The notes under the pieces: model-generated
Seen by the model: the letters and a program-made list of their open reading frames with translations, nothing else
What the model was told of the DNA's origin: nothing
The model's database searches: none
Origin: Candidatus Omnitrophota bacterium
GTDB taxonomy: Bacteria; Omnitrophota; Gorgyraeia; Aquiviventales; Aquiviventaceae
Direction: 5' to 3'
DNA length: 46,583 bases
Assembly (NCBI GenBank): GCA_023247235.1
Contig: JAHFGW010000004.1
Location: 314-46,896, forward strand
Translations under genes and position numbers: made by a program
Shown here: piece by piece, positions 1 to 46,583 of the stretch
Layout: the number at the start of each line of letters is the position of its first letter
Numbering within the stretch: position 1 is the first letter of the stretch

Positions 1-42
1 CTGAAGACACGAATGACCTACGAACCCATGGCGTATTCGCGC

Positions 43-201
43 TGCGGGTGGCAGGGGGTGCGGTGAGCGGACGTTCGGATTTTGGCGCGGGCATGGAGTC
101 CCCCTAGCCAGCGACCTAGGGACGAGCGCCAAAATCCGCCGAGCGAAGCGCGCCACGCCGGGGCGCGCGAGCGATCCGCGAACGCGGCCCTGCCACCCGC
201 A
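43..201. repeat. Nested multi-stem palindromic element (REP/MITE-like) downstream of ftsA
   Basis: Perfect 14-bp inverted repeat TGCGGGTGGCAGGG (43-56)/CCCTGCCACCCGCA (188-201). It encloses a 13-bp inverted repeat CGGATTTTGGCGC (76-88)/GCGCCAAAATCCG (126-138), CCCTAG/CTAGGG (102-107/116-121) and GCGCGCC/GGCGCGC (148-154/162-168). Confidence 0.7.
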
Positions 202-222
202 ACAGGAGAGACCGCAAGGTAT

Positions 223-1356
223 CTAGAAGTACTCGGCGAGCAGAAACTTGGTGCGCTCGATGACGCGGGCGGCCAGGCCGACAGGCGGCCCCGCCGCGCG
301 CGCGGTCGTCGCGCAGGCGACCTCGAGCAGGCCCATGGCGGTCGTCAGCCCGACTTGATCGGCCAGGTCCCCCATGCCCTGCAGGCGCGGGGTGCGCCCC
401 AGCGTGGTGTTCACGCCGGTTGTGCGCTCGACCCATTCGACGACCCCGTCGATCAGGCAGCCCCGACCCGCGCAGATCGCCCGATCCGGCAGCGGTTGGC
501 CGGCCAGCAGGGTTTCAAGCGCCTCCTGCAGCTGGGTCAGCCCGGCGTTCACATGCTCGCGGACCTCGTCCCGGTGGCTGCCTAAGCCTTCCAAGCTCAG
601 GCGTTCGGCCTGCTCCTGCGTCACGCGCATCGTGCGCGCCAACGCCGTGGCCAGCACCGTGCCGCCCCACGGGATGGTCTGCGAGGCTTCGAGCACTCCT
701 TCGACGAACAGCCCGAGGTCGGTGTTGAGGCCCCCGATGTCGACCAGGAGCAGCCGGCCAGTCTCCGGGTTGGCCTCGCTGCCGGCCGCATCGGCAATGA
801 GGCTATAGGTCAGCCGCGCCACGTCCAAGCCCGCGCATTCCACCGCTTGGATCGCCGCGCGCCGGACGGCGCTGGGCACCGTGACAATGCGGAAGCGCCC
901 GACGAGTCGCGTCGCCGGCAACCCGCGGGGGTCGCGCACATCATCGAACCCGTTGCCGGAGCAGCCCAGGCGCTCCATCACCAGGGCATCGCGATCCACG
1001 CCCAGCGCCTGCGTCAGCGCGACGCGCGCCAGCCGGTCCAGGTCTTGACGGCGTACGCTGATCGGCTCATCCGCCAGGGCGATCGCCGCCTGGACCGTCT
1101 CGCTGTGCAGCGCCGGGTGGCTCAGGGCCACATGCGCGTCGATCAGCTCGCCGCCGAATCCGGTCGCCACCAAGGCCTGCTCAATCGTCCGCCCGACGGC
1201 CAAGGGATCCTGCGGCCAGGTCGGAAGCGTCCCGGCGTAGGGGGTGAGGCTATGGCCGACGACGTGGTAGCCCGGCGCGTCGTCGCTGGGCAAGGCGATC
1301 ACGCATCCGATCTTGGTCGAGCCGAGGTCCAGCGCGATGAGGGGAGGGGTCGCCAT
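223..1356 (-). CDS. ftsA: Cell division protein FtsA (divergent)
   Basis: Actin-fold phosphate motifs ALDLGSTKI and LVDIGGLNTD, then PWGG; C-terminal amphipathic helix (LAARVIERTKFLLAEYF); follows ftsQ in the dcw cluster. Confidence 0.9.
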   Translation of the reverse strand: MATPPLIALDLGSTKIGCVIALPSDDAPGYHVVGHSLTPYAGTLPTWPQDPLAVGRTIEQALVATGFGGELIDAHVALSHPALHSETVQAAIALADEPISVRRQDLDRLARVALTQALGVDRDALVMERLGCSGNGFDDVRDPRGLPATRLVGRFRIVTVPSAVRRAAIQAVECAGLDVARLTYSLIADAAGSEANPETGRLLLVDIGGLNTDLGLFVEGVLEASQTIPWGGTVLATALARTMRVTQEQAERLSLEGLGSHRDEVREHVNAGLTQLQEALETLLAGQPLPDRAICAGRGCLIDGVVEWVERTTGVNTTLGRTPRLQGMGDLADQVGLTTAMGLLEVACATTARAAGPPVGLAARVIERTKFLLAEYF

Positions 1357-1359
1357 GTT

Positions 1360-2145
1360 TCAAGTGCGGGGTGAAATCACCGGTTCCTGAAATCGGACGT
1401 CGATGTACCGGACATCCAGCTGCTGTCGGCGAATGCGCTCCAGCGTCGTGTCCAGCCGGCTGAGCTGATCGACCAGCTCCTGCTCAGAGCCGCAGCGCAC
1501 CTCCGTCGTATCATTCATCATGAAGCTGATCTGGCGCGGATCGGAGACATCCACGACCGTGATGGGTCGCCCGGCGAGCGCGCGGCTGCGGCGAACCAAC
1601 GCCACCACGCGCAGCGCCAACTGGAGCCGTTCGTTCGCATTGGCCTGCCCGGCGCGCAGCGGATCCTGCGGACTATCGGTTCCCGCCAGCCGCACCAGGC
1701 CCTCGGCGGGACGCGGCAGGCCCTGGGGGAGGATGAAGCCTTCGCGATCGACCGAGTGCCATTGCGTCAGGTGCACCTGGCCGACGGGGAGGCGCTCGAT
1801 GGCCTCCACCCGCAACCCGTCGGGAAGATCGCGGATCACGCGCACCTCTTTTAACCACGGCTGTTGGCGATGCAGCTGCTCGGCCAGCGCGCGAATGTCC
1901 ACCTGCCAGGTGTTCGTCCCGATCAAGGTGTCGGGCAGCGTGAGCAATGAGGCGACGGCCTGGACGCGCGCGATGCGAAAGGCCTCCAAGCGGTTGAGGG
2001 ATCGCCGGACGGCCCAGCCGGCCGCGACCAGACAGGCCGGCACAATCAGCAGTTGCGGATGCCGCACCACCCAGCGCGCCCCAAGCCACAGCCCCTTGAT
2101 CAGGCGCGGCAGCAACCCGATGACTCGTCGGCGGCGTCTCCTCAT
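1360..2145 (-). CDS. ftsQ: Cell division protein FtsQ/DivIB
   Basis: Basic N-terminus, single TM, POTRA-like region (PWLKEVRVIRDLPDGLRVEAIER), C-terminal YIDVRF; lies between ddl and ftsA. Start set at ATG 2145 because the longer ORF-track start lies in the repeat. Confidence 0.88.
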   Translation of the reverse strand: MRRRRRRVIGLLPRLIKGLWLGARWVVRHPQLLIVPACLVAAGWAVRRSLNRLEAFRIARVQAVASLLTLPDTLIGTNTWQVDIRALAEQLHRQQPWLKEVRVIRDLPDGLRVEAIERLPVGQVHLTQWHSVDREGFILPQGLPRPAEGLVRLAGTDSPQDPLRAGQANANERLQLALRVVALVRRSRALAGRPITVVDVSDPRQISFMMNDTTEVRCGSEQELVDQLSRLDTTLERIRRQQLDVRYIDVRFQEPVISPRT

Positions 2146-2165
2146 CGCTTCCAGCTCGTGTCCAG

Positions 2166-2234
2166 TGCGGAATTCGGAACGCGGAATGCGGAATGAAAAC
2201 CGATCTTCCGCACTCCGCACTCCGCACTCCGCAT
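2166..2234. repeat. Heptamer tandem-repeat hairpin (4x TGCGGAA-like, 13-nt spacer, 4x TCCGCAC-like)
   Basis: tgcggaa ttcggaa cgcggaa tgcggaa (2166-2193) and tccgcac x3 + tccgcat (2207-2234) form an imperfect inverted repeat in the ddl-ftsQ gap. Confidence 0.9.
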
Positions 2235-2248
2235 GGGTCGTCTCTCCA

Positions 2249-3217
2249 CTAGTGTTTCTCTAAGGGCGACAAGGAGCGGTTGCCGGCGAGCGCCATCAGC
2301 ACGATCCGCTCGCACAGCTCGTCATAGCCGATGCCGATGCACGCGGCGGCCTTGGGGAGCAGGCTCGTCGGCGTGAACCCGGGAATGGTGTTCACTTCTA
2401 AGACGACCGGTGTGCCGGCCTGACTGAGGATCATATCCGCACGCGAGAAGTGCCGGCACCCCAAGGCCTGATGCGCGCGTAAGCCGGCGTCCTGCACGGC
2501 GCTGGCCTGCGCCGGAGGCAGCTCAGCCGGCACACGGTACTCGGTGAGCCCCTGGGTGTACTTCGCCTTGAAATCGAACCAGGAGCCTTTGGGCACGATC
2601 TCGACCACCGGCAACGCGCGTTCGGCGAGCACGCCGGCCGTCACTTCCCGGCCCTGCACGAATTCCTCGATGAGCAGCGTCGTGCTGTACTGCGCCGCGG
2701 CGGCCAGCGCCGGCTCGAGCTCCGAGGGCTGCGTGACTTTCGAGACGCCGATGCTGGAGCCTTGGTTGCTCGGCTTGACGATGAGGGGGTACCGCCAGCC
2801 TGTTAGCGCCGGTGGTCGGCGCAGCGCAGCCGTGACGCTCAGCCAACGCGGCACCGTGATCCCCGCCGCGATGAACCGCTCCCGCGACGCGACCTTGTCC
2901 ATGCCCAATCGGCTTGCGGCTGTCTGTGAGCCGGTATAGGGGACGTGCAGCCGCTCGCAGAGCGCTTGGATCGTCCCGTCTTCGCCGAAGGGTCCATGGA
3001 GCGCCACGAAGGCCACCTCGGGATTCGCGCGATGGAGGGCCTGCTCGGTCCAGCCGGCCGCCTCCTCGACGCCCAGCGTCTGCGGAATCGCCAGCGCCGT
3101 CGCGCGCCACCCCCGGCGCGTCAAGGCGTCCGTAATGCCCTGGCCGCTTTTTAATGACACCGCATGCTCAGGCGATGGGCCGCCCATCAGCACCAGGACG
3201 TTGGCGGCGGAGCTCAT
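2249..3217 (-). CDS. ddl: D-alanine--D-alanine ligase
   Basis: VLMGGPSPEHAVSLKSG, ALHGPFGEDG, GSSIGV, FDFKAKY, EVNTIPG; ATGA overlap with the murB stop. Confidence 0.96.
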   Translation of the reverse strand: MSSAANVLVLMGGPSPEHAVSLKSGQGITDALTRRGWRATALAIPQTLGVEEAAGWTEQALHRANPEVAFVALHGPFGEDGTIQALCERLHVPYTGSQTAASRLGMDKVASRERFIAAGITVPRWLSVTAALRRPPALTGWRYPLIVKPSNQGSSIGVSKVTQPSELEPALAAAAQYSTTLLIEEFVQGREVTAGVLAERALPVVEIVPKGSWFDFKAKYTQGLTEYRVPAELPPAQASAVQDAGLRAHQALGCRHFSRADMILSQAGTPVVLEVNTIPGFTPTSLLPKAAACIGIGYDELCERIVLMALAGNRSLSPLEKH

Positions 3218-4149
3218 GGGCGCGCGCGCTCCGCCAGCCCCGCCCCGGTCTGGGGCGGGGCCAGCGGCCATCGCTCGCCGACCAGCCGCACTTCCGGTTC
3301 CAGGACGACTCCGTGCTGCTTCCACACCAATCGCTGCACATGCTCCATGAGCCCCAGGACGTCATCGCAACTGGCCTGGCCGAGGTTCACGATGAAATTC
3401 GCGTGCCGGGTCGAGATCTGCGCGTCTCCGACGCGCAACCCCTTGAGCCCGGATTGATCAATGAGCCGGCCTGCCGCCAGCCCCGGCGGATTTTTAAACG
3501 CGCAGCCGGCGGAAGGGACTCGAAGATCTTGAGTCGTATTGCGATAGGCGAGCGCGCGATGGATGCGCTCATACGCCTGGGCAGCCGGAATCCGCGGGAA
3601 CTCCAGCTCCACTTCCACGATGATCCCAGGCTCCAAGGAACTGTCGCGGTACCCGAACCGCAACTGCTCGCGGGCCACTTGGCGCACCGTCCCGTCCAGG
3701 GCGACCTGCGTGACCTGGCGCACGAAGCGGCCGATATGTTGCGCGTTCATGGTCACCGCGCCGCCGATCTGCCCGGGCAAGCCGGCCAGCAGCTCCAGCT
3801 CGCCCCAGCCGTGCTTGGCGGCCAGGTAGACGAGCCGCTGGGTCAACACGCCGGCGCCGCAGCGCACCCGTGCCATCAACTCCTCGGGCGAGCTGACGAT
3901 GTCGACGCCGCGAAAGCCGCGGCTTAGATGAATGACGACGCCCCGCACGCCGCGATCCGCCGCGAGCGTATTCGTGCCGCCTCCGACGACCGTCAGAGGC
4001 AATCCGAGCCGCGCGGTCTGGCGGAGCACCTCGCGCAGCTCCTCGATGGTCTTGGGCTGCGCGAACCACTCGGCCGGCCCGCCGATCCGAAAGCTCGTGT
4101 GGTTAGCAAGCGGCTGGTCGCGCCAGACGCAGCCCTCTGGCCATGGCAT
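3214..4149 (-). CDS. murB: UDP-N-acetylenolpyruvoylglucosamine reductase
   Basis: HTSFRIGGPA, GGGTN, GLPGQIGGAVTMNA, PSAGCAFKNP, HANFIVN, LEPEV. Confidence 0.96.
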   Translation of the reverse strand: MPWPEGCVWRDQPLANHTSFRIGGPAEWFAQPKTIEELREVLRQTARLGLPLTVVGGGTNTLAADRGVRGVVIHLSRGFRGVDIVSSPEELMARVRCGAGVLTQRLVYLAAKHGWGELELLAGLPGQIGGAVTMNAQHIGRFVRQVTQVALDGTVRQVAREQLRFGYRDSSLEPGIIVEVELEFPRIPAAQAYERIHRALAYRNTTQDLRVPSAGCAFKNPPGLAAGRLIDQSGLKGLRVGDAQISTRHANFIVNLGQASCDDVLGLMEHVQRLVWKQHGVVLEPEVRLVGERWPLAPPQTGAGLAERARP

Positions 4150-5512
4150 GGCAAACCTCTCCGATGTCGCCGGCCCCGAGGAAAAAGACCGTATCGCCCG
4201 GCTGCGCGACGCGTTTGAGATAGCCGGTCAACTCCTGCCGCGGCACATAGCGCACGCACGGATGCCCGCGGGCCTTGATCAGCTCGGCCAGCCGCGCCCC
4301 CGAGACGCCTGGGATCGGCGCCTCGAATGCCGGATAGATGTCCGTGACGATCAGCCCGTCGGCGCGATCGAAGCAGCCGGCGAACTCCTGCTCTAGCAGC
4401 TGGGTCCGAGAAAAGCGATGCGGCTGGAACACGACGAGCCGGTGGCGGCCGTAGATCGGGTCGGCGTTCAGAGTTGCGCGGATTTCGGCCGGATGATGGG
4501 CGTAGTCCTCGATCAGCCAGATATCGCCCGGCAGGCGCGACAGTTGAAAGCGGCGCTCGGTGCCGCGGAATGCCGCCAGCGTGTCGCGGACCGTCGTCAA
4601 CGGCAGCTCGAGCGCCAGGCCCAGGGCGATCACGGACAGCGCGTTCTGCGCGTTGTGCCGGCCGGGCACCTGGAGGGAGAAGGCGCCGAGGCTGCGGCCC
4701 CGAAAACTCGCGCGGAAGCGCGAGGCGTGCCCCTCGAGCTCCAGATCCGACAGCGTGACGTCGGCGCTGGGATCGAGCCCATACTGGATTTCCCGCCGGT
4801 GGGAGGGCAGGTCGCGGACCCAGGGATCGTCTGCGCAGCGGATCAGCAGCCCGCCATGCGGCACCTGGGACGTGAACTGGGCGAAGGCGTCGAGCAGCGC
4901 ATCAAACTCCCGGTAATAGTTGAGATGCTCGCGGTCGATATTGGTGATGATCGCGACTTCCGGATGCAGGAGCAAAAACGAGCCGTCGGATTCATCGGTT
5001 TCAGCGACGAGGAACCGGCCCCGCCCCCAGCGGGCGTTGCTGCCCCAGGTCCGCACCATACCCCCGATGACCACCGCCGGGTCCCATCCCGCCCGCACGA
5101 GCAGCTCCCCCGCCATCGCCGACGTCGTCGTTTTGCCGTGCGCCCCCGCGACGCCGATGAGCCGCGCGTGCTCCGACAATCGCGCCAGCAAGGCGCCTCG
5201 CGTAATGACTGGCAGGCCGCGCGCGCGTGCCGCGCAAAGCTCCGGCTGATCCGCCGGCACCGCCGAGCTGTAGACGACCAGGTCCAGCTCGCCGCTGACA
5301 TGCTCGGCGCTGTGGCCGACCGAGATCCGCACCCCGCGTTCCCGCAGCCGGCGCGAGACCGTGTTGAGTTTCGAGTCGCAACCGCTCACCGTGAGCCCTT
5401 CCGAGACGCACAGGTGCGCCAGGCCGCTCATGCCGATCCCGCTGATGCCCACGAAGTGGAGGCCCCGGCGGGGGCCTTGCAGATCCTCGGGAGGGGTGCG
5501 CCTGAGGGCCAT
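4103..5512 (-). CDS. murC: UDP-N-acetylmuramate--L-alanine ligase
   Basis: HFVGISGIGMSG, GAHGKTTTS, ETDESDGSF, DYAHHP, FQPHRFSRT, LGAGDI; start ATG 5512 just after the murG stop. Confidence 0.96.
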   Translation of the reverse strand: MALRRTPPEDLQGPRRGLHFVGISGIGMSGLAHLCVSEGLTVSGCDSKLNTVSRRLRERGVRISVGHSAEHVSGELDLVVYSSAVPADQPELCAARARGLPVITRGALLARLSEHARLIGVAGAHGKTTTSAMAGELLVRAGWDPAVVIGGMVRTWGSNARWGRGRFLVAETDESDGSFLLLHPEVAIITNIDREHLNYYREFDALLDAFAQFTSQVPHGGLLIRCADDPWVRDLPSHRREIQYGLDPSADVTLSDLELEGHASRFRASFRGRSLGAFSLQVPGRHNAQNALSVIALGLALELPLTTVRDTLAAFRGTERRFQLSRLPGDIWLIEDYAHHPAEIRATLNADPIYGRHRLVVFQPHRFSRTQLLEQEFAGCFDRADGLIVTDIYPAFEAPIPGVSGARLAELIKARGHPCVRYVPRQELTGYLKRVAQPGDTVFFLGAGDIGEVCHAMARGLRLARPAAC

Positions 5513-5517
5513 GCGCG

Positions 5518-6708
5518 TTACCCGGAGATCAGCGGATGGGCCTGCGCCACAGACAGCATCCCTGAGGAGGCCGGGCGAGCCGTTCGCGGCCGGCGCGAGA
5601 TCCCCAGTGCCGTGATGGTTCCCGCAAGGCGCGCCGTGGCGTCCGGCCGGGCGAGCGCGCGCAACTGCTCGCCCATGCGCTGGCGCAGCCCCGGAGTTTG
5701 GAGAAATTGCCGCACGATCCACAGGAGCCGCTCCGGCGTCGCCTCCGTCTCCTCGAGCCGCAGTCCCCCGCCGACCGATTCGACAAGCCGCGCATTGGCC
5801 CGCTGATGCCCGTGCGCCAGCGGATACGGAATGAGGACGGCGGGGCGGCCGCACTGGGCCAATTCCGCAATCGTCGAAGCCCCTGACCGCGCCACGACCA
5901 CATCCGCCAACGCGTAGGCGGCCTGCATGTCCGGACAGAACTTCGCCACGTGGGCTCGAATCCGATAGCCGGCGTACGCGGCGCGCACGGCCCGGTCATC
6001 TGAGGCGCCCGCCAGGTGCACGAACTGCCAGGTGCGCCGCTCCGACTCGCTCATCAGCGACGTCAGCTCGACAAAGAGCTCGTTAATGGCGTGCGCGCCT
6101 TGGCTGCCGCCCAGGACCAGGACGGTCGGCCGGTCCCCCTCCAGCTCGAAGCGGCGCGCGGCGAGCGCACGGGGGATGCCATCCAGCCCTGGCCGAATCG
6201 GCAGTCCCGTGACCACCGCCCGCGATGGCTGCGGCCCCAGGCTTGGAGATTCGAAGGACATCGCGATGCGATCGACCCACCGGGCCAAGAGGCGATTGGT
6301 TCGGCCGAGCTCCACGTTCTGCTCATGCAGCAGGCACGCGATGCCCCACTGCCTGGCGGCCGCGATCACGGGAATGGACAGCCAGCCGCCGAAGGCGACG
6401 ACGACATCCGGTCGTTGGCGCGCGATGTGGCGGTGGGCGCGCACCCAGAGTGTCGCGCAGGCCCGCACGCGGCGGCTGAGGCCGCGCGTCGGATTCGTCA
6501 AGATGGCTTCGACGCGCACGTGCTGCGCCTGCGCCGCGCGCAATAACCCTTCGGTCAGCGGCGCAATTTGCTGCCGCCGCGCATACCACAGGGTGACGCG
6601 GCTGCCCTGCGCGGCCAGGTGCCTGGCGACTTCCAACGCGGGGATCACATGCCCCCCGCTTCCCTCGCTGATGAGCAACGCGTCGAGGACTCGTTCGGCC
6701 GCCATCAC
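5518..6708 (-). CDS. murG: Undecaprenyl-PP-MurNAc-pentapeptide GlcNAc transferase
   Basis: GSGGHVIPA, HEQN, GLPIR, GGSQGA, RSGASTIAE, HQRANA. Confidence 0.95.
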   Translation of the reverse strand: MMAAERVLDALLISEGSGGHVIPALEVARHLAAQGSRVTLWYARRQQIAPLTEGLLRAAQAQHVRVEAILTNPTRGLSRRVRACATLWVRAHRHIARQRPDVVVAFGGWLSIPVIAAARQWGIACLLHEQNVELGRTNRLLARWVDRIAMSFESPSLGPQPSRAVVTGLPIRPGLDGIPRALAARRFELEGDRPTVLVLGGSQGAHAINELFVELTSLMSESERRTWQFVHLAGASDDRAVRAAYAGYRIRAHVAKFCPDMQAAYALADVVVARSGASTIAELAQCGRPAVLIPYPLAHGHQRANARLVESVGGGLRLEETEATPERLLWIVRQFLQTPGLRQRMGEQLRALARPDATARLAGTITALGISRRPRTARPASSGMLSVAQAHPLISG

Positions 6709-6718
6709 CCACCGCCCC

Positions 6719-7879
6719 TCATCGGCGACCCAGCGAACGCGCGGAGCGTATCTCGAGCAATCTCTTGCGGTCGGCCTGAGCCAGCGCCATCCGCAGATCG
6801 GAGGACCGGCTGGCCTTCAGGATCAGCGCGCAGGCGACCAGGTTCATCACGGTCGCGGTGCCCCCGTAGGAAATGAAGGGGAGCGGCAGGCCCTTGGTCG
6901 GCAACAGGCCGGTGACGACCGCCATGTTGACCAACGCTTCCATGCCAATCAGCGCCACCAGCCCGCAGATGAGGTACTTGCTGAACGCATCTTCGGCCAG
7001 CATCGCCAGGCGGAAGCCGCACAGGACGAGCAACGCGAAGAGGGCCATGATGGCGGTCGTGCCGAGCAACCCCAGCTCCTCGCCGATGATCGCGAAGATG
7101 AAGTCCGTGTGGACCCCCGGCAAGTAGAAGAGCTTTTGGAGCGAGCCGCCCAGGCCGTGGCCGATGAGGCCGCCCCGGGCGAGCGCGAAATAGGACTGCA
7201 GGATTTGATACCCGGCGCCGCCCGGATCTTGCCAGGGATTCAGAAACACCAAGAGCCGCTGCCGTCGATATTCGGCGCCCGCCACGAGCAAGACGAAGAC
7301 CGCGGCAGCGACCGCGGCGACCAGGGCGACATGTTGCCAGCGCGCGCGGGCCACCAGGAGCATCACCAAGACAGTCCCGCCCATCACGACGGCGGTGCCC
7401 AAATCCGGCTGCAGCAGCACCAGCCCGGCTCCCACCCCTGTCACCAGCAAGGGCGGCAGCACGCCCTGCCAGAAATCGCGGATCCAGGCCCGCTTGCGGG
7501 CCATGACATCGGCGAGATACAGCACCAGCGCCAACTGGGCGATCTCGGACGGCTGGAAACTCCAGCGGCCGAGCCGAAACCATCGGCGCGCCCCGCCCGC
7601 CTCATGACCGAGCAGGAAGACGATCACCAACAAGCACAGGCTCCCGAACACGATCCATTTCGCCCAAGCCCGGACCGTCGGATACGGCACCAGCAGGCAC
7701 CCCATGCCCAGGCCCAGGCCCAGCAAGGTCGCCACGACATGCCGGGTGAGGAAATAGAAGTCCTGCCCATACGTCTGCCGCCCGGCCATGGCGCTGGCGG
7801 AATACACCGCCACTAGACCAAGCCCCACGAGGGCTGCGATGACCACCAGAAGCACCTGCCGCAAGTGCTGCGCCCTCAT
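6719..7879 (-). CDS. ftsW: SEDS peptidoglycan polymerase FtsW
   Basis: Multiple TMs; GARRW, FQPSE, QPDLG, HTDFIF, GEELG, LPFISYGG. Confidence 0.96.
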   Translation of the reverse strand: MRAQHLRQVLLVVIAALVGLGLVAVYSASAMAGRQTYGQDFYFLTRHVVATLLGLGLGMGCLLVPYPTVRAWAKWIVFGSLCLLVIVFLLGHEAGGARRWFRLGRWSFQPSEIAQLALVLYLADVMARKRAWIRDFWQGVLPPLLVTGVGAGLVLLQPDLGTAVVMGGTVLVMLLVARARWQHVALVAAVAAAVFVLLVAGAEYRRQRLLVFLNPWQDPGGAGYQILQSYFALARGGLIGHGLGGSLQKLFYLPGVHTDFIFAIIGEELGLLGTTAIMALFALLVLCGFRLAMLAEDAFSKYLICGLVALIGMEALVNMAVVTGLLPTKGLPLPFISYGGTATVMNLVACALILKASRSSDLRMALAQADRKRLLEIRSARSLGRR

Positions 7880-9342
7880 CTGTACGACAGCGCTCCAGGC
7901 TCGTGGTTCGCGGCTCGTGGCTCGTCCTCTTGCCTCGAGCCTCCAGCCTCCCCGGCCCGCCCCTGACTAGGGCCGGGGCGGGCGAGCCTCCAGCCCACCG
8001 GCGATGGGTCCGTTCCGTTTAGCCGGTGGACGATGGCCTTGAACGCGCGGCCGCGCTCCTCAAAGTCCCGGAACATGTCGAAGCTGGCGCAGGCTGGCGA
8101 AAAGAGCACCGTATCCCCCGGGTGCGCCAGCGCCATCGCCTCGCGGATCGCCGCCTCCAGCGTCGAGGCTTCGCGCAGCTTCTCGCTCGGCCCCAGCACC
8201 AGGCGCAGCCGCGCTCGCGACTCGCCGATCAAGACGATGCCGCGAATCCGCTCTTCGCGAAGCACCATCGCCAGCGGCTCGAAGTCCAGCCCTTTGTCGC
8301 GTCCGCCCAGGATCACCACCAGGGGACCGCGCGCTTGCTGCAGCGCGAACACGAGGCTGTCGGGCGTTGTCGATTTGGAGTCGTTCACATACGTCACGCC
8401 ATGGATCCGCCCCACCGGTTCGCGCCGGTGTTCCAGCCCGCGGAACGTGCGGATGACCTGCCAGGTCAGCGGATCCGGCACGCCCAAGATCCGGCAGGTT
8501 TGCAGCACGGCCTGGGCATTGTCCCCAAGCGCCGTCTGCGTGTGCTCGCTCAGCCGCGCCCAGGGCGGATTGGTCCGGTTCTCCCCGAACCACACCACCT
8601 GCGCCCGCACGCCCTTGGCCAGCCCGGCGACCAGCGGGTCTCGCCCGTTGAAGACCGCCCAGTCGCGCGCGGTCTGCTGTTGGAACAAGCGGGCCTTCGC
8701 CTGGATATAGGCCTCGCGCTGACCGTGCCGATCGAGGTGGTTGGTTCCCAGGTTGAGCAGCACGCCGATCGCGGGCCGGAAGGTGTCGCACCGGATCAAC
8801 TGAAACGAACTCACTTCTACCACCGCCAGGCTCTGGGGCGTCAGCTGGTCGATCACGGCGCTGAAGGGTAGGCCGAGATTGCCGCAGGCGATAGCCGGCC
8901 GCCCGGTGGCGCGCACGACCTGCGCGAGCATGGTGACGACGGAGCTCTTTCCGTTGGTCCCGGTCACCGCGACCACGGACGCAGGACAGAACCGAAAGGC
9001 CAGCTCGATCTCACTGATGATGGGCAGCCCGCGGCGCGCGGCCCATTGAATCGGCGCGACGAGTTCGGCCAAGCCGGGGCTGACGACCACCAGGTCGCTG
9101 CGCTCGATCAGGGCTTCCGTGTGGCCGCCCAGCTCGACGGTTTCAACCCCCTGCGCGCGCAGCGCGGCGCCGGCTTCTTCAAGCGCCGCATGCCGCCCGG
9201 CATCCGTGACGCTGACGCGGCATCCTGCGCGGCAGAGGAGCCGCGCGGCCGCCTGGCCGCTGCGGCCCAGGCCCACGACGGCGACCCGACGCCCTTTCCA
9301 TGGAGCGCCGGCCGCGCCGTGGCGTAGGCTGCGCGAGGTCAT
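7876..9342 (-). CDS. murD: UDP-MurNAc-L-Ala--D-glutamate ligase with repeat-derived C-terminal tail
   Basis: VVGLGRSG, VTGTNGKS, EVSSFQL, NHLDRH, NDSKST, LGGRDK, SPACASFDMF; ATGA overlaps at both ends. Confidence 0.96.
   Translation of the reverse strand: MTSRSLRHGAAGAPWKGRRVAVVGLGRSGQAAARLLCRAGCRVSVTDAGRHAALEEAGAALRAQGVETVELGGHTEALIERSDLVVVSPGLAELVAPIQWAARRGLPIISEIELAFRFCPASVVAVTGTNGKSSVVTMLAQVVRATGRPAIACGNLGLPFSAVIDQLTPQSLAVVEVSSFQLIRCDTFRPAIGVLLNLGTNHLDRHGQREAYIQAKARLFQQQTARDWAVFNGRDPLVAGLAKGVRAQVVWFGENRTNPPWARLSEHTQTALGDNAQAVLQTCRILGVPDPLTWQVIRTFRGLEHRREPVGRIHGVTYVNDSKSTTPDSLVFALQQARGPLVVILGGRDKGLDFEPLAMVLREERIRGIVLIGESRARLRLVLGPSEKLREASTLEAAIREAMALAHPGDTVLFSPACASFDMFRDFEERGRAFKAIVHRLNGTDPSPVGWRLARPGPSQGRAGEAGGSRQEDEPRAANHEPGALSYR
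7892..7993. repeat. GCTCGTG/CCTCGAG heptad element with a 33-bp palindrome inserted, inside the murD 3' end
   Basis: gctccag gctcgtg gttcgcg gctcgtg gctcgtc (7892-7926), then cctcgag cctccag cctc[33 bp, 7951-7983]gag cctccag (7933-7993). Confidence 0.85.
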
Positions 9343-10325
9343 GGGAGTGCCGTGAAACCCAAGGCGGCCAGGAGCAGGCCGGCAATCCAGAAGCGCACGA
9401 TCAGTTTCGGCTCGCTGACCCCGCCCAGGTGAAAATGATGGTGCAGCGGGGCCACGCGGAAGATGCGCCGCTTGTTGCGCCACTGGTACGAGGCGACCTG
9501 CAGGATCACGGAGATCGCCTCGCACACAAACACGCCGCCGATGATGAGCAACCATAGGGACGCGCGCGAGAGCAGCGCGATGGATCCCACCGCCGCGCCC
9601 AAGCCCAAGGCGCCGACATCGCCGAGAAACACCGAGGCGGGAAAGCTGTTGAACCACAGGAATCCCACGCAGGCCCCGGCCAGCCCTGCGCACCATGGGA
9701 CCAGGGCACGAGAGCGCGGATCCGCCAGCGCCCAGATCCCCAGGCCCATCAGCGCCAGCGCGACGCAGCCCGTGGCCAAGCCGTCCATGCCATCCGTGAG
9801 GTTCACGGCATGCGCGCAACCCGCCACGACCAGCATGGCGAATGGAATCCAGCCCCAGCCCACGTCCAGCGTGCGGTGCACCCACGGCAGCTCGACCACG
9901 CGCCCGCGAGGATCGGCCAGCGCCCCGGCGCCGACCCACGCGCCCACACAGAGCGCGATGGCCAGTTTAGGGAGCGCGGGAAGGCCCGAGGCGTTCGGCC
10001 GACGGAATTTCAGCAGATCATCCAGGAAGCCGACGCCGCCGATGAGCAGGACCGCGGACAGCACCAGCCACCCATCGGGATGGCTTACGCCGCCGGCGAG
10101 GATGGCCATGGCGCCGCCCACGCCCAACAGGAGGAGGCCGCCCATGGTCGGAGTGCCCTGCTTGGCTTGCTGGTAGGGTAACAGCGGCGGGCAATCTTCG
10201 TAGCGGGCCGGCTGCACGCACCTGGCACGGGCCAGCCATCGCGTGGCCTGGCGGCCGATACACAGACAGACCCCCGCACTGCCCAGGAAGACCAGGGCAG
10301 CCTCGCGTAACGCGTGCGTCGTTAT
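9339..10325 (-). CDS. mraY: Phospho-N-acetylmuramoyl-pentapeptide transferase (start codon non-canonical or uncertain)
   Basis: KQGTPTMGG, GFLDD, NLTDGMDGL, FLGDVG, APLHHHF. The frame stays open upstream of GTG 10217 and encodes a hydrophobic first helix back to ATA 10325, which overlaps the murF TAA. Confidence 0.93.
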   Translation of the reverse strand: MTTHALREAALVFLGSAGVCLCIGRQATRWLARARCVQPARYEDCPPLLPYQQAKQGTPTMGGLLLLGVGGAMAILAGGVSHPDGWLVLSAVLLIGGVGFLDDLLKFRRPNASGLPALPKLAIALCVGAWVGAGALADPRGRVVELPWVHRTLDVGWGWIPFAMLVVAGCAHAVNLTDGMDGLATGCVALALMGLGIWALADPRSRALVPWCAGLAGACVGFLWFNSFPASVFLGDVGALGLGAAVGSIALLSRASLWLLIIGGVFVCEAISVILQVASYQWRNKRRIFRVAPLHHHFHLGGVSEPKLIVRFWIAGLLLAALGFTALP

Positions 10326-11779
10326 GATCTCCGCGACCGCTGGACGAGAAACTCCGCGACCTGTTCCAAATGCAGCCGCCGTGATCCCTTCACGAGGACT
10401 CCGTCTCCGCGTCGCAAGATGGACGGCAATCCGTGGAGCAACTCATCCACTGTCCGATAGGTGGTGATGCCGGCCGGCGTGGACCGGCGGGTATCCTGCA
10501 CGCCGCGCGCCACGTGATCGGCATACTCTCCCACCGCGATAATCTCGTCGATGCCCAGCTGCGTCGCCAACCGCCCGATGGCCTCATGGGCGGCGGGCGC
10601 GAACGAGCCCAGTTCCAGCATGTCGCCCATGATGGCGATCCGGCGCCTGGCCTGGATATCCCGCAGCATCTCCAGCGCCCGAGCGAAGGACAGCGGGTTG
10701 GCGTTGTAGCAGTCGTTCAGAATCGTCACGCCGTCGCAGCGCACCACCTCCGAGCGAAGCGGCAAAGGCAGGAAGGACGTCAGTCTGGCGCGCGCCGTCT
10801 CCAAGGGGATGCCCATGGCCCAGGCGCAGGCCAGCGCGGCGAGCGCGTTCTCGACGTTGTGGTAGCCCAGGAGGGGCACGAGGAACTGCTGGGCTCGATC
10901 CCGCAGGCGGATCGCCATGCCCGTGGGCGTCTTGACGGTCCGCCGGTCATTGGGCATGTCCACGCTGCGGACATCGACCGCCTGGATGTCGCAGCGCTCG
11001 GTGCTGCCAAAATAGACGGTGCGCACGCGAGGCGGGAGGTAGTTCCGCGCCTCCAGGCAGACGTCGAGTTGATCGCCGGGCAGCACGGCCGAGCCATCGG
11101 CCGGCAGCTCCTCCAGGAGCGACAGCTTTTCCTGCAGCACATCCATGAGCGAGCCGAAGTACTCCAAATGCGCCGGGCCGACGTTCGTGATGACCGAGAC
11201 GGTCGGCTGCGCGATCGACGCGAGGTACGCGATTTCGCCCGGATGGTTCGTGCCGAGCTCGACCACGGCCATCTCGTGCTGGTCGCTCAGCTCCAGGAGC
11301 GCCATGGGCAGCCCGATATGATTGTTCTGCGTGCCGGGATTCTTGAGGACGACTTGGGGGCCACCGAGCAGATGCGCGATCAGATCTTTCGTCGTCGTCT
11401 TGCCGCAGGAGCCGGTAATCGCCACGAGCGGGATGTCGAAGCGCTGGCGATGATACGACGCCACATCGCCCAGCCCCTGCGCGGTGTCCTCCACCACGAT
11501 CGTCGGCACGCTGCGAGCCCCGTTGGTGCAGGCCGACAGGTCCGAGACGATGAGACAGCCGGCCCCGCGATGGACCGCTTCGCTGACAAACCGATGCCCG
11601 TCAAATCGCTGGCCGCGCAGCGCGACGAAGGCCTGCCCCGGCTGCAGGCGGCGGGAGTCGATCGCGATGCCCGTGACGCTGCCCGTGCCGTCTGAGTGTT
11701 GCAGGCGGCCTTGGGTGGCTTGGACCAAGGCGTCAATCGTCCAACGCGGTGCTGGTGGCATGTGTGGGCCGAGCGTCAA
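10322..11779 (-). CDS. murF: UDP-MurNAc-tripeptide--D-Ala-D-Ala ligase
   Basis: IDSR, GQRFDGH, ITGSCGKTTTK, NNHIGLP, ELGTNHPGEI, NDCYNANP, GDMLELG, LVKGSR; start TTG 11779 or ATG 11761. Confidence 0.96.
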   Translation of the reverse strand: MTLGPHMPPAPRWTIDALVQATQGRLQHSDGTGSVTGIAIDSRRLQPGQAFVALRGQRFDGHRFVSEAVHRGAGCLIVSDLSACTNGARSVPTIVVEDTAQGLGDVASYHRQRFDIPLVAITGSCGKTTTKDLIAHLLGGPQVVLKNPGTQNNHIGLPMALLELSDQHEMAVVELGTNHPGEIAYLASIAQPTVSVITNVGPAHLEYFGSLMDVLQEKLSLLEELPADGSAVLPGDQLDVCLEARNYLPPRVRTVYFGSTERCDIQAVDVRSVDMPNDRRTVKTPTGMAIRLRDRAQQFLVPLLGYHNVENALAALACAWAMGIPLETARARLTSFLPLPLRSEVVRCDGVTILNDCYNANPLSFARALEMLRDIQARRRIAIMGDMLELGSFAPAAHEAIGRLATQLGIDEIIAVGEYADHVARGVQDTRRSTPAGITTYRTVDELLHGLPSILRRGDGVLVKGSRRLHLEQVAEFLVQRSRRS

Positions 11780-13242
11780 ATCGCGACGCTCTGTCGGCTG
11801 TTGAACACTCGTTCCACCACGTCACGGTCTGAGAACGGCACCGTGACATGGTCAAACACCTGATACGTCTCATGGCCTTTGCCGGCGATCAAGACGGTGT
11901 CATGCGGCTGCGCCAGCGCCAGGGCGGCGGCGATGGCCTGCTCTCGATCCGGCACGATTTGATACTGCTGGAAGCTCGGCGCGAACCCGGATTGGATCTG
12001 CCGGATGATCTGCTCCGGGGTTTCTCGGCGCGGGTTGTCCGACGTCAGGATGACATGGTCGGCCAGCAGGCTGGCCATGCGCCCCATGATGGGCCGCTTG
12101 GTCCCGTCCCGATTCCCGCCGCAGCCGAACACCACCAGCACCCGTCCCCGCGTCAGCTCCCGCAGGGAGAGCAGGACCAGCCGCAACGCATCCGAGGTGT
12201 GGGCGTAGTCGATCAGGACGCGAATCCCCGCATCGTTGGGCACGACGTCCATGCGTCCGGGCACCGGCGGCAGTTCTGCCAGGCCCAGCTGAATCGCCGA
12301 GGGCGCAATCCCGTGCGCCAACAACGTCGCAGCGGCCGCCGCGACGTTGTAGGCGTTATGCCGGCCTAGCAGCGGCGTCGAGAGCGGCAGGATGCCCCAG
12401 GGGGACTCGAGCGTCAGCATGATGCCGTCCCAGCTGCATTCCACATGGCGGACCCGCACGCGGGAGGCCTGCTCCAGGCCGTACGTGACGACGGAGCGCA
12501 TCGGCAGCGTCTCGGCTAAGGTGCGGCCGAAACTATCATCGACATTCAGGACCGCGTAGCCGTCCGGACGGAGCTGGTCAAAGAGCTTGCGCTTGGCGGC
12601 GGCATACGCCTCGATCGTCTTGTGATAGTCCAAATGGTCCGAGCCGAGGTTGGCGAAAATGCCCGCCGCGAAGTGCAGGCGGGCCACGCGGCCTTGCGCG
12701 AGCGCGTGGGAGGACACTTCCATCGCGCACCACTCGATGCCCTCGGCAACCATTTGCGCGAAATACCGCTGCAGCTCAAGCGGGCCCGGCGTGGTATTGG
12801 TTGACGGCACGGTGCGCTGGCCAATCTGATACACGATGGTTCCCAGCAGCCCCGCGCGCTCGCCGGCCGCCTGCAGGATGGCTTTCAGCAGATACGTAAT
12901 GGTCGTCTTGCCGTTGGTGCCGGTCACGCCAAGGAGCTTCAGCCGTTTCGTCGGGTGGCCGTAGAATTTTTCCGCGATCATCGCCAGCGCCTCCCGCGTA
13001 TCCCGCACCACCACGCACGGGCAGGCGCGCGGCAGCTGCGCCGGTAGGCGCTCGGCGACGACGGCCGCCGCGCCGCGGCTCACGGCCTCTTCGATGAACT
13101 CGTACCCATCGCGCTCGGCCCCGGGCATGGCGACGAACAGATCGCCCGGCCGGACCTGCTTGGAGTGAGCCGCCACCCCAGCGATTGGGACGGCGGCGAC
13201 CGGGGCCGCGGTCACGCCATGGAGCAAATCTCGCAGGGTCAT
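11776..13242 (-). CDS. murE: UDP-MurNAc-dipeptide--meso-diaminopimelate ligase
   Basis: VTGTNGKTT, MEVSSHAL, DHLDYH, IDYAHT, FGCGGNRD, DNPR (mDAP-type motif), AGKGHETYQ. Confidence 0.96.
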   Translation of the reverse strand: MTLRDLLHGVTAAPVAAVPIAGVAAHSKQVRPGDLFVAMPGAERDGYEFIEEAVSRGAAAVVAERLPAQLPRACPCVVVRDTREALAMIAEKFYGHPTKRLKLLGVTGTNGKTTITYLLKAILQAAGERAGLLGTIVYQIGQRTVPSTNTTPGPLELQRYFAQMVAEGIEWCAMEVSSHALAQGRVARLHFAAGIFANLGSDHLDYHKTIEAYAAAKRKLFDQLRPDGYAVLNVDDSFGRTLAETLPMRSVVTYGLEQASRVRVRHVECSWDGIMLTLESPWGILPLSTPLLGRHNAYNVAAAAATLLAHGIAPSAIQLGLAELPPVPGRMDVVPNDAGIRVLIDYAHTSDALRLVLLSLRELTRGRVLVVFGCGGNRDGTKRPIMGRMASLLADHVILTSDNPRRETPEQIIRQIQSGFAPSFQQYQIVPDREQAIAAALALAQPHDTVLIAGKGHETYQVFDHVTVPFSDRDVVERVFNSRQSVAI

Positions 13243-13243
13243 G

Positions 13244-14965
13244 TCACGTCGTCCCGACTGTGCCCGCTGGCTCTCTCCTGGGCAGGGTCCAGTAGCTAGC
13301 GAGCCCTTCCACAATGCGCTGGAACATGGGGGCGGACACCAGCCCGCCATAGTAGGCCGGCCTGGGCTCGTCCATCGCGACCACAATGACGAATGACGAG
13401 TCAGGTACCGGCCCAAAGCCAGCGAAGGAGGCTACGAAACGGCTGTGGGAGTAGCGGCCGTTCGGCTCAACTTTCTGAGCCGTCCCGGTTTTACCGGCCA
13501 CCGTGAGGCCCTGGACTTTCGCCAGCCGGCCGGTACCTGACTCAACGACGTTCACCAACAGTGACTGCACTTGTTTCGCGATTTCGGGGCGGATCACACG
13601 CGGGCCTTCCGGCGGCGCATCCGATCGCACAATCGCGCCCTCCGGCCGTTGGATCCGCTCGACCACATAGGGATGGACGCGCTGGCCGCCGTTGGCGATG
13701 ATGGCCATCATGGTGGCCAACTGGATCGGGGTCACGGCCACCTCCTGGCCAATCGGGATGATGAAGCGCGAGAGCTTCGACCATGTGGCGGTGGGCGCCA
13801 CCATGCCGGGCACCTCGCCGGGGATGTCGATCCCGCTGCGCTCCCCGAATCCGAACGCGCGCACATAGCGATAGAGCGTGTCCGGGCTCAGCCGCTGCGC
13901 GGCCTTCGACGTGCCAATATTGGACGAATAGGTGATCACATCGCGGAATGACAGGAGACCCAGGGGATGATGGTCATGCAGGACGTGGCGGCCCACCGTC
14001 GGCCAATTCCCTTCTTCGCAGTCCAGCATGTCCTCGGGGCTGACCACGCCTTCTTCAAGGACGGCCGCAGCCGTCACGACTTTGAAAACGCTCCCAGGCT
14101 CCATCAGGTCCGTCACGGCGCGATTGCGCCGCCGGTCGGCCGACGCCTGGCCGGGATCATTCGGATCGAATGTGGGACGGTTCGCCAGGGCGAGGATCGC
14201 CCCGGTGTGCGGATCCATGACCACCACCGAGCCACCGGCCGCGTGGAAGCGCTCCATGCCCCAGTCCAGCGCTTCCTCCACGACCTGCTGCACCACCCCG
14301 TCGATGGTCAGGACGATATCCGCGCCGTCGAGGGCTTCGGTCTCCTGTGTCCACGAGCCGATGAGCAGATGGCCGCGCGCGTCTCGCAGCGTGGAGCGCC
14401 ATCCGGCCTGTCCGCGCAGCATGCCATTGAGCGCCAGCTCAAGGCCCTCGAGCCCGTTCTGATCGATGTTGACGAATCCGAGGAGATGGCTCGCGAGCCG
14501 TCCGTGGGGATAGAACCGTTTCGGCTCCTCGCGAATCCCGATCCCTTCGGACCGGAGCGGATCGAGGCTCGGGGTCACCCCGGGGTCAACCTGGCGGGCG
14601 ACCCAGACGAATCCCTTGGGGCGTTGCAGGCGCTCCCGGACGGTCCTCACGTCGCGCTCGACCAAATGGGCGAGCCGCTGCGCCGTGGCGGCAGGATTGG
14701 ACACGTGGCGTGGATTGGCGTAGACGGACGGGGTCAGCACGCTCAGCGCCAGCAGCCGGCCGTTGCGGTCGTAGATGCGCCCGCGCTGCGGAATGAGCGT
14801 CTGCCAGGCGGTGTACTGTTTGTTCGCGGTGGCGGTCAGGCCGCGGGCCCCGAGCACTTGCAGCCACACGCAGCGCCCCCACAGCGTGGCGAACAGCGCG
14901 AGCGCCACGACGAACACGCCGACAATGCGTTCGTTGGTGGTGGCGGTTTTCATCACTTGATTCAC
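13244..14965 (-). CDS. ftsI: Class B penicillin-binding protein (FtsI/PBP3)
   Basis: N-terminal TM, RGRIYDRNG, RFYP, GLEGLE; SxxK (GSVFK), SxN (SSN) and KTG motifs; start 14965 or 14953. Confidence 0.95.
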   Translation of the reverse strand: MNQVMKTATTNERIVGVFVVALALFATLWGRCVWLQVLGARGLTATANKQYTAWQTLIPQRGRIYDRNGRLLALSVLTPSVYANPRHVSNPAATAQRLAHLVERDVRTVRERLQRPKGFVWVARQVDPGVTPSLDPLRSEGIGIREEPKRFYPHGRLASHLLGFVNIDQNGLEGLELALNGMLRGQAGWRSTLRDARGHLLIGSWTQETEALDGADIVLTIDGVVQQVVEEALDWGMERFHAAGGSVVVMDPHTGAILALANRPTFDPNDPGQASADRRRNRAVTDLMEPGSVFKVVTAAAVLEEGVVSPEDMLDCEEGNWPTVGRHVLHDHHPLGLLSFRDVITYSSNIGTSKAAQRLSPDTLYRYVRAFGFGERSGIDIPGEVPGMVAPTATWSKLSRFIIPIGQEVAVTPIQLATMMAIIANGGQRVHPYVVERIQRPEGAIVRSDAPPEGPRVIRPEIAKQVQSLLVNVVESGTGRLAKVQGLTVAGKTGTAQKVEPNGRYSHSRFVASFAGFGPVPDSSFVIVVAMDEPRPAYYGGLVSAPMFQRIVEGLASYWTLPRREPAGTVGTT

Positions 14966-14974
14966 TGAATTATG

Positions 14975-15280
14975 TCAATCGCTGACGTCGCCCTGCGCGA
15001 CCTGCACGGTGGCGCGCTGGCCTGAGGCGGTGTCCTCGAGCGCCGACCACGCGATCAGCTCAAGCTTGCGCTGCGCGGTCACCTGCGAGAGATAGACGGG
15101 GGATTCCAGCCCGACGACGTCAACCGTCAGCCGCGCGACGTCGGTCCGAGACTGCTCCAAGTGGCTCAACTGCTCTCCCAGCCCATAGCCTTGGGCGATA
15201 ATGCGGTGGCGCAGCGACACCTGCAGGAGGCCGCATCCCACGCAGACCGCCACCAGGACCAGCCACCGCGTGAGCTGCAT
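14975..15280 (-). CDS. ftsL: Cell division protein FtsL-like
   Basis: 101 aa, N-terminal TM plus coiled coil, located between rsmH and ftsI. Confidence 0.7.
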   Translation of the reverse strand: MQLTRWLVLVAVCVGCGLLQVSLRHRIIAQGYGLGEQLSHLEQSRTDVARLTVDVVGLESPVYLSQVTAQRKLELIAWSALEDTASGQRATVQVAQGDVSD

Positions 15281-16239
15281 CAGCGTTTCTCCACGGCGCG
15301 CAGCCGGACCGACCGCGCGCGCGGGTTGCGCGCCGTTTCCTCCGGTCCGGGCCGTACGACCTTCTTCGTCAGCCGGGTCCAGATGTGGTCCTGTTCCCCT
15401 GCGCGGAAGGCCTGCTTCACCCGGCGATCCTCCAGCGAATGAAACGACAAGATGACGGCTCGTCCCTGCCCAGGAGCCAACAGGCCAGGCAGTGCGGCCA
15501 GCGTGGCCTCCAGGGCTCCCAGCTCGTCATTGACGGCGATGCGAAGCGCTTGAAACGTCCGCGTGGCCGGGTGCAGCCGTCCCTGCCCGTCGCGACGCGG
15601 CACGGCACGCGCAATGACCCCGGCCAGTTGTGTCGTGGTCGTAAAGGGGTGCGTTCGCCTCGCGGCCACGATGGCTCGGGCGATGCGCCGGGCAAATCGA
15701 TCTTCTCCCAAGGTCTCCACCAGATGCGCGAGCCCGGCCTCAGGCAAGTCGTTGACCAGCGAGGCGGCGGTCACCGGCTGCCCCGCATCCATCCGCATGT
15801 CCAGCGGGCCTTCCCGCAAGAAGCTGAAGCCGCGCTCCGCGCGGTCGACCTGGAGGCTGGACATCCCTAGGTCGACCAGCAGCCCGTCGATGCGCGGCAC
15901 ATGCAGCTCGCGCAGCAGCGCCGGGAGTTCTCGGAAGTTTGCGCGGCGGAAGGTCACCATCCCCTGCCACTCGGTCAGTCGCTGCCGCGCGATGGCCAAT
16001 GCGGAGCCATCGCGATCGATGGCAATGAGCCGTCCGCCCGGAACCAGTCGCGGGAGGATGGCCGCGCTGTGCCCGCCGGTGCCGCAGGTGGCATCGACGA
16101 TCACTGAGCCGGGACGCGGCGCCAGGTACGTGAGCACCTCATTGACCAGGACCGGCTGATGGAAGGGTTCCGAGACTGATGCGGGTGCGTGTGCCATCAC
16201 GCTCTTGCAAACCTCTTGGACCAACACCGACATGCCCAT
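15280..16239 (-). CDS. rsmH: 16S rRNA m4C1402 methyltransferase RsmH (MraW)
   Basis: HQPVL, DATCGTGGHS, DLGMSSLQ, PLDMRMD, HPATRTFQALRI, SFHSLEDR, NPRARS; start 16239 or 16197. Confidence 0.97.
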   Translation of the reverse strand: MGMSVLVQEVCKSVMAHAPASVSEPFHQPVLVNEVLTYLAPRPGSVIVDATCGTGGHSAAILPRLVPGGRLIAIDRDGSALAIARQRLTEWQGMVTFRRANFRELPALLRELHVPRIDGLLVDLGMSSLQVDRAERGFSFLREGPLDMRMDAGQPVTAASLVNDLPEAGLAHLVETLGEDRFARRIARAIVAARRTHPFTTTTQLAGVIARAVPRRDGQGRLHPATRTFQALRIAVNDELGALEATLAALPGLLAPGQGRAVILSFHSLEDRRVKQAFRAGEQDHIWTRLTKKVVRPGPEETARNPRARSVRLRAVEKR

Positions 16240-16242
16240 TCC

Positions 16243-16680
16243 CTACTCCGGCAGCACGCGCTCTGCGATTTCCTCGAAGCTCGAGTGCGCGCTGTCATAG
16301 AAGGCTTTCCATTTCTCTTGCGCCCAGATCTCGACGCGGCTTGACACGCCGACGATCACGACGTCTTGCTTGATGTGGGCGAAGTCTTTCAGCATTTTCG
16401 GAATGAGCAGGCGTCCGAGCCGATCAATCGTCACGTCGACCGCCCCCGAGAAGAACATGCGGTTGAACTTGCGCCCTTCAGCCTTGGTGACTGAGACTTG
16501 CTTGAAGCGGGCCTCGAGCGGGCGCCACTCGGCCTCGGGGAAGAGGAACAAGCAGTCATCCAATCCGCGCGTGAGAAACAGAGTTTGGACATCATGCTGC
16601 TTAAGGGCTTGGCGGATCTTCGCGGGAATGATGAGGCGCCCTTTGCGGTCGATGGTATGCTCGAATTCGCCGTAGAACAT
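16243..16680 (-). CDS. mraZ: Transcriptional regulator MraZ
   Basis: MFYGEFEHTIDRKGRLIIP and a second DRLGRLLIP repeat; first gene of the dcw cluster. Confidence 0.97.
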   Translation of the reverse strand: MFYGEFEHTIDRKGRLIIPAKIRQALKQHDVQTLFLTRGLDDCLFLFPEAEWRPLEARFKQVSVTKAEGRKFNRMFFSGAVDVTIDRLGRLLIPKMLKDFAHIKQDVVIVGVSSRVEIWAQEKWKAFYDSAHSSFEEIAERVLPE

Positions 16681-16730
16681 CGCCGAGTCTCAGGCGCCAT
16701 CGGGTGGCGGCGTGTGTTGGAACTTCATTT

Positions 16731-16755
16731 ACCACTTTCTCCCACTTCCCTCCAC
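16731..16755 (-). promoter_or_regulatory. MraZ binding repeats
   Basis: Minus strand GTGGA-gggaa-GTGGG-agaaa-GTGGT: three GTGG boxes at 10-bp period upstream of mraZ, the known MraZ operator pattern. Confidence 0.85.
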
Positions 16756-16766
16756 AAGGTGACCCG

Positions 16767-16796
16767 ACTATACCCCGCTCCCACCACCCCTGTCAA
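16767..16796 (-). promoter_or_regulatory. Sigma70-type promoter of the dcw operon
   Basis: TTGACA (16796-16791)-N18-TATAGT (16772-16767), with an AT-rich tract upstream and MraZ boxes just downstream. Confidence 0.75.
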
Positions 16797-16962
16797 GAGC
16801 GTGGACATAATTTTTTATAAGAGAGCGAAAGAAAACTGAAGCGTGCGTAGCGGTGCCGTCTCGCGCTCGCGTAAAGCGGGCAAGCCCCGTGCCAGATCCC
16901 GAGAGGGGACGGGATAGGCGGAGGGAGGGTTACGGTCAGGGGGCCAAGAGGTTACGGAAGGC

Positions 16963-18042
16963 TCAGCGACGCGCGGATCGGCGAGGCACTAGGCGTTTGG
17001 TGCGCGTGATATCGCGGCGGATCTGCCGCGTCAGAGCCGCAGGGGTTGGAAAGCGGCGCTCCTGCCGCAGGCGCGCCAGGAGCGCGACGCTGAGCTGGCG
17101 CCGACGCAGCGATCCGGAGAAGTCCAAGAGATGCACTTCGCAGGTCAGCGGGCCGCCCCCGAAGGTCGGCCGCACGCCGAGGTTCATGACGCCGCGCCAG
17201 CACCCCCTGGGCGGTGTCGTCCCACGTGCAGGGAAGGATCGTCCTTCGATCCCTCGACTCGCCCCTTGGGCTCGCTCGGGATCGTGGTGAGCGACCGCAG
17301 GGAGTCGAGCCACGACTCGCTTCGCTCGCTCAGGACGACGGCCGGATGGTCCCTCGTCCTTGACCAGAACCGCATACACGCCGCGCGGCGGCAACACCGC
17401 GGATTGCAGCCGGAGATTGGCCGTCGGGACCCGCAGGCGACGCCCCCGACCCGCGCCGGGCACCACGCACCCGTACAGCGTCGCAGGACGGCCGAGCAGT
17501 CGGCGCGCGTCGGCGAGCCGTCCGCGCGCGATCAGCTGACGGATGCGCGAGCTGGACACCGCCGCGCCGCCGCGTCGCACGGCCGGCACCTCGACGACGC
17601 CCAGGCCGTGCGCCGCGCCGAGCCGGCGCAGCAGCGCCATATCGCCCCGGCGCTGCCGGCCGAACACGAAGGCCTCGCCGACGACGACCGCGACGGCGCC
17701 AAGCCGCGCTTGCAGGACGCGCCGCACGAACAGGTCTGCCCTGGTGCGCGCAAAGCGCGCCGTGAACGGAATGACCCAGGCGCGATCAACCCCGAGGCGA
17801 CTCAGCCAATCGAGCCGGGCCCCCAACGGCATCAGCGTCGGCTGCGCGTGGGACGGTCGCAGCACGCTCTCGGGATCGGGGTCAAAGGTGACCGCCAGGC
17901 TCTCAGCCCGCAGGCGGCGCGCCAGCCGCACCGTAACGCCGAGGACGCGCTGATGCGCGACATGGACTCCGTCGAAGACGCCAATCGTGACGACGCGACG
18001 GCGAGACGGCGGGGGATGCTCAGGGCCGAGATGAATGCGCAC
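16963..18042 (-). CDS. ribF: Bifunctional FAD synthetase/riboflavin kinase with in-frame insertion
   Basis: TIGVFDGVHVAHQ, VSSSRIR, GRGRRLRVPTANL, GVYAV, NLGVRPTF, CEVHLLDF, LRQERRF; start approximate. Confidence 0.95.
   Translation of the reverse strand: MRIHLGPEHPPPSRRRVVTIGVFDGVHVAHQRVLGVTVRLARRLRAESLAVTFDPDPESVLRPSHAQPTLMPLGARLDWLSRLGVDRAWVIPFTARFARTRADLFVRRVLQARLGAVAVVVGEAFVFGRQRRGDMALLRRLGAAHGLGVVEVPAVRRGGAAVSSSRIRQLIARGRLADARRLLGRPATLYGCVVPGAGRGRRLRVPTANLRLQSAVLPPRGVYAVLVKDEGPSGRRPERAKRVVARLPAVAHHDPERAQGASRGIEGRSFPARGTTPPRGCWRGVMNLGVRPTFGGGPLTCEVHLLDFSGSLRRRQLSVALLARLRQERRFPTPAALTRQIRRDITRTKRLVPRRSARR
17241..17336. repeat. Nested REP-like palindromic element inside ribF
   Basis: Outer 30-bp unit GTCCTTCGA|CTCGCTTCGCTCGCTCAGGAC is split by a 66-bp inner doublet (17250-17315) of related palindromes; CGA occurs at both junctions. 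Confidence 0.8.
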
Positions 18043-18742
18043 GGCGCACGGGCTCCGGCTCACCGAGCGCAACGAGGCGCGCGGCGATGGCTTCGACCGT
18101 CGCCTCGCGGAGCCAGCGGACCGGCACGGCTCCGTCGAGCGACCAGTCGCCGATCTGCACGCGACGCAGCCCGGTGAGATGGCCGACCGTGCCGAGGCGT
18201 TCTCCGATGGTTTCCGCGAGCCGTCGCACGTACGTGCCCGCCGAGCAGCGCACGCGGATCTGGAGGGACTCGGTGGTCAACCCGAGGAGCGCCAACTCGA
18301 AAATCTCGACGACGCGCGCCTCAAGCGCGACCGGCTGGTTATGGCGCGTCCACCAGTACGACGGGCGCCCGCGCACTTTCACGGCGCTGTAGGCCGGCGG
18401 AATCTGCGACCCCCGACCGACCAGCGATGCCAGCACCCGCTTGACCTCGTCCTGTGCCAGGGCGGGGATCGCGGCCTCCCGCACCGGGCGCCCCTGGGCA
18501 TCCCCGGTGTCGGTTTGGATCCCGAGCCGCACGGTCGCCTCGTAGATCTTGGCATGCCGCTGAAACCGGTGTTGATGTTTCGTGGCCGCGCCGATGAGGA
18601 GGATCAGCAGCCCTTGGGCGGCGGGGTCCAGGGTGCCAGTGTGCCCGATGCGGCGCACGCCTAACTGCCGGCGCGCCAGCGCCACGACGTCATGGGACGT
18701 CATGTCGGCGGGCTTGTCGACCAGGAGCATGCCCTGCAGCAT
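18020..18742 (-). CDS. truB: tRNA pseudouridine(55) synthase
   Basis: VDKPADMTSHDVV, GHTGTLDP, TDTGD, QIPPAYSAVK, CSAGTYVR; short form without a PUA domain. Confidence 0.96.
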   Translation of the reverse strand: MLQGMLLVDKPADMTSHDVVALARRQLGVRRIGHTGTLDPAAQGLLILLIGAATKHQHRFQRHAKIYEATVRLGIQTDTGDAQGRPVREAAIPALAQDEVKRVLASLVGRGSQIPPAYSAVKVRGRPSYWWTRHNQPVALEARVVEIFELALLGLTTESLQIRVRCSAGTYVRRLAETIGERLGTVGHLTGLRRVQIGDWSLDGAVPVRWLREATVEAIAARLVALGEPEPVRRAHSSRP

Positions 18743-18755
18743 GGATCGCGTCGGC

Positions 18756-19112
18756 CTAGGCGTCTTCGTCGCGCCGCTTCAGCTCGTCGAGGGTCTCGGC
18801 CATGCGGATGGAGCGCTCGATCATCTCGTCATACCGAAACGCCAGCGCAGGGATCACCTTCAACCGAAAGCGTTTCTTGATGAGCGTCCGGATGAACGCC
18901 GCCGAATGGTCCAGCACATCCTGGGCCTGCTGCACGGCGGCTTCTCCGCCCAGACAGCTGAAGAATACTTTGGCGTGGCTGCCGTCTTTCGACAGCTCGA
19001 CCTGCGTCACGGTAATGAATCCCACCCGCGGGTCCTTCAGCTCGCGCTGGATGATCTGCGCGATCTCCTGCTGCAATTCATGCGCCAACCGTCCCGAACG
19101 CTGCGGAAACAT
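18756..19112 (-). CDS. rbfA: Ribosome-binding factor A
   Basis: ELKDPRVGFITVTQVELSKD...IPALAFRYD; upstream of truB. Confidence 0.95.
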   Translation of the reverse strand: MFPQRSGRLAHELQQEIAQIIQRELKDPRVGFITVTQVELSKDGSHAKVFFSCLGGEAAVQQAQDVLDHSAAFIRTLIKKRFRLKVIPALAFRYDEMIERSIRMAETLDELKRRDEDA

Positions 19113-19121
19113 GACCGAGGC

Positions 19122-19397
19122 TCACTCCTGTTCGATGCGGATCACGGCCACCGCGCGATCCGCGCGCATCCATCGCGAGACGTCTTCCAGCGTGCGCCGC
19201 ACGTGCGCCGGCTCGCTGCCCACGCAGACGACGCCCAGGCACGCGCGCTGCCACGTGTCGTTCGGCTCCACCTCCGCGACCGCGACGTTGAATGTCCCGC
19301 GCAGCCGCTCTTTGAGGCTGTTGAGCGCCGCGCGGCGGTCCTTCAACGAGTGAGACTCCGGCAGGTGCAGCTCGACGCGGAGCGACCCGACGATCAT
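19122..19397 (-). CDS. DUF503 (YlxP-like) protein
   Basis: MIVGSLRVELHLPESHSLKDRR...FNVAVAEV; usual position upstream of rbfA. Confidence 0.9.
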   Translation of the reverse strand: MIVGSLRVELHLPESHSLKDRRAALNSLKERLRGTFNVAVAEVEPNDTWQRACLGVVCVGSEPAHVRRTLEDVSRWMRADRAVAVIRIEQE

Positions 19398-20164
19398 CGC
19401 GCGCGCTCCAAGAGCCGGCTCAAATGGCGGAGGCACGCGGCGGGATCAGGCTCTTGCAACAGGCGCGTCAGTTCGCGCTCCAGCCGCCCCGCATTCAGCC
19501 AGCCGAGCGCGCCGGCGGCAAGGGCCTCGCGAAGCCGTCGGGCCGTCTGCGCCTCAAACGCCCATCCGAAGCGTTGCGCGAAGCGGATGCCGCGCAGGAT
19601 CCGCGTGGGATCGTCCAGAAAACTCCGCGCATGGAGGACGCGAAGCCTGCCGCGTTGCAAGTCCTCCCGTCCGCGGAATGGATCGGCCAGCGCGCCGAAT
19701 CGGGCGGCGTTCAGCGCGACCGCCATGGCATTGAGCGTAAAATCACGACGAAACAAATCTTCTTCCAGCGTTCCGCGAGCGACCACGGGATAGGCGGCCG
19801 GGCGCACGTAGGTTTCCTTGCGACACCCGGCCACGTCAATCCTGCGACGTGGATTCCGGCCAGGCAGTTGAAGGGTCGCGGTGCCGAAGGCGGGGTGAAC
19901 CTGGAGCGTCCCGCCCATCGCCTTCGCTGCGGCCTGGGCGAAGGCGGGCCCTTCCCCTTCGACGGTCACGTCAAGATCGGTCAGTCGCGAGCGCCCCAGC
20001 AGCCAGTCTCGCACGCACCCGCCGACGCCGTAGACGGCCACGCCGCGGGCATCGCCCAGCTGGCCGAGCCGCGCCAAGAGCGGCGTCACGGCAGGCGGCA
20101 GGCGCACAGGGGCGCCGGCTCGCGCGCCCTCCCGCGCGGGGGCTCGGGCCGGTCGGGGAGTCAT
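19394..20164 (-). CDS. Short tRNA nucleotidyltransferase (CCA/A-adding family, class II NTase)
   Basis: GGCVRDWLLG, DLD, FGT, RKETY, DLFRRDFTLNAMA, DPFRG, SFLDDPTRILRGIRF; 256 aa; ATGA overlaps at both ends. Confidence 0.88.
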   Translation of the reverse strand: MTPRPARAPAREGARAGAPVRLPPAVTPLLARLGQLGDARGVAVYGVGGCVRDWLLGRSRLTDLDVTVEGEGPAFAQAAAKAMGGTLQVHPAFGTATLQLPGRNPRRRIDVAGCRKETYVRPAAYPVVARGTLEEDLFRRDFTLNAMAVALNAARFGALADPFRGREDLQRGRLRVLHARSFLDDPTRILRGIRFAQRFGWAFEAQTARRLREALAAGALGWLNAGRLERELTRLLQEPDPAACLRHLSRLLERAR

Positions 20165-21028
20165 GGACGGGGGTGATGCTTCTCGTGGACGGCCTTCAGG
20201 CGGGCGCGATCCACGTGGGTATAGCGCTGCGTTGTGCTGATGTTGGCGTGCCCCAAGAGCTCCTGCACCGTTCGCAAGTCGGCGCCGCCTTCCAGCAGAT
20301 GCGTTGCGAAGGAATGGCGAAGCGTATGCGGGCCGACGCGCTTGGTGATCTGGCCCGCCCGCGCATAGCGCCCCAGGAGCTGCCAGATGCGCTGGCGCGT
20401 CAGCCGTCCTCCGCGCCGATTGACGAACACCGCGGTGGATTCGGTGCGACGTTTCACCAGCAGGGGCCGGAGGTCCGCGAGATAGCGGCGCAGCGCCACG
20501 TGGGCCTGCCGACCCATCGGGACAATGCGCTCCTTGTTGCCCTTGCCGATGCACCGGAGGAAGCCCGCCTCGAAATTCAGGCTCAACAATTCCAGCGCCG
20601 CCAGCTCGGACACGCGCAGCCCGGCGCCGTAGAGGAGCTCCAGGATCGCTAAATCCCGCAGGCCCAGTCCGTCCGTCTTGACGCTGCCGAGCAAGCGTTC
20701 CACTTCTTGCGCGTTCAGCGTCTGCGGGAGGCGACGCCAGAGCCTCGGGGTCTGGATGAACGTCGTCGGGTTCGCGGGCACGCGTTGCTCGGCCTGCAGA
20801 AACCTGAACAGCCCTTTGACGGCGGCCAGCTTGCGGGCCACGGTCGCGGGACTTCGGCGGGCGCGGAGCTGATGGAGGAAGCCTTGGACGTGGTCGGGAC
20901 GGACGGCCGCCAGGGACGCGATGTGTTCGCGCTCTAGATGCTGCGCGAAGAGCCCCAGGTCGATTTGGTAGCTGGAGATGGTGCTGGCGCTCAGGCCACG
21001 CTCCAAGCGCAGGTACGCCAGGAACGCG

Positions 21029-21057
<29 letters not shown>
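20161..21057 (-). CDS. xerD: Tyrosine recombinase XerD
   Basis: ERGLSASTISSY, GLRVSEL, GKGNKER, LTRQ, HTLRHSFATHLLEGGADLR, LGH, TTQRYTHV. Confidence 0.9.
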
Positions 21058-24361
<3,304 letters not shown>

Positions 24362-24387
24362 GAGACGCGCGCAGCATCGCGCGTGCG

Positions 24388-24669
24388 TTACAGGTAGCGG
24401 ATCACAAAATCGTCAAACGTATCCGTGCCGGAAATCCAGGTCGCGTCGATGCGCTGAATGAAGTTCTTCATCGGCCCCGTGCGCAGCGCTTCCAGGAACC
24501 GCTTAAGGGTGGCCTCGTCGGCCTCGGCCACCAGTTCCACCCGCCCATCCCGCAGATTACGCACCCAGCCCACGACGCCGATCCGCTGGGCGTTCTCCTC
24601 CACCGTGAGGCGAAACCCGACGCCCTGCACTCGGCCGGAATAAAAGACGTGGACCTGTTTTTTCGTCAC
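24388..24669 (-). CDS. acyP: Acylphosphatase
   Basis: SGRVQGVGFR and GWVRNLRDGRVE; GTG start at 24669. Confidence 0.95.
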   Translation of the reverse strand: MTKKQVHVFYSGRVQGVGFRLTVEENAQRIGVVGWVRNLRDGRVELVAEADEATLKRFLEALRTGPMKNFIQRIDATWISGTDTFDDFVIRYL

Positions 24670-24720
24670 TGAACTCGGATGACGACGCGCCCCTCGATCG
24701 CCGGCCACGAGACTCTCCCG

Positions 24721-25254
24721 TCAGTACTGCACAAGTGAGAAGATCTGGTGCGGAGTAAGTTTCTGCCGGCCCTGGAGTGCGGTGAGCTCCAGCAGAAAGG
24801 CGATCTCCACCACCTGCGCCTGAAGCCGCTGCGCCAGTCGAACGGCAGCCCCCATGGTGCCCCCCGTGGCCAGGACATCATCCATCAAGAGCACGCGCTC
24901 ATCCGCGGCCAACGCGTCCTGGTGGATCTCCAACACGTCTTCGCCGTATTCGAGCGTGCAGCGCTCTTGATGCGTGCGATGCGGCAGCTTGCCCCGTTTG
25001 CGCACCGGCACCAGCCCGATCTTCAGGCGCGAGGCGACCGCGGCGCCCACCACGAAGCCGCGCGACTCAATGGCGACCACGGCATCGAGCTGCTGGCCAC
25101 GGTAGCGCTGGGCAAAGCGCTCAATGGCCTCGTCGAATGCCTGCCGATCCCGCAACAGCGGGGTGATATCCCGGAACAAGATACCCGGCTTGGGAAAGTC
25201 GGGAACGTCCCGGATATAGCGCTTCAAATGTTCGGCTTGCCCGTCATGAGACAT
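24721..25254 (-). CDS. apt: Adenine phosphoribosyltransferase
   Basis: PDFPKPGILFRDITPL, IESRGF, RKRGKLP, LEYG, DDVLATGGT. Confidence 0.97.
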   Translation of the reverse strand: MSHDGQAEHLKRYIRDVPDFPKPGILFRDITPLLRDRQAFDEAIERFAQRYRGQQLDAVVAIESRGFVVGAAVASRLKIGLVPVRKRGKLPHRTHQERCTLEYGEDVLEIHQDALAADERVLLMDDVLATGGTMGAAVRLAQRLQAQVVEIAFLLELTALQGRQKLTPHQIFSLVQY

Positions 25255-25275
25255 GGTGACCTACCGTAGCAGATC

Positions 25276-25350
25276 TCGGGGCGCTGGGATTTGAACCCAG
25301 GACCTCTTGGTCCCGAACCAAGCGCTCTAGCCAAACTGAGCTACGCCCCG
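25276..25350 (-). tRNA. tRNA-Pro(CGG), 3' CCA not encoded
   Basis: CGGGGCG/CGCCCCG acceptor stem, D arm GCTCAGTTTGGCTAGAGC, anticodon arm CTTGG-TTCGGGA-CCAAG, T loop GTTCAAATC; discriminator A is followed by GAT. Confidence 0.97.
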
Positions 25351-25388
25351 ACACGGCAAACAGGAACTGGTACGATGAGGAACAACAC

Positions 25389-25417
25389 ATTCTACAGGGA
25401 CGCTGAAGGAGGGTCAA
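25389..25417 (-). promoter_or_regulatory. Sigma70-type promoter for the tRNA-Pro/apt unit
   Basis: TTGACC (25417-25412)-N17-TAGAAT (25394-25389); the -35 overlaps the ribE stop codon. Confidence 0.7.
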
Positions 25418-26016
25418 CGCGCGGACCGCGAGCTGGCTAACTGCCCCACCAGCTTGGTGAAGTAGTCGAGCTCAAGATTCACCGGCGAGCCCACGGAGAC
25501 GCCGCCGAGGGTGGTCTGCCGGATGGTTTCGGGTATCAGGTGGACCGTAAAGCTCGAACGGCCGAGCCGCGCTCCCATCGTGAGGCTCACGCCATCAACC
25601 GCGATGGGCCCTTTGGGCACCAGCCATCGCCGCAACGCAGGCGGTACCTGAATCTCCAGCACCACCTCCCCGCCCCGCGCCCTCCGGCTGAGGATGCGGC
25701 CCACCCCATCGACATGTCCGAGCAAGAGCTGCCCGCCCAGCCGGTCTGTTAGCGTCAGGCTCGGCTCGACGTGCACGCGCGCGCCGGGCCGAAGGCCAGC
25801 CAGCGCGGTCATCCGCAGCGTCTCCGGAATCACCTCGAAGGCGACCGCACCGCGCTCGATGCGCACCGCGCTGAGGCACACGCCGTTGACCGCAATGCTC
25901 TCTAGCGGCTCGATCTTGGCCGCCGTCCTGGGCGCCTGGATCGTCAGGCGGGCCAGCCCGTTGCGTCGTTCGTTGCGCGTCACCGTGCCCAGCTCGCGGA
26001 TGATGCCCGTAAACAT
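25414..26016 (-). CDS. ribE: Riboflavin synthase (alpha chain)
   Basis: N-terminal MFTGII, SIAVNGVCL, GHVDG, KGPIAVDGVSLT, VNLELD. Confidence 0.96.
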   Translation of the reverse strand: MFTGIIRELGTVTRNERRNGLARLTIQAPRTAAKIEPLESIAVNGVCLSAVRIERGAVAFEVIPETLRMTALAGLRPGARVHVEPSLTLTDRLGGQLLLGHVDGVGRILSRRARGGEVVLEIQVPPALRRWLVPKGPIAVDGVSLTMGARLGRSSFTVHLIPETIRQTTLGGVSVGSPVNLELDYFTKLVGQLASSRSAR

Positions 26017-27149
26017 CACGCCGCCTTGGCCTGGCGCGTCCCGGGATAGCGGACGCAGCCTTCGACACAGAGATCGATCCCAAAGCGACGCACCCGCACG
26101 TCCTCCAGCCGAATCGCCTTGGTGAGGCGATCGATCCCGGCGCCGCCGAGCGACGAAGGCGCCTCGCGGCCTCCGAGCAGCAGGGGGCTGATGCACCACA
26201 CCGCGCGATCGACCAAGCGCTGGCCAAACGCGCTCGCCAACACCTCCCCGCCCCCTTCGATCAAGACCGACTGGACGCCCCGGCGTGCCAGCGCCCGCAG
26301 GAGCGGGCGCAGCGGGACGCGCCCCTGGCGATCCGCGCGGAACCACAGCAGCGTGGCGCCGCGCCGCTCAAGTGCTCTGCCCTTGGCCCGCGGCGCCCGG
26401 GTCGTCGTGGCAATCAGCGTTGGCGCGGCAGGGCGGGCCGAAAGGCACCGTGCAAAGATCGGCGTGCGCAGCCGGCTGTCCAAGACGACCTTGACCGGAT
26501 GGCCGGCCCGAGGGCGCATGGCGCGCACGCTCAGGCGCGGATCATCCCGTAGGACCGTGTTGACGCCCACCAGCACGGCATCGACGTCCCGCCGCAGCGC
26601 GTGGGCATACTGTCGCGAGCGCTCGCTGGTGATCCAGCGCGACTGGCCGGTGGCCGTGGCGATCTTGCCGTCAAGGCTCTGGCCGACCTTGGCCGTGACG
26701 AATGGCAGCCCATGCGTCATGACCTTTTCAAACGAGGCGTTCAGCTGCCTGGCTTCCGCCTTCAGGAGGCCAGAGCGCACCTGGAGGCCCGCCCGCCGCA
26801 ACCGGGCGAAGCCCCGTCCGTTGGTCAGCGGGTTCGGGTCCCGGCTGGCCACGACGACCGTCTTCACCCCTGAGCGGATTACCGCCTCGCAGCAGGGGGG
26901 CGTGCGTCCGACATGATTGCAGGGTTCTAACGTCACGAACAGCGTGGCGCCGCGGGCCCGCGGACCGGCCTGGCGCAGGGCCGCGACCTCCGCGTGTGGG
27001 CCGCCGGCCCGGCGGTGATAGCCTTGACCGACGAGGCGGCCCCTCTGCACCACGACCGCGCCGACCATGGGGTTGGGCGCAGTGCGGCCCTTGGCGCGCG
27101 CGGCCAGGCTCAGGGCGAGCCGCATGAAGCGTGTGGCGTCGCCTTCCAT
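26016..27149 (-). CDS. ribD: Bifunctional pyrimidine deaminase/reductase RibD
   Basis: PNPMVGAV, HAE, TLEPCNHVGRTPPC, SLDGKIA, LIEGGG. Confidence 0.97.
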   Translation of the reverse strand: MEGDATRFMRLALSLAARAKGRTAPNPMVGAVVVQRGRLVGQGYHRRAGGPHAEVAALRQAGPRARGATLFVTLEPCNHVGRTPPCCEAVIRSGVKTVVVASRDPNPLTNGRGFARLRRAGLQVRSGLLKAEARQLNASFEKVMTHGLPFVTAKVGQSLDGKIATATGQSRWITSERSRQYAHALRRDVDAVLVGVNTVLRDDPRLSVRAMRPRAGHPVKVVLDSRLRTPIFARCLSARPAAPTLIATTTRAPRAKGRALERRGATLLWFRADRQGRVPLRPLLRALARRGVQSVLIEGGGEVLASAFGQRLVDRAVWCISPLLLGGREAPSSLGGAGIDRLTKAIRLEDVRVRRFGIDLCVEGCVRYPGTRQAKAA

Positions 27150-27964
27150 GCTCTGAGCGCCTCGACGAAGCGGTATGGGATCTTCACGATGCCGATTGGC
27201 ACGCCTTCCTTGGGCGTACCGTGGTAATCGCTGCCCCCGGTCCTGAGCAAGTGGAGCCGATCGGCGATCTGCTCGTAATGGCGGATTTGCTGGGGGCTAT
27301 GCTTGGCATGATAGACTTCAAGGCCCGCCAGCCCCTGGGGCACCAGGGCGTCGATCAGCAGATCGTGCTCGAGATAAATCGGGTGCGCGAGGACCGGCAC
27401 GCCGCCTGCCTCACGGATGACGCGAATGACTTCGCCGGGCGCCAGAGGCGAGCCGGGCACGAACCCGGGGTTGGTCGGTCCAAGATATTTTGAAAACGCC
27501 TCCGCCATGGAGCTGATGTAGCCGCGCCTGAGGAGCACCTGGGCCACGTGCGGCCGTCCGACCGTGCCCTCTGGCGCCAGCGCGAGCACTTCCTCGGCAT
27601 CGATCTGCACGCCGACCCGTTGCAGCCGGCTCACCATCTCTTTCGCCCGCTCCACCCGCCGCGCCTTTTGGCGCGCCAGGTGCGCCTTGAAGCCTGCGTG
27701 TTCCAAATCCATGAGAAAACCGAGCATATGCACCTCGTGCTCTTGGTCGCTGGCCGACATTTCAATCCCGGGGATCAATTCGATCCCCAGGCGCTCCGCC
27801 ACCGGCCGGGCGATCGCCAACGCATCGGTGTTGTCGTGGTCCGTGATCGCGATGGCCGAGAGCCCGGTCTGCTTGGCGAGCTCCACCACGCGCTCCGGCG
27901 TGTCCGTGCCATCGGAGTACCGGGTGTGCAGGTGCAAATCCGCGGTCTTTGCTAAGGCGGCCAT
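27110..27964 (-). CDS. PHP-domain phosphoesterase (TrpH/YciV-like)
   Basis: DLHLHTRYSDG, AITDHD, GIEMS, HMLG, GRPH, LAHP, GGSDYHG. Confidence 0.92.
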   Translation of the reverse strand: MAALAKTADLHLHTRYSDGTDTPERVVELAKQTGLSAIAITDHDNTDALAIARPVAERLGIELIPGIEMSASDQEHEVHMLGFLMDLEHAGFKAHLARQKARRVERAKEMVSRLQRVGVQIDAEEVLALAPEGTVGRPHVAQVLLRRGYISSMAEAFSKYLGPTNPGFVPGSPLAPGEVIRVIREAGGVPVLAHPIYLEHDLLIDALVPQGLAGLEVYHAKHSPQQIRHYEQIADRLHLLRTGGSDYHGTPKEGVPIGIVKIPYRFVEALRAWKATPHASCGSP

Positions 27965-27968
27965 CCGA

Positions 27969-28442
27969 TTATTCCGATGGGGGTGGCTCGCTCGAGGCCG
28001 CCGGCTCGCTTCCGTTGGCTCGCGCGCTTCCCGTCTGCTGCTCCAGCGACTTGTGGATCGCGTCCAGGATCCCGTTGATGAACTTGCCGGTGTCGGTGTC
28101 GCCGAAGCGCTTCGCTAATTCGACCGCTTCATTAATGGTGACTTTCGGCGGCACGTCCTTCAGGAACAACAGCTCAAACACGCCAAGGCGGAGGATGTTG
28201 CGATCCACCACGCCCATGCGCCCCAGGCTCCAATTGCTGGCGTGGTGGGTGATCAGGGGATCGATGTCGGCCAGATGCTCCCGCGTGCCTCGCACGAGCC
28301 GATCCGCGAACAGTTTGACATCGGCTGGCGGCGAGTGCTCCTGCCAAAACGCCGCAATGGCTTCGGCGGAGGCCTCGCGGCGGACGTCGAGCTGGTAGAG
28401 CGCCTGGAGGGCGTACTCACGGGCTTTGCTGCGTTTGCGCAT
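27969..28442 (-). CDS. nusB: Transcription antitermination factor NusB
   Basis: MRKRSKAREYALQALYQ, VDRNILR, VTINEAVELAKRF, FINGILD. Confidence 0.97.
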   Translation of the reverse strand: MRKRSKAREYALQALYQLDVRREASAEAIAAFWQEHSPPADVKLFADRLVRGTREHLADIDPLITHHASNWSLGRMGVVDRNILRLGVFELLFLKDVPPKVTINEAVELAKRFGDTDTGKFINGILDAIHKSLEQQTGSARANGSEPAASSEPPPSE

Positions 28443-28472
28443 CGCTGGAAATGCTTTCACAAATCTCTGAAG

Positions 28473-28563
28473 CCACAGATGGACACAGATGAAGAACCCG
28501 CCAATGAGCGCAGAGTGGCATCTGCGCCAATCTGTGGGCGTCCCGCCTCTGTGCTCATCGGTG
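28473..28563. repeat. CACAGAT decamer-based palindromic repeat at the ribH-nusB junction
   Basis: CCACAGATGGACACAGATG (28473-28491) is inverted to CATCTGCGCCAATCTGTGG (28519-28537, 16/19); CGCCAATGAGCGCAGAG (28499-28515) is inverted to CTCTGTGCTCATCGGTG (28547-28563, 14/17). Confidence 0.75.
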
Positions 28564-29091
28564 CCGTCTTGCCGTAGCCCGAAAACATCGCACCATATCC
28601 AGCGCCGCGGCGGCGGCCTCGGCACCCCGGTTGCCCAGCCGCCCGCCGGCGCGCGCGCGGGCCTGCGCCGGTGAGTTCACGACAATGACGCCGAAGGTGA
28701 CCGGCACCCGCGACTGGGCGGAGACGGTACAGAGGCCTTGCGCCACCCCTGCGGCAATCGCCCGGTACTGGGGCGTGCGGCCGCGGATAAGCGCCCCAAG
28801 CGCGATCACGGCATGCGGCCGAGGCCGCGAGGCGACCAGATGCGCGGCGGCTGCCGGCAGCTCGAAAGCGCCAGGCACCCAGAGCGTCCGGATCTGCGGG
28901 CTCAAGATCCCGGCTCGGCGTAAGACGTGCTGGGCCCCTTCAAACAAGGCCTGCGTGACGGAAGGATTAAACCGCGAGACGGCGATGCCAATGCGCACCG
29001 CGCCCAGCGCCCGCCCGTTGACCGGGCCATGAGCGGCCGAGGCCCTGGAGGCAAGACCTCCATCATGTGAACGCGCGCGCTGTGCCGTCAT
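28555..29091 (-). CDS. ribH: 6,7-dimethyl-8-ribityllumazine synthase
   Basis: IAVSRFN, VPGAFELP, ALGALIRG, PVTFGV, RAGG..GNRGAEAA; lies between ribBA and nusB. Confidence 0.93.
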   Translation of the reverse strand: MTAQRARSHDGGLASRASAAHGPVNGRALGAVRIGIAVSRFNPSVTQALFEGAQHVLRRAGILSPQIRTLWVPGAFELPAAAAHLVASRPRPHAVIALGALIRGRTPQYRAIAAGVAQGLCTVSAQSRVPVTFGVIVVNSPAQARARAGGRLGNRGAEAAAAALDMVRCFRATARRHR

Positions 29092-29171
29092 GTGGCTGCC
29101 TTAATCTGTTGAACTTCCCCTGGCGGGTTCGCCGTCTGGGACCGGAGCGCTCCTGGCGGAGCGCGAGGAGC

Positions 29172-30389
29172 CTAGTCCTCGACGGCGCTCAGCAGATGGC
29201 CGAGCTTGTCACGCTTGCTCTGCAAGTAGCGAGTGTTCTCAGGGCGCGGGGCGATCTCGATGGGGACCCGCTCGACCACCCGCAAGCCATAGCCTTCAAG
29301 GCCGATAATCTTGCGGGGGTTGTTCGTCAGGAGCCGCAGGTCCTTCAGGCCGAGGTCCACGAGGATCTGTGCCCCGATGCCGTACTCCCGCAGGTCCGGC
29401 GGGAAGCCCAGCGCCCGGTTGGCCTCGACCGTATCGAGCCCCTGGTCCTGCAGCGCGTAGGCCTTCAGCTTGTTGGCCAGGCCGATGCCGCGCCCTTCCT
29501 GATTGATATAGAGGATCACGCCGCGCTCCGCCTCGGCGATCATATGCATCGCACGGTGCAGCTGCGGCCCGCAATCGCAGCGCAGGCTGCCGAACACATC
29601 GCTCGTCAAACACTGCGAGTGCACGCGCACCAGGACCGGCTCACCGCGGTCCACCTCGCCGCGCACCAGCGCCAAGTGCTGTCGATCGTCAATGGTCGTC
29701 TCATAGAGGATGAGACTGAACTCGCCGAATGCCGTCGGCAGCTTCGTGGTCGCGGCGCGGCGCACCAATTTCTCAAAGCGCCGGCGATACTCGATGAGGC
29801 TGGCGATCGTGCAGATTTTCAGGCCGTGGCGCTCGGCGAAGGCCAGCAGGTCCTCGGTGCGCGCCATGGTCCCGTCATCCCTCATGATCTCGCAGATCAC
29901 GCCGGCCGCAGGCAGGCCCGCCAGGCGCGCCAAGTCCGTCGCCGCCTCGGTGTGCCCCGCACGCTGGAGGACGCCGCCGTCTTTCGCGCGCAGCGGAAAC
30001 ACATGGCCCGGACGGCAGAGATCCTGCGCGACCGTCTCCGGCGTGACGAGCGCCTGGATCGTCCGCGCGCGGTCCTGGGCGGAAATGCCGGTGGTCACGC
30101 CTCGGCGCGCATCGACCGACACCGTCCAGGCCGTCTTCATCGGATCCTCCGACGGACTCACCATCGGATGGAGTCCCAGGCGATCGAGCGCCCGCCCCTC
30201 CATGGGGACGCAGATGATGCCGCGTCCGTGCGTCGCCATGAAATTGACATGGTCCGGCGTGACAAACGCGGCGGCCATGACCAGGTCGCCTTCATTCTCG
30301 CGGTCTCCGTCATCTACGACGATGACCAGGCGACCCTGGCGGATCTCGTCGAGGATCTCGGGGATCGGGTGGATGCGTAGGTCGCTCAT
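29172..30389 (-). CDS. ribBA: Bifunctional DHBP synthase/GTP cyclohydrolase II
   Basis: [28 protein letters not shown]...[24 protein letters not shown]; start ATG 30389 or TTG 30395. Confidence 0.97.
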
Positions 30390-30401
30390 GCTCAAGAAGT
30401 T

Positions 30402-30430
30402 AGTATAGCGTCCCGGGCGCCGACGGTCAA
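30402..30430 (-). promoter_or_regulatory. Sigma70-type promoter of the rib operon
   Basis: TTGACC (30430-30425)-N17-TATACT (30407-30402) in the smc-ribBA gap. Confidence 0.78.
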
Positions 30431-30442
30431 CCAGGCTGGCCG

Positions 30443-33400
30443 CTAGGCTCGCGCCGGGCTCAGCCGGGCCGAGAGGATCTTGGAGATGCCGGCTTCCTCC
30501 ATGGTCACCCCATAGAGGGAATCGGCCTTGGTGATGGTCTTCTTATTATGCGTAATCAGGATGAATTGGGAGAGGCTTAGGAACTCTTCGAGGACCCGCG
30601 TGAACCGGTCCACATTGGCCTCATCGAGGGGCGCATCGATCTCATCGAGGATGCAGAAGGGCGAGGGCCGAACTTTAAACAACGCAAAGAGCAGCGCGAT
30701 GGCGGTCAGCGCCCGCTCGCCGCCGGAGAGCAGGCTGATGCTCTGCAGGCGCTTGCCCGGCGGCTGCGCGACGATCTCGATACCGGTCTCCAGCACGTCC
30801 TCCTCGTCCAGCAGCACGACATCGGCCTTGCCGCCGTTGAACAGGCGGGTGAAGTAGTGCTTGAACTCTTCCTGGATTCTGACGAAGATCTCGCGGAACT
30901 GGGTCCGCGCGGCCCGGTTAATCTGCGCGATGGACGCCTTGAGATCGTCGCGCGCCTTGATGAGGTCCTGCGTCTGCGTCTGGAGAAACTCGTGCCGCCG
31001 CTTCAACTCATCGTACTCTTCGACGGACCCAAGACTGACCGGCCCCAAGCTCTCCAGCGTCGCGCGCAGCTTGCCGACCCGCTCGGCGAGCTCCGCGCGC
31101 TGCTCCGGCGTCAACGCGGGCGTGTCGCTGTGCCGCTCCGCCTCGATCGTAGCCTCGTCAATCTGGTAGAGCTCGCGCAGGCGCTCGACCAGGTGCGTCC
31201 GCCGGAAGCCCCGCTCGGCCAGCTGGCGCTCCTGGTCTTGGATCTGCTGGGCCAGCGCCGCCAGCTGCTGCTCGACTGCCAGCACCTCCGGCATGACGTG
31301 ATTGCGCTGGGCCTCGGCCTGGCGCAACGCGTCGCTCACTTCCTGCTCTTCGGCGACGCATCGGCCCCGCTCGTCTTCCAGGCGTGGCCTCTCGCGGCGG
31401 TGCGTCTCACGCTCTGCGCTCAGCTGCTGCGCGCGCGCAACCGCCTCCTGTTGCTGCGCGCGCTTCTGCTCCACCTGCTGCCCCAAGCGCGCGCGTTCGG
31501 CGTCGACTTCCTCCCGGCGTTGGCGCACGACGGCGGCGCGTTCGGTCAACGACTGGCGCGAGGCCTCCCGCTGGGCCTTGGCGACCAAGGCTTGTTGGCG
31601 CTCGTGCTCGGCCGTTTCGCGCGTCGCCTGCGCCTCCGCCAGCGCGCGTTCGATCGTCTCCTGGCTTCGCTCGGCTTCCTGCGCCGCCCGCTCCGCTCCG
31701 GTCAGGGTGGCCGTCACTTCTTTAGCTTGCGCGCCCAGCTCTTGCGTGTCCAGCTCCGCCGCGCGCTGCTCGTCTTCGATGCGCCGGCTCTCCTCGCGCA
31801 GCTGCGCGATCACCTGGTCGAGCTTCTGCAGAGCTGGGACGACCTGGGCGAGCTGCCCTTTGTCGGATTCTTGTTGGCCGAGCAGCGTCTGCCACTGGTC
31901 TTCGGCCGCTTTCGCGGACGTCACGGCATCCTCCACCGTGCGCGTCCACGTCTCCACCGCCGCCTCGGCTTGCTCCCACCGCTGCCGGCGGCCGAATCGA
32001 CTGGGACCGCCGGCTCCGTTAAAGCGCCAGGAGCGACGATCCCATCGGTCTCCCCGAGGGCTCACCAGGCGCCGGCGCGGCACGTCACGCTCCCCCAGCA
32101 GCCGCTCGATGTCATCGATGACCCACGAATCATCCAGGAGCCAATCGACCAACGGCTGGTAGCCGCCCTTGCCCCGGACAAACTGCTTCACAGCGCCCGT
32201 CAGGCCGGCTTGCGAAGCCGGCTGCTCCATCGGCAGCGGCTGGCGCGGACAATCTTCCAAGACGATGAAGCGGCAACTCTCCAGGGTCTTGGTGCTGAGC
32301 GCCTGCCGGCAGCGGACCAGCGCTCGGCGGTCGCGCACGACAATCGCCTCGACGAGCGGCCCGAGCGCGGCCTCGGCGAGCGGTTCATAGCCCGGCGCGG
32401 TCTCCAAGAGATCGACGAGCGGCCCCAGCACGCCGTCAATGGGCTCGGCCATGAGCGACTTGACGGCCTCGGGAAATCCTTCAAACCGCCGCCACAACCC
32501 TTCGAACACCTCGCGCTGCGCCCGGGCTGCAGCCAGCTGCTCCTGCGCCTGGTGCACGCGCACGGTCAGTTCATCTCGTCGAGCGAGCGCCTGGGCCAGC
32601 GTCTGCGCGCTGGATGCGCTGCGGTGCTCCAGCGCCTCGGCCTGCTGGCGCGTCAGGTCCTGCTCGCGGCTGGCCGTCTCCAGCCGCCCGCGCACGTCCT
32701 GCGCGCGCGTGCCCAACTGGGCGCGCTGCCCTTCGAGCCGGCCAAGGCGGGCGTCGAGTGCTTTAAGCCGCGTGGTCGCCTCGATCACGGTGTTGCGGCT
32801 TTGGGCCGCCTCAGAGGCCGCCCCAAAGAGCTGGGCTTTCGCCTCGGTCAGGCTGGCCAGGGCCTGTTGGATGATGCCGTCGATCTGGGCCAGGCGCTCA
32901 CCGGCCTGCGCGGCGTCGGTTCCCGCGCCCTCAAGCGCTTGCAGGAGTTCCGCCTCCTGCACCGCGCCCTGGGCTGCCTGCTCCTCACACTGCTGCAGCC
33001 GGCCGGCCAGTTGCGCCGTCTCCAACTCCAGCTGCTTCGCCTGCGACGTCAGCTGCTCGATCCATCCGGTCTTCAACTGCAGCTGGCTGGCATGCTGTTC
33101 AACCTGGCTGGCCACTTCGACGCGCCGCGTCTGGAGCGCCTGGAGCCGTTGCTGAATGGCGGACACGGCGGCATTGCAGGACTCAAGCGAGCTCAGGCGC
33201 GCTTGCTTTTGGGCGTCCAGCTCGGCGCGCTGGGCGCTCAGCGTCTTGACGCGCTCCTCGACTTCCGCGTCGCGGGCACCCCCCTGGCGCAGCTCATCCA
33301 CGGCCACTCGAAGCTCCATCGACTTCAGCTGCTCCCATTGCTCCTTGTACCGGCGCGCCTTCGCCGCTTGACGCTCCAGGGCCGAAACCTGGCGGCGGAC

Positions 33401-33991
33401 TTCCGAGGCGATGTCCGCCAGACGCACCAAGTGCTCCTCGACTTCCTCCAGGCGCCGCGTCGTCTCCTGCTTCTTGGCGAGGTACTTGGCGACACCGCTC
33501 GCTTCTTCGAAGACGACGCGCCGCTCCTCCGGCTTGGACGAGAGGACCATGTCGATATGGCCCTGCTCGATGATCGCATAGGTGCCGCCGCCCAGGCCCG
33601 TGCCCAAAAAGAGCTGCTGGATGTCCTTCAGGCGGCAGGGAGCCTGGTTGATGGCGTATTCGCTTTCTCCGGAGCGGTACACCCGGCGGGTAATCTCGAC
33701 CTCAGAAAACGCGATGGGCAGCAGGCCCCGTTGGTTGTCGATGCTGAGGGTAACCTCGGCAACCGACAGGGGGGCCGCGTTGTCGGTCCCGTTGAAGATG
33801 ACGTCTTCCAGGCGCGGGGCGCGCACGTCGCGGGGATTATGCTCGCCCAGCACCCAGCGGATGGCATCTACAAGATTAGACTTGCCGCTCCCGTTCGGCC
33901 CCACGATGGCGGTCACGCCGGGCTCGAAGTGGATGGTCGTCTTGTGCGCGAAGGACTTAAAGCCGTAGAGCTCGAGTTTCTTGACTCGCAT
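30443..33991 (-). CDS. smc: Chromosome segregation protein SMC
   Basis: GFKSFA, Walker [10 protein letters not shown], long coiled coils flanking a hinge, LSGGE signature, Walker [15 protein letters not shown]. Confidence 0.97.
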
Positions 33992-33999
33992 GCCTGCCT

Positions 34000-34797
34000 T
34001 TACCCAACAATATCTTCCCCGCCATCCGTGCCGATGACGTTGCCAGTCACCCACTCGGTCCCGGAATTTGACAGCGCGGCGATCGCCCGGGCGACGTCCT
34101 CGGGCGTCGTCAGCCGCCGGTAGGGATTGCGCCGACGCGAGAACTCCATCATTTCCTCATTCCCCGGGATCTTGCGCAGCGCCGGCGTGTCCGTCACGCC
34201 CGCGCGAATGCAGTTGGCCGTCACGCCGTAGGGGGCGAGCTCCATCGCCAGCTGCCGCACGTGCGATTCCAGCGCCGCCTTGGCCGCGGAAACCGCGCCG
34301 TAGGTGGGCCACACGCGGGTGCCGCCGGAGCTGGTCATCGCGAAAATCCGCGAGCCCTTGCCCAGCAGCTTCCGCGCGATCAGGTCTTGCACCCAGTAGA
34401 CCACGCTGTTCGCCATGACGTCGAGCGTCATGTCCATTTGGTCTTTGGTCAGCTGGTCCTTGGGATGCTCGGTGACATACGGCTTCAAGGTGCCAAATGC
34501 CAGCGAGTGCATCAGGACGGTGATCGGCGCCCCGCCCAGCTTCGGCTGCGCCTGGTCGAGCACCTCCTGGCGCTTCATCGGATCGGCGGCATTGACATTG
34601 AAGAAGAGGGTCTGCGCCCCGCTGCGCTGCAACTCACTGATCAGCTGCTCCACGCCGGCCATGGCGCCTTTGCGATCCAGATGCACGCCGAGAATGTGCA
34701 TGCCCTGTTTGGCGAGCTCCCGCGAGGCGGCGGCGCCGAACCCGCTCGAGGCGCCCAGGATGAGCGCCCACTTGCCTGTCAGATTGCCTGCGGCCAT
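34000..34797 (-). CDS. SDR oxidoreductase, FabL-like enoyl-ACP reductase
   Basis: GASSGFG, YxxxxxxK (YGAVSAAK), AGVTDTPAL; GGAGG RBS upstream. Confidence 0.8.
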   Translation of the reverse strand: MAAGNLTGKWALILGASSGFGAAASRELAKQGMHILGVHLDRKGAMAGVEQLISELQRSGAQTLFFNVNAADPMKRQEVLDQAQPKLGGAPITVLMHSLAFGTLKPYVTEHPKDQLTKDQMDMTLDVMANSVVYWVQDLIARKLLGKGSRIFAMTSSGGTRVWPTYGAVSAAKAALESHVRQLAMELAPYGVTANCIRAGVTDTPALRKIPGNEEMMEFSRRRNPYRRLTTPEDVARAIAALSNSGTEWVTGNVIGTDGGEDIVG

Positions 34798-34825
34798 TCA
34801 CGTCCTCCGTCGTTGTGTCCGGACG

Positions 34826-34854
34826 AGCTTACCATCGGCGTCCGATGCCTGCAA
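34826..34854 (-). promoter_or_regulatory. Putative promoter for SDR-smc with a palindrome in the spacer
   Basis: TTGCAG-N17-TAAGCT with extended -10 TG; the spacer holds CATCGG-cgt-CCGATG (34833-34847). Confidence 0.5.
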
Positions 34855-34896
34855 CCGCTTCTGAGGCGGCTCGCGTCCATGGGGCGCGTGCGGGTG

Positions 34897-36792
34897 TTAC
34901 GGCGTGTTGGAAGGTTCTTGGGACTGCCGGTATTCCGCCCCCATCTTGAAGCGCACTTCGGTCGCCGGCGAGCCATCCGGGAATGAGGGGAACGGCTGCG
35001 CCTGCTGCAGGGCATCCTGCGCGGCTTTCACGAACGTCTGGCCCTGGGGGCTGGTGATCATCGGCTCGCCGACCAATTGCCCGTCATGGCTGAGGACGAA
35101 CGAAATGACGACCGAGCCGTCTCCCAGCGACGCGAAGCGAAACTGCTCCGCCAAGTGCCGCTCCAGACGCCGGCGCAACCGCTGCCGGTACGCGTCGGAG
35201 ACCGGCTCGCGCAACGCGACCACCGCCTTCTCGTCGCCTGTCTGCGCAATCGGCCCGGGCTCCGCGATCGTGACGTCATGCGAGCCATCCGGTAGGACGA
35301 TCTGCGGCGTCAGGAAGACGACCAGCTCGGTCTTGTCTCGCTTATCAATCGTGCCGCGAAACGGCAAGCCCACGAAGGGCAGGTCGCCCAGCAGCGGCAG
35401 CCGCTTGTTGGTGAGCGCCGTCGTCCCCTCAATCAAGCCGCCGATGATGACCGTGGACCCGCTCTTCACCAGGACGGTCGTCTCCGCCTCGGTGGAGGTG
35501 ACGATCGGGATGCGGTTGTCCTTGAACTCCTTGACCTCGGCGGAGCTGACTTCGGGCCTGACCTTGAGCTGCACAAATCCATCCCGCTTGATTTGCGGCG
35601 TCACATAGAGCTTGGTGCCGACATCCACGAATTCGATTTCCTGCGCGGTGACCGTCGAGCCGGTCGCCGGCACGGTCGTGGTGGTGGTGACGAACGCCTC
35701 GCGCTTGCCGACCAGGATCTTCGCCTCTTGGTTGTTGGAGACCATGATGCGCGGGCTGGACAGCGTGTCGGTCTTGGTCACGCTCTTGAGGGCCTCGATG
35801 ACGAGCTTGGTGCTGGAGCCGGGCGTCAGGAGCTTGACGCCCAATCCGCTGGCCGTCCCCGCCACCACGTCACCGCTGACGGTGTCGAAGCTGCCTGCGG
35901 CTGCGGCGTCAGCGCCTGCGAACACTCGCGCCCAGTCCACGCCGAGATCCATCTCGTCCGTCAAGGTGACCTTGATGATTTTTGCCTCGATCAGGACTTC
36001 GCCGTCCGGCGTGTCGAACGCCCGCACGAGCCGGTCGATCTTCACCAAGACCTCATCAAGATCCGTAATGACGGCTGTGTTCGTCCGCTTGTCGACGGTG
36101 ACCGTGCCGATGGGCGTCAGGAGCTCCTGCACCTTTTCCTTAAGCTGCTCGGCGTCCGCGTAATCGAGCCGGTAGATTCGGTTATGCGTCGGGCGGTCCA
36201 GCTCAATGAGCAACCCCTGCATTTCCTTCAAGCGCACCGGCACGTCGTTGAGGATCAGCGTGTTGGAGGCTTCGTCGACGACGACTTGGCCCACCGCGGA
36301 CTTGAGCTGGTTCAAGGCGGTGGCCACCTGGACGGCCTTGCCGTACTTCAGCGAGGCGACCACGCGCTCCTTGCGCTCCTGGAACTTCTCCCCGAAGAGC
36401 AGCTCATAGTCGCGCGCGGCCATCACGGTCACGATGTCCCCGCGCCGCTCATAGGCGAGTTCGTTCGCATCGACGATGCGTTCAAACGCTTCCCAGACGT
36501 CGACATCATTCACGAAGATGGTCACGCGGCCCGTCACATTGCGCCCGGCGACGAAGTTCAGCCCGCTGCGCTGCGAGAGCAGCTTGAGCACATCGAGGAT
36601 ATCCACGCCCTTCAAATCCAAGGAGAGGCGCTTGCCGGTCTCCATCGCCGCCGGCGGCGTGAGGGCGGGCGCCTCGGCCCGCGCCGCGATCGACACGCCC
36701 AGCAGCAGCCCCGCGATCCCCAGGACCATGCCCGTCCCCATGCGCCTGGCCATTCGCCCCCACCCCCTCCGCGTTGTTGGCGCCAGCCTCAT
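34897..36792 (-). CDS. gspD: Secretin (GspD/PilQ family) with C-terminal TonB-like extension
   Basis: Signal peptide, N0/STN domain (LSLDLKGVDILDVLKLL), N3-type repeats, VLIEAKI, LSSPRI, VGTKLYVTPQI, VIIGGLI, PLLGDLP, TELVVFLTPQIV, then about 130 extra residues. Confidence 0.92.
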   Translation of the reverse strand: MRLAPTTRRGWGRMARRMGTGMVLGIAGLLLGVSIAARAEAPALTPPAAMETGKRLSLDLKGVDILDVLKLLSQRSGLNFVAGRNVTGRVTIFVNDVDVWEAFERIVDANELAYERRGDIVTVMAARDYELLFGEKFQERKERVVASLKYGKAVQVATALNQLKSAVGQVVVDEASNTLILNDVPVRLKEMQGLLIELDRPTHNRIYRLDYADAEQLKEKVQELLTPIGTVTVDKRTNTAVITDLDEVLVKIDRLVRAFDTPDGEVLIEAKIIKVTLTDEMDLGVDWARVFAGADAAAAGSFDTVSGDVVAGTASGLGVKLLTPGSSTKLVIEALKSVTKTDTLSSPRIMVSNNQEAKILVGKREAFVTTTTTVPATGSTVTAQEIEFVDVGTKLYVTPQIKRDGFVQLKVRPEVSSAEVKEFKDNRIPIVTSTEAETTVLVKSGSTVIIGGLIEGTTALTNKRLPLLGDLPFVGLPFRGTIDKRDKTELVVFLTPQIVLPDGSHDVTIAEPGPIAQTGDEKAVVALREPVSDAYRQRLRRRLERHLAEQFRFASLGDGSVVISFVLSHDGQLVGEPMITSPQGQTFVKAAQDALQQAQPFPSFPDGSPATEVRFKMGAEYRQSQEPSNTP

Positions 36793-37397
36793 AACGTCAG
36801 CTCAATCGGTTCTCCTGCCAAGTTCAGAATCACGCGCGTCTCGCGAATTTCCTGCACCACCGCCCCCTCGACGACGGTTTGTCCCGTCGTCAAGAAGTAG
36901 GTCTTTTGCGTCTGCGTGTCTTCGATGATGGCCTGGGGCGTGTCCCCGGCCACGATGCCCAACAGGTTCAGCCGGGTGGCGAGCTGGCGCGCCAATCCGC
37001 TGGGCGCTTGCGCGGCTTTGCCGCCGGCGCCGTCGGAGTCCACACCGGTCGGCTCGACAAACAGCGGCCGGGCGCTTGCCGCGGCCAGCGACGGCAGCGG
37101 CAACGGTTGCGGCGCGGGCTCACGCGGCGCCTGAGCCTCGGACTCCGGCGGCAGCGCCCGAAGCGACGCGGGCCGCACCAGGTGATAGGCCAATGCGGCA
37201 AGCTCCACGGCGATCAGCACCGCCAGCACGCCTGCGGCCCATTGTGGCCAGCGCCCAATCGCCTCGCGCGGCGTCTGCAGTCCACGTCGCCCCAGCCGCG
37301 GCGGAAGGGTCGCGGCCGCTTGGCCTGCGGTCGCCGGGACGGGCTCGCGCGGCTTGGCGCGAAGCAACCTCAACAAGCGTTCTTCAGGCGTGGGCAC
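36789..37397 (-). CDS. GspC/PilP-like inner-membrane protein
   Basis: Single TM, Pro-rich linker, C-terminal HR-like beta domain (LLGIVAGDTPQAIIED...VQEIRETRVIL); ATGA overlap with the secretin start. Confidence 0.75.
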   Translation of the reverse strand: MPTPEERLLRLLRAKPREPVPATAGQAAATLPPRLGRRGLQTPREAIGRWPQWAAGVLAVLIAVELAALAYHLVRPASLRALPPESEAQAPREPAPQPLPLPSLAAASARPLFVEPTGVDSDGAGGKAAQAPSGLARQLATRLNLLGIVAGDTPQAIIEDTQTQKTYFLTTGQTVVEGAVVQEIRETRVILNLAGEPIELTL

Positions 37398-38223
37398 TTT
37401 CGCCGATCCACTGGGATTCAGCGCGCAGCAACTCCTCAATGAGATCCGCATCGACCACGGACCGTTCGTGCATGACGAGCGCCTCCAGGGCGTTGTGGCA
37501 GACCATCGAAATCTTGCGCGGGTAACCCTGGGTGCACCGATAAATCGCCTGGATGGCGTCCGGGGCAAAGAGCGTCTGGCCGATCGGCCACCCGGCGGAT
37601 TCCAGGCGAAACTGGATCAGCTCGCCGGTTTCCCGCTCATCGAGCGGGTTGATGATGTACTTCATCGCCACGCGGTCCATGAAGTTCCTGATCCGTTGGA
37701 TGCGTCCGAGCAATTCCATTTGGCCGAAGATGACGACCTGCAGGAGCTTGAACTCATTGGTCTCGTAGTTGAGCAGCACGCGGAGATTCTCCAGGAGGCT
37801 CATCGACAGCTTTTGCCCCTCGTCGATCAACAGCACGGTCGTCCGTCCCTCGGTCACGCCGGTCTGAAACAGGTGGTGCTCGATCGCTTCTCGGCAATCG
37901 AGGGTGGATTTAAACGCGGGCCGGACGCCGAACATCCGCGTCAAGTGGAGGAGGAACTGGTATTCGGACTCGAAGGTGGGATCCAACAGGATGTGGAAGC
38001 TGAACCCTTCTTCCTGCGGGAAATTGGCCAGGAGTGTGCGCGCCAGCGTCGTCTTGCCCGTGCCCACGTCGCCGAGCATCAGGCACAACCCGCGTTTGAG
38101 CCGAATGGCGATTTCGAGCCGGGTCAAGGCCTGCAGATGAGAGCTGGAGCGAAAGAAGAAGCTCGGATCGGGGCTCGTCGAGAACGGCTCTTGGCTCAAC
38201 CCCAGCACCGCGTAGTAACTCAT
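37384..38223 (-). CDS. ExeA/GspA-family AAA ATPase (ATPase domain only)
   Basis: LGLSQEPFSTSPDP, Walker A GDVGTGKT, Walker B LLIDEGQ, GYPRKI; 279 aa with no TM or peptidoglycan-binding domain. Confidence 0.9.
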   Translation of the reverse strand: MSYYAVLGLSQEPFSTSPDPSFFFRSSSHLQALTRLEIAIRLKRGLCLMLGDVGTGKTTLARTLLANFPQEEGFSFHILLDPTFESEYQFLLHLTRMFGVRPAFKSTLDCREAIEHHLFQTGVTEGRTTVLLIDEGQKLSMSLLENLRVLLNYETNEFKLLQVVIFGQMELLGRIQRIRNFMDRVAMKYIINPLDERETGELIQFRLESAGWPIGQTLFAPDAIQAIYRCTQGYPRKISMVCHNALEALVMHERSVVDADLIEELLRAESQWIGESAHA

Positions 38224-38474
38224 GCGGGCGTCTCGTGCAGCCGCTGCGAGATTTCCGAGAGGCTCTTCGCCTCTTTGCGCCAGAGACGGATTTGCGAAAG
38301 CCGCTCCACGGTGTCTTGATTGAAAAACCGGAAGCGCGTGGCGGGACTGCGGCCGGCCTCTTCGATAAGGCCGAGTTTGAGGTAGTACTTCAAGGTGTGG
38401 ACGGAGTGCCCGCTGAGCCTCGATAAGTCCTTCAGAAGAAGGATGTTATTCGTATCTTGACTCGGTCGGGTCAT
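38220..38474 (-). CDS. Small MerR-family HTH protein (no effector domain)
   Basis: LKDLSRLSGHSVHTLKYYLKLGLI...RFRFF...SLSEI; about 84 aa; ATGA overlap with the exeA-like gene. Confidence 0.85.
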   Translation of the reverse strand: MTRPSQDTNNILLLKDLSRLSGHSVHTLKYYLKLGLIEEAGRSPATRFRFFNQDTVERLSQIRLWRKEAKSLSEISQRLHETPA

Positions 38475-38482
38475 CTCCACTC

Positions 38483-38526
38483 TCTACTCGGAGAGTAGAA
38501 ATAACATAGCCACAGAGAACCGTCAA
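38483..38526 (-). promoter_or_regulatory. Putative promoter and palindromic operator upstream of the MerR gene
   Basis: TTGACG (38526-38521)-N17-TATTTC with TG extension; perfect dyad TCTACTC-N3-GAGTAGA (38483-38499). Confidence 0.55.
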
Positions 38527-38559
38527 GATAAATCGGGGAGTGGTGCGAGGGCAAACAGC

Positions 38560-39090
38560 TTACCGATGGAGCACGAGTTGCTCCATCACCAAGTGGGCGC
38601 GCAAGAGGCCTTGCCGGCCGGGGGCGCTGGAGATGTGCAACCGCTTAATTTCGATCAGTCGCGGCATACTAAACAGCGCATCAAGGAAGGCGAGCAGCTG
38701 GTCCTGCGGCGCGCTGAGATCAATCTCGAGTCCCACGCGCGTCACTTCCCCGCGTCGCAGGGCGGGCTTGGGCCGGAGATCGACTTGCACATCCGCGCGG
38801 CGAGCCAAGGCCTCGAGTTCTCCGAGGAAGGTCGCAGGATCGATGTCGGGGGCGTCTTCCGAGACGTACGGCTGGATCAGCTGATACTCGCGGTCGATCG
38901 CCTGCCGCTTGGCGAAAAGCTCGTTCAGCCTGTCCACTTTCGCGGACTGGGATTCTACCTGCTGGCTCAGCTCTTTCGCGCGGCCCCAGAGTGGCTCGAG
39001 CAATTGCGCGATCACGAACCACACGCCTACCGCCAGGACCGCAAAGAGGAACAGGCGGCGCTCCCGAGGATTAATCTTAACGAGCGGCAT
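38560..39090 (-). CDS. GspM/PilO-like protein
   Basis: INPRERRLF plus TM, coiled coil and ferredoxin-like C-terminal domain. Confidence 0.8.
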   Translation of the reverse strand: MPLVKINPRERRLFLFAVLAVGVWFVIAQLLEPLWGRAKELSQQVESQSAKVDRLNELFAKRQAIDREYQLIQPYVSEDAPDIDPATFLGELEALARRADVQVDLRPKPALRRGEVTRVGLEIDLSAPQDQLLAFLDALFSMPRLIEIKRLHISSAPGRQGLLRAHLVMEQLVLHR

Positions 39091-40483
39091 GGCTTTGCTG
39101 GACCACCAGCTCGAAGTCGGCCCGCTCTCCGCTGGGCGTCGAGCGGCGCGTCGAGTGCTGCAACCGCACTTCCGAGACGCCGTCGAGCTGCTCCAAGACC
39201 TTCAGGTAGGCGAGCACCTGTTCCGTAGAGGGGGCGCGCCCGCGAAGCAACAGTTGCCGCTTGCTTTGCTCGAAGGTCAGCGCCTCCAGCGCGACAGGAG
39301 TCGGCGTGAGCCGAAGGATGCCGGCCAGCAGGCTCGCCAGCTGATGCCGCTGCCAGACCACGCCGCTGACAAGCTCGACCGCGCTCTGCTCCGCCCTGAC
39401 TTGGCGCGTCACCGGCTCAAGCGTGTCGATCACCTCGTCGAAATGCGCGGCCAGCTGCCGCTGTTGCGCCACCTGCAGGGCCACGAGGCCAGCGCCCAAA
39501 CTCAGGGCGCCAAGCGCCAGCGAGCCGATGAGCACGGCATCCCGCAGGCGCTGTCGCTGGCGCGCCTGCACGACCACCTCGGGCGGCGTCAGGTTCAATA
39601 GCTGCCCGGCGTCGGCGCAGGCCGTGCCGCAGACCACGACCGGGGACACCGGCACCGCGCCAATCAGCGGCCGCAAGAAGACGCCCTGGATCGCAGGCAC
39701 GTGCGCGACGGGCAGCCCGAAGCGGCGCTCAATCGATTCCGCCCATGGGGCTAGCGGTTCCATGCCGGTCAGAAGGAACGAGCGAACCTCGGTACCGGGC
39801 AGCTCCTTGCGCACCGTCGACAAGCTGCGGTCTAATTCCTGCGCCAATGGATCGAACCCCTCGGCCCCTTCGACGACCTCCTCCTTGGCTCCAGACCCCA
39901 CGCTGCGGCTGAAGAGCACGCGCTCCCCGGACACCAGCACCAGGTCGACCCGTTCCTCATCGCGGTTGACAATCAGCACCGGCTCCACGACCTGCGCCGG
40001 CCGCGTCTGAGCCATGTACCAGCCGAGCACCCCCCACGAACTGACCGTGAGCCGTTGGACCACCAGCCCGGCGCTCTTCAGCGGGCCGACCACGCGATCG
40101 ATCGCGTCGCGACGGCAGGCGACGACGGCGACCGTGCTGAGGCCTTCCCGTCGCTCCAGCACCTGGTGGTCCACGACGGCCTGCTCCTTCGGATACGGGA
40201 GCTGGGCCTTGCCGTAGAGCTCCACCATCTTCGCCAAGTCCTCCGGCTGCGCCGCGGGAAACTTAATGAGGCGCGAGATCACTTGGTCGCGCGGGATCAC
40301 GCCCATCGCCGGGGCGCCCTTGAGCCCCAGCTTCTTCACCAGACGCTCAAGCGTCCGGCCGATCGGCGTCTCCATGCCCAGCGGCTCGACCTGCAACGTG
40401 CGCACGCGCAGCCGCCCGGGCGTCCCTTCGGCCACCGCCAGGCGCAGGCTGCTATGTGTCCATTCGACAACGACCCGTCGCAT
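39077..40483 (-). CDS. GspL-like (PilM actin-like domain fused to PilN-like domain)
   Basis: N-terminal actin-like domain (QLPY, FSRS, LLTG), LNLTPPE motif, TM, PilN-like C-terminus. Confidence 0.8.
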   Translation of the reverse strand: MRRVVVEWTHSSLRLAVAEGTPGRLRVRTLQVEPLGMETPIGRTLERLVKKLGLKGAPAMGVIPRDQVISRLIKFPAAQPEDLAKMVELYGKAQLPYPKEQAVVDHQVLERREGLSTVAVVACRRDAIDRVVGPLKSAGLVVQRLTVSSWGVLGWYMAQTRPAQVVEPVLIVNRDEERVDLVLVSGERVLFSRSVGSGAKEEVVEGAEGFDPLAQELDRSLSTVRKELPGTEVRSFLLTGMEPLAPWAESIERRFGLPVAHVPAIQGVFLRPLIGAVPVSPVVVCGTACADAGQLLNLTPPEVVVQARQRQRLRDAVLIGSLALGALSLGAGLVALQVAQQRQLAAHFDEVIDTLEPVTRQVRAEQSAVELVSGVVWQRHQLASLLAGILRLTPTPVALEALTFEQSKRQLLLRGRAPSTEQVLAYLKVLEQLDGVSEVRLQHSTRRSTPSGERADFELVVQQSHAAR

Positions 40484-40494
40484 CTTAAACGCCT

Positions 40495-40550
40495 GGGGAC
40501 ACTTCGATTTTTCGCTTGAAGATCCGCCGGCGAAAAATCAACGCGTCCCC
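40495..40550. repeat. GGGGAC...GTCCCC hairpin (REP-like), gspK-gspL intergenic
   Basis: GGGGACACTTCGATTTTTCGC (40495-40515) versus GCGAAAAATCAACGCGTCCCC (40530-40550): 18/21 complementary. Confidence 0.8.
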
Positions 40551-40564
40551 TATCCTGCGTCGCA

Positions 40565-41617
40565 TCAGCTTTCCCGCCACGCGAGAATTTTCGGAGGTTC
40601 GGTCTCGTTCGCGGAGCGCTGCACCAGCGCTTCCACGCGCGCTTCGATCGGCGGGTTGAGCAGCCGTCCCGTCGCGTTCACCGTGAAGAGGTGCGAGGTG
40701 ACGCCAAACTGATTTTGAAGCAGGGTTTGCTCGTCATCGTCCAACACGATGCCGCAGCTCTCCTGGGCCGTCGGCACAATCTCCGCCTCTGTCTTGAAGA
40801 TCGTGCCGCTTGCCCGGCAGGCCCGCAGGCTCTCCGCGGTCCCTTCACGCATCCCCATCGCCGCGAGGACCTCCGGGCTGACCGTGTTGATGTTCAGCTT
40901 GTCGGGGACGCTCAGCGGCGCCACGCTGGCCAGCCGATAGAGGAGCGCAAACGGCTCCGCCTCAAGACCTGGGATCGCCAACAGCTCTTCGGGAGCGACG
41001 AGCGGGCCGTTCTTGGCCGCATACGGCGGCTGGGCTCCTTCATCCACCTCCAAGCCTTCTGCGCCGAAGGGGTCGGTGTTGGCATCCAGATAATCGGCGA
41101 TCCGCGGGGCCGCCTCCGGCGCAGTCACCAAGCGGCCCAGGGTCTTGTACCACAAGTTCCCCGCATCCGACTGGACTCTGTTCAGCGGCAGTTTGCGCTC
41201 TTCATCCACCATGCGAATCTCAATCCGCGCCCCCGGGCCTGAGGGACCCGGCTGCTCGGGCAGATCGACGGCCCAGACCGCGGGGTCCTCGCTGTCGGGA
41301 AACTGCGCCCAGTCATCGCCCAGCCAATCATACTGGCCTCCACCCTCTTCAGACGTCTTGGCGTCATCGGCCAATCGCTGGAGCGCCAGGTACACCCCGC
41401 TGCGCGCCAGGACCCTCGCCTGCTCGCGTCCGACCCGGTACTTCGTCAGGCGCACTTCCGTGGAGAGGAACCGGCCGATCGCCACCGCCAGCACACTGAG
41501 GATCGTCACAAGCCATAGCGTCACGATCAGCAAGGACCCGGTATCGGGGACCCGTCCATTTTTTCTGTCCGAGAGCCAATGGAAAAAAGAGACGCGTCCC
41601 CGATCAAGGCGATTCAT
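40565..41617 (-). CDS. gspK: Minor pseudopilin GspK
   Basis: G|SLLIVTLWLVTILS without Glu5 (typical of GspK), DWLGDDW, DEERKLPLN, KNGPL..PEELL, LNINT; ATGA overlap with gspJ. Confidence 0.9.
   Translation of the reverse strand: MNRLDRGRVSFFHWLSDRKNGRVPDTGSLLIVTLWLVTILSVLAVAIGRFLSTEVRLTKYRVGREQARVLARSGVYLALQRLADDAKTSEEGGGQYDWLGDDWAQFPDSEDPAVWAVDLPEQPGPSGPGARIEIRMVDEERKLPLNRVQSDAGNLWYKTLGRLVTAPEAAPRIADYLDANTDPFGAEGLEVDEGAQPPYAAKNGPLVAPEELLAIPGLEAEPFALLYRLASVAPLSVPDKLNINTVSPEVLAAMGMREGTAESLRACRASGTIFKTEAEIVPTAQESCGIVLDDDEQTLLQNQFGVTSHLFTVNATGRLLNPPIEARVEALVQRSANETEPPKILAWRES
41543..41604. repeat. GGGGAC...GTCCCC hairpin inside the gspK leader-peptide coding region
   Basis: ATCGGGGACCCGTCCATTTTTTC (41543-41565) versus GAAAAAAGAGACGCGTCCCCGAT (41582-41604): 20/23 complementary. 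Confidence 0.8.
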
Positions 41618-42309
41618 TCGGCGGCCTTGGGCAGCGTGCCCGTCGGAATCCACACGAGTTCCCGAAATGGCCGGCCCGGCTCAAACCGGCCTCCCAGTGC
41701 GACCAAGCGAGGAATCTCCTTCGTGCTGGTCCAGGTGTCGCGCCATTGCAGCGCCCCGGCCGTCCCGGAGGCGGCATACGCATACTCGACGGCGAGCTCG
41801 GCACAGCCGGCCGCCAAGAGCACCGGCGTACCCGCCTGTCGCGCCATGACGTCCCCGATCGCCTGGCCCGTCCGCCACAGGCCCTGCACGCCGTCCTGCT
41901 CGGCGCAGCGATAGGTGACGTACTCCACCGCTCCGGGCCTGGCCGCCGTCGTGGGACGCACCGTCACCCACCGCAGCTCCGTGTGGCCAAAATACGGCGC
42001 CACGACCGCTTCCTCGCGCGGGTCATACGCGATCGCGTTGACAAGCTCCCGGCGGAACTGATCCAAGGCGAAGTGCCGCTCGCGCAGCGTCTCCGTCTCC
42101 CCGGTGACCCGCCGCCAGACGCGCACCCCCCCCTGCAGATGCGTCCCCAGGCCGACAAACAGGACGGACATGATGGTCGCGGCGATGATCAGCTCGATGA
42201 ATGTAAAACCCTGAGAGCTCGTGGCTCGTGGCTCGTGGTTCGTGGCCTTTCCTCGAACCTCCAGCCTCGAGCCTCGAGCCTGGCTGGCACTCTGCCCCGA
42301 ACCTACCAT
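41614..42309 (-). CDS. gspJ: Minor pseudopilin GspJ-like
   Basis: G|FTFIELIIA class III signal, fourth pseudopilin gene, C-terminal WRDTW..IPRLV; 34-aa leader. Confidence 0.82.
   Translation of the reverse strand: MVGSGQSASQARGSRLEVRGKATNHEPRATSSQGFTFIELIIAATIMSVLFVGLGTHLQGGVRVWRRVTGETETLRERHFALDQFRRELVNAIAYDPREEAVVAPYFGHTELRWVTVRPTTAARPGAVEYVTYRCAEQDGVQGLWRTGQAIGDVMARQAGTPVLLAAGCAELAVEYAYAASGTAGALQWRDTWTSTKEIPRLVALGGRFEPGRPFRELVWIPTGTLPKAAE
42217..42280. repeat. GCTCGTG/CCTCGAG heptad element in the gspJ leader
   Basis: gctcgtg x3 + gttcgtg (42217-42244), then cctcgaa cctccag cctcgag cctcgag (42251-42278). Confidence 0.9.
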
Positions 42310-42758
42310 GAATCCGGCACCCACTCTGAGGGCCAGAGCGCCCACAGCCGGACTTGCGGGCCGGCGCCCTCCACCGGATGGACGGCGAAATTGACTTGGC
42401 TCACCGGCACCCCCCCAGCAGCTCCCTGCGGCGCGGCCGTGATCTGCCAGCCGTACGCTTCATGTGGGGCCTCGAACGTCCCCTCGCCAGACCGTGCCGT
42501 CGGCTGGGAGGCCGCGCGCGCCGCCTCCACTTCCGCCAGCAGCGACCGGCTGAGCGAGAGCAGCACATCCGTGGCTTCCATCGTCTTCAACGCCCGCAGG
42601 TGCCCCGAAAAGCTGCGGCTGATAAACACCAGGCCCAGGCCGATCACCGCCGCGGAGAGGACCGCTTCAACGAGCAGCAGGCCTCGGCCTACCCGCCGGG
42701 CCGCGGCGGGCCTACGATCCTGACCCGTCGGTAAGGGTGACTCGGCTTGTGGTCGCAT
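42303..42758 (-). CDS. gspI: Minor pseudopilin GspI-like
   Basis: G|LLLVEAVLS class III signal; small; lies between gspH and gspJ. Confidence 0.75.
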   Translation of the reverse strand: MRPQAESPLPTGQDRRPAAARRVGRGLLLVEAVLSAAVIGLGLVFISRSFSGHLRALKTMEATDVLLSLSRSLLAEVEAARAASQPTARSGEGTFEAPHEAYGWQITAAPQGAAGGVPVSQVNFAVHPVEGAGPQVRLWALWPSEWVPDSW

Positions 42759-43254
42759 GCACGGTCACAGTATAGGCACGCCCGCGATGGCTCACCACCA
42801 GCGTGGCCGCTTCGCTCGTGCCATCAGGAAAAAAGGTGACGCGCTCCACCGGCACCTCGTCCCGGGTCAGCGCGACGTCGATGGCCTCAGACGCCACGCG
42901 CCTGTGGGTGCCCCGCTCCTCAAGCGGCAGCGGTTCTCCCTCGATCGGGTCGATCTCCAACCGCGCCTGCCTGGCATCTGGGTCCCAGACCCAGGCGATC
43001 GGCTCGCCTTGGGTCACCGCGCGCTCGTGCGCATACCGGAAGAGTTGCGCCAAGGCGAAGGCGGTCTGCTCAGTCTGAAGCCGCGCGGCGGTCCCGGTGA
43101 AGTTGGGCACCGCCGCCACAAGCAACATGGCCAGCACGACGGTGACCAGCACCACCTCGACGAGGGTAAACCCAGGGTGGGCGGGCTTAGTCTTGCCAAT
43201 TGCCGATGTCGTCGTTGCCCACTCTGCCGTCGGGGCCCAGCGAATAGAGCTCAT
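42712..43254 (-). CDS. gspH: Minor pseudopilin GspH/FimT-like (start uncertain)
   Basis: G|FTLVEVVLV, VTFFPDGTS; nearest in-frame ATG is 43254, inside gspG. Confidence 0.8.
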   Translation of the reverse strand: MSSIRWAPTAEWATTTSAIGKTKPAHPGFTLVEVVLVTVVLAMLLVAAVPNFTGTAARLQTEQTAFALAQLFRYAHERAVTQGEPIAWVWDPDARQARLEIDPIEGEPLPLEERGTHRRVASEAIDVALTRDEVPVERVTFFPDGTSEAATLVVSHRGRAYTVTVHATTSRVTLTDGSGS

Positions 43255-43678
43255 AGTCCTGCTGGTGCTCCGACTGCATGCTATAGATGTAGGAGCGGTG
43301 CCAGGGATCTTCCGGCAAGCCCTTTTTGAGATAGGGGCCATTCCATTTCCCTTCCTCCACGTCCGCAGGCGGCTCGCGCCGTACCAGCTCCTCCAACCCA
43401 TCGGGATAGCGGCCCATGTCGAGCTCATACAGATCCAGGGCCAACCCGATCGCGGCGATGTCCGCCCGCGCCCGCGCGGTCTTCGCTTGCTCGGTGCGTC
43501 CCGTCAGCCGCGGCACGACCATCGCGGCCAGCACCCCGATAATGATGATGACCAACATGAGCTCAATCAGCGTGAAAGCACGCTCGAGGTTCGAGGCTCG
43601 AGGCTCGAGGGAAAGACCCGAACCCTGGTCGCCACGAGCCATGAACCACGAACCACGAGCCCGTTTTGCGCGACTCAT
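43187..43678 (-). CDS. gspG: Major pseudopilin GspG
   Basis: A|FTLIELMLVIIIIGVLAAMVVP, GRYP, WNGPYL, DPW..SYIY, YSLGPDG..GNDDIGNW; 34-aa leader; ATGA overlap with gspF. Confidence 0.95.
   Translation of the reverse strand: MSRAKRARGSWFMARGDQGSGLSLEPRASNLERAFTLIELMLVIIIIGVLAAMVVPRLTGRTEQAKTARARADIAAIGLALDLYELDMGRYPDGLEELVRREPPADVEEGKWNGPYLKKGLPEDPWHRSYIYSMQSEHQQDYELYSLGPDGRVGNDDIGNWQD
43582..43660. repeat. GCTCGTG/CCTCGAG heptad element (opposite orientation) in the gspG leader
   Basis: gctcgag gttcgag gctcgag gctcgag (43582-43609) and ccacgag ccatgaa ccacgaa ccacgag (43632-43659). Confidence 0.9.
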
Positions 43679-44883
43679 TGGACGACCAGCCCAATCTGGA
43701 ACACGGGCAGTAACATGGCCAGGACGATGAACATGACGACGCCTCCCACGCCTACGAGCAGAATCGGTTCCACGATGGCGGTGAGCCCCTTGATCGCCCG
43801 GTCGACTTCGCGCTCATAGGTCCCGGCGACTTTCAGCAGCGCCGCGTCGACCGTCCCGGACTCCTCGCCGACGGTCACCATGTTGCTGACGAAGGGCGGA
43901 AATTCCCCGCTATTGGCCAAGGCGACCGCGATGCTCGCCCCGTCGCGAACCGACTCTTGGACCTGGACGACCGCGCGCCGCAAGACCGAATTCGAGACGC
44001 TCTGCGCGACCACATCTAACGCCTGCAAGACCGGCACGCCCTGGCCGACCATGACGCCGAGGTTCCGCATGAAGCGCGACGTCTCCAGCTTGCGCGCCAG
44101 CGTGCCCACGCCGGGCAGCACCAGCACGAGCCGATCCACCACGGCGCGACCCGCAGCACTGTTGCGCCACCGGCCGAACCCCAGCGCGAACAGCAGCAGG
44201 CCGCCGAGCAGCGCCCACCACCACCGGGTCAACACCCGGCTGACCGCCAGCAGCATGCGCGTCGGCAGCGGCAGCAGCTGGCCGGACTCAATGAAGACTT
44301 GCGACAGCGTGGGGATCACGTAGGCCAGCAGAAAGACGGTCATCGCCACCGCGACCGCGAGCACAAAGAGCGGATACGCCGAGGCGGTCAGCAGCCGGCT
44401 CCTCAGCTCGGCGTCGTTCTCGCCCAGCTCCGCCAGGCGGGCCAGCGCCTGCTCCAGGCCTCCGCCCACCTCCCCGGCCCTCACCATATTCATGTAGAGC
44501 GGCGAGAACACGGTGGGATGATCGGCGAGGGTGTCGCTGAGCGCGCGGCCGTCGCGCACGCCGGCCGTCAGGCCGTCGATGACTCGGCGCAGCGCTGGAT
44601 GGTCCGTTTGCTTAGCGAGGAGGGTGAGTGCATTCAGCAGCGGCAGGCCGCCGCCCAGCAAGTCCGCGAGCTGCCGCGTCGTTTGCGCGAGTTGGCGCCC
44701 GGAGATGCGGCGACGGGCGAAGGTCCTCCGGCCGCCGCGCGCGCCGGTGACCTCCATGATGCTCAGCGGAAAGACGCCTTGACTGCCCAGGCGGTTGATG
44801 GCGGCGGCCTCGTTCTCCGCCTCGATGGTGCCCTCGAGGATCTTGAGCGCGCTGTCGCGCGCTCGGTAGGCGTACTGGGCCAT
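43675..44883 (-). CDS. gspF: T2SS inner-membrane platform protein GspF
   Basis: MAQYAYRARD, TRQLADLL, MVRAGEVGG, YP, GEESG, EPILL, AMLLPVF. Confidence 0.95.
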   Translation of the reverse strand: MAQYAYRARDSALKILEGTIEAENEAAAINRLGSQGVFPLSIMEVTGARGGRRTFARRRISGRQLAQTTRQLADLLGGGLPLLNALTLLAKQTDHPALRRVIDGLTAGVRDGRALSDTLADHPTVFSPLYMNMVRAGEVGGGLEQALARLAELGENDAELRSRLLTASAYPLFVLAVAVAMTVFLLAYVIPTLSQVFIESGQLLPLPTRMLLAVSRVLTRWWWALLGGLLLFALGFGRWRNSAAGRAVVDRLVLVLPGVGTLARKLETSRFMRNLGVMVGQGVPVLQALDVVAQSVSNSVLRRAVVQVQESVRDGASIAVALANSGEFPPFVSNMVTVGEESGTVDAALLKVAGTYEREVDRAIKGLTAIVEPILLVGVGGVVMFIVLAMLLPVFQIGLVVQ

Positions 44884-44891
44884 CGGTGCTG

Positions 44892-44900
44892 AGTATAACA
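44892..44900 (-). promoter_or_regulatory. Possible extended -10 (TGtTATACT) 8 nt upstream of the gspF ATG
   Basis: Minus strand gtcggtgTGtTATACTcagcaccgATG; no Shine-Dalgarno sequence in the gap. Confidence 0.45.
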
Positions 44901-44906
44901 CACCGA

Positions 44907-46583
44907 CTACGTGACGCGCAGCACCTCTTCCGGCGTGGTGAGCCCCTCCGCGATCTTGCGAAATCCGTCCTGGCGCAGGGTTTGCATCGGCGTGTCGCGC
45001 TGCGCCGCCTGGAGGATGTCGCTGGAGGAGGCGCGCCGCAAGATCTGTTGCTTGACGCCTTCCGTGATGAGCATGAACTCGTGAATCGCAGTGCGTCCCT
45101 TAAACCCGGTGCCTTTGCAGGCCAGGCAGCCCCGGCCATACCGCAGCGCGCTCGGCGCGGGGCCGACAAGATTGAACGGGGCCAGCACCCGCGCGTGCAC
45201 CGGCCGCTCCTCTTGGCAGTCGGAACAGATGAGGCGGACGAGCCGCTGCGCCACGAAGCACAGGACGGAGGAGGACAACAGGTAGGGCTCGATCCCCATG
45301 TCCAGCAGGCGCGTCACCCCCCCGGCGGCGTCGTTGGTGTGCAGCGTCGAGAAGACCAGATGGCCCGTCAAGGCGCTGCGGATCGTGATCTCGGCCGTTT
45401 CCGGATCGCGCACCTCGCCGACCATCATGATGTCCGGGTCATGGCGCAGCATGGAGCGCAGGCCCTGGGCGAAAGAGAAGCCGATGCGCGGATGCACCTG
45501 CAGCTGCACGATGCCGTCCAGCTGATACTCAATGGGGTCCTCGATGGTCAGGATTTTGCGATTCGGGGCGTTGAGCTTCGAGAGGCACGCGTACAGGGTC
45601 GTCGTCTTGCCGGAGCCGGTGGGCCCGGTGACAAAAATGATGCCATGCGGCCGCTCGATGAGCTCCGAGAGAATCTTCAACTGCGCGTCCCCCAGCCCGA
45701 GCTCCTTGAGGCTGAAGAGCATGCCGGAGGACAGCAAGCGCACGTTCACGCCCTCGCCGTAGCTGGTCGGCAGCACCGAGATGCGCAGGTCGAGCTCCTT
45801 GCGCTCCAGCCGCACCTTGATCCGCCCGTCCTGCGGCAGCCGCCGCTCGGCGATGTCGAGCTTCGCCATGACCTTGATGCGCGAGACGATCGCCGGGTGC
45901 AGCTTGACCAGATCCGGCGGCACCGGCACGTCATAGAGGATGCCGTCAATGCGCTGCCGCACGCGCAGGATCTGTTCAAACGGCTCCAGATGAATGTCGG
46001 TCGCCCGCTCGCGCACCGCCGAGAGGATGAGCTGATTGACGAAGGAGATGACGGAGGCATCCTGGGCCTTGGCCATCAGGTCCTCGGCCCCGGCCACGGG
46101 AGCCGAGGTGCGCACGCCCGCATCAAGCAACTGCTCGACCGCCGAGGCGCCGATGCCGTAGTGGCGCTCGATCGCGCGCTTAATCTCCTGCTCCGTCGAG
46201 AGCACGGGATCGACTTCGCAATCCAGCAGCAGGCGCAGCTCATCCAGCGTCTGCACGTCAAACGGATCCGCGATGGCGACTTTCAAGACGTCCTGCTCGA
46301 AGGCCAGGGGGATGAGCCGGTAGTGGCCGGCGAACTTCGGGGGGACTTTAGCGAGCGCCTCCGGGCTGATCTGCACCTCGGCGAGGCGCACATAGGGCAT
46401 GCCGGCCTGCTCGGCGAGCACTTCCAGGAGCTGCTCGTTGGTAATGAGGCCCTGGCGCGTGAGCACACTGCCGAGCAGCTCGCCGGTGCGCTTTTGCTCA
46501 TCCCGCGCCTGGTCCAAATCGTCAGCCGAGATGAGCCCGCGCTCCAGCAGCAGCTCACCGAGGATCTGACGGCGAGTTCTGGG
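44907..46583 (-). CDS. gspE: T2SS/T4P assembly ATPase GspE (5' end beyond the window)
   Basis: Frame open to the window edge; ATDIHLEP, RLPQDGR, Walker A GPTGSGKT, TIEDPIEY, DPDIMMVGEVRD, STLHTND, CxxC...CxxC. Confidence 0.96.
   Translation of the reverse strand, partial: PRTRRQILGELLLERGLISADDLDQARDEQKRTGELLGSVLTRQGLITNEQLLEVLAEQAGMPYVRLAEVQISPEALAKVPPKFAGHYRLIPLAFEQDVLKVAIADPFDVQTLDELRLLLDCEVDPVLSTEQEIKRAIERHYGIGASAVEQLLDAGVRTSAPVAGAEDLMAKAQDASVISFVNQLILSAVRERATDIHLEPFEQILRVRQRIDGILYDVPVPPDLVKLHPAIVSRIKVMAKLDIAERRLPQDGRIKVRLERKELDLRISVLPTSYGEGVNVRLLSSGMLFSLKELGLGDAQLKILSELIERPHGIIFVTGPTGSGKTTTLYACLSKLNAPNRKILTIEDPIEYQLDGIVQLQVHPRIGFSFAQGLRSMLRHDPDIMMVGEVRDPETAEITIRSALTGHLVFSTLHTNDAAGGVTRLLDMGIEPYLLSSSVLCFVAQRLVRLICSDCQEERPVHARVLAPFNLVGPAPSALRYGRGCLACKGTGFKGRTAIHEFMLITEGVKQQILRRASSSDILQAAQRDTPMQTLRQDGFRKIAEGLTTPEEVLRVT

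Follow-up and report, generated by a model that had tools for sequence, protein, structure and literature searches.

The pseudopilin operon and its leader peptides

The window, the whole stretch of 46,583 nucleotides that we analysed, belongs to the 1.34 Mb genome (G000, 90.7% complete) of an uncultured Candidatus Omnitrophota bacterium from groundwater; members of this phylum are ultra-small and free-living or epibiotic. On its reverse strand lies an operon in which Pfam matches T2SSG, GspH, T2SSK_1st, PilM_2 with PilN, and T2SSM/PilO domains, and which includes GspE, GspF and secretin ORFs whose names were assigned by eye. Taken from the ORF list, gspF (43675-44901) supplies with its C-terminus the anchor for finding orthologous junctions. 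The pseudopilin genes, all on the same strand, are gspG for the major pseudopilin (43187-43678; T2SSG E=7.9e-28, N_methyl E=1.8e-6), gspH (42712-43254; GspH E=1e-8 and N_methyl), a gspI-like gene (42303-42758), a gspJ-like minor pseudopilin gene (41614-42309; N_methyl E=1.9e-5) and gspK (40565-41617; T2SSK_1st E=1.4e-7). The gspI-like gene was read from the ORF list and the sequence and is named from its position, its product having no Pfam match in the profile search; the name of gspJ likewise comes from its place in the operon. Both the N-terminal motif and the family domains with their operon context therefore place these proteins among the T2SS/T4P pseudopilins. The class III motif, [G/A]↓[F/M/L]-T-L-x-E followed by about 20 hydrophobic residues (arrow, cleavage), is matched by N_methyl in GspG, GspH and GspJ, and the assignment of GspI (GRG↓LLLVEAV) and GspK (DTG↓SLLIVTLW) is a fit by eye only.

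The genes are tightly coupled. The ATG of gspG (43678-43676) shares ATGA with the gspF stop codon, that of gspK (41617-41615) shares ATGA with the gspJ stop, and that of gspJ (42309-42307) lies one base ahead of the gspI stop. The 5' end of gspI, with its sole canonical start at 42758, overlaps the end of gspH. Because the starts sit on the preceding stop codon, there is no spacer before the pseudopilin genes.

An earlier note on this DNA had described unusually long leaders, and our re-reading of the sequence gave the same lengths: 34 aa for GspG, 34 aa for GspJ, 27 aa for GspK and 26 aa for GspI. For comparison, the leader peptides of the known systems treated in PMC4471445 have 6 to 26 aa and remain cytoplasmic. 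Cleavage of GspG is expected after Ala34 (ERA↓FTLIEL), the GspJ leader ends at SSQG↓FTFIEL, and GspK would be cut at PDTG↓SLLIVTLW. The removal of gspG codons 8-34 (81 nt) does leave the short leader MSRAKRA↓FTLIEL, as the note had pointed out. In gspH the cleavage motif is HPG↓FTLVEV (Phe+1 at 43170-43168) and no canonical start lies near the cleavage site, so that the start is uncertain: an ATG at 43254 would give a leader of 28 aa and an ATT at 43200 one of 10 aa. The gspH leader holds no repeat element.

A profile search of the 90.7% complete genome returned no match to Peptidase_A24, the prepilin peptidase, and leader cleavage is therefore not tied to any gene of the assembly. Since the family is found in 15 of 18 relatives from the same family, the gene probably lies in the unassembled part of the genome.

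Palindromic elements in the leaders

The leaders of gspG and gspJ contain a palindrome built from heptads. In gspG it occupies 43582-43660 on the reverse strand (-50.8 kcal/mol, z -3.97) and reads on the mRNA as four GCTCGTG-like units, a 23-nt loop and four CTCGAGC-like units. Its first base is nt +19 of the ORF, 14 nt after the gspF stop codon. The gspJ element is 63 nt long (42217-42279, reverse strand; -50.9 kcal/mol, z -4.25). Two period-7 arrays lie in gspG (43582-43610 and 43632-43658) and two in gspJ (42217-42246 and 42251-42281), with 3.9-4.4 copies at 85-91% match in every array; the units of one gspG array are GCTCGTG, GTTCGTG, GTTCATG and GCTCGTG. Each of the two elements is the reverse complement of the other (arms: 46 nt, 83%; 30 nt, 87%), which confirms that one heptad element is present in opposite orientations. 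By manual count, the gspG loop agrees at 19 of 23 positions with the loop of another copy in the genome (G000:C14:20296-20374).

The gspK leader holds a different hairpin, GGGGAC...GTCCCC, an inverted pair of GGGGACNNNTCNATTTTT at 41543-41604 on the reverse strand (z -4.10). Its arms (41543-41565 and 41582-41604) are 23 nt long and 87% complementary, and it is a member of a second dispersed family with 53 arm matches in the genome, including 15 inverted pairs. A further hairpin of this family was found by the genome repeat scan at 40495-40550 (G000:C32:40808-40863; no strand assigned), in the spacer between gspK and a pilM-pilN fusion gene.

Folding bears out the proposed hairpins in gspG, gspJ and gspK, as in each case none of 200 shuffles folds as well, and the mature pilin domains are indeed free of tandem arrays. 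The fourth hairpin of the earlier note does not belong with them. The CCCGCCG/CGGCGGG stem in the gspI leader (42692-42710, reverse strand) exists at chance level (z +0.85; 162 of 200 shuffles fold as well) and has no dispersed copies in the genome, where only short GC-rich matches were seen; we do not regard it as a repeat element.

Between the element and the cleavage site, gspG, gspJ and gspK have no in-frame ATG, GTG or TTG, and their elements must therefore be translated.

Distribution in the genome

The heptad family shared by gspG and gspJ (family A) has 39 merged elements in the genome, and all heptad families together comprise about 107, of which 45 are two-armed. Elements measure 56-93 nt, and their loops often keep the 7-nt period. 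The copies group into subfamilies with common patterns of arm units and common loop motifs. No stop codon occurs in any of the six frames of the heptad arms, so that any in-frame copy can be translated.

The positions of these elements are far from random. Fifty of the 107 start from -10 to +30 nt past an upstream stop codon, whereas 200 trials of random placement gave 4.0 on average and never more than 10, and 67 of the 71 mostly intergenic elements sit between co-directional genes. These comparisons use 1298 genes (91% coding) from our own codon-usage caller, for which reason the starts of the non-pilin genes are approximate. Thirteen copies lie in frame within ten housekeeping genes, ValRS alone having four; Pfam confirms nine of the ten host proteins (ValRS, LysRS, PheT, CarB, UvrA, RluD-like, Elp3-like, KdsB and MiaB-like). 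At the ValRS insertion sites, 3-6 of 9 relatives, depending on the site, have no insert, and the remaining relatives hold other repeat-encoded peptides there. Two identical 79-nt copies are found 256 nt apart, one within LysRS and the other directly past the LysRS stop codon.

The heptad elements have been amplified recently within their own lineage. A 21-nt heptad pattern has 64 matches in this genome, 13 in one relative (G005) and 1-2 in three others, with none in 30 of 35 genomes of the same family; of 121 genomes sampled from the class, only three have any match.

Of the orthologous gspG leaders of 19 relatives, ten have 5-12 aa and nine have 23-57 aa; 7 of the 9 long ones contain period-7 arrays with other unit sequences. 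The units of these arrays are dispersed through the relatives' own genomes too, and the leader sequences of orthologues are unrelated.

Prepilin leaders, for which the earlier note had proposed a test of enrichment, are strongly enriched for elements. A translated heptad element is present in the leader of 6 of 20 prepilin-type genes, compared with no more than 15 of the 1278 other genes (Fisher p = 2.8e-7), and the same occupancy is about 5-10 times that of ordinary post-stop junctions (44 of 1278; p = 6e-5). In the relatives, 20 of the 29 arrays at these loci lie within the 9% of sequence directly upstream of prepilin cleavage sites (binomial p = 6e-15), although p-values across relatives overstate the case because related genomes are non-independent samples.

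Origin of the leader hairpins

We think it likely that the leader hairpins of gspG, gspJ and gspK are copies of two dispersed palindromic families that have multiplied in this genome as selfish elements, similar to REP sequences or Rickettsia palindromic elements. Copies would persist only at sites where an insertion does little harm. One such place may be the few bases from a stop codon to the next start in tightly packed operons, a second would be permissive loops and tails of proteins, provided that the insert is in frame, and a third the leader of class III signal peptides. In the pseudopilin genes the leader would be the first tolerant DNA after the preceding stop. As the leader is cytoplasmic and would be cut off by prepilin peptidase, 21-27 codons inserted in frame and free of stops should be near neutral. 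The proposal that leaders are a safe harbour for mobile repeats is thus upheld by the dispersal and amplification of the elements, the short leaders in relatives and the leader enrichment. Leaders are not the sole harbour, however: post-stop spacers and in-frame sites in enzymes hold copies too.

Several observations count against this reading. Matches to mobilising enzymes, Y1_Tnp (RAYT or IS200 type) and RVT_1, are absent from the 90.7% complete genome. Compared with a MITE, which has terminal inverted repeats and a target-site duplication, the copies do have inverted arms, and no target-site duplication, conserved flank or consistent direct repeat is visible around them. In about half of the sampled genera one and the same site is occupied, which pure neutrality does not predict. 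Such recurrence would take either a very small number of permissive sites exposed to strong insertion pressure, a preference in targeting, or a benefit of some kind.

One form of benefit would be a selected cis-regulatory RNA, in which a stem 13-30 nt past the coupled start tunes re-initiation or protects the downstream mRNA and so sets pseudopilin stoichiometry, as the earlier note had suggested. With -36 to -51 kcal/mol and z about -4 the stems are highly stable, and they start at about +19 in gspG, +30 in gspJ and +13 in gspK, near the edge of the footprint of an initiating ribosome. Occupancy in the leaders of the G, H, J and K orthologues is far above that of other junctions, and the finding of unlike repeat families at a single site might indicate that structure counts and sequence does not. 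However, the arms do not co-vary so as to preserve pairing: complementarity is 0.776 within a copy and 0.777 between copies (permutation p = 0.60, 26 elements). Complementarity of the arms reaches just 71-86%, every heptad having at least one fixed mismatch, and in one relative (L016) the two leader arrays are mutually non-complementary. The two orientations are about equally frequent after stop codons (7 versus 9, manual count), the same elements lie within ValRS, LysRS and CarB, where such a role does not apply, and the major pseudopilin G carries them just as the minor J and K do. The gspG leader is unexpanded in 10 of 19 relatives, and no Rfam family matches (top score 29 bits against a gathering score of 90). 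A stoichiometry-setting hairpin is thus unsupported by our data, and we consider this role rather unlikely.

A related idea is that the heptad palindromes are an undescribed kind of repeat, made or moved by an enzyme of this Omnitrophota family, directed to stop/start junctions and co-opted in pilus and secretion operons, where a hairpin shortly after the start of every coupled pseudopilin ORF would serve as punctuation of the operon and set subunit dosage. We hold this to be improbable. If true, it would account for the retention of some element at the gspG site by about half of the sampled genera despite repeated replacement of its sequence.

The heptad arrays might instead be contingency loci, in which gaining or losing a 7-bp unit changes the reading frame and thereby turns a pseudopilin off and on. 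The unit is not a multiple of three, the arrays stand at the 5' end of surface-structure genes, and heptanucleotide repeats drive phase variation in the Haemophilus systems described in PMC8262952 and PMC12721329. Against this, the arrays are short (4 units) and imperfect, and most copies are intergenic. Identical arrays occur in frame in essential genes, with four in ValRS, where slippage would be lethal, and the arrays must therefore be fairly stable. Contigs from four runs of a single study showed neither length variants nor indels, which is weak evidence given that contigs drop rare variants. The phase variation put forward previously finds no support here and appears very unlikely, and the arrays in essential genes argue against frequent slippage.

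We regard as equally doubtful that the extended leaders act as protein, either by slowing processing in the manner of a long type IVb-like leader or as a peptide with a role of its own. Leaders of 15-30 aa are normal in the type IVb pilins of PMC4471445, and the inserts are net positive by manual count (about +5 in GspG and +3 in GspJ). Yet the peptide is a mere translation of a DNA repeat that is found in all frames and both orientations, orthologous leader sequences show no relation to one another, and 10 of 19 relatives have short leaders.

That the true starts lie downstream and the repeats are untranslated spacers is hardly credible: our codon-usage caller did set the starts of gspG, gspJ and gspK at an internal Met within the mature parts, and a naive annotation could suggest the same, but the conserved cleavage motif and the Glu5 helix lie 3' of the elements, the sequence contradicts it by offering no start codon from element to motif, a later-starting protein would lose an N-terminal helix that is invariant among orthologues, and the alternative Met13 of gspG falls within the first arm.

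Comparison with known repeats and implications

The selfish palindromes that we favour most resemble the Rickettsia palindromic elements (RPE; Ogata et al. 2000), for which PMC10969869 describes in-frame insertion in many metabolic genes. Both are dispersed palindromes of several families in small genomes, found between genes as well as in frame in unrelated housekeeping genes, where they are translated as extra peptide segments. Unlike the RPEs of about 150 bp in that account, the Omnitrophota elements have 56-93 nt and tandem 7-nt units. They are further set apart by their free-living or epibiotic groundwater host and by their concentration past stop codons and in prepilin leaders.

With the REP, BIME and REPIN sequences of PMC3333891, PMC3116915 and PMC3733652 they share short, GC-rich imperfect palindromes in high copy number, a location mainly between co-directional genes near 3' ends, and a lineage-specific copy number. 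They differ in their heptad-array arms and in the many copies within ORFs. In contrast to REP and REPIN systems with RAYT, PF01797 (Y1 transposase) has 0 matches in this genome while control genomes were detected, and by eye neither a GTAG nor a CGTC head is present in the flanks of 26 oriented copies.

About four tandem 7-nt units, dispersed and near stop codons between aligned ORFs, also place the elements among the dispersed tandem heptamers, which PMC4692102 reports as GGGAATC in Xanthomonas and GGGGAYT (STRR type) in Nostoc. Those arrays are likewise genome-wide, prefer four copies and lie between aligned ORFs, at most 50 bp from stop codons. As characterised there, they are single G-rich arrays that were interpreted as G-quadruplex formers and are depleted in coding DNA, whereas the Omnitrophota arrays are mostly inverted pairs with many unit sequences and are often translated. 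The heptad architecture shows the same four-unit habit in all three.

Type IVb and Flp prepilins also have a long hydrophilic leader ahead of the class III cleavage site, which in PMC4471445 is native, conserved within families and 15-30 aa long. In our case the additional residues come from the recent insertion of a repeat into a short leader of the GspG type, which thereby reaches 34 aa here and 57 aa in a relative.

Translated selfish palindromes, known from Rickettsia, would thus occur in an uncultured, ultra-small, free-living or epibiotic phylum as well. Prepilin leaders appear to absorb 20-50 extra arbitrary residues and so offer a natural test of the tolerance of prepilin peptidase and of membrane insertion. 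The in-frame copies, with four inserts in one aminoacyl-tRNA synthetase, amount to a natural map of where essential proteins are permissive to insertion. For annotation, it follows that start-codon callers will truncate such pseudopilins. The repeats also break short-read assemblies, in which contigs stop at repeats and depth spikes there.

Results

The minus-strand operon of the window is type II secretion / type IV pilus-like, with the gene order gspE, gspF, gspG, gspH, gspI, gspJ-like, gspK, pilM-pilN fusion, gspM/pilO-like and secretin, and with Pfam matches to T2SSG, GspH, N_methyl, T2SSK, PilM_2 plus PilN, and T2SSM/PilO. On this strand gspF (43675-44901) is followed by gspG (43187-43678), whose ATGA start overlaps the preceding stop, by gspH (42712-43254) and gspI (42303-42758), by the gspJ-like gene (41614-42309), whose ATG lies one base before the gspI stop, by gspK (40565-41617), again with an ATGA start overlapping the preceding stop, and by the fusion gene (39077-40483), in which PilM-like and PilN-like domains share a single 468-aa ORF. 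Counted from the listed starts, the leaders are 34 aa long in GspG, 34 in GspJ, 27 in GspK and 26 in GspI, as the earlier note had stated. The gspH cleavage motif HPG|FTLVEV (the bar marks the cut) has no ATG, GTG or TTG close by; the candidate starts are an ATT at 43200, for a leader of 10 aa, and an ATG inside the end of gspG, at 43254, for a leader of 28 aa. The prepilin peptidase domain Peptidase_A24 has no match in the source assembly, which is 90.7% complete and carries about 20 prepilin-type genes. Since the domain is found in 15 of 18 same-family relatives, the gene is probably located in the unassembled 9% of the genome.

Tandem Repeats Finder places four period-7 arrays exactly within two of the leaders, at 43582-43610 and 43632-43658 in gspG and at 42217-42246 and 42251-42281 in gspJ, each with 3.9-4.4 copies at 85-91% match. 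On the mRNA the gspG element consists of four GCTCGTG-like units, a loop of 23 nt and four CTCGAGC-like units. The gspJ element has the mirror orientation and a loop of 7 nt, and the two are mutual reverse complements over 46 nt at 83% and 30 nt at 87%. The proposal that both leaders carry the same heptad element in opposite orientations is thus borne out, as is the hairpin in the gspK leader, with 23-nt arms at 41543-41565 and 41582-41604 that are 87% complementary. RNA folding gives z scores of -3.97 for the gspG leader, -4.25 for gspJ and -4.10 for gspK, with 0/200 shuffles as good, and an unremarkable -0.61 for the gspH region. The small gspI stem, also put forward as a hairpin, is present but folds no better than expected by chance (z +0.85; 162/200 shuffles fold equally well). 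An Rfam scan of 40400-43800 returned no family; its only hit, to a microRNA hairpin model, is a chance match below threshold, at 29 bits where the gathering score is 90. In gspG, gspJ and gspK there is no in-frame ATG, GTG or TTG between the element and the cleavage motif, so the elements must be translated, which contradicts the possibility that the true starts lie downstream of them.

A genome-wide scan, as the earlier note had proposed, finds both the heptad and the gspK repeat types dispersed in the source genome (1,342,209 bp in 46 contigs, 65% G+C). The leader hairpins therefore belong to dispersed repeat families and are not leader-specific features. The gspG/gspJ family counts 39 merged elements, and there are further heptad families, whose units include TGTTCAT, GCGGAAT/GAGTTCG, ATGTGTA, TATACGC and GAGACAA; all heptad families give 157 arrays, which after merging and filtering leave 107 elements, including 45 with two arms. 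Many elements measure a multiple of seven in total (56, 63, 70 or 77 nt), which means that their loops preserve the 7-nt period. The gspK hairpin represents a second repeat type, GGGGACNNNTCNATTTTT as inverted pairs, for which a search allowing 4 mismatches per 18 nt found 53 arm matches, about 10 of which may be chance (hand arithmetic, equal base frequencies). This does not apply to the 15 inverted pairs included, which have constant spacing and one of which lies in the gspK-pilMN spacer. Within the window, another heptad family, alike in architecture but not in unit, forms a hairpin at 2166-2233, (TGCGGAA)x4 ... (TCCGCAC)x4, 13 nt past a stop codon. A degenerate gspG/gspJ-family copy at 7898-7951 lies inside the final 30 codons of an ORF, hence C-terminal tails also house copies.

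Gene positions were taken from a codon-usage caller made for this analysis (1298 genes, 91% coding), whose starts are approximate outside the pilins. Nearly half of the heptad elements (50/107) begin -10 to +30 nt from an upstream stop codon, whereas random placement over 200 trials put 4.0 there on average and never more than 10. Of the 71 mostly intergenic copies, 67 are flanked by genes that run in the same direction. We rejected closeness to stop codons as a sign of targeting, since operon spacers are very short in a 91%-coding genome and any surviving intergenic insert is necessarily near a stop.

A motif scan followed by inspection gave 20 prepilin-type genes, six of which have leaders with a heptad element. 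These are gspG, gspJ, a gene at C11:37252-37782 and, on contig C33, three genes in a row from a second pilus operon. With its element from the GGGGAC family, gspK is a seventh. Among 79 pairs of an element and its downstream gene, a stop closes 58, which are therefore truly intergenic, and 21 are open. The suggested enrichment of repeats in prepilin leaders is upheld, with translated heptad elements in 6/20 prepilin genes versus at most 15/1278 other genes (p = 2.8e-7), an upper figure in which all 15 other open pairs are taken as translated. Compared with the general post-stop rate of 44/1278, the 6/20 gives p = 6e-5. The second pilus/secretion operon (C33:9500-15600, locus L111) has four consecutive genes with heptad elements in the N-terminal leader or signal region, encoding two prepilins, a GspK-like protein and a secreted protein, the last with its copy in the N-terminal region of the signal peptide. 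GlyS appears to carry a copy as an N-terminal extension.

GspG matches were found in 40 of 41 related genomes. At the gspF-gspG junction of 19 relatives, ten leaders are 5-12 aa long (MxxKRG|FTL type) and nine are 23-57 aa. Period-7 arrays are present in seven of the nine long leaders and in one short leader, with units different from those of the source genome, and the remaining two long leaders have other repeats. Two of these leader units are dispersed within their own genomes, with 27 matches of the ATTCCGC-type unit in G019, 8 in the source genome, 6 in G010, 5 in G017 and 0 in G009, and 28 of the GAGACNN-type unit in G009, 24 in G019, 22 in G015, 2 in G010 and 1 in the source genome. Over the 19 relatives' loci (60,946 nt), 20 of 29 arrays fall in the 110 nt that precede a prepilin cleavage site, with 16/48 such sites occupied; the clustering has a binomial p of 6e-15, although related genomes are not independent samples. 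Inspection by eye of the loci listed for other Omnitrophota lineages shows that, in most of them, counting from the nearest in-frame ATG yields a leader of about 5-13 aa. These comparisons indicate that long leaders are derived and short leaders ancestral-type, and that the leader site would have been colonised again and again. In relative G022 (loci L011 and L026) a non-heptad palindrome, GGGGTCAGACCCC, encodes MKGVRPLP in the leaders of both GspG and GspJ, and the GspG leader of L024 has a different repeat peptide, so that several repeat types occupy the leader site.

Thirteen in-frame copies of the gspG/gspJ family lie within ten ORFs and encode peptides such as ARGSRLEARG...HEPRATS. The nine hosts identified by Pfam are ValRS (four inserts; C27:10015-12867, locus L101), class II LysRS, PheT, CarB, UvrA, an RluD-type pseudouridine synthase, an Elp3-like radical SAM protein, KdsB and a MiaB-like protein. 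As read from the units, the arms GCTCGTG and GCTCGAG and their complements have no TAA, TAG or TGA in any cyclic frame. In an alignment with nine relatives, the four ValRS insertion sites are empty in part of them, site 1 in G005, G009, G008 and G030 and site 2 in G006, G008 and G030; in other relatives the insertion sites are filled by unrelated repeat-encoded peptides. An element upstream of SLKILIED (contig C16) was considered as a 5' UTR copy and rejected, since Pfam places it inside PheT.

The 21-nt query (GCTCGTG)3 with at most 2 mismatches has 64 overlapping matches in the source genome, 13 in G005, 1-2 in three genomes and zero in 30 of 35 same-family genomes. With at most 1 mismatch, a class-wide sample of 121 genomes has matches in 3. 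The copies group into subfamilies with common arm-unit orders, and the loop of the gspG copy agrees with that of C14:20296-20374 at 19/23 positions (hand count). Two 79-nt copies at C14:25075-25153 and 25331-25409, 256 nt apart, are identical; the first is 25 nt past the LysRS stop and the second within LysRS in frame, which looks like a local copy event. At the sequence level this is evidence for a recent spread of heptad elements in this lineage. No flanking duplication or conserved flank was found around the copies, and searches of the source genome for Y1_Tnp (Y1 transposase) and RVT_1 (reverse transcriptase) gave no match.

Discussion

The class III signal peptide leader is described in a section of PMC4471445 as cytoplasmic and then cut off, with a known range of 6-26 aa. 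The pseudopilin genes of this operon have no preceding spacer, and the leader would be the first post-stop DNA able to take an insert; an insert there would spare both the start codon and the mature protein. Our interpretation is accordingly that the hairpins in all three leaders are selfish palindromic repeats, which could persist at a near-neutral site. The earlier note had called the leaders a safe harbour for mobile repeats. This is supported for gspG, gspJ and gspK, given the dispersed families and the leader enrichment, but the leaders are not the sole site, since copies are also found between genes and in ValRS and other proteins. Two observations go beyond neutral expectation, namely the occupancy of leaders, several-fold higher than that of ordinary junctions, and the presence of inserts in the same ValRS loops across several genera. 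Such an excess fits a small number of permissive sites under heavy insertion pressure, and a targeting preference or a modest benefit may also play a part.

A functional mRNA hairpin had been offered as an alternative, in which the leader hairpins would be selected RNA structures. The arms show no covariation (0.776 within copies vs 0.777 between, p = 0.60, 26 elements), there is at least one fixed mismatch in every heptad, the elements occur in both orientations and one relative's leader has two non-complementary arrays, all of which argue against this alternative. Phase variation by heptad gain or loss, also suggested earlier, is argued against by the short, imperfect arrays, by identical arrays within essential genes and, as a weak test, by the lack of length variants in contigs of four runs.

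These groundwater contigs (four runs, one study) reproduce the gspJ/gspK region 41500-42679 and the gspG region 43581-43702 gap-free with no indels listed, a weak test on assembled contigs that is not evidence against rare variants. They possibly come from the genome's own source sample and are not independent confirmation. Summed contig depth rises from about 10 to 225-630 across the heptad arrays (42184-42335 and 43476-43627), and contigs end there. The heptad repeat is abundant in the groundwater community and disrupts short-read assemblies.

Among known systems, Rickettsia palindromic elements are nearest in behaviour, with in-frame insertion in genes common to both according to a part of PMC10969869, and REP elements are nearest in position and copy dynamics. 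In architecture the nearest are the dispersed heptamer repeats known from Xanthomonas and Nostoc; they come in four units and are placed by PMC4692102 near stop codons and between aligned ORFs. The heptad elements described here fall outside all three groups by sequence and by associated enzyme. A search of the openly accessible literature, main texts and abstracts, turned up no account of repeat elements inside prepilin leaders and none of comparable repeats in Omnitrophota; 'repeat', 'palindrom', 'hairpin' and 'leader' are absent from the text of PMC10066038. An exact 28-nt heptad array occurs in three IMG/VR contigs (L129, L130 and L131; predicted viral, 62-64% G+C), which have long single or mixed heptad arrays and no clear link to the source genome. 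In L131 several different heptad arrays adjoin, resembling the composite leaders of some relatives.
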